From Eutreptiella sp. 'Long Island Sound 2002' (taxonomy: Eukaryota > Protista > Euglenida), in contig OZ038378.1 in the NCBI GenBank assembly GCA_964036045.1, positions 55,366,001-55,430,000 of the forward strand: a DNA stretch of 64,000 bases, written 5' to 3'. A program made the translations under genes and the position numbers. The stretch's first letter is position 1. Every line of letters begins with the position of its first letter. Below are positions 1 to 64,000 of this stretch, one piece after another. The notes under the pieces are model-generated. The model made no database searches and had not been told where the DNA came from. It was given only the letters and a program-made list of their open reading frames with translations.

Positions 1-2381
1 GGAGGGCCAGGAGGAGGAGGCAGTTGGGGGTTGGGAGGGGGAAGGGCAAGCCCCACCACCCCCTAGCTCATGATTAGTGTGCAGAAGGTAAGAATCAGGC
101 CGGGTAAAGGGAAGGGGGAGACGTATGGTTGGTTTCCCCAACCCCTCACCCACAACACCCGCCGGGTCTCAACCGAGGACCCAGAGCGTGAGTGGTATGG
201 GGTCACCACTCCCAACATTATGTCAGGGAAAGGGGTGATTCTTTTTGCTTTCGGGGCAACGCCTCCCCTTATTGGGGAGGCCGAGGAAGTGGTTATGGCG
301 GAGCCCATGGGAGCCTCGAATAGGGATCCAATGGATCTTGTGGTCACTGTTGGGGATAGTTTGGGGCTGCGAACATGCATAGGATCTCAAGCAACATGGT
401 GTGACCTTTGCAAGTACTTTTGACGCATTGACCAATCAACAGGGAATGGTGTGTAAAGTGACTTTGGGTATCCCACCCCTCAGTGGGACTAGGGCCCTCA
501 GCATTAGACTGCCCACAATTGGCTTCATGTGGCGATGAGGTTCAAGGATGCCATGTAGTAGTGGCGGTAGTTGTTGGTGCTTCTAGTAGCTCCTTGGATG
601 CTATGAGGGTGTGTTGCATGCCCGGCACACACTATGCACCCTTTTATACTAAGCTGCAACAAACACCCATATTGTGTGGTATTGAGGCCATCATCGTTGT
701 TTGTTGCTAGGTATTTTGGAGGCTCTTCCGAATTAGGGACATGGCATAGTGTAATTTTCAACCCTTTTCACCCAAGTTTTCCCCGTTTTTACCGACGTTC
801 GCTACATGTTGTCCTTCACACGTGGATGTTGGCCTATGGTGACGGGGAACCACCTACTAACTAGTACATTCACAATGCGAAACAGCCAGTTGCGGATTAC
901 AAAGGTTTGAATGAACAAGCACACGGAGCATGACAACTATGTACGCCCTCTCATTGATGACACGCTCAAGGCGCTATTCAAGCGGAGGATGTACATCGCT
1001 TTTGATGTGTCTTGCAGTCTACCCGCAACAGTGTTGTGGCTATGCAGGTGCCTTTAGGCAGGTTGGGGGTGCTAGGTCCAATGTGAGGTTGTTGACCATG
1101 CTGGGGGATGTACTAGTTCACGGATGCACAAGAATCACCACAATATCTCTAGATTTTCTTTGATTTGTCTGATTTTATGCAGGAAAGTGTGCGATGTGGA
1201 GTTGCCCACTCAGTGCCAAGAGGGTGCCTCGCACGCAGCACACGAGATGTACACGCCCGAGTGACATAGAACAATGGTAGGAATGAATGTTGCACGAAAG
1301 CGGTCATAGGGCACTGAACACCAGGAGGATGGCCAATTGCTTTGTTTGGGTAAAAATATGTGTCTGGTGTCATTGTGGGCTGCAAAGGACGTTTCACATT
1401 CGAAAATATTGATGTTTCACATTCGAATGTATTGACGTTGCTGTGTTTTGCCTTCCTTGTATTCCACTGGGCATATGGCAATGAATGCTGGCCTCTTGCA
1501 GCCAGGGAGTGATGTCTTTTGCCTAATTGGCACTGAGCACATGCCTGCCACTGCCACTGTTGCGGCCTCTCATCCTTCCCTGAGTGCATTGCTATCAGAT
1601 ATGAGCACTTTGGCCATCCCCAGCTCTACAGGGATTGCCCAGGGATTGCCCAGTGCAGCATCTCACATTTCCTGTTGCCCGGGTGGACCCCCCTGCCTTG
1701 GATCCCTGTGTCTCCCCACCACCTGGCGCCTCCACCGAGTCTGTGGTAGTTGCATCCCAGCTCAGGAGGGATGAGGTCCTTGGAGTGAAGTGGACCGTTG
1801 TTGCCAGCCCCTTAGGCCACTGTGCCCCTGCGTGTAAAAAGGGTGCAGAACAGTGGTAGATGATGCATCCACTAGCAAGCGCGGTGCGCAGCGTGCAGTG
1901 CGGCGCATGGTGCAATTGAGGCACCCTCTGTTGGGCTTGAGTTTGGATTATGTCTAGTGTCTTTACTTAATACCTTACAGTGCATTGTATTATGCCTCAC
2001 CCATGAATGTCGGTGTCTGCTAGCCAATAGTCCAGTACCGGCGGGCTTTGAAGGAGCTTGGGAGCGTGATGATGGGCTAAAAATAGTAGCCTGCAAGGAT
2101 GCCCATTGAGTGCTGTGCTGGTCAGCTTCTATAGAATTGGGAGCTTGACCATTGCGCATGGTGCAGGCACACACTGAACATTCACTGGTGTAATATCTTG
2201 TGCAGAACCAAGCGCCTGATGGGGGCCATCAGCTAGCCAAGTGGCTGTCTCCATGCCTGCCCACCATGTCCATGCCTGCCCACCATGGCCCTTTCCACCT
2301 TGCCCTCATGCTCCACAGATCCACCTGCTCCTCGCAGTGCACCCCAAACCCAGGATGCACGCCTTGTGCTCTTCAGGTTTC

Positions 2382-2486
2382 ATGTTCTTTTCCCTGTACA
2401 TCTTCAACCGCACGGGGACATGCCTCTACTTCCAGGATTGGCACCGGAAGAAGAAGCCCGTGCCGGGGAGTAAAGAGCTGGATGAA
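2382..2486 (+). CDS. TRAPPC1: TRAPP complex subunit 1 (Bet5), exon 1
   Basis: ATG at 2382 gives MFFSLYIFNRTGTCLYFQDWHRKKKPVPGSKELDE, matching the TRAPPC1/sybindin-family N-terminus (LYIFNRxGxCLYxxxW). Ends at the donor GAA|gtatgc, phase 0. Confidence 0.93.
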
Positions 2487-3059
2487 GTATGCTTTGCCCA
2501 CTGGTGCACAAGCCCCTGCCGATTCCTTCGCTGACCCGGGTCGTGCTTGTGCAAGGGGGATGGGTTTACCTAGGGACAGGTATGGGAGCAGTACAGTGGG
2601 TGTATGGATTGTAGCAATTTGAGACCGGATTTTGGTTCCGAGCCCAATACAGTGACGCATGGAGGTGCTGGTTTTGTGTGGGCAGATTGCCACTGCAGCA
2701 TGGCCGTGTGCACTTTGTTGTGTGTTTGGTGTTTGCATAGTTGTCCTGTGCATCAGCTCCACATGCAAAGCTATCGTTTTCCAGCCTGGGCGCTACTTTT
2801 CTTGGAGCTGTGCTTGTCTTCAACAGCCTTGTCTTCGGTGCAGTCGGTGTAGGGGCAGTAGGAATTGGGTATTGCAAACCCAATCCTTGAGGTCCTGGCT
2901 GGGAAGCTGGGCTGAAATAAACTTGAACAGCAGTATGCTGGTGTGTTTGGGGCTTGAACTGGGATGACCAGGGGAGGGCACAGGCCATCGAGATGTCAGG
3001 CAAGGCAAGGCAACACCTCCACCACATTACACCGCACCGCATTGACAAATCATACGACG

Positions 3060-3450
3060 TTACAACATAACCCAACACAACACAACACAACACAATGCAC
3101 CACACCACACCACACCACACCACACCAAACCACACCACACCACACCACACCACACCACACCACACCACACCACACCACACCACACCACACCACACCACAC
3201 CACACCACACCACACCACACCACACCACACCACACCACACCACACCACACCACACCACACCACACCACACCACACCACACCACACCACACCACACCACAC
3301 CACACCACACCACAACGCACCACACCACACCCACCACCACCATCACACAACACAACTCAATACAGCATGGCACAACACAAGACGTCGCAGCACAACACCA
3401 ACACAACGCAGCACAACGCAGCACAGCGCAATGCCACAACACACCACACC
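3060..3450. repeat. (CACAC)n pentanucleotide microsatellite with degenerate flanks, in TRAPPC1 intron 1
   Basis: Near-perfect CACAC run at about 3100-3312. It explains the spurious HHTTP and VWCGV ORFs. Confidence 0.97.
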
Positions 3451-3493
3451 ACACCTGGTGTGGACCTGCCAGCATGCCTTTGTCGTTTTGCAG

Positions 3494-3564
3494 GAGTTCA
3501 AATTGATGGCGGGGCTATTATATTCCCTGAAGCAGTTCGTAATCAGTGTCTCCCCTGCCAAAGA
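3494..3564 (+). CDS. TRAPPC1: TRAPPC1 exon 2
   Basis: Acceptor ttttgcag| then EFKLMAGLLYSLKQFVISVSPAK, matching the family KLMxGxLxSxxxF motif. Donor GA|gtatgt, phase 2. Confidence 0.93.
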
Positions 3565-4754
3565 GTATGTCCTACTGCTGGCTGCAGAGGGTCGTCTGCA
3601 CCTGCCAAAACGTAGGCACCCTGTTCACGATGCAAAGAAGCATCACTAGGGACGTGAGGAGTGGCATAGACATCCCACTTTCCCACTTCCCCAGGTCCAC
3701 AACCAACACAGTGTGTAGGCTGGCGCGCCTCCACCAAACACAGTCAAAGGCGTTCAATTGGAAGTACCAACTAGCAAACCTGCTATGCCTTTGACCTCCC
3801 CTCTCCCCCTCCAGCGGCGTTGCCCTTGCTCAGGGATGCTCCCGTGGGTATAACAAGGGAAATGCTGGGGAAAGCTGTAAGCAGGAATAGTTAGCAAGTG
3901 TTCCATCCCATGTGTGTAGTGAGTGCTCCACAGGTGGTGTTTGATAGGCGGTCTGCCCGCACTTCTGCCTTTCGCAGGCTCAACCAGTGCCTGTGGAGAG
4001 TATTTAGACGTAGCACATGGCCAAAAGGAGGAACCACGGGACCACAGGGGCACATGCCACAACGGACCCAACACTGTAGCATTGGCACCCGATTCGTCCA
4101 CATGTGGCGACAAAACGAGGGGTGCCAAAGAGTCTTATTCTCCCTGTTGCTCTTGGTCTGCGATCCTGTGTTGCAGTAGTTGGGTTGGTTGCGAGCACAT
4201 GACCCGACAAAACACGTTTCTTTTCTTGGAAATAAGACTCTCTGAAGAGCGCACCCTGCAAATTGCCTCCGCACACTGGCAAGACGTCATGACGTGTTTT
4301 TCATTTCCGCCTTTTCTATACTTTCACCCGCGGTGCATATCACCATGCACACGACCCAGTAAAACAATCCCCTGTATTTTAAATGCGCTTTCAGGTGGAC
4401 TGACATGGCATCCTGTAGCCTGCAGGTCATAACGACTGAATTCAAAATCTTAGGCCTTCTGATTGCAGTCTTCCCTGTCTTCTGGCCCATAACACCCTCC
4501 CCTCCCCACGTCACTGCTGTCACAATTGAACTGAGTCAGTCTGGCATGAGGTCAGGATCATGAAGGTTATTTGAAACCCTGACATCATGGCACCCCTGTC
4601 ACTGGACCCCCACATTCGGAAGTAAGAATCATGGCCCTGGCCATTGACATGGGGGGTAGTATCATTGCATCTATGCTTCCAGCATCCTCTCTACAAGGAC
4701 CAACACAGTGTAGATGGGATTCCCTATTTATAGGAGCCTGCTGTCGTGTTGCAG

Positions 4755-4889
4755 GTCGGACTCTATGATCAGCTACAAGACAAACAAATACAAGCTGCAC
4801 TACTTGGAGACCCCCACAGGGATTCGGTTTGCCGTCACCACCGATTTGGGCTGTCCGGACATGCGGACCGAGCTCAGGAACATCTATAG
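4755..4889 (+). CDS. TRAPPC1: TRAPPC1 exon 3
   Basis: Acceptor gttgcag|G completes GAG, then SDSMISYKTNKYKLHYLETPTGIRFAVTTDLGCPDMRTELRNIY (hallmark YKLHYxETPTG). Donor AG|gtctgc. Confidence 0.95.
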   Translation, partial: VGLYDQLQDKQIQAALLGDPHRDSVCRHHRFGLSGHADRAQEHL

Positions 4890-5469
4890 GTCTGCGCCCC
4901 ATCGGGACCCTCTGGCCTTTCGCGTATGGCTCATGGAAGGGATCGGGGTTGGCTGTCGTGGACAGTGCGTTGACAGTCCACACACCTTCCCCTGGCGCCA
5001 GGGCCATAGGGCCCATGGGGTATAGGGGAATGTGGCGGGGGAAGGTGGCACTGCCCGGATCCACCTCCAGCACTGCCAGGAGCTGACCTCAGCACCCGTC
5101 TGTCGTTCCACTGCCACTGCACACAGCATTTTCTTACCCCCCCCCCCATTCTCCCTTCTTACCCCCCCCCCCCCCATTCTCCCTTCACACATCCTTTCAG
5201 ACTCAGGGATGTCTTTCTGAACTGTTGTTCGGATTATCGAATAGGATTCTGTCTGCATGCACAGCAATGACGAGTCGTGGGTTGGCCGCAGAGGTTGCCA
5301 GCTAAGAGCAAGGCCAGTCAATCGCAAGGGGCTAGTGTGGATTGTGACCTGTGGTACGCACGCCCTTTGGCTGGACCAACCCCGGTGCAGTAGAACGTGA
5401 GTCAAGGACAGAGTGAGTGACAGAGTGATCGGAACCAGTGTTCAGGGCAATTAGACGAGCTTTCACTGG

Positions 5470-6362
5470 GCATATCTCTCTGGGACGCTCGGAATGGTGC
5501 CAACGCGGAGCGTTTTCAGGGGTCGGTGCCATTGTTGCCTCATTTGTGCCTGCTGAGTGTCCCGAAGGGGGGGGGTATATTCAGAAAGCCCTTGAACAGG
5601 GCTATTTGGAACACCCTGGGTTTGCATGCTGTACTGACGACATGTTTGATATTTTCGTCCGTTTTGGACAGTGCCGGTGTTGCTTGCTGCCTCCTTTTGT
5701 CAACAGGCAGTCGCCATGTCCGCATACAAATTCACGCAACGGGCTGTTGCATCTCCCGATGCACCACAGAAACCTTTGGTTCGCAAAAGAGCACGCTCTG
5801 GCGGTGCAAATTGGGTGCAGGTTACTCGTGAGAAGTCCCCCAGCAAAGCAAAAAAGCCTCGCACTGCCGGTTCGCAGCAACCTGCATGCCAACACGAGGA
5901 GCACCAGATTCTATCCACTTCTGAGGCCACCGCTTTTGCAGCCCAGTTTTGGGATAAAAGACTCACCCCACCAAGGCTTCGCAACATGAATTTCTGGCAA
6001 CCTGCATCGACGTTGAATTGGAGCAAAATGTGAAACATGCAGGTCGCCAGAAGTACACCAGAAAGAGGGGGCACCAGACAAGGTACTTTCGGAATAATGA
6101 GTCATCCGTGGAGCATTGCCTGCGCCCTGTGCGTTGTCCCGTTTACAGCTCCGGGCTCCAAATTGTGACCACGTACACCCCCCAACCCATACATTTCCGA
6201 AACGGCCTTTTCGCACTGATTTCAAAAAGCATACACATACCCCCCCCCCCCCCCCCCCGAGGTAACGACATTTTCGGACATTAGACCAAAAGTTGAGAAA
6301 ACCCTGCCGAAATGCAAATTTGCTCCGTGTTGGCACCTTCTGGATGTCCCAGAGAGATATAT
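5470..6362. mobile_element. Possible degenerate insertion bounded by inverted repeats, in TRAPPC1 intron 3
   Basis: atatctctctgggacg...ggtgccaacgcggagc near 5472-5510 is an imperfect reverse complement of gctccgtgttggcacc...gtcccagagagatat near 6322-6360. No TSD identified. Confidence 0.35.
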
Positions 6363-6879
6363 GATATGCAACTGGGGAAAGACTCAGGGGGGGAGGGGGA
6401 GGGGCAGCATTGGAGGGGAACTGATGGCGGTTGCAGAGTAACCGTTGACGTTTGGAAATCACCGACGGCACTTGGACGATAATGAGGGCAGTCCTCAATG
6501 CAATAAAACAACCTGTGCCTGTGCTTAGGAGACCGCCGTGCTCTGTGCCGCAATGGCTTCCCACTCCCCTTCCCAACTCGTTGTTTCACACAATGACCCC
6601 CCTCTCTCACGGATGCATCCAGCGTAGTCTCAATCGCGTGGTAGGGCCAGGGAGCAAGAACTGCGATGGGAAAGGGCAAACCCCGCCAGCACACCTAGTC
6701 CTACTCTATGCTTTGATTGTGTTGTGCGGCCCAACCATTTCAGCCACACACAGCACCGCGTGGCCTCACTTGCTCTTCACCAACACCTCTCCTCCGTCCT
6801 GCCAGCGCCGCCGCTGCATGCAGCACTGCTGCACCTGCATGCCCCTTCACCAGCGCCCCCTCTGCCCCTGTGCAAACAG

Positions 6880-7015
6880 CGCCTTCTACGTGGAGTTCGT
6901 CGTGAAGGACCCCATGTACATGCCCAACACGTACATCACCAGCGTGGCGTTCAAGGAGGGCGTCGAGAAGTACATGCAGAAGCTGCCGCATTTCGCGACC
7001 CCGGGCGCTGTGTAG
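6880..7015 (+). CDS. TRAPPC1: TRAPPC1 exon 4 (terminal)
   Basis: Acceptor aaacag|C completes AGC, then SAFYVEFVVKDPMYMPNTYITSVAFKEGVEKYMQKLPHFATPGAV*. The four exons sum to 447 nt (148 aa plus stop) and all phases are compatible. Confidence 0.95.
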
Positions 7016-9229
7016 AGCCACGCCCCTGACTACCACAGCCCTCGTCACGCCCTTCGGGGGGCTGCACCCACAGGCCTTGGGTCGCCTGCATCCCTCTGCG
7101 CCATTGACCCCCTCGCAACGGTACCTGTTGTGGTAACAGTTGGGATGGGGGGCAAACCATCGAACGGGGCCGTTGGTGTGCCGGTTGGTACCGCTGGTTT
7201 AACGCAAACGGTTGTGTTCTGCGAAGGCAAACCTTTGGGTCTGTGTGTGGGTACCACAGGGCCGAGGGGTCCCTGCCAGAGTGTGGGGAACGGCATAGGC
7301 TTCTGACCCACAGGGCCCCCTGACCATCCGTAGGAGAGACCAAGCTGGTCTGTAGAGGTGGTGGGGGGTGGGGGGTCACAGTTGTATTGGTTTGAGTAGT
7401 GATTTGTCCCACTGCACACAGTCTCAGCAACACTGCCCCGGCGCCTCCGCTCCTCCTGCCAGCGCTGACAGGCTCCACATTCAGTCATCGGGGGGGGGGG
7501 AGGGGGGGAGGCACCGATGGACCGGCCGTGCAACGCTGACTCAGGGCCAGGGCGGTGGGGAGTGGTTTATGGGGGTCAGCAGCTTCGGGGCACGCGGGGG
7601 GATTCGGGTGGTTGCGTCGTTAATGAGGAGCGCCTAACTTCCCATCCGAAGGTCCAGCATAACGACAGCTGGACGTCCGGGGCAGCAGGCAGCCCTGCGG
7701 GACTGGGTGCCCACCCCCTCCTCCAAAAAAACGAGCAACTCCCAGGGACGAGGAGGGGGAGGGCGGCACAGCAACGGACTGCAGTGTTGGCCGTCAATTC
7801 CACTGCCTTCGACAATGCCACCTCGCAGACGCAGCCCGATTTCTAGACAGGCTATGATTGCCTTTTCGGGGTGTCTGCAGCAGCTGCGGAGGGTGCCATG
7901 TGCCACATGGTGCCACATGGCGCCCCATCTGGTTTTCTGTACCCATACTGTCACCAATTGCTGAGGCAGGCATGCCCCAGTCCCCGCCGGGGCTTGTCGA
8001 CAATGGTACAGCAGAATGTGATGCAGGGCTGACATTTAGGCAGCAGATTTCTGTTCCAAGTTGTTCACAACACGGTCTAGCCCCCCCCCCCCCCCTCCGT
8101 TGGCACCTACAGTGCAGGGAGGTAAGCATCGGTGACACTGTTAGATCAAGGGCACTGGGTGGTGAGGGGCCAATGGGCACCACTGCTTACCGACGGAAAG
8201 GTTTCGAAGACAAGGTAAGTGGTGAGAGGCCAACGGCACCTCCAATTTCAGACAGCAACTGCCGCCGGCGTCATGCCCATCCACCCCTCCGGCATATCCC
8301 TTTCCTTTTTTCAAGCGCAGCCTTGTCTACGTACGTTGACCTCGTCTGACCGTCCTTCTTCTGACCGCAGTGCTTGATGGCTGGGGATGCAGGACGACAT
8401 GTTTGTGAGCCCTTTCTCCTGGGACAACGTAGTACCTTGCCGATAGGCAATAGAATTAAAGGCCCGGTGGGTCACCAATGGCCCAGTAATGGGCTCTCTG
8501 GATGCTTACCGTGTAATCCATAACCCTCGAACCCTCTGACCATAGCCCTAAATGCCCTGTGTTTTCAAGCCCCGTGCCGCAGTACGGCACACAGAGACCG
8601 TGCAAGAGGTGTTGCTGTTTGTGACACCATTCTTCTTCAGGAGGGCAACCCCATTTCTGCCCAAGTCGCAGTGGAGTGGCAACGGGTATGTCACCTTCAA
8701 GTGGGGTCCGCTGGAGGACATCTGCCTGTCGCATGTGCACACAGCCCTGTTCATGTATGGGAGGATCCCTGTCTAACCGTCATTTCCCCGACCTGGGCCT
8801 TGGGGAGTTGCATGGGCACTGCGTGCACGCTTGGCAAGATCCACCAGATATGCATCATTCCCATTCGGAACACTTTGACGTTGGGGTTCCGCCCACACGG
8901 GGCCTGTAGATTGGGTCATCCGTGTGGTATGGGTTCCAATCCTCAGGCAACACATGCACTGCTGGGGGTATCGCTATGTCTTGAGCATTGTGGAAAAGGT
9001 CCAAAATCAGGATTTGAGTATTTACTGACACGCAAAACTCTGCAGTGTGTACGCATGCGCCAACCGCATTCCCTTGCCTGCGTGTGGTACAGGAAAGCCC
9101 CGGCGCCATTCCGCAGGTTTTGATGCAAATCACCTCAAAGATGGTTGTTCGATCAAGCGCAGGCGCGGGCGTCGTATGCCCCCCCTTTTTGGGGTCGTTC
9201 ACATAGCATACCCCAAGATATGGTACCAC

Positions 9230-9537
9230 CGTTTTAAGACAGGAAATGAGGCCCCGATGAATTTTTCAGTTTCGACCCTCCTATCCCCCCTGTACCCAGG
9301 GACCCCATTTTTGGGGTGGGGGATTGGTTGGGGTGGGGGGGGGGGTCAAAGCATGTTTTAGATCCTCTTTACGCGGTTTTCACCTTATTTGGGTGTTGGA
9401 GGGCGGGGCTCCCAAGGGGGCCGGGGCATCCGCCATTTTACTTTAGCGGCGGGGGGGGGGGGTTGATATTGTGACCATTCACAATGATCAAATATCTTAT
9501 GTAATGCATGTTCTAGACCCTCTTCATGTGTTTATCA
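9230..9537. repeat. Dispersed repeat with internal sub-repeats, split by the LINE insertions (continues at 24285-24510)
   Basis: Variants of gatcaaagatcttatttaaagcatgctttagaccctctttatgtggttttcacc occur near 9350, near 9485-9533 (resuming at 24304) and near 24445-24500. Confidence 0.6.
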
Positions 9538-9673
9538 TTCGTCCCTCCTGGCCGCCGTGCAGGCACAGTCGGGGGGCTTGTAGGTGCGGCCACGGGCGCC
9601 TGAACTTGACTCGGCCCACCTCCCCGCCCCTTTGCCTCTGTACATAGGCCAGCGGACGCTAAAAGATGAATGC
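9538..9673 (+). mobile_element. Short 5'-truncated copy (3' end only) of the site-specific LINE family
   Basis: 9541-9672 aligns end to end with 24152-24283, the 3' end of the long LINE. It is flanked by cctcttcatgtgttt(a/t)tca at 9519-9537 and 9674-9692. Confidence 0.8.
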
Positions 9674-9949
9674 CCTCTTCATGTGTTTTTCATGCCTCTT
9701 GTTGTGAACCTGCACGTGGTGAGGCTGCCTAGCTAGGCTACAGCTCTCTTGAATTTTCTTTTGACGCTTCCGCGTCTTCCTTTGACTTCGCCCTCACGCC
9801 CTGCGCACGATGGGTGACCAAGTGGGGGTGGCCACCCAGCTGGCCGCCCTCCTACGGCGCCCGGGGGTGGCACCCAGCTGGCCGCCCTCCTACGGCGCCC
9901 CGCGGTCCTTACGGACATAGGCGCGGCACTGGCTCCTTTTCTCTCGCGG

Positions 9950-12150
9950 GTGCACCGCCCGCGACCGTCGACGAGGGGGCGGCGCGCAGCCGCTCCCGTC
10001 CCAAGGGGTGCAAGGGGGGCGGTGGATCGACCCAACCGCCCCCCCCCCCCTCCCCCTATTGCGGAGCAGGCGATGATCGCCTCGCTCCGGCTGAAAATTG
10101 CGTCCCTCGAGGGCAAAATCAACACCCCCCACCGCGAGCTGGCGGAGTCGCGGGGCGAGCTGGGCCCCGACGCGGCCCAGGGAAGCCGCTGCGGCCCCGG
10201 CCGCATCGACGACAGCGGCGGCAAAGGCCAAGGCCGCGACGAACGCCGCGGCTGCAGCAGCCGACAAGACGGATGCCTCCACGTCCCGGGCGGCCACTAA
10301 CCGGCGGCTGGCGGGGCAAAACCACAGCCGGCGTTCCAAGAACGCCCGGGCAAAGCAAGCCGCAGCACCTCCTCAGGGTCCCCCCCTCCCCCCCCGCACC
10401 CCAGTCCCCGTCCGTGTGGACTGGCACTAGCTCAGGCCAGCGGAGCTTGGAGCACCGCGACGGGTGCCTCTGCCGATCGGGGCATCTTCCCGCTCACCCC
10501 TTCGCCTCCTCGCAGCCTTCCTGGGCACAGGAGGACATCAAGACGGCCCGGGGCAACATCACCCTGTGGGGAATGGGAGGCGTCGCGGAGGGGTCCGCTC
10601 ACCCGCCCCCCCCCCCCCATTAGGCTAGCCCCGGTGGCGCGGCCTACGCCTCAGCGACGCGATCTGCTGCGCGGGGATCCCGGCCGGCTGCGGTGCGGGT
10701 GGTGGCGGCCGCTGGCCGCGCCAAGGCGGCACTCCCGCCAATACAACCCACGGCAGCGGCCCTCTGGGCCTTGCTCCCTCCGACGACGGCTGTGCAGCCG
10801 CTCCACCTCTACCAAGGTGAATCCCTGGACACGATCCAGGAATGGGGCATCGCCCAAATCACGCCGGGGCGACACCCAGCTGAATGGAAGCAGCCCTCCT
10901 AGGAGGGGGCCCTACGATGCCTGGGCTTGGTGGGCTGCACGGTCCACGAGGCCCACCTCGGCTGCACGGTCCACGAGGCCCACCTCGGCTGCGGCCGCCC
11001 TCACAGCGCATGATGGCGTCCAGCGCGTCACGGCGCTGGTGCGCGTCCTGGGAGGTAGCAAAGCGGCCCCCACGGTGGCGATCCTGCTGCAGGCACTCCA
11101 CTGCTCGAAGACCAGCCTCGCGGTACCGGTCACGTCCTTGCAGGGCGTGGTACGGACCGAGCGCCAACCCTGGGAAACGGCCGACCTGGAGGTGGTGGAC
11201 CCCTCGCCGCCGTGGCATGTTTTGCAGCTCGTCTGGGAGCGTCTCCCGGAGGATGACGAGCGGGAGGCGGCTGAGCTCCCGGACATAGATCCTGGCCGCT
11301 GGACCCCTTGCCGTCCACGGTCTGGGTCGTCTGCGTTCTGGACCCGGCTATCCTGGCGCATGCCGTCATACGCCGGCTCCACGTGGGGTCTCTTGGCAAG
11401 GACCACGCCTGGCGGCATCTCAAGCCGCTCATGGGGGCGGCTCTGCCCCACCCCCCGCCCATGCAGACAGCAGTCTGGGGGTCGAAAGTGGAGGTCTCTG
11501 CGGATCTCCCGTCGTCGGTGGCGCCGCTCGTGATGCATGCCAGCGGCAAGGCCGGGGGTATCCATTTCCGGCCGTGGATAGTCACGGGCGCCGCCTGCCA
11601 GCAACCCGCGTTCGTGCTGTGGTACCAGCAGCCGCCGGAGCGCCGCGGGCCCTCCCCGGAGGTCTGGAAGACCCTCGCCGAGGACCAGGAGCTCCATTCG
11701 ATGTTTGCGGGACTAGTGGACGGGGGTGCCCCCTGCAACGCGGGAGTCCGCATGTGGAAGGCCAAGCCAGCGGACCCCAAGGTGGTAGCGGACATCGCCG
11801 GCTTGCTAGGCACACCAGCCCCAGCGCAGATCACCTCTGTGCGGGTCCGGGGCTATCCGGCACAGCTGGGCCTGGCGCTGGACGAGTATGTGCAGCTGCG
11901 GCGCTACGCCCGAGAGGCTTTTGGGCCAGAGGTGCCCATCCGCGTCCACCGCAGCACCCAGTTGGCCCATGGCATCCTCAACCGGCCGGTCTTTGACCTT
12001 AAGCTGGAGGGGGTGCCTGAGGACTGGCCGGGTGTCCGGCTGGGCGCGCCCCACGCCCGCCTGCCTCACCGCCTCACAGCGGACCACCCGCAGCTCCCGC
12101 CAGGGGCGCTACCAGCCCGTGGGCCCCGCGGCCCGGATGACGCGCCTTGA
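9950..12150 (+). pseudogene. LINE ORF1 remnant (coiled-coil region plus globular region), broken by frameshifts and stops
   Basis: Protein-like segments such as MIASLRLKIASLEGKINT and VWVVCVLDPAILAHAV...RPVFDLKLEGVPEDW lie upstream of ORF2. No named domain confirmed. Confidence 0.55.
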
Positions 12151-14489
12151 GGGATTCGGGGAGGGCTAGCAGCAGGCGGAGGCGGCCCGGGGGACCCCGG
12201 ACCACACAGGGGATCTGGCCATGGCCAACGCAGAGTCGGCAGTGGTCGATGTGGCCGAGGAGGACGAAGACATTCTTTAATTTTCTTAACCCTCCTCCTC
12301 CTGACCCTTTGCCTACATGCGATGACCTACCCACAGTGGCTGACATGGGCCTGGGTGGTAAATTGCGGGGGCGCGGCGACACGACCACACTCCCGGGCAC
12401 CCTACCGGTCACGCCCGGTGCCGGTGACGGCGGTTATGGCAGCGGCTCGAGCTTCGGCAACCCTCCCCCTGAGGTGACCCCAGGAACCGGACCCACAGCC
12501 CGGCAGGAGGGTGTCTATACGCCCACAGCCCAAGCGGGCGCCCCGGGATGAGGTAATGGCCATGTGTTCCGGGGGAGGGGATCAGCCTGGGCGGTGGCAG
12601 GGGGCCCCACGCCGAAGTGGGGAGGTGGCGGTATGGCAAGGGGCACAACCGCCGTGCCACGGCAGATGCCCCTCGCACCGCAAATGACCGGGACGGTGGC
12701 CAGGGACCCCCCCCCCCCCCCCGCCCTCCCTCCCCCCTATGGGGGTAGCGGCGTCCGAGGGTGGAAAGGCAACGTGATCCGCCTAGCTGGGGAGCAAGGG
12801 GGGAGGGGAGCGCAGCGGCTGGAGATGACGGCGAGCCTGCGCCCGAGCCGGCCGACCCTAGTGCCCAGCCCGAGAGGGGCGCCGCCCATGGGACGGGCCG
12901 GTAGCGAGTTCCGCCTGACCGGGGAGCATTGGGGGTGGGATGTGCGACAGCTGAGGGCGACAGCGGGCCAATGCCCACGCCCACCCGTGCTGGCGCCTAG
13001 ACCAGCAGAGGCGCCAGCCCCGGCGCCCCGAACCGATCCCCCCCCCCCCCTGACTCCATCCCGGCTCCGCACAGGGCTGACATTGGTGGTAATGGCGGCA
13101 GGCTCAGCACCGGTTGGTTCCCCCTCGGGATGTGCCCGGGGCCCGGAACCTCAAGCCCAGCAGCTAGGTGATGGCTCTGGGGCCCACTCGGTGGCTGGGC
13201 GCCGCCCGGGCGGTGGCAGGGGGCCCCACACCGGTGTGGGGCGGTCGCGCAATGGCATGGGACCAAGCCGCCGCGGCGCTGTGGCTGTCCCTGGCGCTGG
13301 GCGCAGCCAGGGGCGTGCGAGGTGATCCCCCCCCCTCCCCTTCCCCCCACCTCTAGAACGGGCGGCGACCACGGGCCGGGCCGACAGGGTGCGCCGCCTA
13401 AAGGGGGGCTGGTTGGGATGGGCCCCACGACGGCGCGAAGCCCCCCCCCCCCCCCCAACGACAACGGCCCGGGCCCTCCTGCGACCTACCCTAGGCCTCC
13501 TACGACCTGCCACCAGCCTTTTTTGCCCATGGCACGTCGACCGCGAGGACGAGGACGAGAACAAGGCGAGGGCGCGGGCATGCGGCCCCGGCCCCCCCGC
13601 TCCCCTGGCACCGGCGACGGCACCATGGCCTCGCCCTTCTGCGCTGGTGATACCGCTAAGCCACCCTGGTGTTCCCCGCCCCCACCAACGCCGGGGATGG
13701 GTCATCACCGTCTGTGCCTTGGCCCACTTCGTGGGGCTGTGCCCCGGGGTCCTGCGCCTCCAGGACCTCGGGGCCTGGAACGGGTGGTGGCACACCCACC
13801 AGCAGCGCGGGGACAGCCCGGTCAGGCTGTCCGCCATCACGCGCGCCGGCGGCCCCGAGTTCGGGACCAAGGGGGCCACTGCCGGCCAAGCCCTATAGTG
13901 GAGGTACGCCCAGGTCCTCTACGCGCGCGCCCCCCGGCTTGACGCTCGCAGCGCCCGCAGCCCCTAAACATGGCGCTGGTCACGGGGGGCGCTCCTGGTC
14001 GGGACCCGACCCCAAAGGGAGGGGGGGGATCCCCCCCCCCCCTCTACGGACCCCAAAATTGTTGTACGGAACAATGTGCTTTGTCGGCGCCGGAGATTTT
14101 GTTTTAGGCATAGGGCACGGGGAAATTTTTTTGTGCGACCCTATGTGTCTTTACTCGAGATACTCAGAATTTCGTGCAGAATTCAAAAATGGCTAAAAAG
14201 CACAAAAAAGGATTTTGACCCCAGCGTGGCCTCCGGGTAGGACCTTGGCTGATGGGAGCCTGAGTTGATGGGCAATTTTTTTGAATTATTTTTGACCCCA
14301 CTTGTGCATATTCAAAATGATCAGTGTGTCATGGGGGTCATTTTGAGGTATTTATCTTGGGGTACCCACCGACCCCCCCCGGGGGGCCCGGCGGCTGACC
14401 GCCCGACCCGCCGACCCCTAAGGTTTGGGTCAACCAAGGGGGGGGGGAGGGCCCCCAGCCCCCCTTCGGAGGGCGAAACTGGACCAGAG

Positions 14490-16081
14490 CATGGCTGCTT
14501 CAGTTCTACGCCTCACAGCCGGGGGTCCGCGACCCACAAACAGCAGAGGTATGGGAGCAATGGGCACAAGCACAGCTACCGCCGAGGGTGCGGGACTTTG
14601 CACAAAGAGTGCTGTCGCACAAACTGACCGTGCATGCAAGAGTCTACAAGAGGTCGGGCACGGACAAGTGCCCGATATGCTCACAAAAGGAGACGGTCAA
14701 GCACGCGGTGGTCCAGTGCCCCATGTTCAAAGCGGCGGCGGCGGTGATACAGCACTACTATGACCCGGTGGAAACTAGGAACGGGAAGTCTGCAGTCCGA
14801 GACATGATGGAATCCGACCAACAGTAGTGGTTGCTGAACACGAATCAAGGTTGGGCAATGTGGTCGGCGAGAAGTGCCCACTGGCGATATCGATGCGAAG
14901 TCAAAGCAGGAGCATCACCGGTGTTCACATTGTACCTAACAACGTGGCTCAGGGAGCTGTGTGAATGGGTTGGGTTTTACTCAGGAGAGCGCAGGGAGCA
15001 GTGGAGAGGCTTCAAGCGGTCACTGGAGCAACTTCGAGATACCGGAGTGCAGCCGCGACAAGGGGAGGTACGAGTAAATGGGGGATTGAGTGCGTGGTGG
15101 CAGAGGCACACGGAGTGCTTCACGCAAGAACGCAACGCCGGCGCACACAGTTGGCATAGGGACACAGAATCACGCCCAAAGCGCCCGAGGCAGGCAGGCC
15201 CGGGAGTGCTTCAAGGAGTACAAGACCTGATTGCAGAATTGGTTGCGAAGGGTTACAGGATTGTGTACATGGACAGGTCATCAAAAAGACGGAGCCACAG
15301 GGACATGCGCAGGGCAGGTGGCTTTGGCGTATTCGCAACGGAAGATGAGCAAGGGCCTGAGGTGCGTTTCTGCGGCTATGTACCGACACGCCACAGGCAA
15401 ACAAACAACGGAGCGGAGCTTTGGGCAGCACTGGAAGCCCTACAGGGGTTCTGGGTGCCAAAACTGGCAATCCTCACCGACTCACAGTACCTGCAGCTGG
15501 GAGCGACCGGCAGGGCCCAACACTGGAAGTCAAAGGGATGGATAACCACATCCGGTAAGCTGCAGGTCCACGTGCCCGTTTGGGAAATGCTGCTCCGGGA
15601 AATGGCAGAGCCAGGAAGAGAAGTCAGGTGGGAGCACGTGCTAGCACATGTCAACGTGCAGGGAAATGAGGTGGCCAATGGATTGGCGATGAAAGGTATG
15701 TGCTCGAGCCCGCTGTGGTCCCGGCATGTCGCACAACAGTCATCATTCGGGTCAGAGTCCACAGTAGGGTTGAGGGGAGGTTCAGGATCCGAATCAGAAA
15801 ACACCAAAGCACTCTGGTCATCCCCGGGTATGGTACCCATGGATAGTGATGAGCTGGAAGGGGAAGCTTCGGGGAAACCAGCACCGCGTGGAATGCGATC
15901 ATATAACTCGAGCAGCTCGGGTAGTGAGGACGTAAGGACAGGACACACACACCAGGGAGGTTTGTTGGGTGAACTGTCTGCAGCAGAAACACTGTCCTTC
16001 AGCACAGCTGTGAGCGACACTAGGCGGCGACGTAAGAGGAGAAAGCTCAGCAAAAGCAGGAACCCTGGACAGGGTCGCTAG
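14490..16081 (+). pseudogene. LINE ORF2 C-terminus: zf-RVT Zn finger and RNase H1-type domain
   Basis: Zn finger WAQAQLPPRVRDF..CPICSQKETVKHAVVQCP, one in-frame TAG at 14825-14827, then RNase H motifs IVYMDRSS, QTNNGAELWAA, AILTDSQY, VRWEHVLAHVNVQGNEVANGLA. Confidence 0.88.
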
Positions 16082-17105
16082 CAGCAGAGCTAGCAGCAGA
16101 GCCTGTAGCCCCTGCATTCTGATGCGAAAATCTCACACGTTTCAAGCCCAACAATGCCTGCATGTCCGAAACTTGCGTTCTGGCGCAGGAGCTTTTTGTC
16201 GCGAGAACCGCGTCCTGTCGCGGCGTGCAGCAGCACACAGGTGTGACAACGACAGCGGCTGATCTCAGGCACAAACCCCGCGTCCTGTCGCGGAGGAGCT
16301 CCCGGGCGTGATGCCGCCGGGAAGGACATGGAAGGAGCAGGGACCACGTCAGCAGCGACATGGCCCCTACACACAAATACAGCCAGCCCCAAAGAAGGTC
16401 AAGCCTCAACAAGAACGCCAGCGTTTCAAGGTGCAAGCACTGACCCAACTGGACGCCATTGCGTACGAAGGGCTGAGGGCATCCAATGCCGAGCCGATCA
16501 CAATGGCTTGGGCCCGCAATTAGCAGATCTGGCTCCGACTCGGCCAACCACACAGCACCAGGATGCACTGTGAGATTGTGGACAATCATGGGGAGCCATT
16601 GCTGATGAGCAACCAAGAACTCTACTCAGTGATGGTCCAAATCAACTGGACCCTGAAGACTCAGGCCCTGACGAACATGCAGATCCAGTGGTAACCCATA
16701 AGTGCAGGCAAGTGGCACCCGTTCCAGTGGGAGGCGATCCTCCACTGTCCGACGGCTGAGGGACACAGAGCAGTGCCCTCCTCTGTGAGCAGAACTGCAG
16801 ACTGCATGCATGTGTGGCTGGCGGGCCAAGGTGACCTCTTACGGCTGTTTCAGAGAACGCTCTTTAGGCAGGCGGACCCGGTATCCAGAGACGCTGTGCG
16901 GTTCCTCTACACGCTGCTGAGCACACCCCCATGCGAAAGGCGATATGCCTGACAGGGGATAACACGCAGGGGGGAATAAGAAAGGTCGGAACAATAACCA
17001 CTCGTTGAAGCTAAGTTGGTATACCGCACCTCTTCTGTCCTGTGGAGGAGGGCTCCAACCGCGGGGGGGATAGAGATCCACGGAACGTCCCGAAAACCCC
17101 TTTAT

Positions 17106-17117
17106 GCTAGAGAGAGA

Positions 17118-17200
<83 letters not shown>
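17106..17200. repeat. (GA)n microsatellite
   Basis: Near-perfect GA dinucleotide run. Confidence 0.97.
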
Positions 17201-17206
<6 letters not shown>

Positions 17207-18069
17207 GCGCAATGGGAGGAGGGCCAGAGAGAAGGAGAGAGAGGGGGGGGGGGGGGCAGGAGAAAGAGAGAGGGAGAGAGACCCACAGAGCAGTAGACGG
17301 GGGCTAACCGGCACTGTGGGAGGGTGTTGGGTTCGAGCTGACCAGGGTGAGTGGGCAGCCAATGAAGCATAGAGTTGAACAGCTTACTGGTGAAACAACG
17401 GAAACCTTTGCGCCCCCAGAGCACGGGCGTGACACGTCATTACGTGTCAGAAAGCCTGAGCACGACAGGGGCAGTGAGAGTACGGCCTACGGGAGGGTGC
17501 TGGGTGCGAATTGACTTGGATATGTGGGCGGCCAGCGCGCACATGGTGTGGTACTGAACAGGTTAGCGCCACAATACAGAAAAGCACTTGTTGAAGCGTC
17601 AAGCAGAAACATCTTTTGGTGAAACGTTGAGACGCCGTTGCGCCTCCAAAGACGCCTTTGCGCCCCCGGACCTCGGGTGTGACATGTCTTCACGTGCCAG
17701 AGAGCAAGAGCAAGATAGGGGCAGCAAGAGCAAGACCCGCAGAGCAAGGGTTAGAGACCAACCGGCACTGTGGAAGGGTGGTGGGTGCGAGCTGACCTCG
17801 ATGTAATGATGGCCAAGGCCAAAGCACAGTCAGCAGCCACCTGGAGTGGTACAGAACTGGTCTGCGCTGCAGTGCAGCGAGAAAAAACGCTAAACTATGT
17901 GGTGATGACCATGCGCGTGTGACACGGGGGCGTATGCGAGCCCAAAGCCCAATATCCGTTGCCTCATGGCCCTTCGGAGGGGGGTGGCCCCCCCACACCC
18001 CCCCTTACAGCCCCCCAAACTGTCGAACACCCCTTGGGGTCGCACATTGGCTGGCGGCCGCCCCCGTGG

Positions 18070-21000
18070 TGCTGGTACCTGGCGCCCATGTGGCAGGAGG
18101 AGACGGGCGCCGTGTTGTGGCTACCAACCTAGCACGGCAGGGTGGAGATCTGGGGCGACCCCCCCGCCTGCTAGCACCTCCGCCCGCTCCGCCGCCTCAC
18201 CCTCTTCAAGGGGGAGACGGTCGCCGGCAGGCCACACCGGGGGGTGGACCGGTGGGCCCGGGTATGGGACAACGACCCCGCCCGCCAGCCCCCACCCCCC
18301 CCTGGCCCGCGGCGACGTGGCTGGACGTGGCCAATGCGGTGCGCGCCCTCCTCCCCCTGGTCACCGACGTCTGGTGGGCGGGAGCTAGGGGAGATCCGTG
18401 CCACGGCTCGGCTGCCCGACGTTCCCCGCCGTACCGACCCGGGGCTTAACCAGGACTTCATGCACGAGGTCGTCCAGGAAGCTCGCCGCCTTGCCGGGGG
18501 ATTGGAGCAAGGCCGCCCCCCCCCCCCCCCGCGCGCGAGCCCCCCCCCTCCTAGCGCTTGCCATGGGCGGGCCGCCACCTCTCCCTACGCCGCCCCCTGC
18601 ACCACCCGGCGCGCCCGCCCTAGGATGGTGACTGACGCCGACCGCTTGACCACGGTGCAGCAAGCCCGGGAGCAGAGATTAACCTGCAGGCATGCTTTGC
18701 TGCCCCTGTGGCCCCGCCTCTTGCACCCTCTGACCACTGGCGGCTGAGTACATGGGTGGGGCGGGTGGGTGGGTGGCCCCCCCTCTCCCCCCCCCCGCGG
18801 GGGCCACCAGGGCTTCAATCTTCCCCCCGTCCCGGCGGGGCACCGCCGGGTCTCCCCCCCATACTACTGCTGCGCTGCGGGGACGTGAAACCCACCTAGA
18901 GCCAAAGCGCGTGGCACACGCCAATGTCACATCCCTGCACCTGCACTGGCACATGGTCGCCGAGTGGCGCGCGGACGTGGTGCTGAACTCCCGGACCCGC
19001 CGCACGGCGTTTGCTCAACAAGTAATGCGCGCCCATGCCGGGCCCTCAGGAGGGCGAGCTTTCTCGGGGGCGCCCTTGGAGTCCCAGGGGGGGGGGGGGT
19101 TGGGATTCGCCTGCCGGGGAGGGTGGGCATCCTAGTTCGCCAGGGCACCCCCGCCAAGCAAATCCTCCCCCCCAAAGGGGCGCCTCGGAACGAGACGGAC
19201 ACCGTCGCCCAAACCCTGTGGCACTCCACCCGCTAGTGTCATGTGTTGGTGGGCCTGAGAGGGGGGGCTTTCCCTGCATGCCCAAGTGGCGTACGGCGTC
19301 TCCGCCCAGCCGGCCCTCAACCGGGTCTTTTGGGCGCGCCACGGAACAGCTGCCCAACTGGTCAGGGGGACCTCAATTTCGACCTCGATTACCTGGTGCG
19401 GGCACCGCCGTCCGTCGTGGTGTCCCTCATGACCCGCCGGCTGGTGGACGCGGACCTTGAGCTGGCGTCCGCCTTCAGGAGGGACCCCCTTTGCTCGTAC
19501 CAAGGCCCGGAGGGCACCCGCCCCTCGCGCATTGCCGGGCTGCTAGTCGACACGCGGTCGGCAACGGTGCTCCACACGGCGGAACGGCTGCCGTGTGGGG
19601 CCATCCCGGGCCATGCCCCGGTGCGCTTCGACCTCCACTTGCGGGGTTCGTCATAGCGGTTGGTGAAGTTCGTCCGCTTCAAGACTGTCGTGCTGGCTCC
19701 GCGGGAGGAGCATGAGCGGCTCCTCCTCATACAGGGCCTGCTAAACCCCCTGGAGGCCAGCTGGCAAGCGACCCTGTCCACCGGGGATGTGGACTTGGCA
19801 TGGGCTTTGTGGACCACGGCCGCGGAGGAAGAAACCCTCCTCGCCCTTGACTGCCCGGACATCACCCCGGACTCCCTCCCGGATGGGGCCACGCTCACGT
19901 CGGCACCCCCTCACCTCCCCTGCGGCTGGGGTACTGACCAGCTACTTCGAGAGGTGCGCCTCTGCCCCAAGCCACACCGGGACAACGGGGGGCCGCTTTC
20001 GTGCCCTGTGGCGCGCATCCATGCGGCCCACGGACCCCTCCGGCATGTCCTCTGCTGGTTGGAACGACCGGCGCCAGACGTGGGCGTGATGCCGCGCAGG
20101 GTGCAACAGGCATGGGCAGCGCTCCGGCGTCGCCTTGAGAGGCTCTGCACACTAGGCCCAGCGTATGCTAGCCTGGAGCTGGACGGCTCGCACGAACGGC
20201 TGGCCCAGCTGGCGTCGCTCCGCCGCCTCCACACGACGCTAGCGGGCAAGATCCGGGCCACGCTCCGGGTGGAGGAAAAAGACCGCCTCCACGGGTGGCG
20301 CTCCTGGCTGAGGAGGCCTAGTCCTCTGACTAGGGGACAATGTAACGGTGGCTAAAGGAGGAGTCATACGCCCCGCCGGTCACCTTTTGTCCAGGCCAGA
20401 TGGCACAGCCACGGCCAACGTGGTGGAAATGGATGGCCTCTTGCACGACGTGTGGCGCCCGATAAATTGCAAGTATGCGACAGACTCTAAGCCGGACCCC
20501 ACGGCCTTCATCTGATGATATGGGCACCATGTTCGGCGGGTCCCCATGAGTGCCTCGCAGCTGGACGGTCCCCGCCTACGCAAAGGGCTCTCCCGCATGA
20601 AGCCCTCGGCGTTGGGGCTGCACGGGTGGGGCCTAGCCGACCTCCGCTCCCTTCCTGACAGGCAGCTGGGCTGGCTGGCGCACCTCCTGCGAGAGGTAGA
20701 GCGCCTTGGCAAGTGGCCGACCCGCCTAGCCGAGGGCTACACGGCCGTGATGCCCAAGGAGGGCCCGCCGGGGCCCCTGAACACCCGCCCGCTCATGGTC
20801 ATGTCCCTGGTCTACCAGCTGTGGGCGGCTGTGCGCCTGGCGGACGCCATTGCGTGGTAGGAGTCCTGGGCCCACCCGGCGGCCTTTGGTTTCCGCCCCG
20901 CCAAGAGCGCCGTGGATGGGGCGGCGGTGACGCAGGTCCTCCTGGAGCGGTGTCGCCTCCGTGGATGGGCCGTCGCGGAGACGAGCATCGACTACGTCAA

Positions 21001-23400
21001 GTGTTTCGATCTCATCCCCCAGGCGGTCGCGTTGGCCCCGGGGTTGGAGCTGGGCATGGACCCGGGCACGTGCCGTGCCCTCAGGGCCATGTACCAGCAG
21101 CTCCGCCGGGCCTTCAAGATCGCCGTGGTCTTCGGCCCGTGGTGGCAGGCCACCAACGGCATCCTCTAGGGGTGCCCCCTGTCGGTGATTCTAGTAAACG
21201 TGCTCACCACGATCTGGAAATGAAAGGTGGACTCCCTACGCCGGCAGGTTCGTGTGGACGGCCGCCCTCCCCCCCGTTGTGGACGAGGACGCGGCGGAAG
21301 ACCTGGAGCCGGGGGCCCCGCTCCCCCTCAAGGATGCAGACCCCGGCTATGCAGCGCTTGGGTCGTCGTGCTACGCAAATGACACCCAAGAGGTGGCCCT
21401 GGGCGCGGCCTCCCTCCAGGGGACGGTGCCCGTGACGGAGGAGTGGCTGCTGGTCATGGGTCAGGACGTCCGCGTGGACAAATCTTGCTCCAGGGTCCAT
21501 GGGAACATGGCGCCCCGGCGGTCCTGCTCCGCCAAGTCCCGATCCCGCTGGTGGCGACTTTCCGCGAGCTCGGCATCCACGTCGCCATTGGGGGCTCCAG
21601 GATCACGTGGCCGGTGCTGTCCCGGCGCGTGGAAGCGGGACGGAGCGCCCTTCGCTGCCTACCCCACTTCTCCACCTATGACCGGCGGGAGCGGGCTGTC
21701 AACACGCTAGTCACCCCGCGGGCGCTCCATGGAGTGGTGGTCGCGTCGGTGACGGAACCCAACCTGCGGGGGTTGGAAACCGCGCTCGTGCGGGCCCTTT
21801 GGGGAGCCACGCGCCTGTCCCGGGCCAAGGAGGTTATCTTCACCGTCTCTTCCAAGGGCAACCGGGTCTCCCCAGTCATGCACACGCGTGACGAGCGGCT
21901 CCTCTAGGTGGCCTGTGTGGCCCGGCCGGCCGGGAGTCACCCGGGTTTTCCCCCAGGCCATCTGGGAATCGGGGGCCCTCCCGGGACGGGCCCGGTGGCG
22001 CGCGCGCTCCGCACAGCGGCCATCCTGGGCTGGAGCCCGCGCGAGGGCTGGTGGTGCTGGGGCGTCCCAGGGCAAGAGCACCCGCTGCAGTTCGTGCAGG
22101 AGCCCCTCCACCGGCTCCAACACCGGGTCCGGGACAGCCTTCGCTGCCATTCCTCGCGCCAGCTGGCGTGACGTCCGGTCACCTTCGGGGGACAGGGCCA
22201 CGGAGATGACGGCCGGGCCTGCCGCGCGGCACTCCGGGCGGCCTCCACCGGGTTGCAGAAGTCGCTGCTTCGCGGCCTCATGGCCGGGGCCATGTGGACG
22301 GCGGCCAAGGTGTCGGGCCACGGCACGCGGACCAATTCCGCGTGCCCCTAGTGCGGCGCGGCCCACGAGGACGAAGTCCACGTCCTGTGGGACTGCCCAG
22401 AGTGGGAAAATGCAAGAGGGACATGCCGCCCGTGGCTCAGCGACGCGGCGACGGCGATCCCCCACCTGGGACCGCCAGACCATTGGCCATCGTGCCTGAA
22501 CGCGGGCCTATTCCCCCTCCGACTGGCGCAGCGGGTGGACCGGGGGCTCCTGGACGAGGTCCTGTACCGCCTATACGGCATGTACTTGGCGGTCCTCGCT
22601 GCCCGCATGGCAGCCGGCAGGGACACTAGCCGGACCACAGGGACTCCCTCTTCCCGGACCAGTCGCGTCCGCTGCCCCGCAACTCCTATCTCTGGGACGA
22701 TTTCGTCGACCCTTGCCGGGGGACACAGTCCGCCACCAACCACGGCTCCAGCCGGGGACCCCGCTGGGCTAGCGGTGGCCCGAGGATTCCATCCACGACT
22801 TGGTCCGCTCGGCCCGGTCGCTGGCCTGGATGCCGGGGCCCGCGGAGGTCTCCCTGGCTGAGCTGCCCCTAGATTATGAGGCGTTTGTGGGGCGGGCTCT
22901 CCTAGCCTCCCCGGACCACCGCTCACTCGTGCCTGTGGGGGGCCGCGTGTGCGCGGGACTTTCGGCCCGCCCGTTCTTTGCGGCACGCACGTGAGGTGAT
23001 GCTGCAGCTTATGCGCTTCGCGACGCACTGCCGGGACTCGTGGGTCCGGCGCCTGTCAGCGCCTGCTGCATGCGGTCGCCGTTGGGCGACCGCTTGCTTA
23101 TGGACCATTTCCCACGACCCCTCGACGGGGGGCCCCCTCTGCTCCAGTATGCCAGGAGGCCCCTGTGAGCGCCGCCAAGAAGGGTCCTGCTCGCAGCCCC
23201 GCAGCGTAGCCGCCCGCCAAGGGCAGGCAGTGGCACGCAGGGCGTGCTCTGCTTCGAGCATGGGGCGCCGTTGTGCGCCAGGTGCAGAAGCTTGGGCTGG
23301 GGCATCAGCCGCTACTGCTAGGCAAGCCACGACGGCCACACTAGCCCCTCAGCGGGCCCACGCTGTCCGAGAGTCCTGCCCCGGGTCACGCCAGGACGCC
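18070..23400 (+). pseudogene. LINE ORF2 remnant: APE endonuclease, reverse transcriptase and C-terminal Cys/His finger
   Basis: APE motifs: HANVTSL, ADVVL (~18915-18990), GDLNFD (~19365), GHAPV (~19610). RT motifs: AVMPKEG..TRPL, AFGFRP, SIDYVKCFDLIP, GIL*GCPLS (~21160), YAND (~21375). Zn finger CP*CG..EDEVHVLWDCP (~22345-22395). Several in-frame stops and frameshifts. Confidence 0.9.
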
Positions 23401-26400
23401 AGGTGGTCGTCCCTGAGGGCCGGCGCACAGGGGCGGCCGGATTATCCTCGATGCTGGGGCGGGCCTGCCTAGCCTCCCAAGCACTCCCGAGCTCTTCCCC
23501 CCTGGCGGCACGCTGGTGGACGGCACCACCCAGGGCGTTGGGTGGCCGCCCCTCCTCGGCATTGGGGCCACATGACCCCAGGCCAAAAAAAAGGCCGGTC
23601 GCCTGACCTCTTGATTGACCGGGGGGACTGCGTAGGTGAGAGGCCACTACAATGGGGCGGGGGGGGGCTGCTGATCCTTGCTCCCCCCCACCTACGGCAG
23701 GGAGGGACGGCAGCCCCGGGCCGGTGCCCGCAGGCGCCTCCGCCTCCACCGGATCCACCGGGGCGCCGCCCGCACCGCGGGACCCACCCCCCCACCCCCA
23801 GCCCTGAAGAGCAGCCCCCGCCCCACCGCCGGCGGCCGAGCCGCCGGCGTTGTTCCCTGAAGTTTTGAGCCGCATCTCAGCGGCCTTGAGTACCCGCGCA
23901 TTGCCGCGGCGACGACCCCCCCCCCCCGCGGGGTCAGCAGCGGCCTCAGCCGCAGGCCACTAGGTCAGTGGCGGACATGCTCCGCGCACGCCCCCCCCCC
24001 CCCCTCACGCTGCGGCTAGTGCCGCCGGGGGGGAGCTCCTGTGACCCAATGGCGGACGTGCCCTCGGCGCCTTCGCCATCCTAGTCCTCACTGCCGCCAC
24101 GGCGGCAGCACGGCAGGGCCAGCACGGAAGAGACCTAGTCCCCTCCGGTTTGTCCCTCGTGGCCGCCGTGCGCACAGAGGCGGGGGGCTTGTAGGGGAGG
24201 CCACGGGCGCCTAAACTCGCCTCGGCCCACCTCCCCACCCCTCTGCCTCTATACATAGGCTAGCGGACGCCAAAAGACGAATGTCCTCTTCATGTGTTTT
24301 TCACCCCATTTGGATGGTTGGAGGGGGAGTGAGGCATCTCCGAAGGGGCTTGGGGACAGCCTGCCTATGCGGTCTTCCACCCTGGGCAACTGAAAAATGT
24401 ACATTTACGAAACCGATTTTTTTTCATATTATGACCAGTCACAATGATCAAAGATCTTATTTAAAGCATGCTTTAGACCCTCTTTATGTGGTTTTCACCC
24501 TATTTGGCCGTTTGCACAGCGATGGGGGGCTGCTGAGTGCTTTCGTTACTAAGTGATTGTCGGTGGGCAGGGGGCTGGTTGCGGCACCTTTAGCCTATAG
24601 CAACCCTACTTAGTCGTGGTCTCACAGCCCAGGCCAAAACCCCAAGGCAATACATATGTTTGGTGCGGTCGGTATCATACTGCCTGATGTGTGGTAGTTT
24701 ATTGGGGCAGGCATGCATTTTACATCAGTGCAGAATGGTGTCTGTGGCGTGGCCATGTGTGAACCGATTTGAAGATATGCCTGCATTCTTGATTCTGCAT
24801 ATGCCTGGGCCAGGCTTTGTGAGCACCACCTAATTGTATGCCCACAATAATGGGCCTTGGACCCTCTGTAATGAGGGCAGGTTGGATTTTCCCTGTTGAC
24901 GCATGCTATCCACGAGATTGAGTCAGCGAGCAACGGATTTGGTTTGTGTGCCAGTGGAACGCAGCAGGAACCCGTTGATTGTGGTCTCAGAAGAGATCTC
25001 TTTGAAATGGGGGATCCGGTACAGATCACCTACCCGCCTCAAAACCAGTGCAACACACCCTGGTGTAATTTCAAAAACTTGCGATCTGCTGGTCCTATGG
25101 TTGTTGGATTTCGGGTTTTTGGTTCTATTGTGTTTGCCGAGCAATCATGCGAAAGACAGAAGGTACAAAAGTAGAAAGAGACACTATCATGCATGTCCTT
25201 TACATTGATGGGACGATGTTGGCGGTTGGTGGTGATGGCAAAATGTCAATTTGCATGGCATAGTCAAAAAGGGATAGATCATCTGCGTAATGCTTTGTAT
25301 TCCTACATTTTGGAAAATAGCTTTTCAACACAGACAAACAAGATGTCCTGTAGGAGCAGCAGTTGCATGTGGTCTTCGCATGCAAAGAAAACGCATTGAC
25401 AACAGCAGGGTCTTATAAATAGGGAATCCCATCTACACTATTTTTATCCTTGTAGAGAGGCTGCATTGCTGCCAGGTCAATCCACGTTAGTTTGCATTGA
25501 AATAAAGGAAATTGTTATGTTGGGTCATGTGCATGGGGATATGTGGCAGGGGTACTGGCAAACGAAACATGTCATCGACCTTAGCTTAATGGGGCACATT
25601 GCAGGGGGCAGTCTTCAGAGAGTCTCTTCTCCAAACGAAGAAAAAGAAAGATGCTTTGTTGGGTGATGTGCTCTCAATCGTAAATGGTGCACAGTTTGGG
25701 TATGGGCCCCACGACATGGTATATTTTAGTATTGCATTTGGTGTAGCAGAAATTCGAAGTCGCCAATATGTCGGAGGAGCTTTTGCTATGCCCGCAGATG
25801 TTAGGTGTAACAGTTGATGCAAATCAAGAAGGGTGTAGGGGCCTACATTGTATAGGGCCGTTCCTTGTCAGCGTGTGAGCTGTGAAGGGGGCCGTGCTAC
25901 TCAATGCACCCCACGTCACAGTTGATGACCCAAAGAAGGAGTTGCAGCACTGTGTGCACCAAGTATGCCGGCTTACATAGATACTGCTTTTGCTGAAGTG
26001 TATGGTGTGATGGATCCCTAATTCTTTCTAGAGGGGGCCCAGTCTCTCGGAAGCGGTGACTATACCCTAGCTCACCGTGCACAGTGTGGCTAATTGTGGC
26101 CTACAACAAGCATTCTGGGAGCACTAGATGTGGAAGGAGGCAGCATTAGCTGCAAAAACAAGCGGGGCGTGCAATTAACAGCGACAAAGTAGTATTCACT
26201 AATGGGGACCCGCTTGCAATTCATGCTAGTGTGATTTTGAGGGGGGGCTCATCACCGGGGTAAAATCCTTGCAAATATCCAAAGCATGGAGCACTGTGAC
26301 AACACCCTGCACCAACAACCCCAAAAGGCACAACAAGCGGAAGAGTAGAACCTCGTCAGCGAACCAATACAGAATCTCTTCAAGGTGTGCAATGGATACG

Positions 26401-26639
26401 GGCATTGATGTTTGTCCGGTTTCCATTCAAAGGGGGGGGTTGTTGCGCTACAGATGGGTTGCAACATGTTGATAGACACCCAGCAGACTGCCACGTTGTG
26501 CATGTTACGTACATGTTGTGCGCATGCTATCAACAAATACCCCCATTGGGATGCCTGATGTATGGAGCTCTAGGTAAATGTGTAGCTCGGTTATTGAGAT
26601 TCCGTACCATATTTTGCATGCCACCGGGGAACTTCTACT

Positions 26640-26772
26640 GGGGACCCGGAACACCCCCTCCCCCAGTTGGGGGGGGGTCGACTCCGCGGGACCAAGGACA
26701 CAAACTGCCCCCCCCCCCCCCCCCAAGGGGGCCTCCGGCCAATGATTAGCCGTCAAAGGTACCGGCCCAAGG
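26640..26772. repeat. Dispersed short repeat family (second copy at about 63780-63885)
   Basis: actccgcggg..ggac..aact.ccccc..ggggcctccggcc..ttag..gtcaaaggta..gcccaagg is present at both loci. Confidence 0.7.
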
Positions 26773-26779
26773 AATCCAT

Positions 26780-28257
26780 GGTGGACCGATAGTGCACAAA
26801 CACCAGAACCACATGTGTTTATGCGCTCACCGCTTGGAGTGCCATATCGTGCAAGACGAGGCGCTATACAAAATGTTGTTCCTTGCTCGTGGCAAACGAC
26901 AGATCGGCTGTTGTGAAGATAGGGTCACGGACCCGCGGCTCACACTCCAACATGAGCTGGGCGCTCCAGAGCTAGCGTTCGGCTCCCACATACGGGGTCT
27001 CGGGACTGGGGAGCACCTAATTGAGCTCCCGTTCGAATGAGCGACCTGCTTGCAACACCACGTTGGTGAGTCGCTGGGACCTTCAAAGACCTCCCACGCT
27101 TTGCTATGCTAGTCGTCGCCGAAGTGCTGCAGGCGCAGTGTGAGGGAGTGCCCAACAACCGCCTCACAACGGTTGTCCATCTGTCCTTGGGCAAAAGGGA
27201 GCTAGCATGGCTCATCCATTACCGCCTACCGGTCATGCTAGAGCCATACTTGCCCCGTGTGGAGACCGGTATGGTCCAAGAGCGGCGCATGAGCCGCTGG
27301 GAGTGCCGGCGGACCGTACCGCCTCAGCTATTCGCTTATTGGTGCTTCAGAATTGCGAGGTCTGGTCTGGTGATGGGGATCAGGCCAAGGGATGCAACCC
27401 AATCGCAACAACGATGACCCTCGGGGCCACGTGGGACCAAAAGATTAGCCATCGCCGTGGTTGCAATAATTCTACGACACCATGGAGGTTTCAGTCGCCT
27501 CACCCCGCAGCAGTGTGCCCGCCATCAGCTGCGGCGGCTCGGTCGCAAGCCACCCTTTGTCCACGACTTGTGCCATGTTACGGAATGACGCCGGCGCACT
27601 GGCCGCCAGTGGTTCCAACGGCTGCGGCATTGCCTCTGCTTTCGAGAGATGAAGTCCGGGTCGCTGCCGGGTCACTCGGGTCGGTGGGCACCACCAGCCG
27701 CGAGGGGCCCATGGGCAGGCGTGCATGGCCGTAGTGCAGCTCCGTTGTTTGCTGCAAGAGCTCCGCCTAGGCGTGTCGGGGAACCACAAGCCGTCCGGGC
27801 TCACCTCCGTGAGGAGGCGAAATTTGGCAGGGTTCAAGCGGAGGCCAGCCCCTGCAACTTGGACCGGTCCACACGCAGCAGTGATGCATACGCATTGTCG
27901 TGCCACACATGCCACCAAGCCTGCACCGCAGACACTCCGTCCGTGCCCATCTCACAGTCTAGGGGGCGCGCACGATTGAGTGGCATCCTTGTCAAAGGGG
28001 GTGCCACGAGTGCCGTTGCTCTTGCATGCAACCTTGTAGCGCCGTCGACACGCTAGGCAATGTGGCGTCTGGGAGAGGCTGGCATGCGCGAACTAGCAAG
28101 CGGCCAACGCCGCGGCCACCGTTGCTGAATCCCGTTGCCCCGGCCGAAGCGGCGACCACCGAAACCGGCGAGCCCCTACCATGTGGCACGCAGGGGCACC
28201 CACAGCAACATCATGGGCGTGGGGTACTTCGCCAAGGTCCCTTAGAAGCGGATAAAG
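26780..28257 (+). pseudogene. Highly degenerate non-LTR RT-like remnant, apparently continuing after the TIR transposon at about 35715-35900
   Basis: Frameshifted GIR-QG-C-like motif near 27376. The reading GYFAKVP*KRIK|YVRYVISHALHPENQR joins in frame across the transposon. Confidence 0.4.
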
Positions 28258-30136
28258 CCCTTGGTACACGCTAGAAGACCCCTTCTCGTTCTAGCCTAGA
28301 ACCCGCTAGAGCGGCTAGAATAAAAAAAAGAGGGGGATACCCCCCCCCCCCCCCGCAGGGGGGAGTTTGAGGTGTGTAACCTAGACCCCCCTATCCGTAC
28401 TCGGGGGCCCATACTTTTTTCCACAATTTCATTGTTTTCACCTAATTTTGGAGTCCAAATTTTTTTCGTTCTAGCGGCGTTCTAGCGAGCGCCGCTAGAA
28501 CGCCGCTAGAACGGTTCGCTAGAACGCCGCTAGAACAATGTATATGAATGCTCCGCCTCTCCTCAAAGAGAAGCTGCCCCGGCTACCATGGCCAGCCGTG
28601 GCCAATCACAGGGTCCCGATGCTGGACCCGACTCACGGAGCGCGGGGTTCCCCCCCACCCCCCAACCCCCGGTTAGCCGAGTTAGCCCCGCGCCGCACCC
28701 CATAGGTCACTTGGAAGGTCACTTGGCGGGCCGGCGCCGTGTCACTTGGTGGTGGGTTAGCCCGATTAGCCCGGTTAGCCCGATTAGCCCCCCTGCCCCC
28801 CCCAAGCCCCCATTCGCGAGTCGCGACACGCAGGTTACCCCTCCTGCGTGGTGGGGGGTTGCCGGGGCTCTTCCCTGCTCCTGGCACCCCCCTTCTCACC
28901 CCCCGTGTCCCCTTCCTTCTCACCCCCCTTGTCACCCCCCACCTCACCCCCCTTGTCACCCCCCTCCCCCTTGTCGCCACCCTCGTCCCCCTCGTCATCC
29001 CCGTCATCCCCGTCATCCCCATTGTCCCCCTGGTCCCCCCCCCCCCCCAAGGCCTCACGGAGGTGGGCCTCCGCCTCTTCCCGGGTGCGGAAGAAGAGCT
29101 CCCCCGGCACCCGGAAGATGGCCCCCTCTTTCTCCAGCTTCCTCTTCTTCCCGTTCTTCCCCTTCTTCCCCCCCTCCCCATTGGACCCCTGCGACACCAC
29201 CCACCACTCCCCCGGGTCCAACTCCTCATCCCAATCCCCCAACACCGTCACTTGGCGGACGGCCCCCCCATTGGCGCCCTCCGCCCAAGGGACATACCGG
29301 GTGTCCCCCACACCCGGCACATTCCCATTGGGGTCCCGGCCCCTATCTTGCAAGGGGGGGGCTTGGGGTTTGGGGGGGGTGGCTTTGCCCTTGCCCTTGC
29401 TCTGGGGCTTGGCCTTGGCCTTGGGCTTGCTCTGCTGGGCTTGGGGGGGGGGCGTCTTCCTCGCTACTCTTGAAGTGTCGGGGTTTTTTCTTGGGGGCCT
29501 TGTGGGGGGTTTGGGGGCCTTGGGGGGGGGGTCCTCCCCCCGTTGCTGGTTCTGCTGCTGCTGTTGCTGCTCGTCTCCCCCCCCCCCCGGTCCAGCAACC
29601 TCACCAAACCCTTGCGCCGCGGGTCCATGCCCCCCGCACTCCTGCGCGCTTCCCACCCACCCAAACCCTTCAGCACCGAGAGGGCCAGATTGGGGTCCGT
29701 CCCCATCATCCGGCCCAACTCGGTGACCCCCCCGAGGCGCGTCCGGCCTCCGCCATCGCGCCACTCCACGCGCACCCCGCAGGGGTCGGCTCCACACGTC
29801 TGCACGCTGTGCGGCTCCGGGGGACCCCCAGCGGGGGTTGCGGCGGGCTTGGGCTTGGACTTGGGCCGGGAGGTGATGCTGTGCCCCAAACGTGCATACG
29901 CCCCTTGGTTCGCCGCCTCCGGGTTGAAACCCCCTATGTTCATCAGCGCCAACCAAGTCGGCGTCCAGGTCCAGGCCTTCCCCACATACTCCATCCCCCC
30001 CAAGCCCAGCCCCTCCCAGCAGTTGGTGACGAATTGCCAGTGGGTGCCCCCCCCCTTTTTCCTCTCTTTCTGAGTGTCTATTTTTTTTCGTGTCTATTTT
30101 TTTTCGTGTCTATTTTTTTTCGATTTTATTTCGTCC

Positions 30137-30967
30137 ATGGCTGAGCTGTGGTTCCGGAGGAGGGCAATCCCTCTCTGGAAAGAAGTTCGGTCAATAGCCA
30201 AAGCCCCGATGGAGAATGGTGCTCATTCAATTGCCAAGGCCCCAGTGGAGAACGGTGTTCACTCAATTGCCAAGGTTCCAGTGGAGACTAGTGTTCAGTC
30301 GGTTGCCAAAGCCCCGATGGAGATTGGTGCTCATTCAATTGCCAAGGCCCCAGTGGAGAATGGTGTTCAGTCGGTCACCAAGGCCCCGGTGGAGAATGGT
30401 GCTCATTCAATTGCCAAGGCCCCGCTGGAGAATGGTGCTCAGTCAATTGCCAAGGCCCTGGTGGAGAATGGTGCTCAGTCGGTCGCCAAGGCCCCGGTGG
30501 AGATTGGTGCTCAGTCAATTGTCAACGCCATGATGGAGAATGGTGGTCAGGCAATTGCCACAGCCCCGGTGGAGAGTGGTGCTCGGTCGATTGCCAAGGC
30601 CCTGGTGGAGAATGGTGTTCAGTCGATTGCGACCGCCCCGTTGGAGGATGGTACTCAGTCAATTTCCAAGGCCCCGGTGGAGAACACGGACTTATTGAGT
30701 GTTGACATGTGTCGTGTCCTGTCTGCCAAGGAAGATAGCAGGCAGATGCTGCGGATGCAGAAAAGGGGCAGCTATTACTTCATCGAGTGGATCCCTGACA
30801 ACATCCGGAGCACGGAGCTTGACAAGCACATGTGCAGGTGCAAAGCAGGGGCAACGGTTACTTTGTCGGGTGGATGCCTGACAACACACAGGGTACGGAG
30901 CTTGACAGGCAGATGTGCAGGCACAGAACAAGGGCAGCAGCGACTTCGTCAACTGGACCCCCGATGA
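30137..30967 (+). CDS. Hypothetical ORF: about 14 x 12-aa repeat followed by beta-tubulin-derived sequence
   Basis: Open frame from the ATG at 30137 with repeat consensus IAKAPVENGAQS. Expression unknown. Confidence 0.4.
   Translation: MAELWFRRRAIPLWKEVRSIAKAPMENGAHSIAKAPVENGVHSIAKVPVETSVQSVAKAPMEIGAHSIAKAPVENGVQSVTKAPVENGAHSIAKAPLENGAQSIAKALVENGAQSVAKAPVEIGAQSIVNAMMENGGQAIATAPVESGARSIAKALVENGVQSIATAPLEDGTQSISKAPVENTDLLSVDMCRVLSAKEDSRQMLRMQKRGSYYFIEWIPDNIRSTELDKHMCRCKAGATVTLSGGCLTTHRVRSLTGRCAGTEQGQQRLRQLDPR
30194..30686 (+). repeat. 36-bp tandem minisatellite, about 14 copies
   Basis: Unit approximately gccaaggccccggtggagaatggtgctcagtcaatt. All copies are 36 bp and in frame. Confidence 0.93.
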
Positions 30968-31198
30968 TATTCCGTGGAACCGGACACCAAGGTGGAGCAT
31001 GAGTAATTTCAAAAATAGATGATTACATGCCAGACAGACCTTTTCAACACATTTACACTGTGGGGGTTTGATTTTGCCGGATCTCAGAGGCACTTGAACC
31101 AGGGTCTTACGTGTAAGCCTCAGATTTTCAAAAACTATGCCAACGAGATCTGTGACATCCCACAGAGGGGTGTGATAATGACTGTTGCCTTTATTGAG
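30690..31198 (+). pseudogene. Beta-tubulin C-terminal fragments (30690-30811 and 31148-31198)
   Basis: LSAKEDSRQMLRMQKRGSYYFIEWIPDNIRS corresponds to beta-tubulin [47 protein letters not shown] corresponds to VCDIPPKGLKMAVTFI. Confidence 0.8.
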
Positions 31199-33008
31199 TA
31201 GCACTATATATTACAGGCAGAGCAGGCCTTTTGTTTTAGACCGGACTACTGCTTGGGACGGTCGTTCACACTGGGGCGAGGCCTATGGCTGTGGCCTCTC
31301 CCCATTATTCAGGTTGTCACCGTCTGAGGTCATTGAGGACCCGTCCTGTGTTTTGTTTGGTTACAGGCAACCGAACATAGTTCTTCAGGGCCCCTCGGGC
31401 CCTAACCCCACTACCTGCGGTTTCTCTAAGTGTTGGCAACGACCAGTCAGCCCTCACTCTTTCTGGGTGACGCTGACGTATGGGCACATCTGGTTTCCTA
31501 TGACCTGTTGTTGAATTCCCCAAGACCGAATGAGTGTCGGGGAGCACTGTAGAGTCTCTGCACCGCTTTTAAGCATCATTGGTGGGTCTCCAGCTGGGGT
31601 GACTCGGAATGCATGATTTTCTTTATATAATGGCGTCATATAGTGGTGTTTTGTAAGCTGAGCTGAACTGTGCACAGTGAATCCGAGACACCGATCGAAC
31701 CTGATATGGATGTGCTGCAGTGCAGCACAACAATGCACTGATTGTGGTAATGACCATGCGCCTGTGACACGGGGGCGTATGCGAGCCCAGTATCCGTTGC
31801 GGCATGCCCCCCCCCCCTTTTTCCTCTCGGGGGTGAACGGGTTGGTTTGCGCCAACTCGAACATTTTCACCCCCATTTCGCGGGGGGGGGGTGCACCTCC
31901 CCCCATCCCTTTCCCGGCCCTGGCAACTCCTGTTGCCACCCCCACCACCCGTTGACCACCCCTAGGCGCAGGGGCTTGTCAAGGTGGACCACCCCCCCCC
32001 CCCCCCGGTCCACCCATACCCACCGCCGCCCCCACCAACAGCTGGTGGTGCACCCGCTGCAACAAAAACCGGAGAGTCCAAACCGGACTCTCCGGGGTGA
32101 CGAGGAGGGGGGTGTCCAAGTTTGGGGGTGGGGGGCGAGCCAGGACAGCCGGGTCCCATGGTAGGTCGTGGATGGCCTCCGCGTCCCTTGACCCCATCAT
32201 CACCCTGAGACACTGGCTCAGTCCCCCCCTCGCCGGCGTCTCCACCACCACCTTCGCCTCCACCTCCTCCTTCACCATCCCCTACTTCATCTCTTCCGCC
32301 TCCACTTCCACCTCCACCACCTCGTCCTCCTCCTCCTCCTTCACCTTCTCCACCGTCCTCGCCAACACCAGCTCCGTCCTCCGCACGCTGCGATCGAGCG
32401 CCTCGATCGCCTCCACCTTCTCCGCCACCTTGGCCTTCGCCTTGCGGAGAGTGCCCTCCGCCATGCGGATCCTCTCCTCATCCCCCATCGCCCGCACCTC
32501 GGCCAGTTTGGTCTTCCATTGGGAGACCTTGGTCTCCAGCTTGGCCTTTGCCCCCTTGCAGGCTGCGAGGGAAGCCGAGAGCCCTTTGCGCACCCCCCGC
32601 ATTTCCTCCACCTCCGGGTCCTCCGGGGCCGCCGCCGCCGCTTTCCTGGCGGCCAACGGGTGACGGGTTGGCAATGGTGGAGGTGGGGCTTGGGGTTGGG
32701 GCTGGGACTTGGCCTTGGGCTTGGCGAGGGGGGGTGGCTTGGCCTTCGGCTTGGCCTCGGCCTGCTCGGCCTGCTCGGCCTGCGCCTGCTGCTGCGCTGC
32801 CATCACCTGCGCAACCAGCGCCTGGGTCGCCGCATTCTAAAGGAAACACAGGAGCGTTCTAGCGGCGTTCTAGCGACATTCTAGCGACCGATCGTGCTGC
32901 CTAGATCAACACTAGACTGATTCCCTAGATTAGGACTAGAACGCACAACAAGACAATGTACCTGGCGGAGCAGCTCATCCATCAACTCCTGCGATGCCAT
33001 GTTGTTGG

Positions 33009-34959
33009 TCAATATTCTGGTTGAGGGAAGCCTGCATGTGGCCCTGGCCCCTCCTTACCTCCATGGCATCCCTGCCCGAGCATGGCACTTGCGACCGCGG
33101 CCAACCCATGCACAACCCACGACACGTCAAAGTATGCAAACAGCCATGTCATGCACTGTGCTTGCACATTGGCCTCCCTGTGGATGGCCGACCACTGACG
33201 ACCCGACACCTCGTCCACCCCCTCCACCCGACAGCCCCCCCACCCGGTTGCTATGCTCGTGGTGACCATGTTTCAGAAAGCGGTTGATGCTTTCCGAAAT
33301 GTCACCCGAGAACATAGCCAACCCAAATGGCTTAATGTTCTGAAACATGGTATCTGCATCATGCTCAAGGCTCAGTAGATACCATGATGCTGTTCCGACA
33401 GTACAGTGGCGCCGGAAATCACGGGCCACGGCAACACAGTTCAATGGATTAGGACCCCGATATGTACAATAGAGGGTCTGCAGAAGGTCCCACATGTTCG
33501 CGATGGCCTTGTACTTGGCCGTGCTCGGCCTAATGCCGAGGCACCTAGCAATATCCGGCCATGCGTCAAGAACATTGGCCGTCTCCTCCCCATCCGGGGA
33601 TGGTGACCCATAAACGCTCCAACCTGCATGCCTCTCCGACAGGAGAGCTTGTAGGTCTTGACGGAGTGCAGGGGTGACTGACCTAGCCTCCCGGTCGACA
33701 AACTCCCCCAACAAGTGGCCCATGGCCATTGTCAAGTGCAAAATGCACAAGACGACCCAGGCACGTGGCAATTTCAAAATTCGCTGCGTACTGCAGCCAG
33801 CGGCTTGCAAGGATGGCGTCCCAAGGAGGAAGGCCGTGTAGTTGGCCTCATCACCCTCCATGGTCCGCCGGATAGCACTATTCTCCCAAGTTTTCTTTTG
33901 GGCATTCCATATCCCCTCATTGAACATGGAGCCCACTTGGGGGCATGTGGACACCCCGATCACCCTTCGTGTCCACGGTTGATGCCCCCTGAGGATCACC
34001 TTTGCCTTCTCCTTGGAGGCCCCCCATTGGACGAGCCCCGTGTCGATGATGTCTTGAATCACCTAAACACGAGACATGGGGGGGTGGTTAATTTCGTTCT
34101 AGTCTAGTCCAATCTAGCGTCTAGCGAGCGGTGTTCGAGGCTAACTAGATCAAAACTAGAACGAGGGAAAGGCACTAGGTGAGAGGCCTACCTCCCCATT
34201 GCTCCTCCACAACGTCCCATGGGTGTCCATGGCCTTGTCATCGCAATTGGCCGTGCTCAACACCCAAAGGCCCGCGGGGGAGCGGGCCAAGCGGTCGAAG
34301 TTGGCCAAGGAGATGGTGAGTTGGGTCCAATTACCCCAGGCCACGGGGTAGGCATCTCCCCGGACGATGAACGTCAATGGGAAGTTGCGGTTGATTGACC
34401 GCACCAAGCCCGGCCGGGAGAGGATGTATGTGACCCATGAGGCGAAGGGCCATGAGATCCCGGTGGCCTTGGGCAACACCGTGGCAACGGGCTCATCCAA
34501 TTGCGTGGGGGCGACCAACTCCTTTCAACGGGCTTGGAAATCCCGCTCGATACAAATTGGACGGGAGTAAGCGCCAACGGGGACGGTGCGGTGATACTCC
34601 AACTTACGGAGCGTGTAGAGCTCCGAGAGGGTCCTCCACGAGGACTTGGGGGCCCTCATGTTGAGCACTAGTTCACACATGGCGGTGGGGGGGAGAAGGG
34701 AGGCGGCGTATGCCTCAACAGCGGCCTTGCATGCCTCACCTGTGGTATGGGTAGAAGTGGCGGAGTTCACATATTGGACGGCGTTGTTGAATTGCTGCCG
34801 TGCAAGGGGGCATGATAGCGCCCACATGGCCAAGTAATGGCCCACCCGCTCATCCTTGAGGTTTGAAGCCCCACTCAACCCCCGTAGCGCCTTAGACAAG
34901 AGGAAAGTATCCTTCCCGGTTGAGGAGGGAGCAAGGCGGGAAGTGGTGGGGCGTTTCAT
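33009..34959 (-). pseudogene. DDE transposase with one intron (34063-34191), one in-frame TGA (34525-34527) and a frameshift near 33240
   Basis: Motifs LTFIVRGDAYP (first D), ILRGHQPW (probable second D mutated to H), VLCILHLTMAMG, SPDGEET, YLLSLEH, FSGDISESINRFLK (final E). The GT-AG intron joins RSNGE|VIQDII in phase 0. Confidence 0.8.
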
Positions 34960-34985
34960 TACAAAAAGAATGTGTGATATCTAAG

Positions 34986-35506
34986 CAGGGCTCAGAAGTA
35001 CCCAGTTTGGGTACGTTTAGCGGAACACTATCCGGGAAATGGGCCAAGGTAGGAAAAATGGGGGCAAATGGGGGTAAACGAGGGAAATTCAGGTTGCTTG
35101 CTGGAAAAATGGGAAATTTAGGGGCTGAAAAGGCCAAAAATCAAGGTTTAGGTTGGCAACAAGGCTGTGGGGGGGGGGGGGGGCATTGGTGAAAGCTCCC
35201 GAGGAAAAATGGGGGAAAATGGGGAAAGCTCCCGAGGAAAAATGGGGGAAAATGGGGGAAAATGGGGGAAAATGGGGGAAAATGGGGAGGAAATGGGGAG
35301 GAAATGGGGGGAAAGGGGACCGGTTACACCACCCAAGTTTCCTTATTTTCCCCCATTTCCCCTCATTTTTCCCCATTTCCCCCCCATTTTCCCCCATTTT
35401 CCCCCATTTTCCCCCATTTTCCCCCATTTTTCCTTGCCATGGGTACATTATGGGTACGTTTGTGGGTACAGTACCCGCCACTGGAGCCGGGTACTTCTGA
35501 GCCCTG
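34986..35506. mobile_element. Fold-back MITE (521 bp) inserted just 5' of the transposase reading frame
   Basis: Perfect 18-bp TIR cagggctcagaagtaccc / gggtacttctgagccctg, with a 6-bp TSD tctaag at 34980-34985 and 35507-35512. Internal (GGGGGAAAAT)n faces (ATTTTCCCCC)n. Confidence 0.88.
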
Positions 35507-36959
35507 TCTAAGCGCGAGAGAAGGAAGCATGGAACAATGAACTACGGACAATAGCAAGCATGCACGGGGGAACAATGAAGAAATTGGGATATGTGGGTAG
35601 ACATTATATCGTTCTAGTATTGATCTAATCTAGGCTAGAACATCTAGGCTAGAACATCTAGGCTAGAGTGTTCTAGGCTAGAACAAGATTGGGTCTTCTA
35701 GCGTGTACCAAGGGAGTATGTGCGGTATGTGATTTCCCACGCCCTCCACCCTGAGAACCAGCGCCTAGGCGGCCAACAAGCTAGTTCCTAGCTCCCCCGG
35801 TAGCCGGCATGGCCTCATTGGGTGCTGCTATAGGTGGGCTTTAGCGACGACCGCTGCCACTTCGCACTAGGTGGATGGGCCTCGCTTAGGGGTCATCGAC
35901 TTTGGGAATGTTGGGCATCATGATGGTTTGGGCAAACCCCCCGGTTTTTTCCAAGCCCCCGAAACTAGTGAAAACTAACCTTATGCGCATCAACACCCCC
36001 CCCCCCCCCTCCCCATTTTTCGGGGCCAGGAGCCAGGTGGCGGTGTTGACAATGGTAAACCCTTAATAGGCGACCCCGTTTCTACTCTTGCTATCTTCCT
36101 TTTTGTCATGTTGTGTATGCATTTCCGGATCAGCTGCTGATGGAATCCGGTGATGTTCAAATGAAGTACACTGGAAACGGTCGTTGCGGGGGTATGGGGC
36201 CATGCCTAGCCCCGGAAGGATCTGCCGCTGCACTTGTTGATGAACTACAAGCTGTGTGGCCAATGCATTCAGCCTGTTTGGGGCCGTGGCTGCATGGCCG
36301 ATGCCATTGAGGAAACGGCCCCCCTCCCGGAAGGGGTGGTGGGCGGCTTTAGGCACCAGCTCTGCAGCCTGGTGAGGGCTTAGAGTGGAGAATCCCGCTT
36401 CCTAAATGCTTACCCCTCAGGGCACCGCGTCCTTGCCTTGAGTATGTTGCATAGAACATTGGGTGCAACCACTTTTGTCTAATTTTTCGTCCAAATTTGC
36501 CGGTTTACGTCCAACTTTTCGTACAATTGAGAAACCCCCCCATTTTTCCAAGGGTCAAATTTTAGGTGTCATTTTTTGAATAACCCCCCCCCCTTTTTTA
36601 GGACCCCCCAAAAGTAGGTGAATCATCACCATGTCCGAAATTACCGATATCAATGACCCCTAGCCTCGCTCTAACGGATTAGGTGCCTACTTGGGCTCCG
36701 TCTGGAGCATCTACTTGGGCACGTGCTTGGCATCCGCTGGGGTCCCGAGTTGGTTTTCGGGACCATTGCCTTGCTACCGGACGAGACCGTTGTTTTAGTC
36801 GCGGTCGTGTTTCGTCAGTTTCTGTGCCGTGGGCTGTGCCATGGGGTGTGCCATGGGCTGTGCTGTGGGGGTGGTGCGGATGGTGGCATCTACAGAGACG
36901 ACGTCCGCATAGGTGGACATGGGGCTAGGTGTGCTCCTGGAACTTGTATCACCACCCCC

Positions 36960-38540
36960 TATGGCACTCTCACTCCGGTGTTCTCGGCATGAACCTTAGT
37001 GTGGGATCTCCCCCTCCGACCTACATTTTCTATTTTTCCTGCACCCATAGCGGTGTGTGCACCAGGTCCTTCATCCATAATTGCCCCACTTATGGTGGGG
37101 GTTGCGCGATTTGTTGCACGTGCGCCGTGTGCCGCTGCTTCTGCTCCTCCGGGTCGTACTCCTTTGGACTGAGCTTGGGCAGCTTGTTCGCTATCTCCAA
37201 GTCCTACCATGCGTATGGATACCAGCTCTTCCTGGCATTGCCTTTGCGTTGGTACTAGGGCTTCCTGAGAAAATGACTACCTTTCTCGCACTCATCGTCG
37301 TTTGCGCCGCGCGCATCACGTATCCATTGGTCGGGGTCGATGGGTTCCGCCGTCGCGACCTCGGTCCTACGTTTGCGTTTCGTGCCGCTCCGCATGGGCG
37401 CCCCGACGTGGTTTCGTAGGTTTCGCAGTTGCATGGTTCGCAAGAATACGAGCAACAAACACAGCACAAGACGAACCCACCCAGAAGCGTCAGCGTCTCA
37501 GCATTGACGCATAGCGATGGGAACAGTACAGAAAGACAGCAGGCAGGTTGGCACAAGAACACGCACAGCAAACACACGACATATACCACAGGGCACACGC
37601 CGCTGCGGTGGCACGGCAACACCTACGCACCCTGCACACGCACTACACCAACACACTAACGGCCAAAACGGACTATCACATGCTCGTCACAAAACTGATC
37701 AAAGACCAGATGACAGCACAACGACTGCAGGACACACACGCACACCTGTGCCAAATACGCAGGCAATGGTATGAACAAGCAAAGTACGACACAGGGATGT
37801 GGTATGCAGATGCAAAAATGCTGCTGCTGATCTGCGGACGATACTGGAGGCTGTGCGCTGGCACCGAGAAGCTGCTGGACCTTCACCTACGACAGGCACT
37901 CTACATGTGGTGCCAGCAGAAACACTTGGCAAACATGACACAGTGCTACCATGACGCCTGCAAACATAAGACGACACAATACTGGCAAACAACCCGACCA
38001 GCACGACAGACGATATACCTCATACGGAAACGGCCGCGAGAACATTGGGACCCCACCTTGTGGGAAGTCCCGATGCAGCCACTACCAAAACGCCACAAAA
38101 CGCACTGGGATCCAAACGAGTGGGAAATACCAATGACATGACCACAACCACCCCAACGGGAAACCATGGGGGCGCAGTCATGAGCTGCAGCCCGTATGCA
38201 AACCCTGGCCTTGCCGAAATCTGTACTCTGCATCGAACTTGGCCCACAGTGGCCCTTGGCACATTATGAACTGGTCCATTTGATAAAAAAAAAAGAAATT
38301 GACTACCTTTCTCGCACTGTTCTCTAAGGTTGCACTTCACCATATTGCGAAGGGCATCATCGTTGGTGGAACTGGCCTTCTTGTGGTACAGGTTCTTCCT
38401 TTTTAGAAGTGGATTTTGTGCGGCCGGCCACATCTCGTACGCCTGTCAAACCGTTTTTCGTAGTACTTGGGCGCGTTGTCTTTTTACTTCTTTCGCAGCT
38501 GCTTCCGCCATGGCCTTGGTCTTGCTCTAGGCTACCTGCG
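36960..38540 (-). pseudogene. Degenerate coding remnant of unknown identity, split by a LINE fragment
   Basis: After removing 37293-38300, the minus frame reads ...NLREQCEKGSHFLRKP*YQRKGNARKSWYPYAW*DLEIANKLPKLSPKEY..., with scattered TAG/TGA stops. Confidence 0.4.
37293..38300 (+). mobile_element. 5'-truncated LINE 3' fragment
   Basis: 18-bp TSD gactacctttctcgcact at 37275-37292 and 38301-38318, and an A-rich tail at about 38283-38298. ORFs 37302-37514 and 37548-38141 are in the same frame, separated by one TAG. Confidence 0.8.
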
Positions 38541-39719
38541 CACGACAACATGGAGAATTGCGTTTGGTCCAGCACTTACCAAACCTTTAAGTTGGCACTG
38601 TGTTACAATTCCTTACCATCATGTTGCCACTCCTTGGGACGCCATTACCACGAATTGCAACTTGATTACAAGCCATTAACATCTAGTCACCAAACCTTAC
38701 CATCTCGTTGGCACTTGGTGCCACTCCATGCGCACAGGACTACCATTCGTTCCCGCCCCGCCGCCACATCTTACAACGGGTTACCCGTAGATGGAGCATA
38801 TTCAAAACCTGTTATGACTCGTTGTCATCCCTTCGCCACTCCAGCTACCCCTCCACTTGTGACAACCCGGTTACCGCTTGCTACCTCCTCGTTACCCGTC
38901 ATTCCTACACCTTTACCACTCATTACCACGTATTTGGTTGCCACCTCTTACGACCGCGCTACCACTCCTTACACTGCGGCCCACCTACCCCGGTCCCTTT
39001 GCACGCGCGCGTGTGTGCCTCTTCGGCACATCTCGTCCCTCCCTGCACTAGCACTAAGCGTTGGGTCCTTCATTGTTGCCACCCGTTTTGTGTGCATCTC
39101 TTGTGCTGTAGGCTGGCAAGGGCTTTTGGATCTTGATCAAATTTGGCCACAATGTCACATTGTGCCCTGTTGTTGTCATCGAGTCTGCGAAAGTTCACTT
39201 GATCCTAGGGAGTTCCAACTTGGCAGCCTCCTTTTTTACCTTTTTTGACGGTGGCATGACCCACAAACACTTATAATTAGGGAATGAAACGAAAGATTCA
39301 GTCCATCAGCATGTGCATATACGACTCACAATGGAATTTAGAAAGCAGTAGCAACCAACTTATGTCAAGCAATGGGTTTTTTTGATTGTTTGTTATTTTG
39401 AACGTGTTTGCCTTGTCACCTTCCCATCACGGTACTCTACATAACCACATTCATGTTCCAACACTATGGTGCACACAAAGGCCATTGGTAGCTGTTCTTG
39501 GTCAAAGGTTTGAAAATATGAGCAAAATGCAGGCACAAGAGATGGATATGCTCATGGCAATGCAACATAGAGGCTTACAACGTGGTACAATGTGTGTTCC
39601 AACATCGTGCTATCACCATGTATCGCCTTTTGAATGTTTTGGTCGTTCATATTACCACTGTTGCCTCCGAAATGGCATTGTCACCTTCCAAAACAGGATC
39701 TTTCTCCACGGAAATACAA

Positions 39720-42570
39720 TCAGGTTATAGGATGGGCTCACCGAGTGCTACCGGCCGGGTGGGCAGGACAGGCAACAGGGACAGTCAATTACACCTACAC
39801 CTCCCTGTCCTCCCTGGCAAGAACATGGCATGTTGGGCGCGGTTGTATCATTGGAAGTTGTCCTGTCCGGGCAGTGTGTGGACAACTGAGTTGTCCCATT
39901 ACAGGACGTGGTCCCGGATTGCTGAAGTATTCATGGGACCAGGAACCAGCTGCAACAACTCGTGCACCTAGGGTGTGGAGGTAAGGATGATCCGGGGGCC
40001 TGAATGGGTGCACAGCAGATGAGCTGTGGAGACGCCAAGCTCAGGGCGGACTAGGAACACGACCTGAGGGGCCCACTGGGCGGAGGGAGGGGAGGGGGGG
40101 CATGCGCATGGGGAGCAAGCCCGTGGACACCATGCGCCAGTCCTGAAGGTGGCATGTGACCCAGTGGGCCAAGAGCACTACCAACAGGGGCAGCAGGACC
40201 AACAACCAGCAGGACCAACACATGAGGGTTGAGGGAGGGGTGGGGTCGGGTGGGGAACTCAAGCGTGTCCACGACCAGCATGAGGCCGTACAGGTCACGG
40301 GTGGGGTCCACCATCTTCTCGAGTATAATGCGCACATGAGCGCGCGAGGCCCGCTGTGCAGGGTCGCGTACTAGCCCTGAGGGCGAGTACAACGTTGCTC
40401 AGTGGGGATGGAGGGGGCTGAGAACGTGAGCATCAATCTCCAGGGCCAAGGCCACAGCTACACCAGCTGCCGGCAGGACTAGCGTCGTACGTTCGGGCAA
40501 GTACGAGCCCGCTTGCTTGGGCAAAGTCGTCACGAGGCGGACAAACGCCCAGTGTGTGCAGAGCACGAACACAGGGCAAGAATGGGCCACGTGGGCCCAT
40601 GGGGAGTCGACGTGGGTGTCGCAAAAATTGCGTGTGTAATACTGCACAGTGACGGGGGGGGGGGGGCGAAACAGCAAGGCCCGGAGGCGCAGGGCTGTGA
40701 CTAACGGGGCACGGGGAAGTGCTGAGTCCAACAACAGGGGGTGAAATCGCTGGCGGACGAGTGCGTCGTGTCCCAAGAGGCCTCACAGGACGCCGCACGA
40801 ACAAGGGACGCATGATGGAGGCGCGCCACGCTCCGTCTAGTGTTGAAAAGCAGGCGCCCCTCGCTGGTGGCTAGAACTGCACGACCCAGGAGGGGAAGGA
40901 GGGGGGCTGTGAAGGGTCTAGCGCCGGCAGCGCCATCGGACGCCAGGTTGTGTGCTTCGCGCTGGAGGGTGGCGGCCCCGTGGGTGTTGCCCGTGTTGTG
41001 CTGGGCTTGCGACCAATATTCGTGAAATCCCACAGAGGCTGACACCACCTGGCGGAACAGGTGGTTGGTGAGGGTCGAAGGGGGGGGGGGGGCTTTGGTG
41101 TATGTACAGTGCAGGACGCCGTGGCATCTGCCACGAAAAAAGCGTAACCTGCCTAGGTTCGCAAGATGTACCGGGCAACGAGTTTGGGGATCCATTCGGT
41201 AACGGTAAACGTGGCCTGAACTACAAGGAAACCGAAGCTGTAAGTGCGCAGCACGCCATGCCGAGGGTGGTAGAGGACGATGCCGCCACACAGGGCCTCG
41301 GTGGTCAGTGCACCGTCTGTGACGACCCACAGGACATCCGGGAGGGGTAGTGCTTGACATGTGTCATAGTGGACCGTGGCGTCGTGGAATGTGTGGGAAG
41401 GGGTGTGTGTGTGTACGCGTGCCCGAAGGGAGGCCAGCCGGCTACGCAACTCGTGTCCCTCAGAAGGGGGGGGCTGGGGAGTTCAAGAGGTACGTCACCG
41501 CGGCCCGCGACAGCGGGTTACGGCTAACGGAGGCCTCTAGGTAAGACCTAAACAGAAGGGAGAGGTTGCTGATTGGCAAGCATGGGCATCCAACCCCTCC
41601 AGCATGCAGGGGCAGGTGAAGGAACGACACACTGGTCTAGCGGGGCAGAGCAAAAGCATTTTTGTACGCTTTGTGAGCGTATACCTGCAGCTCGTGCTCC
41701 CATTCCGGGGGTGAGAGGACTGCAAAAAACATGTAGTCCGAGCGGGACAACGCGAAGGCCACAAAGGACTGAGCGGTCAGAAGGGGGGCCATGTCTTTCC
41801 CACGCACCGAGTGGCACACTGATCGGAACGTGGCCAGGAGGTCGGCCAGCTTGGCCGAAGGTTTCATGTCGTGAAAGATGGGGACACCTACGATGAGGGG
41901 GGGGGGGGGGGGGCGACGAGCGTGCGGGTTTTAAAGTGGGGGACATCAACAGCGACTAGCTTCGGCTGGTCATCGTCATCCAGGACGATGTAAGTGAATT
42001 CAAGCTTATCCATATTGGGCACTGCATTTGTGTGCAAGATGGCCTGCATGCACGCGCTAGCTAGCTCTGAGACCAAGGGGAGCATGGGCTCAAAGAAGGC
42101 GCGGTCATCGCTGTAACACACTCAGTTAACGGGGACGGACACGGGGGAGGGCCAGGGGGGGACGAAGATGCGGCGGGGGAATGGGAGCGCGGAGGAGGGG
42201 AGCACTGATGTGCCCTGGTACCCATTGGCTGAGAAGGGGTTGCCCTGGGTGTACCCTTCATAGGGGGTGTGCCTGCTGCCCCCCCACCTCAGCACTTGCA
42301 CGTTACCCAAGGCCCCGCACAGCACCGCGACGCCGTGACGACACGACCGCACTAGGAGGCGTGTGCCCCGCTCTCCAGCCGGGTGGCTGCAGGGTGTGTG
42401 AGGTGCGCCTGAGCCTGGCTTCCCCGTAGAGGCAACCCGTGGGCCCATAAGGCCCTCTTCGGACTGGGAAGGACAGCCCAAAGCCCAAAGCCCCCTCCGG
42501 GCCTCCAGCCACCACAACTCTCGTTTACGGTTAAAATAAAGTTCATGGCAGTCCCTAGAACTGCCCATCA
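39720..42570 (-). mobile_element. Degenerate 5'-truncated LINE (RT C-terminal half plus RNase H)
   Basis: GYTQGNPFS (~42240), CYSDD (~42110) and the RNase H-like LWVVTDGA..CGGIV (~41290-41340). Ends are approximate; no TSD found. Confidence 0.72.
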
Positions 42571-44755
42571 GCAGTCGGATTCAGTTTGAATTGCCATCAG
42601 TAATTTCTTGAACGCTTCATGTGTCCACCATTATTCGTGTTACAGTCTGTTTTTAATTTGGGATGCATGGTGTACCCCCACGCATGGAGAGGCCTGGGCA
42701 GCGCACATAGGGAGAGAACCAAAGAATTGGCTGATGCCGAGTGGGGTTGAGCGAACACGACCCACGGGAATGATTGTGTGTGTGCAAGCAGCAGTTCAAC
42801 ACGTAGTACCATCCTTGGCCGATGAACGGTCGCTGTAGGATTTGTTGGTATGGTACGAGCTGTACTTTGGGGCTTTCCAGAACTTCCAGGACATGACATT
42901 TGTCAATGGTGAGCTGGAGAAAGGATGGCCTGAGGTATGGGTCAATTGGCTAGAGCAGTTCAAAGCCGCTTGCTTGAAGATGCTCTGAGCGAAGCAGCGA
43001 AAAGTGGACCCTCGAGACAAGCATGGTCACACACCCCTGGCACAGTGTGGCGGAACCGTTTTTCCCTGGGCAACAGAAATGCCTACTTGGTCAGCATTGG
43101 TTGGAAATTCAACCCAAATTTCAGCAAACAAGACCCACGTTTATGTCATTGCTTTGGGTGAAGTGTTTGTGTAATGTGTGATGAATTCTTGTTGTTCGTG
43201 CACACACAATATGCTTACCCTAAACGGTGTTCAAAAGTGGGCACTCCGCACTGAATTCACCCATTGGGGGATGCTATTTGTGTGGAAGTACGGTAAAGAC
43301 ATGTGAAGTCTTGTGTGGGCATCTTTTTCGGGCACTGGGTATAATTGGATGCATGCACATGAACCAAAGTGCAATGTTACATGTGTTGCCTGTGCAATTG
43401 GCCGATCACTTCATTCTCAATCTTTGCAGCCAGGCAGGCAGTAGTGTTTCTTATCAACGAGTCACCATGAAGGAGCATATCCCCAACGCTGGGCAACCAC
43501 TGTGGCCCAACGTTCACCGTGGACTGTGTTGCAATTCAATACAATATGAATTGTCTGGCCATTCCTACCACCATCAAGATTGCCGCATTGACAGCTGCAA
43601 CGGCCCTCATTGAGCGCGCCGACTCCCCCCCTTTAGCGATTATGGTGACTTCATGGCTCCATGCGAAGGATATGGGTGGGCGGCTGCAGCCATCAACACC
43701 CGAGGCATGAGGTTTTTGGAGTGGAGAAGACCATTGTTGCAGGCAAACCCCTTTGGTCACCACCTCCCAGCCTATTTTCAAAGAGGGTGGACGCCACCCT
43801 AAACTGCTACGTTCTCTTATGTGCACATTGCACACGGGGCGTGCGTGGTGCGATTTCAGCACCCTTCACTGCCCCTCTATAGTTTGCCCTGGTTTGTAGC
43901 AATGACTGAATGGCTGTCATGTATACCCACCAACGTGGGGATCATGTGGATGACACGTATTATTGGTTAGTTATGGGGACTGATATACATTGCTTGAGGA
44001 AAATGTTGAAGTGTATGTTGAACATGCATGAGGTAGAGCATGATCCACCATGCGTTGGTATTGTATTCCCTATCTCCAGCCAATCGGGTGGTGCCTGCTG
44101 CGCCACATTCCACGTCAGGCTACGCACAAATGCGGTCCCATGTGAGCACAGTGACGCCGTCTTCATCTGGCCCATGCTTGTGCAGGAGGGGCTAGTAACA
44201 GCCACACAGCCACACAGCCACACAGCGTCATACAGCCATGCAGCCACCAACACAGTTACATGGTGACACAGGTCGTTCCGGATTTTTGAGGGCTGTGACC
44301 CCCACCCCCATGCACCCCGCCCCGTCTTTTTCTCAACCTCAGGAAAGGGGGCACGTTTTATGGCTCCACAGTGTTCTGCTGGCTGTGCATATGTGCAAAT
44401 GCTGACCACTTAACATTTGTTTTTGCCGTCTGTATGTATGTGCCCCATTTGCACTGCACCATGTTCGCGCCTGGCGCGGTCCGGGCTTGTTGGGATTCTG
44501 AACGGGAATTTAGGGTTCTGGAGGTTTGTGACAGGGCTGTTGAGGGTTGATGAAGGGGTGTGTTAAGAAAAGATTTGTTGTTACAAGGGTTGTAGCGGGA
44601 GGTTGATGATGGTGATGGTTATCCAGGGTTGTCCAGAATCATTGAGGATCGCAACGTGCAACTATACAATCCTCGCTGATGCAGCAGAATGCTCTCTGGG
44701 TGTCTTGATTCTGTGTCGTTTGTGCGCCCACAACTGCCGCGAGCGCGCTCATGAG

Positions 44756-45361
44756 ATGGGCACGTACTTTTTGGTATGGCTCGTGTTGTCGGTCCTCGCT
44801 GAGGCGGCGACGGCAGGCTGTGGCCAGGAGTTGATGAAGATCCGAGTCTTCCCCCGGGATCTGCTCCTGCTGCAGCGCAAGATTGACCGAGTGGACTTCA
44901 CACACATAGATCCGGACGTGTTCCTCATGTTCGGCTACCAGGTCATTACCGACAAGAAGATCACCGGGGCGACGAAAGGCCGCCACTCGTTCATCGTGAT
45001 CGTCAACGCGACTGGGGACATCGTGGGGGCGTCGCGGTGGAACATGCGGCTGTGGACCCCGAAGCTGCTGAACTGCTCCACCGTGTATATGCTCTCCACC
45101 ACCACCGACACGCACGAGGACTACCGGTCGAACGCGCGGTTCACTCTATGGAACGCGGAGTCGGACCGGATGATCCGTGTCCCGATCAGGGGCGCCACGC
45201 ATGACCTGCACTATGACCCCGGCAGCCAGACGTTGTTCTGGCTCAAGAACCTGATGCTGCACAACCCGTGCCAGTTCCCCAACAGCGTGTGCCCAGACAA
45301 GAAGCTGGTGGCCGCCGCCTTCAAGTCCGACAACATCCTGCGCTGCAAGATCAACGGCCAG
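44756..45361 (+). CDS. Aryl-sulfate sulfotransferase (ASST)-like secreted protein, exon 1
   Basis: Signal-peptide-like start MGTYFLVWLVLSVLAEAATA and a THD motif. GC3-rich codons. Donor CAG|gtatgg, phase 0. Confidence 0.82.
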
Positions 45362-46141
45362 GTATGGGTACAGCAAGTTGGGGGGGGGGGACTACTTTCA
45401 AGAGTGGCCATAAAAAAAAAGCCCCTTTTCAGTAGGTTTCAAACAGACGATGTCAGTGGTGGCAGCCAGACACCCTCAAGCCATGCGATACTTTGAAAGC
45501 CATGTTTCTCCCTGACGCAAAAGACGAAGCATCGACACGTTGGTCAGAAAGAGAGGGCACAAGGAGGATGATGAGCTCGCAACGCAATAGGTGTGTAGAA
45601 AATGAGAGCAAAGACGTAAACGGGGCTGAGCATCTCCAGTTCGAGACCGCCGTTGCCCTGCTGCAGCCCTGCTCTATGACTTGAATGTGTTTTGTGGACC
45701 TTAAGCACATACGGCCTTGTCTGCATCCGGCCACCTGTGCTACCGTTGTTTCTGTTGGAGGGGGGAGGGGACCATCACTTGCCCCAAACGTGCATGGCAC
45801 CGAAGCAAAAGTTTCCTCCCGTTAGAATGCAGTGGTAGTGGAAAGGTCAGGTATGGGTCCTCCTGCATAGCCCCCCCCCCCCCCCGCACAGGGGGGGGTG
45901 CCATCAGGCTGAATGGGGAAGGGGCACCCAGGCTACCGGGTGCCGTCGCGCATTCTGGGGGTACTGTTCAAGGTGGGAGGGGGAGGGGGAGGGGGGGGGC
46001 TTGTCTACGTACCGCGACCCCCGTGTCAGAGTTGTGCTCCTGTCTTTGCCTGTGCTGGCGCAAGGGGTCGGGGGATAGTCCCTCTCCAGCGCCTTTCGGA
46101 TCCACTCGGCACTCCGTTCGCCCACCCCTTCTCTGGGCCAG

Positions 46142-46777
46142 GTCGTCTGGAAGTGGGACACGGTGGACCGGCTACTTCGCCAGAACGTCTCCTTCCGGAC
46201 CCCCTTCAGCTTTGGCGACCGTTGCGACACGGACTTTGCGCACATGAACACCGTCATCTACTACGCCGGGCAGAACGTGCTGTACTGGAACTCCCGCACG
46301 CTGCACTCCTTCTTCAAGCTGGACGTGGCCACCGGGGCCCTCCTGTGGTCCGTGGGCCGGTACGCGACGCTGCGGATGTACGACGAGGCCGGGCGGGAGG
46401 TACCAGAGCTGTTCCAGAACGCCCACGGGCTGCACCCGGTGTCCGACACCGCGTTCTACATCTTCGACAACCTGCACAAGGGCAACTGTGGGGACTACAG
46501 CCGCCTGCTCCGGATCGAGGTGGACGAAGGGGACGGCACCGCCCGCATCACGTGGGTGTGGGCCCCCAACGCCGCGGGCTGCGCGCGGCTGTACCGGAAC
46601 TACGGCGGCGGCAGCTTCCACCTGCCGACGGGGCACGTCATCGGGACGTTCGGGGACCGGCCGCAGCACTACATCGTGGGGGTGTCGGCGGAGGGGCGGG
46701 TGGAATTCCAGATGGGCATCAAGCAGGCCTTTGTGTACGACAGCATCATGTTCTACCGCACGCCCCGCATCGCCCAG
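46142..46777 (+). CDS. ASST-like protein, exon 2
   Basis: Acceptor ggccag| then VVWKWD..DFAHMN..NSR..LLWSVG..QNAHG..FDN..GG, the ASST beta-propeller motif series. Donor CAG|gttggc. Confidence 0.85.
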
Positions 46778-47011
46778 GTTGGCAGTTTTTGGGTTGGTGG
46801 GGGGGGTGCAAGATTTTTCTTTTTCTTTTTTCATTTAATTACGCCCAGTCCAACCAGTTGGCCCACAACCGCCCCGGTTGGCTCAGAAACACCCTCTATC
46901 GCCTCCAATTGGTGCCAAATAAAGAGACCTCTGTCTGCCCCCTTTTTGTGTCTCAATATCGGGCTGTCTACTAGACGGCACTGCTCTCACCCATCGTCCA
47001 CCCTCCCGCAG

Positions 47012-47305
47012 GTTGAGGTGCACGACACCGCCGTGAGCTTCGTGGTGTACGACGCGCTGTACACGGTGCAGGCCAGCGACGCCGTCGCCGAGGTCGAATC
47101 GACTTGCGAGCCCTTCCGCCGGCAGAAGGCAGTGACGGTGCTGCCGTTCTGGCAGCCCAATGCGGTGGTGTTGGAGTGCCCAGCCACCGGGGGGTTCGTC
47201 ATCCGGTTCGTGAACAGCGCCGGCGTCGCTGGGACGCATCAGGTCCACAGGGACTGCGACAGCACGTCGCAGGCGTTTGCGGAGAAGGGGGCCGCCTGGA
47301 CCTGA
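47012..47305 (+). CDS. ASST-like protein, exon 3 (terminal)
   Basis: Acceptor ccgcag|, phase 0, VEVHDTAVSF...AAWT*. The spliced product is 511 aa. Confidence 0.8.
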   Translation, partial: VEVHDTAVSFVVYDALYTVQASDAVAEVESTCEPFRRQKAVTVLPFWQPNAVVLECPATGGFVIRFVNSAGVAGTHQVHRDCDSTSQAFAEKGAAWT

Positions 47306-50300
47306 TGACCTACTGGGCATTGCAGCAGCCCCTTATGTTCCTCCTTTTCTTGCTTGCAAGGGCTACGGTCCCCCCAGACCATTAACCCTGATTGCCAACC
47401 TCTGTACCATATTAACTGTCCAAAAACCGCTCATTGGCTCCCGGGGGAGCAGCAAAGGTGGAGTCGGTTTGCCGATGGGCACTGGCAGTTTATTGTCCTG
47501 TGCTTTGTGGAGGCGTGCCCTACGGACCATGTGTGTGGTTCTGGGGGAGTGTGTATGGCAGTTCGGGGCAAGGGGGAGTATCTGCTTCCTACAGCAGGGG
47601 AGTGCGTATGGTGGATGTGGTGTCAGTGTGTGTGCATGCATGCATGCATGCGTGCGTGTGTGTGGGGGGGGGGGGGGTTACGGGAGAGGGGGGGAGGGAT
47701 GGGGTGTGGAGGTTTTCCAGCTGAAATCTCTCTGACCTGATCTGAAGGCAGCGTCCCCTCACGCGTCTGCGTTGAGCTCTTGCATGACCTTCCGCAACCG
47801 TATGTGCAGCCTTCTGCTGCCCCCGTCAGCCTGTTGTGTGCCCACGCTGTCACTTGGAATAATCATGCACTCATGGCTGCAAGTGTCTGTGGCGTGGACC
47901 AGCGGATGAGTCAACCAGTTCCAACCACTGAGCCCGCGGCTGAAGGAGGCACCCATTTACCCCAAAAAGGCAAGACCCCCCCCCTTGCCGTCCCTAGCAT
48001 GAGCCTAACCCACTATCCAGACCAAGAAACATTCAATAGTGTAGGCCACGAATTTCAGACAACATGGGGCGCTGGAGCAGCAAGTCTCATTGAGCCAGGG
48101 AGGCACCCAATGCAACATTCTGGCCGAACCCGAGTGATTCAGTGGATTGTTCATGGCCTTCCCGCTGCAGTTGTAGGTCTCATATGCACCAAGAAGGACA
48201 TGGAACCTCATCAATACTGTTGCATGCATTCGAAAATTTGAAACTTTCAGGTCTGGCTTGGCAAGAACTCAAGCTTGGGCAATGCATTTGCACCTCACAA
48301 CCTCTTGAATACATGGCCATTTTGCGTCTTGTTTTGTCCCTTGTTTACATTGATAGGACTTCTACGGCACTATCTAACCATGCAGTGCTAACATTGTCAA
48401 CATTGCCAATCATAAAAACTCACTAAGGATGAACCTCAAAGCCTTGGAATATTTATTTTTTCTAGCACGTGCCTCATTTCAACACACGTGGCGTCAAAAA
48501 GTACTGCAGCCGGCAAGTGGTGTTCACGTGGGGCACCAAGAAGTATGTCATGGACAACCAAAACAAGAAAAGAAACAAGAGGCATAAAGAAGTGCCAAAA
48601 AAAAGGGCTGGGGTCGACTGAAAATTCCAATGGCAAGTCTATTGTCCATTACACTCCTCCCCAACCACACAAATAGGCCATGTACGAGGACAATATGTGT
48701 TTGCTGTAACCCGTGTACTTTCTGTTTCCTTGTTGTAACACGGGTATGGAAATAAGCGTCATCCTTACCTTTTTTTGTTTATGTATCCCGCATCAAAAGG
48801 GGAAAAAAGTGTAACCTGCTTATTTCACATGCGGGTCACACCACAAAAAAGTACATGGGTTACATTTTTTTTCCAATATGTGGGTCACACGAGAAAAAAA
48901 AAAAGCAAAGTGCATGGGTTACTTAAAAAAAAAAGGTACATCCTTTAGGCTTTTTCTCCATCCGGTGGTTTGCGTGAAAACCCACGTTCTTTTTTCTTCC
49001 CCTTATTTGGTATCCCTGAGAGGGCTAGGGTTATGTAGCCATTGCCCATATTTGGGCCCCCGAGACACCAGGGGTGAGGCAGCCACTTCTGATTTTTTTT
49101 AACTAGGCTTCAGCATGGACGGTGACCCGTATTGCCCTCCTTTGCCTTACCATTGGTTGCCATTGGTTGGATCAAAGAGGTCCCACCCAATGGCCTCCAA
49201 CTCCACACTACGGATGCCCATACAGGCCGGGTGCAATACATGGCAAAAAGAAACCAATGGAGCCCCTCCCGATCATCACTAATGACAATCATGGTGTGAT
49301 AGCAGTGCCAACCCAAACCCACACTGAACCCTGTCTCACCAGGTTCATATGCCCTCATCTTGCAAAGCAAGGACAAAATGAAGGCGGCTGCCATGGTCTA
49401 TGCACAAGGCTCATCCACCTCTACATGATACTCTTGGGTTGGCCCCTCCGCGCTCAAACAGCCCCCCTCTACTTCTCCCGCACAGGTGGAGGATACCATA
49501 AATGGTGATCAAGCCTCTAAGCATGAGGGTCAAACTCCCTCCTCCTTAGGCGGGTCTAATGCTGCCAGTGCAGAAGATACCCTTCAACGGGTACATATAT
49601 GTGGAGACTGGTTCACGGTTCTAAAGGGGCAACTCGTGAGTTGGAGAGTGACCAACTCTTTATTGACGAGCTGACCTAGCAGATGCAAACGGCTATTTAT
49701 GACGGTTGTGCACTAAACTCCAGCCCTCATGCCAAGTAAGACGACACCCAATCGTAGCATACCTACAAGAGGGTGTTCTGCAATTAGTTGTAGTGTTGCA
49801 CCCTTGGTGATTTTCCAATGTTATTTGTTTTTTTCTGCCTTCTTCGGGCGATGAGTATAAATTCCCATAAGTCACCCTTCACGCCACGGCTCCAATTTTT
49901 TTCCCCATGCCGGGGGTACCCTGTGTATGTGGGGGCTATATGCGTCCGCTCCTCCTATATCCGTTGCATTGTTGCAATATTGTTGTTGTTCTCCTTGTTT
50001 CCCGGAAGCAAAGAAGGTACACCATTGGTGGGGGACATTGTGCGCGGGTTACACTAAAAAACAATCATTTTTTCCTCTTAATTTGTTTCTGCATATACAT
50101 GACAAAGAAAAAGACCTGGGTGACACTTTTTTGCATACTTGGATAATGGCAAAAAAACCTAAGTGCACGGATGACTCTGTTTTCCATGCACAAATTACAT
50201 TTTGAATGGACAACATACTCCGTAAACCACCTCCCTTACTTACATTTTGTTCACCTCATCTCATAATCAAACACAACACCCTTTGCATAAGATGCGGTTG

Positions 50301-53300
50301 CCATCAATCGGATGTAAAACATCAAAATGCATGCAAAGGATGCATGTGTTGTTGTGCAGATCATAGCCACAGCAAATGCCTTGGGGAGGTATTGATTGGT
50401 GGGGGGGGGGCTCAGCTGTAGTGCACACGCCGTGCAAACATTTTAGGCACGTGGATACCATTCCCTAACCCGTGTCACAAATTTTCACCATGCATTGCCC
50501 CTGTTTTGTACAAATTGTTTGCAAGTGAATGCCCTCATTTGTGATGTGTGTGTGGGATCTTTTTTTTTTGCATGAGTTCCCCCATAAGCAATTTGTTGCC
50601 CAACCCTGGGGGGCAGTGTAGGTGGGGTGGAACCTTTTGGTCCTGGGTTCTGCATGTTAATGCTATTAGGCATTTCGCAACCACAATGTCCATGGATTGG
50701 GTCACACCTAGCATGGCTAGGTGCAGCAATTGCTTTGAAGTGCAAGAAGTGCCGGCCTATATTGTGAATAGCCCTAGCCCCAATAATGACGGGCCAACAT
50801 CTCGTACATGCACATAGTGACAAATGACACTGCCCCTATTGTGTTGCGGAGTCCCTCTCCTCAACTCTTGTGTGAAGACGATGCTAGTCTTTGTGATATC
50901 ATCACCCAATTGATGAAAACATAGTAGATTAGTCTTAGACGGCGCAAGTTGCCAACCTAGGTAAATCACCGCAAAGCACCCAAAACTGGCCATTTTGGCT
51001 TGTGTGAAATATCAAGGCCCTTTTTTAAGGTCTCATGAGGTGTACCTCATTTTGACCACTTGGGAACCTATTTTTCATGGTTCGCTACCTGTCCGTACAA
51101 AACCAGCTGGTTGGGTGGGGTCACGTTTTAGGTTGCAGTATACACATTTTCCTTTGTGTTGTGCATATGCCGTTCCCATGTGTATCTGTCATGCGGAATT
51201 TCAAAAAGTGTCTGAAACCCGACACTTTTGAAATTCCAACCCTGGCAAACCCATTTTTGGAGGTGTTTGTGTCTTATTTCAGACAAATGAAGCAATTTTG
51301 TACCCTTTCACGGGAGGTCTCATTGGTTGTCCACCTCTAATGTCAAAACTCATCTTTCAGCCCCCTTAATATTGCAAAGGTGTCTAGTTCTAGACACTTG
51401 AATCTAATTACACCATTTTCCACACACATTTTATTGGATAGTGTCTCGTTGCAGACACTCTTCATCATTTCTTTGGCCATGAGCAGGGATGTTCTGTTGC
51501 CGTTGGCGGTTTTATTTAGTATGGTTTTGTTCCCCCGTTGATGAGTCACGTGCCGGGTATTGTAGCACATCCTTTTGGTCTCCTACGTGATTTCTTACGA
51601 GGAGCTAAGTATGGTACACCGATGGAACTGATGGATGCCGCGGTACGGGACGAGGAGCCTGGGGCAGCACTTCGTGTGGAGTTCCGTGCACAAATGAGGG
51701 TCAACGGACAAACAAGACGTAATATGACCACATTGGCTGCAGCTCCTCATCATTCACCATGGCCAAGGTAGTATGGAGTGTTTGCAGCCGGGTGTATACA
51801 ATGCGGCAATTGTGCAAGAAGATGGCTCTGCCCGAGGAGAAGGCTGTTGGTCCCCACATAGCTGCATCAAGGGCGATGAGGAGGTTGTTGTCACGCGCGG
51901 GTCTTGCTGCGGACCGGTTACCGCCTTTGGCGCAACAGGCCCATGCGAGAACAAAGGCTGTCTAGAGATCAATGGAAGGGAAGCAAGCGCTAGTGGCGTA
52001 TGGCAACTGGTGTCACTGACGGTATTGAAGTGATCTGGTACGACCTACTTGAGGTCTGAACGTCACTACCATGTCATGTCTTCTTCGCTCCACGCTGTCG
52101 ACCTGGCATGCTCAAGAATAGGTCCGAGGTCTAGTTGAAGGTCTTCATTTGTGGGTATGCCCGGCACCTGGATCCGCGACGAGTCAACATGGCCTCCAGT
52201 GCCTCCTCGGCGTAACAACAACCGGGGACGGCATCATTCTAGGGTAGCGTGAATAAAAGGGCAACACACAGTGTGCGTGCGTAGGGGACGTTGCCATTGG
52301 TGTCCATGGTCAATGCCACAATCAATCAATCAATACCAAGCTCAACTCCACTATTTTGCTTGCTGTACGGCCCGTACCAGCCTGGCGACCGTCCTAGTTG
52401 CAGTCACGGACTAGATTACCCAAGTGGAACGCAACCGGAATGTAGAAGTGCAGAAGGTCCTTCGGTCCAATCAACGAGGCCAGGGGTACCTTGCGGGCTG
52501 CCTCCGGGAAAGCCAAGCCTGCCTCCTTGTGTGCAATATGGTTCTCAACATTGGATGTTGCTAGCATTAGGGCATAAAACTGCTTCTCAATGTGTAGTAC
52601 CTTTTGGTGGCACAAGATCTCCTGATCGACCGTGGGAAATTGCTGTCCAAGGTACCCCAATATGGGGAAGAACTTGCGGTGTATGATGGTGCACACATAC
52701 TTAAACGGGTGCCAACGTCCATACAGCATTGGTAATGTTCATAGTGCTCGGCTAACTTGAATGGGTTGTATGTACTAGAGTACGGGAACTTGGCTAGTCT
52801 ATAGAATATATTTTCATCCATTAGGAGAGGCATGACGTGGCGGGTGTGAACTTCCATGCCCAGCCCAGGCAATGTTCCATAATGTGAAGCAAGTCCTCAT
52901 TTGAGCTCGAGTTTCGACCAAATCAGCCTCTAGTGGATCTCGCCTCAAAGCTTCCACTGCTCGTGGGAACTCCCGATAAGTGGATGCTATTGCATGTGCT
53001 TCCTCCAGGAGGCGTCAGAGAAAATCATCAAGTGTGGGGAATCTTGGGTACATGGCAATCTCAGTTGTATGGAGTACCAACAGTGGGTTGGTTGCAATTA
53101 TGTCCGGAAAGCTGCACAGATTCTTGTTGGCAATCGCGACAAACTGCATGGGGCATGTTGAGTCTATGAGTGGGCAGAAAGCCACGTTCTCCTCGGTTCC
53201 CGAGGACATCAAAATTTCGACACCACCATCGGATAATGGTGCGGAACCTCTGTACCACACACTCCTCACTAGATCCTTGTCTACATTGACACGTGCCGCA

Positions 53301-53745
53301 CGCACCACCACGGATGGCGTCTTGCAGTTATTGAGGACGATGGTACCGGGGGCGACCCCGTGATCATGGTGGCAGTGATGCCGAGCATCAGCGGGTGCGG
53401 GATGCAGCACTTTCGGTGGACGACGACGATGATGAGGCATTGGATGCAGCCATTGTCTTGGATTACACTTCACACCGGTCCGTGACACACTTGATAGTGG
53501 ATGCGGACACTCAAGATGATGGATTAGCACCTGTTGTCCTACTTGAAGAAATGGAGGAGTTGGAGGTTGTGAGTGTTGGTGACAATGCCTTGGGGTGCTA
53601 CACATGTCGCAAATTGCTTTGCTTCTTATGTCCAAATCCCTACCCATTTCCCACAGGATTTAGCGAAAATACCCGGGTATACGCGCCGGGATTTGGAAAC
53701 ATCGCTGCCAAAATGCTTAGGATAAATCCCAACTCGAAAAAAAAA

Positions 53746-53912
53746 CGCTCGGGATATATTCTGTGGCCGCTCGGGATATCGCTTGGGATTTATCCGGTGG
53801 CCGCTCGGGAAATCGCTTGGGATTTTTTCCGGCGGCCGCTCGGGAAATCGCTTGGGATTTTTCCGGTGGGCGCTCGGGATATCGCTTGGGATTTATCCGG
53901 GGGCCGCTTGGA
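53746..53912. repeat. 34-35 bp tandem repeat, about 5 copies
   Basis: Unit ccggtggccgctcggga(t/a)atcgcttgggattt(t/a)t. Confidence 0.88.
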
Positions 53913-56244
53913 TCCTCCTCAGGGATTTTTGCCAACGTGCCTTACCCAATCGGTAGGCGTTTTCAGAAAAGTCAAGTCAGACCCAACCCATTGAACACCC
54001 CACGAGATGCATTTCCCAATGTGCCCAACTCACCATCATTCCTTTGTTTGGCGGATCTTTTGCTACATAACCCCCACCCTTAACATCCCTCCTCCCTCCA
54101 CATGCCCTGCCCAATGTGCACTGTGCATCACCATTGTTGTTCTTCACAGATGTTTTCTTGACCGGAGAGCCCCTTAGGTGCCGGCCACGTCCGATGAAGG
54201 TGCCTATTTGTACGGCACTGGAGGGACGGGGGACCATGGACATATAAGGTAAGGTAAGGTGAGTAAGCCCAGGAGGGGCCACCCTCTGGTAGAGTCAAAC
54301 CATGATTGTTGTGGAGGTGACTGATTGTGCACGGTTGTGCACTGATGATGGTACCTGTACATGCACATGACGTATTAAAGGGTAGGCCACGCGTGGTGCG
54401 CTCGGTAAACCCTTGTTTAGGTTACCGAGGGGCTCCGCCCTACGTTCTATAAGAGAACGGGCAGAGTTCCTTAAGCTTGCTTTCTTGGAGGGACCTGTTT
54501 CGGGGCAGTGTATTATTTTCCATTCGAGGACCCGTATGATATAGCGAGGGTGGTTAGGTTCCAATACCCGAAACAGTGCCCGCATGGGTATCTTTCAGGT
54601 GGTGTAGGTCAGGGTGATTGGTGCACTTCGCTGTCTTCGAGAGCGCATTTTTTCGCCCAACAAAAAGGGCGCTGATCACACCAAACATTGGGAAGAGAAG
54701 ATGCACAACGACTTCGCCTTGGACGACATGTACTCACGTTGCGCCGCAGTGCACTCCTTCCCTCCAAGCCTTGGCAGGGGTACGCGTAATGGCGTCCCTT
54801 TTAGGCCACGGCCGCTTAGCAGCGCTGTGTTTGCTCGCAATTTCGCAGGTAGGCCACTAGGGCCTTCGACTTGTTGAGCTGCAACTCCAAGTAGCGTGTG
54901 TGTGTGTGTAGGTGTGGTGCCCCCCCCCCCCCAGGACAGTTTGCTGCAGGTCCCCCCATCAGGGGGGACCCTTTCAGTTAGTTACAGGCACACATACCCC
55001 TTAAACCTCCCCCCCCTGCTCTCGATCCCTTCACCGAAGCAAGCAGCCCCTGACAAGGAAACAAACAAAAGTCAGTTAAACACAGGGGGCCACTGACAGC
55101 AGCGCTTTGCGAATTTTCTTTTTTCATTTTTGGCGAACCATCCTTTTTCAGTTAAACAGGTGCTGTCTGATGGCTGGGTGCCTGGGCAGGCAGGTTTCAC
55201 CTTCTTGCCCTACTGGGGGGGGAGGAGAGGACGCCCAGGCACCCAAGGGGTCCAAGAGAGCAGGGTGGGCTTTAAAAATAAAAACTTGTCAGTTCCTCTC
55301 CTACCCTCCCGCCTGGGCCAACCCCGCCTTCTTGCCCCCTGCCTCCGGGTTCCACGCATTTCACGACTTTAACAGGTTAGGGAAGTTGCAGACAATTTAA
55401 ATTTTTTTGTGCTGTTTGTGTGAGGTGCTTTGGCGCTGGTTTCACTAGGTGGGGGGGATTGGTCGCCAGCCAGCTGCTCGACCTCAACACGGCTGCAGTG
55501 CGCTGAGGTGGGCGCCGGTCCCGCGAATAGATCGTGACCTGCTGGTTCTTACGAACCGCGTCCGTATCGCGGATAAGGCAGTCGGTTTATGTTCGCCGGG
55601 TCTGCGTCCACCGACCCTGCCACAGCGAGGTCGACCAGGAAGGTTGGGGCCGTCCTGCGTGGCCGTCATGGGCTGCTCGGACATTTTCCACAACCCGACG
55701 TTTTGTCCATTGTTTCCGCTGCGTGTTTCTCTTTGTGTTGAATCGAATACTAGACTGATTTTTCAGGGCCTATAGTGTTGAGTGGGGGGACATAAGAAGG
55801 GTGAGCAACTGGATGTTTTGCTATTGCATTAGTTTTGGATTTGTGCTTGCTATGCCCCACCTTGTCCTGTCCTCACATCCATTGAATGGATGTTTCAGCA
55901 ACAATTGCCCGATTGGTTGTCACCACCATCACCCCCAGCACCCCAACCCCAGCCTCTGACTGTGACATCGCTGCCCAGCCCCCCATCACCCCCATCACAC
56001 CGGACTCCGTCACCCATACCCCTTGTGCCCCATGCGGTTTCCCCTCCAACATCACCTTCCCAACTACCCAGACCCCCCCCCGAAATTCGCCCTCGCACAT
56101 GTCCCCACCCCGCCCCTAGCCTCGGGTAGTGACCCCGTTACCGCCCGGACTAAACAGCTCCTGCGGCTACCCCTGCCGGAGCTGGACAGTCGGTTCGACA
56201 TGGGATGGTCACGCTACGCGTTTGCCCTGTGCCGTCATGGCATT

Positions 56245-56298
56245 AGTTGTACAAGCAAAACAAAACTCATTCAAAGGCCATATGACTTCCTGGTGCGC
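56245..56298 (-). repeat. Split direct repeat B2 (3' terminus of the element)
   Basis: Identical to 56505-56558. Confidence 0.95.
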
Positions 56299-56409
56299 AG
56301 CACCTCGATGTCATGAGAGGCGATCACCTCCATAGAGACTCGTACAGCCACAGTATGGGTGGGCGGGTGGGACCCCATCCCCCTGCAACCCCCCATGGGC
56401 GGGTGGGAG

Positions 56410-56558
56410 GGCCCTGTTATAGTTTATAAAATTCTGAATTGAACAGGGCATCACAATGAACAAAACAAAGTATGGTGTACAACTACTCTTACTGGGGAAA
56501 CAGCAGTTGTACAAGCAAAACAAAACTCATTCAAAGGCCATATGACTTCCTGGTGCGC
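56410..56558 (-). repeat. Internal B1-A2 junction (circle-junction-like)
   Basis: B1 and A2 overlap by the 3 bp AGT at 56505-56507. Confidence 0.93.
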
Positions 56559-56803
56559 GGTCTTTGTGGTTCAGTCAGCACCATGCCATACTCCAGCGAC
56601 CAAAGATAGTTTTATGGCACCCCGCGTAGTCACGACACCCCTAAGCACAGACACCGTGGGAAACGCCGCAGCGAACTCGCCACAGGCACTCCAGCCAACA
56701 GGCGTCCGGCCAAGGGCACATGGTCGCGTGGTCGTGGATAGGGACCTGTTGAAAAATGGCAATAGGCCCCCAGCATCCCACCCTGTGAAGCGTTCCGCCA
56801 ACA

Positions 56804-59619
56804 CTAAGAGACAGCCCCCACAGGACACTGTGCAAGTTGTCTGTCCAAAGCAATGCGTCCCTTGGGCAAATCTGCAATCCATACAGGGCAAGGGAGGGCG
56901 GGAAAAGCCTGCAAGGAACGAAACCTGTCCCAAGCTGCTAACCCCACCGCAGCGAAGTCGCCGCCGAAATCACCGTCAATACGGGAGAAACAGTCCGCCG
57001 GGTTGAGATCACCTGGGACCCATTCGAGAAAAGCAGTCAAAGCAGACCTCTGGAGCAGGTAAAAGGCTCTGCGCAGGTTCCTGTTATGCCTCTTTAAACC
57101 AGACCGGGCGCGCATCCCCGCCAATTGGCCCAGGGAGGAGGCATTGTTCCCAACCATCCTGAAGACGGGCCAGCCCACATTGACGATGAAATTAAGGCCC
57201 TGGACCAGAGAGTCGAATTTGCCTCCTGCTGCGTCAAAACCTCGAGCCCACAGCGAAAAACCCTGCCCCGCAGCGCTTGACCCCAGAGACCCACCTTGAA
57301 GCGGTCCAAATCGAAGGCCGCGTCGACAAAAACTAGGCCTCTGCCCGCAGAAGAGGGGGAATGGACACGTCTCGGGGTCCAACCACGTCGTGACATGACA
57401 AGGCAATGCAGGAGCCTATGCACGAGCTTCAAGGGGGTGGAAGGCAAAAAGGAAGAGCCCCACATGACATGTGACCACCACCCAGCCAAAAAGGGGCAAG
57501 CGCCCACCTGGGGTCTCAGGGCCCATGAAAAACGGCCTATAACCCGCCGAGCGAGCTTCCGGGATAAAGGCAGCAGCGCCACGCGCAACCATAGACCAAG
57601 CAGGACGATCCATTGGTTGGAGACCACAAATACGCCCTGTCCCGCTCCCGACGGCACCAATTTCTTACCCAACCAGACAATGGACGGCACAGGCTCAAGG
57701 ATGCACTTGGGGCTGATGATCGCCCCTTCACGACCCAACAGGTCACAGAGGCGCGCCGCCGCCGAACGCACGTTGCCTGCCCCGAAACCCAAAACGAGAA
57801 AATCATCGAGGTAGTGCAAAACCAAGACCGAAACCAAATCCAGCCCTTGTAGCAAGTAGCCTAACACGGTCTGGCAAATTACCGGAGAGTATTGCCATCC
57901 AAAGGGCAAGCAGTTGAAGGCGAACGTCTGTCCGTCAATACTGACCCTGAAGGCCTGCCTGAAGTCATCTGGCAAACGCAAAGACCTGAATGCATTCTTT
58001 AAATCAACATGGCATGCCAGCAGGGGGGGCCCCTCAGGTGCCTCCAAACGCAGGTCATCGAGTGCGCGCAAAAAAGGGTCGCACAAATAGCGGCCCACGT
58101 CCTCAGAAAACGCAAGACACCCCTGGCCCGCCCGCAAGTAATGCAACTCAATGAGGAAAGCCAAATCCTCCACCACCGGGAGGGTGAAGGACGGCGGGCG
58201 GTTGGCATGCTGTTTATTGAACTGCACTAAATGCACTATCATAGATGCTTTCTCCGAATTTTTGGGAACTGGGAACAGCCAGCCATTAGGGGGAAGGTTG
58301 GAAGGGCACCGTGTCAAAACGCCATCCCGCACCAGGGCTCTAGCCATCACCAAACCCTCAGGGGAAATACTGCGGATGCCCGGTAACGTGCGCGTGGACA
58401 CCGACAGGACATCATTTGGGGCCACTGCGTGCCAAATGAAATCCGGGATGCGAATGCTACCCACCTCCCCAATCCCCCTTTCCAGAACATCCAGGGACAA
58501 CCCCACCAGGATCGGCTTTGGAGACGTCGATTCACAAAAAACCACCGGCCAAAGGTCTGGCTCCAGGCGGCCAAGTGCTGCAATAGCCGCCTCCAGAAAA
58601 TCAAAAACCCCCAAATCCCTCGCCACCATATTACCCCTCATCAATAATAATCGGATCCGGGACCTGACGAGACCCCTGTCCGCGAGAGGCACCCTTAAGC
58701 CTTCGGACACGCGATCCAGCCATTGCTGTCCCCGGCGGGAGTTCAACAGGAGCTCCGAGCCCTCTTCCTCGAGACCGCAGGCGAAGAAGTCCAGACCCGC
58801 CGCCTCCTCCTCGCACAACGGGGGCGGCTCGTTGGTGGTCCCGGGCCCGACCCCTGAACTTCGCGGCGACGGACTGGCGTTGGGGGGAACCGCTGGCCCC
58901 GATCGACGAGCCTGACTCGGGGGCTTGTGCGGTGGTGGAAGAGTCGGGGGCAACGCCCCCCCCCGTCGGACCTCCAGGAGGGGATTCTCGGGCCGGGGAG
59001 GGCGGATCTGTGCGGCGTTCTGTGGTCGATGCGGACTGCGGGGTAGCCACCGACGGACCCGAGGGGGTCGACTGTCCTTGTTTCCGCGAAGGCTGGCGAG
59101 GCGGCGCGGGTCGTGAAGGTCGCTTGGCGGTCGGCGGCTGCATAGCGTCCCCGGAGTCGTCCCCTTCCACCACTGCCTCGGAACCTCTGTCGCGCTTCGA
59201 TCCGGTGGCCGGGAGCTTAGCGGGCCTCTCGTCCGGCAAGCAGAGACCCATGAGCGATGACGGCCAGAACTCGGCTGTGTCGGTGGTGATCCACTTGACC
59301 CCCTGACTCGTTGGCCACGGCAGGCGTGAGCTCGAGTGGAAGGTGAAGTCCTCTGGTGCCGCTGCGTAGAAGTGCGCCATGCGCACACTGGCCCAGCGTC
59401 CCCACCAGCATAGGTAGCGCCAGGGGAGGCCACGGAATCGGAGGAAGGCAGCCCCCGCGCGACGCCACGAGTGCCAGCGGTAAGCCGCGTAAGGGCTGCC
59501 TTGGAGCAGTCGGGCCATACCCTCTTCGAGGACGGCGGCCCTGTCGACCATGACGTCCGGTCCAGAAAACCGGGGCCGCAACCAGTGGGCCCATTCGCCC
59601 GCAAAACCGCCGAGGTCAC
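56804..59619 (-). CDS. Reverse transcriptase-RNase H with a 1-nt frameshift near 57220
   Basis: RT motifs FPVPK, HVDLKNAF, LPFGWQYSP, HYLDDFL, WLG. RNase H starts VFVDAA..QQEA and continues in the 56804-57406 frame (..VG[N]NASS..WVPGDLNPADCFSR). Confidence 0.92.
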
Positions 59620-60226
59620 GGGAAACCCAGCGCGAGTCCCGTTTTAGGCCCCAGAAAGCCACCGCCTTCCCCCGCAGGCCGGAGCGCCGGACAGACGCGA
59701 TTTCCCCCACGCGGGTGAGGCTGCTGAAGGAGAGGACACCGGCGACGAAGACAGCCCAGTCCTCCGGAGTCTGGCAGGCCTCGGCCATGACCTGCAGAAC
59801 ATGGGGGCCTGCGTAAGGGCGGTCTCCCGGGGTAGCCACCGGCGCACGGGCGAGGCGCCAGAGGCGTTCCCATTGTAACGGCGGTATCCATCCCATGACC
59901 CATACAGCGTGTAACGCCGACACGGCGCCCCGCAGCGTTGCGGGTCGATATCCCGACCGGAAGAGGAGGAGCAAAATACTCTCCGCCAGGCTCTGCGTGT
60001 CCCCCGCCGGTGCCGACCCATGGAAGAAAGCGATTCGTCGAAGGTGTGAACCATAGGAATTCCGTGTCCCCTCCTTCCAAGTGCTGATGAGGCATGTCTG
60101 GACGTCGTTCGCTGGATCCGCATACCCGAGCTCTCGCCACAAGGCCGCGATGGACCTCCAATCAATGGTTTTTCGGACCCACTCCGAAACCGGCGCCACT
60201 GCCACCGCCGGACTCGCCAGCTCCAA
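58631..60226 (-). CDS. Tyrosine recombinase
   Basis: Catalytic R-H-R-Y series: SSLTRVGE, HSWRRAGA, GRW, HFY. N-terminal helical core-binding-like region. No ATG near the start. Confidence 0.92.
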   Translation of the reverse strand: MELASPAVAVAPVSEWVRKTIDWRSIAALWRELGYADPANDVQTCLISTWKEGTRNSYGSHLRRIAFFHGSAPAGDTQSLAESILLLLFRSGYRPATLRGAVSALHAVWVMGWIPPLQWERLWRLARAPVATPGDRPYAGPHVLQVMAEACQTPEDWAVFVAGVLSFSSLTRVGEIASVRRSGLRGKAVAFWGLKRDSRWVSRDLGGFAGEWAHWLRPRFSGPDVMVDRAAVLEEGMARLLQGSPYAAYRWHSWRRAGAAFLRFRGLPWRYLCWWGRWASVRMAHFYAAAPEDFTFHSSSRLPWPTSQGVKWITTDTAEFWPSSLMGLCLPDERPAKLPATGSKRDRGSEAVVEGDDSGDAMQPPTAKRPSRPAPPRQPSRKQGQSTPSGPSVATPQSASTTERRTDPPSPARESPPGGPTGGGVAPDSSTTAQAPESGSSIGASGSPQRQSVAAKFRGRARDHQRAAPVVRGGGGGSGLLRLRSRGRGLGAPVELPPGTAMAGSRVRRLKGASRGQGSRQVPDPIIIDEG

Positions 60227-60256
60227 GATCGGTTCCAGCCCCCCCGGCGCGTCTCG

Positions 60257-61291
60257 TCACTCAAGAAAGGGACACCTCCAGACCCAGTGACGGGTCACCT
60301 CACCACGAGCCTTGCAGGTCTTGCACGGGCCGACGGGATCCTCAGTCGTGCGCACCCACTCGTTTTTGTGAATTTCGAAGAACTCCTCACCGTCGATGAT
60401 CTTGAAACGCCGACGCATGGCCTTCTTCAAGCGTTTGCCCGCCTCCGACAGGCCCTCCTCCAGCCGAACATCCGACTCCTTTTGAGATCCAGAGGTTGAT
60501 GAAGAACCAGACGTTCCCTCGTACCGCTCCTTGTAAGAGGCCGTCGCAGAGAAAACGAGAGTCCACAGTGCCTGCACCAAGTTGTGAAACCTCTCAGAGA
60601 CCTGCGCGGAGTCGGTCGCGTCCATGCTGTCAGACCCATCTGGGTGTTTACGGTCAGTCCATGGCGTGTCGTCCCTCTTGTCCTCGTCAGTGAGGCCCAG
60701 CATGATCTCCTTAGCCGCGGCATCGGACATTTTGGGAACCATAGTGACTGTGGAGGCAAGGACGTTCTCGAACTTGAGCAGTCGCACCAGGAGGAATAGG
60801 GCACGATTAATCCACTGGGGATGGTTGGTAGCCGTGTCCGCATCGTGGATGGCCCTCAGTGACAATGCAGGAACCTGCAACTGGTCCTTCGGTGGCGCCT
60901 CAGTGATGCTTTGGACCTTGGCGGTAAGGGACTTGATGAGCTGACCTTGGTCCTCCAGCAATTTAAGGATCGCAGGGTCCACTGGCCCAGGTGCCGGCAC
61001 TGTCGGAGCTGCGGGGGAAGACTTTTTGAACGCCGCAGTGGCGAAGTCCAGCGTGACGTCCTCCAGAAGCATGTAGCCCACCAAGCGGTCGAGGAACTCG
61101 TCCCGAGAACCCGTGAACGAGACGGTGGACGCGAAATTCTTGGCCCAGGCCTCCCCCTCGTCAGGCATACCCCGGAGTTCACGCATCAGGACCAGCTTGC
61201 GGCGCGTCCAGGACTTGGTATCCGCCCCAAGTCGAAAATCTCCATGGGCGTCCCCTTGGATGTAATCCGCGAATGACGGTGCATCCTCCAT
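60257..61291 (-). CDS. Gag-like ORF1 (344 aa) with a C-terminal Cys/His knuckle
   Basis: ATG start and an intact frame ending CKTCKARGEVTRHWVWRCP (C-x2-C-x8-H-x4-C). First ORF after repeat A1. Confidence 0.8.
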   Translation of the reverse strand: MEDAPSFADYIQGDAHGDFRLGADTKSWTRRKLVLMRELRGMPDEGEAWAKNFASTVSFTGSRDEFLDRLVGYMLLEDVTLDFATAAFKKSSPAAPTVPAPGPVDPAILKLLEDQGQLIKSLTAKVQSITEAPPKDQLQVPALSLRAIHDADTATNHPQWINRALFLLVRLLKFENVLASTVTMVPKMSDAAAKEIMLGLTDEDKRDDTPWTDRKHPDGSDSMDATDSAQVSERFHNLVQALWTLVFSATASYKERYEGTSGSSSTSGSQKESDVRLEEGLSEAGKRLKKAMRRRFKIIDGEEFFEIHKNEWVRTTEDPVGPCKTCKARGEVTRHWVWRCPFLE

Positions 61292-61414
61292 TTTTATACT
61301 GCTGCTTGGCCACCAATTGAAAATCCACGAAGACAGAAGGAACAGCTCTCAGAGGAGTGGAAGCAGATCAGCTGTTCGGCCTGAGCAGCAAAAGAGACAG
61401 AACCTTCGTCCGAA

Positions 61415-61512
61415 GGCCCTGTTATAGTTTATAAAATTCTGAATTGAACAGGGCATCACAATGAACAAAACAAAGTATGGTGTACAACTACTGTTACTGG
61501 GGAAACAGCAGT
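61415..61512 (-). repeat. Split direct repeat A1 (5' terminus of the element)
   Basis: 98 bp, one mismatch (61493 vs 56488) to 56410-56507. Confidence 0.95.
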
Positions 61513-62622
61513 GTGAATTTGCGATTGAAAGTACGGTTTTCCATTGACCACAAGCACTCATATACCATAGTGGAAAGGCCCGAGAGACATGGGATTTTGC
61601 ACTAGTGTGAATTTGCGATTGAAAGTACGGATTTCCTTTGACCAAAAGTATTCAAATACCATAGTGGAATGGCCCAACAGACATGGGATGTTGCATTAGT
61701 GTGAATTTCCGATTGAAAGTACGGTTTCCATTGACCAAAAGCACTCAAATACCACAGTGGAACTGCCCGAGAGACATGGGATGTTGCATTAGTGTGAATT
61801 TGCGATAGAAAGTACGGTTTTCCATTGACCAAAAGTACTCAAATACCATAGTGGAAAGGCGCGAGAGACAGGAATTTGCGATTGAAAGTACGGATTTCCT
61901 TTGACCAAAAGTACTCAAATACCATAGTGGAATCACCCAACAGACATGGGATGTTGCATTAGTGTGAATTTGCGATTGAAAGTACGGTTTTCCATTCACC
62001 AAAAGTACTCAAATACCACATTGGAATGGCCCAAGAGACATGGGATAATGCATTTGTGTGAATTTGCGATTGAAAGTACGGTTTTCCATTGACCAAAAGC
62101 ACTCAAATACCACAGTGGAACTGTCCGAGAGACATGGGATGTTGCATTAGTGTGAATTTGAGATTGAAAGTACGGTTTTCCATTGACCAAAAGCACTCAA
62201 ATACCATAGTGGAAAGGCCCGAGAGACATGGGATGTTGCACTAGTGTGAATTTGCGATTGAAAGTACATTTTTCCATTGATCAAAAGTACTCAAATACCA
62301 TAGTGGAAAGGCCCAACGGACATGGGATGTTGCATTAGTGTGAATTGCGATTGGAAGTACGGTTTTCCATTGACCAAAAGCACTCAAATACCACATTGGA
62401 ATGGCCCAACAGACATGGATTAATGCATTTTTTTCCATTGACCAAAAGTACTCAAATACCATAGTGGAATCACCCAACAGACATGGGATGTTGCATTAGT
62501 GTGAATTTGCGATTGAAAGTACGGATTTCCCTTGCCCAAAAGCACTCAAATCCCATATCGGAACGGCCCAAGAGACATGGGATGTTGCACTAGTGTGAAA
62601 TTGCGATCGAAAGTACGGATCC
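61510..62622. repeat. 94-bp tandem satellite, about 12 copies, some shortened
   Basis: Unit gtgtgaatttgcgattgaaagtacggttttccattgaccaaaagtactcaaataccatagtggaaaggcccgagagacatgggatgttgcatta. The first two unit starts are at 61511 and 61605. Confidence 0.95.
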
Positions 62623-63780
62623 GGATGGCCAAGGATGTGTAGGAGGTTGAATCGTTGGGGACTTCCATGCCCATTTCCGTTTATTAGGCCTCAAATGTCC
62701 TTCCACCAATTTGTGGTGAACGGGTGGCTGCACTCCGTTCGTGGACCTCCTTCCCTTGACTGAGGACTCGCCTTCTTTTACGCTGTACTAGAACAAGCAC
62801 AAGGCTGGGACGAGGCGTACACCAGGGAGTTCCCGGCAGCCAAAGCACTGTCATTAAACGAGATCAAACAGAGAAGGCTTCCGAAGACGGAGGGTGTCAC
62901 ACTATACAAGTGTCGACTCCGTGGCCAAGAAATCCAAAGCAACCCTTCAACGTCCAAACTGCCCCAGCCATCGCCGAGTGATTTGCTTCGTTTGCGGCAT
63001 GCAGCTTTGGCCTCAAAGAGGGTACTGAAGACTCTAAACCGGGTACAGCCTGGCTCGTCAATTGAACGGTTGAGGGGGTTGGAGAATATAATATTGCCAC
63101 AATTTAATTATGACATCGAGAATCGCAAGCTTCTGGTGACTGTGGTTGCACACCTTCTCAAAGAATCTGGGCCTCTAATAGGCAAGGGCCGCTCCTCTAC
63201 ACCACCAGGCCAGTGCACTCTGTCCCTTGCAATTTTTTGTGACGGAATCACCCCCAGGGGCCGTCCAAATGTCAACATCAAAGCTGCCCTGGTAGACTTG
63301 GGAGGGACATTGTTCCCTATTGTTGAAAACATTCCCGAAACAACCGGTTTTTTGACCTGGCGAGAAATGTCCAAGGTTGATTATAGTGGTTGGGTGGCGG
63401 AGCATAGACCTAGGGAGTTGAATACTCTAGCTGCCCAGCCTTTTGTTGTACCTGTGTGTTTTGCGGGGTGTGTCCACCGTGTGCAAGTCACGGTTGCTTT
63501 TCAGATTGTAATTGCTGACCACCATCAGCTATGGTGGGAGCTGGGGGGGCGTGCCCGTGTTGTGTGCCCTTGGGAAAGAGCACACGGTGTTCGGGACATG
63601 TTCCTACATGAACCGCTGCCCATTCATGAACGCCCATGCACAAAATTTGCGGGCACCACTGGCCTGCAAAATGTTTTTCCAATGCAACCTGTGTTGCATA
63701 ATATCAAAGGGGCCATTAGTCGTGCATGCAGCGTTGTTGGGCGCGTATTCACCCCGGCAGATGCAAACCTACTGTTCCCC
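62623..63780 (+). pseudogene. Second DDE transposase fragment (CMC/Transib-like)
   Basis: Motifs LSLAIFCDGITP, FQIVIADHHQLW, VCPW, PMQPVLHNIKG. The frame extends upstream of 62983 with one TGA at 62761. Truncated at about 63780 by a dispersed repeat. Confidence 0.65.
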
Positions 63781-64000
63781 CGGGGGGGGGCAACTCCGCG
63801 GGTCCTAGGACGCCAACTACCCCCCCCCCCCCCCATAGGGGCCTCCGGCCGACAGTTAGTTGTCAAAGGTATGAGCCCAAGGAGCCAACGGGCGCCGAAG
63901 GCGCCCAAAGGGGTTATGTAGCCATCTTGCCCACTTGTGGGCCTTTTTCTGATTCTGCCCCCCGCTCTGAGGCGGTGGGGATCCCCTAGGCGGCAGGGGT

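Follow-up and report, generated by a model that had tools for sequence, protein, structure and literature searches.

Tx1L of Xenopus, a member of the Tx1 clade, inserts at one site in the internal tandem repeats of the DNA transposon Tx1D, and the R1 elements of arthropods, which are of the AP endonuclease (APE) type, are specific for 28S rDNA and form head-to-tail arrays with a duplicated target. To our knowledge, almost all APE-type site-specific LINEs come from animals, and the site-specific elements of Euglenozoa that we know to have been described use a restriction-like nuclease. CRE1/2, SLACS and CZAR of trypanosomatids, whose endonuclease is of this restriction-like type, target spliced-leader RNA genes, and ingi of the same group has a C2H2 motif. 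Site-specific LINEs are also under study as naturally occurring tools for the targeted insertion of DNA. The class of the CRE1/2, SLACS and CZAR elements has been covered previously (PMC4640811), and the APE-type LINEs ingi and L1Tc of trypanosomatids, which belong to Euglenozoa, carry a 2A peptide at the N-terminus (PMC3708506).

The locus analyzed here lies in a 64,000-nucleotide stretch of DNA from the euglenid Eutreptiella sp. 'Long Island Sound 2002', which is referred to as the window throughout. It very probably represents an autonomous APE-type non-LTR retrotransposon family of this euglenid that inserts by TPRT at a fixed position of a tandem repeat of ~199 bp. A literature search found no description of this LINE family. 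Within the window the family forms a head-to-tail array, in which a 136-bp stump (copy A) is followed by a full-length copy (copy B) and a 19-bp duplication flanks each of them. The individual features are as follows.

9348-9518, forward strand: roughly one degenerate unit of the host repeat (BLAST with this unit), with an unoccupied target site at ~9364-9387
9519-9537, forward strand: target copy 1, one base unlike copies 2 and 3
9538-9673, forward strand: copy A, a 136-bp 5'-truncated LINE stump corresponding to the conserved 3' module (similarity to other 3' ends)
9674-9692, forward strand: target copy 2, exact motif match
9693-13980, forward strand: 5' part of copy B with 5' leader, ORF1 remnant and inter-ORF region, colinear with other copies
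10742-12277, forward strand: frameshifted ORF1 remnant (tblastn of L035:816-2318, 52-74% amino-acid identity; codon periodicity)
13981-18066, forward strand: nested, unrelated 5'-truncated LINE fragment (zf-RVT and RNase H), outside the family
18067-24284, forward strand: 3' part of copy B with ORF2 remnant and 3' UTR (colinearity with other copies, tblastn)
18830-19650, forward strand: AP endonuclease domain remnant (tblastn of P0018)
~18880-18905, forward strand: decayed 2A-like motif preceding the APE domain (motif alignment)
20354-21640, forward strand: RT domain remnant (tblastn, 71-78% identity to P0018 and the L044 ORF)
22343-22396, forward strand: CCHC zinc-knuckle motif downstream of the RT, interrupted by a stop in copy B (translation)
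24135-24284, forward strand: conserved module at the 3' terminus, which ends in GAATG and one further base, no poly(A) tail (copy alignment)
24285-24306, forward strand: target copy 3, whose 19-mer (24285-24303) runs into the TCACCC core (24301-24306)
24307-24510, forward strand: remaining host repeat array (BLAST), with an unoccupied target site at ~24479-24500

The 19-bp target motif, which contains one W position, matched exactly three times in the window and not once in 100 shuffles. These are the occurrences listed in the original prediction (9519-9537, 9674-9692 and 24285-24303), all of which proved exact, with the motif as typed there being one T short. The 3' fragment of ~135 bp that had been placed between the first two motif copies was recovered at 136 bp and was 86-88% identical to the 3' end of copy B (24149-24284), and the shared end base without poly(A) was seen as described, both copies terminating in GAATG plus one base. 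The full-length APE-RT LINE proposed between the second and third motif copies was confirmed as a LINE with ~10.5 kb of its own sequence once the nested fragment is subtracted; it turned out, however, to be decayed by private stop codons and frameshifts, and 13981-18066 belongs to a different LINE. This nested 4.1-kb fragment gave Pfam matches to RNase_H (2.7e-19) and zf-RVT (1.4e-08) and was flanked by a 10-bp TSD (13971-13980 and 18067-18076), while position 13980 is joined directly to 18067 in other family copies. Extra blocks of 5-6 kb in L039, L040 and L049 were considered as a lost coding part and rejected, as they are unrelated nested inserts. The family has a G+C content of 70%, and the inter-ORF region of copy B contains internal repeats spaced ~619 bp apart. 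Both window copies are dead.

None of the open segments of at least 50 amino acids on either strand of copy B gave a Pfam match to RT or APE, as might be expected if the 10.5-kb unit were a non-autonomous retroposon that lacks an RT and depends for its mobility on another site-specific LINE acting in trans. In copy B these domains were recognised via codon periodicity, translation, better copies and gene models from other copies. Copy B itself shows codon periodicity and RT/APE motifs, the L044 copy has retained an open RT frame of 812 codons, and the family proteins P0018, P0047 and P0003 all matched RVT_1 above the Pfam cut-off. Exo_endo_phos was found in P0018 (26.2 bits, cut-off 24.5) as well as in P0045 (30.6 bits), and the family proteins map onto positions 18830-22765 of the window by tblastn. 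A non-autonomous unit is thereby refuted for the family and retains next to no probability. Because P0018 passes the Pfam cut-offs for both Exo_endo_phos and RVT_1, the family is, as judged from its sequence, an APE- and RT-encoding LINE, and its better-preserved copies encode a predicted AP endonuclease, a predicted reverse transcriptase and a CCHC motif.

The AP endonuclease is N-terminal to the RT in P0018, and its catalytic motifs were kept across 18 sequences. The AlphaFold model of this domain was of low confidence (pLDDT 48), and its top Foldseek matches, all of which were ExoIII, APE1 or L1-EN, are suggestive at that confidence. The 2A-like motif of the family is class-A-like and ends in HPGP instead of NPGP (His for Asn), while the diplonemid relatives have NPGP. 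P0018 carries YADD, and the family profile matched L1 ORF2p (1e-31) as well as R2 (4e-24). Copy B alone has a TAG stop at 20858-20860, where other copies read CAG. The CCHC region aligned to that of R2 and gave weak zf-RVT matches in L044 and P0047, and a Pfam search found no RNase_H in P0018, P0047 or the 812-codon L044 ORF. ORF1, which comprises 501 codons in L035, matched neither Pfam nor the ESM Atlas.

The original prediction had further assigned the target to a dispersed repeat, which is indeed the case, as the target is a unit of ~199 bp that occurs in short tandem arrays at a minimum of 2342 candidate loci. A genome-wide search for exact 3' ends of the LINE returned 233 matches compared to none in the control. 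When their downstream flanks were tabulated, as had been suggested at the outset, TCACCC followed 16-18 nt downstream in 163 of the 233 (chance expectation ~0.07%), and the canonical site, one and the same base within the repeat, accounted for 24 of the 26 independent 3' junctions sampled. The 5'-end search yielded 76 matches compared to 10 in the control. About 56 of the ~60 genuine full-length 5' ends come straight after the target and one extra base, mostly G, and all four of the full-length 5' junctions that were read directly adjoin the target. The 5' end of copy B was common to all 40 of the scored genomic matches as well as to L042, L037 and L033. This full-length 5' junction is precise, falling 19-20 bp downstream, after the TCA of the core TTTTCACCC. 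TSDs ranged overall from 13 to 28 bp, 5'-truncated copies included (L002, 13 bp; L028, 16 bp; L034, L038 and L042, 19 bp each; L043, ~28 bp), with 19-20 bp in full-length copies. A common 3' end, variable 5' truncation and TSDs are hallmarks of TPRT, and all three are found in the family. The copy number is at least 233 and probably above 780, with ~60-200 full-length copies. Sequence-specific insertion, as originally proposed, is thus upheld by the junction counts and by TSDs that co-vary with the host-repeat variant present at each locus; going by these genomic junctions, the family is specific for one fixed position of the dispersed repeat.

The nearly identical 30-40 nt that follow every copy could also be read as a 3' tail that belongs to the LINE and that a SINE-like or satellite partner has in common with it, in which case what looks like specificity would be no more than co-mobilised tail sequence; the retention of the core TTTTCACCC even at two unusual sites fits such a tail. 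The stretch between GAATG and the core, however, varies with the local repeat subfamily and recurs upstream of the 5' junction as the TSD, and L045 is flanked by an unrelated TSD of 18-19 bp. In addition, there are thousands of repeat arrays without any LINE, and BLAST revealed no similarity of the 199-bp repeat to the LINE body. We therefore consider a shared tail highly improbable. Within the same loci 52 target sites are unoccupied, and occupied and empty sites exhibited no consensus difference. The host repeat was also considered as a MITE, which was rejected, as no terminal inverted repeat was found. Rfam searches of the element, the target (even at E = 1) and the 5' end gave no match, and an HDV-like ribozyme was not detected either.

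Clustering of this kind might also result from a regional preference or from amplification of arrays after insertion, by unequal crossing-over or segmental duplication, rather than from the specificity of an enzyme. Tandem arrays are prone to unequal exchange, and the identical flanks in L003/L004, L006/L007 and L014/L015 mark these pairs as segmental duplicates. Against such an origin, the junction is located at the identical base in each insertion, insertions are present on nearly all large contigs, the arrays they occupy belong to both repeat subfamilies, and their truncation points and TSD variants differ. Amplification or regional preference as the source of the pattern is accordingly very unlikely.

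The arrangement in the window, where the 136-bp block stands exactly before the full-length copy, and the recurrence of a 3'-end/target/5'-end junction at a few other loci would also be compatible with a block that is a built-in terminal direct repeat, LTR-like or split, and not an independent insertion. The original prediction had itself raised the possibility of such a 5' terminal repeat. It is refuted by the full-length copies L042 and L033, which are preceded by host repeat and not by the block, and in most full-length copies the 5' end is free of the 136-bp block. Exact tandem junctions numbered five genome-wide, in addition to the window and L037, and they represent only ~10% of full-length 5' ends, compared to the ~56 that are preceded by the target. 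The length of the upstream partner also varies, from 136 bp in the window to 2.8 kb in L037, and the stump is nearer to the 3' ends of other family copies (94-95% identity) than to that of its neighbour. A built-in repeat has hardly any likelihood left, and we regard the stump and copy B as separate insertions.

The 3' junction is fixed, with the element ending in GAATG and the bottom-strand nick located immediately upstream of the 19-20 bp duplicated later as the TSD, and the duplicated target site is used again, giving rise to head-to-tail arrays. Recognition would be largely by the core (T)TTCACCC(T)A, which lies 14-24 bp downstream of the first nick. We infer this role of the core from only two off-target events, because these insertions share only the core with the canonical site: L003/L004 at a second TTTTCACCCTA inside the 199-bp repeat unit, and L029/L045 at a similar sequence outside the repeat, where a distinct TSD of 18-19 bp is found. 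Of the two copies of the duplication that an insertion leaves, the downstream one alone would retain an intact core, and new copies would therefore probably join on the 3' side. Internally deleted copies such as L033 and L037 may depend on other copies.

The 3' module had a mean pairwise identity of 95.2% compared to 77.6% for the 850 nt upstream and was the more similar of the two in all 147 pairs, although the loci had been picked for their resemblance to the 3' end found in the window, which makes this end look somewhat more conserved than it is. Because the module is 95% conserved across subfamilies that are more than 20% diverged elsewhere, the reverse transcriptase probably recognises these 150 nt. 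Compensatory changes were not seen in a predicted 3' hairpin, whose z-score (-1.6) was not significant.

An exhaustive protein search placed diplonemid LINEs as the nearest relatives (30-38% identity), its other matches being unnamed, metagenomic proteins among them, and no protein named Tx1 was among them; word-based protein searches returned only Euglena and diplonemid matches as well as one from a dinoflagellate (Polarella). Because the nearest relatives are diplonemid LINEs, the comparison with Tx1 and R1 is best taken as analogy only. The family resembles Tx1L as an APE-type LINE in the order of APE, RT and CCHC, the strict sequence specificity for a dispersed repeat and not a gene, the fixed 3' junction and the target-site duplication. 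In contrast to Tx1L, its host is a euglenid and not a vertebrate, its nearest relatives are diplonemid, its target lacks terminal inverted repeats, and the element is ~10.5 kb long with an ORF1 without recognisable domain and a 2A-like motif before the APE. Features in common with R1 include tandem arrays through reinsertion into a regenerated target, the absence of poly(A), precise 3' and variable 5' ends and a TSD of more than 10 bp, whereas the family targets a non-genic 199-bp repeat without Rfam match and has a TSD of 19-20 bp. With ingi and L1Tc it shares the phylum, APE and RT and a 2A-type motif directly before the APE, but it lacks RNase H after the RT, has the HPGP form of the motif and is strictly target-specific; unlike ingi, its zinc motif is CCHC. 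CRE1/2, SLACS and CZAR are likewise site-specific non-LTR elements of the same phylum, from which the family differs by its AP endonuclease and by a target repeat that matches no RNA family.

One further reading, which we put forward tentatively and consider rather doubtful, is that a LINE lineage confined to Euglenozoa acquired its target specificity independently, through recognition of a distal core (TTTTCACCCTA) 14-24 bp from the first nick. If so, the nick would be positioned by its distance from a remote binding site rather than through reading by the endonuclease active site, and diverged subfamilies would all have retained the 150-nt 3' module and the landing pad. Among APE-type LINEs this would be a new solution for protein-DNA targeting, preceded by a 2A-type peptide with His for the 'invariant' Asn.

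Site-specific LINEs illustrate how a selfish element persists via a harmless multi-copy landing pad, and the family described here would add a new, well-populated protist example to a lifestyle known from animals. Its target is clean, the two informative off-target events would narrow the recognition core, and its subfamilies, diverged elsewhere, have kept both the 3' module and the target. In a Euglena genome about a third of the sequence consists of unclassified repeat (PMC11252322), and the family also aids the annotation of that genome.

In a pattern search of the window, the 19-bp target motif (one variable position) had exactly three matches, which lie at 9519-9537, 9674-9692 and 24285-24303, while 0 of 100 shuffled controls contained any match; the three sites of the original prediction were thereby confirmed, but the motif string given there was one T short and matched only two of them. 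The 3' fragment of ~135 bp expected between the first and second motif copies corresponded to a 136-bp stump at 9538-9673 with 86-88% identity to 24149-24284. Both this stump and the full-length copy terminate in ...GAATG plus one base without an A-tail, in agreement with the common poly(A)-free 3' end that had been proposed. The 14.6-kb span between the second and third motif copies was of uneven composition, with a G+C content of ~70% in 10000-14000 and 18000-24000 vs ~57% in 14000-18000. Since position 13980 is joined straight to 18067 in five other genomic copies, 13981-18066 represents a nested insertion, which is flanked by a 10-bp duplication of its own (13971-13980 and 18067-18076) and contains an AG microsatellite (17109-17202) as well as internal 250-450-bp repeats, without a poly(A) tail. 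Minus this insertion, the LINE proper is ~10.5 kb long. The following features were placed in the window, the coding regions by tblastn:

10742-12277, ORF1
13981-18066, nested 5'-truncated LINE of another family, 4.1 kb, with zf-RVT and RNase H domains
18830-19650, endonuclease
~18880-18905, decayed 2A-like motif
20354-21640, RT
~22765, end of ORF2

When all open segments of the window copy were scanned with Pfam, on both strands, neither RT nor endonuclease was detected. Codon-position G+C periodicity revealed coding stretches at ~11100-12300 and ~19200-22800, the translations of which contained RT motifs along with a CCHC knuckle and the end of an AP endonuclease, and the two in-frame stops that were checked were both private CAG-to-TAG changes. 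Coding capacity was settled from better copies, namely an open frame of 812 codons in the L044 copy, Exo_endo_phos and RVT_1 domains above Pfam cut-offs together with YADD in P0018 (a gene model from another copy, 79% identical), and matches of the family profile to human L1 ORF2p (1e-31 over 540 residues) and R2 (4e-24). A structure model obtained for the endonuclease was of poor quality. Of the full-length APE-RT LINE predicted between the second and third motif copies, the domains were thus recovered, while 13981-18066 proved foreign and the window copy carries stops. The interval between ORF1 and ORF2 (window 12570-13295; L042:3964-4943) contains repeats ~619 bp apart that vary in copy number among LINE copies, and a 989-codon open frame (L040:2702-5668, + strand) lies within a 6-kb insert nested in another LINE copy.

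Directly N-terminal to the endonuclease domain, a class-A-like 2A motif (leucine run, CGD-V/I, then P-H-P-G-P) was conserved and intact in L035:4707-4865, L042:6179-6271, P0018 (residues 48-60) and the gene models P0049, P0053, P0054, P0061, P0064, P0072 and P0080. In this family His replaces the 'invariant' Asn of 2A peptides, and the diplonemid relatives P0102, P0114, P0117, P0121 and P0147 have canonical NPGP at the corresponding position. His at this position is reported to be rare in class A 2A peptides (PMC12338488), and 2A peptides are known in ingi/L1Tc (PMC3708506).

When the 3'-terminal 145 nt of the LINE were used to search the same genome (2.28 Gb), 780 candidates were obtained, from which 30 loci were taken; after removal of three segmental duplicates, 26 independent 3' junctions were available. 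In 24 of these, the sequence directly 3' of the LINE is one and the same repeat, starting at an identical position. The exact 19-nt LINE 3' end occurred 233 times genome-wide (0 in the control), followed by TCACCC 16-18 nt downstream in 163 cases (chance ~0.07%), and the remainder are expected to have mostly mutated cores, as among the sampled loci. The first 14 nt of the LINE, displayed with 21 upstream bases, matched 76 times vs 10 in the control, and ~56 of the 76 were preceded by the target plus one extra base. This extra base between the target duplication and the first conserved base of the LINE is mostly G and may be cap-derived or untemplated. The downstream flanks as well as the 5' ends therefore bear out the proposed sequence-specific parasite of a dispersed repeat. 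Target-site duplications agreed with the local variant of the host repeat (13 bp in L002, 16 bp in L028, 19 bp in L034, L038 and L042, and about 28 bp in L043), 5' truncation points ranged from 13448 to 24136 (window coordinates) and 52 unoccupied target sites were present in the sampled loci, which together show the copies to be true insertions into pre-existing sequence.

The dispersed host repeat is a ~199-bp unit arranged as short tandem arrays, with at least 2342 candidate loci spread over every large contig. The unit had no match among RNA families, no terminal inverted repeats and no similarity to the LINE. The window contains ~2.2 units with three potential target sites, one of which was used twice.

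Exact 3'-end/target/5'-end junctions were found five times genome-wide in addition to those of the window and L037. If the 136-bp block were a built-in terminal repeat, as the original prediction had considered, all intact copies would carry it at their 5' end; in L042 and L033, however, the full-length copies have host repeat upstream without the block, and the stump resembles other copies more closely than it does the 3' end of its neighbor. A built-in repeat is thereby ruled out, and by these sequence comparisons the block is an independent, severely truncated insertion. At L006/L007/L050 (G000:C25:23598668-23608667) a 149-bp 3' stump adjoins a second truncated family copy in inverted orientation, and a duplicate of the entire arrangement lies 7.2 kb away.

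Two insertions were located off the canonical site, one (L003/L004) in a second TTTTCACCCTA within the same ~199-bp unit and the other (L029/L045) in a look-alike that is not part of the repeat and has an 18-19-bp duplication of its own. With the canonical site, both have nothing in common but the core (T)TTCACCC(T)A, which lies at equal distance from the 3' junction. From these few events we infer that targeting is determined mainly by this core, located 14-24 bp from the first nick. The second-strand break would fall inside the core, after TCA, and the core would remain intact only in the downstream duplicate, both suggested by few events, so that new copies would probably stack on the 3' side. 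The first bases of the LINE (9693-9706) resemble those of the target (9674-9687) at 10/13 positions, which is marginal by chance. At G000:C4:155923950-155923984, 20 nt of one LINE 5' end lie ahead of a second 5' end, which looks as though the LINE head had been used as a target.

The last 150 nt exhibited 95.2% identity between copies vs 77.6% for the 850 nt upstream, a contrast somewhat inflated by the choice of loci by similarity to the 3' region, and were the more conserved part in 147/147 pairs. Dead copies decay evenly, and the contrast thus reflects selection acting on active lineages, with diverged subfamilies having retained one 3' module. A long hairpin was predicted in this module, with no covariation and a non-significant z-score.

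The nearest named RT relatives were LINEs of Diplonema papillatum, D. ambulator and Flectonema (28-38% identity). The family differs from ingi/L1Tc in that RNase H was absent after the RT, and from CRE/SLACS/CZAR in its AP-type endonuclease. A literature search found no published description of site-specific Euglena LINEs. This family of sequence-specific APE-type LINEs is real and well supported, and as such a further case of a kind already known. In L016 and L018, at spacings of 357 bp and 1.3 kb, two separate family insertions occupy different units of one array, which means that a repeat array can receive multiple hits.
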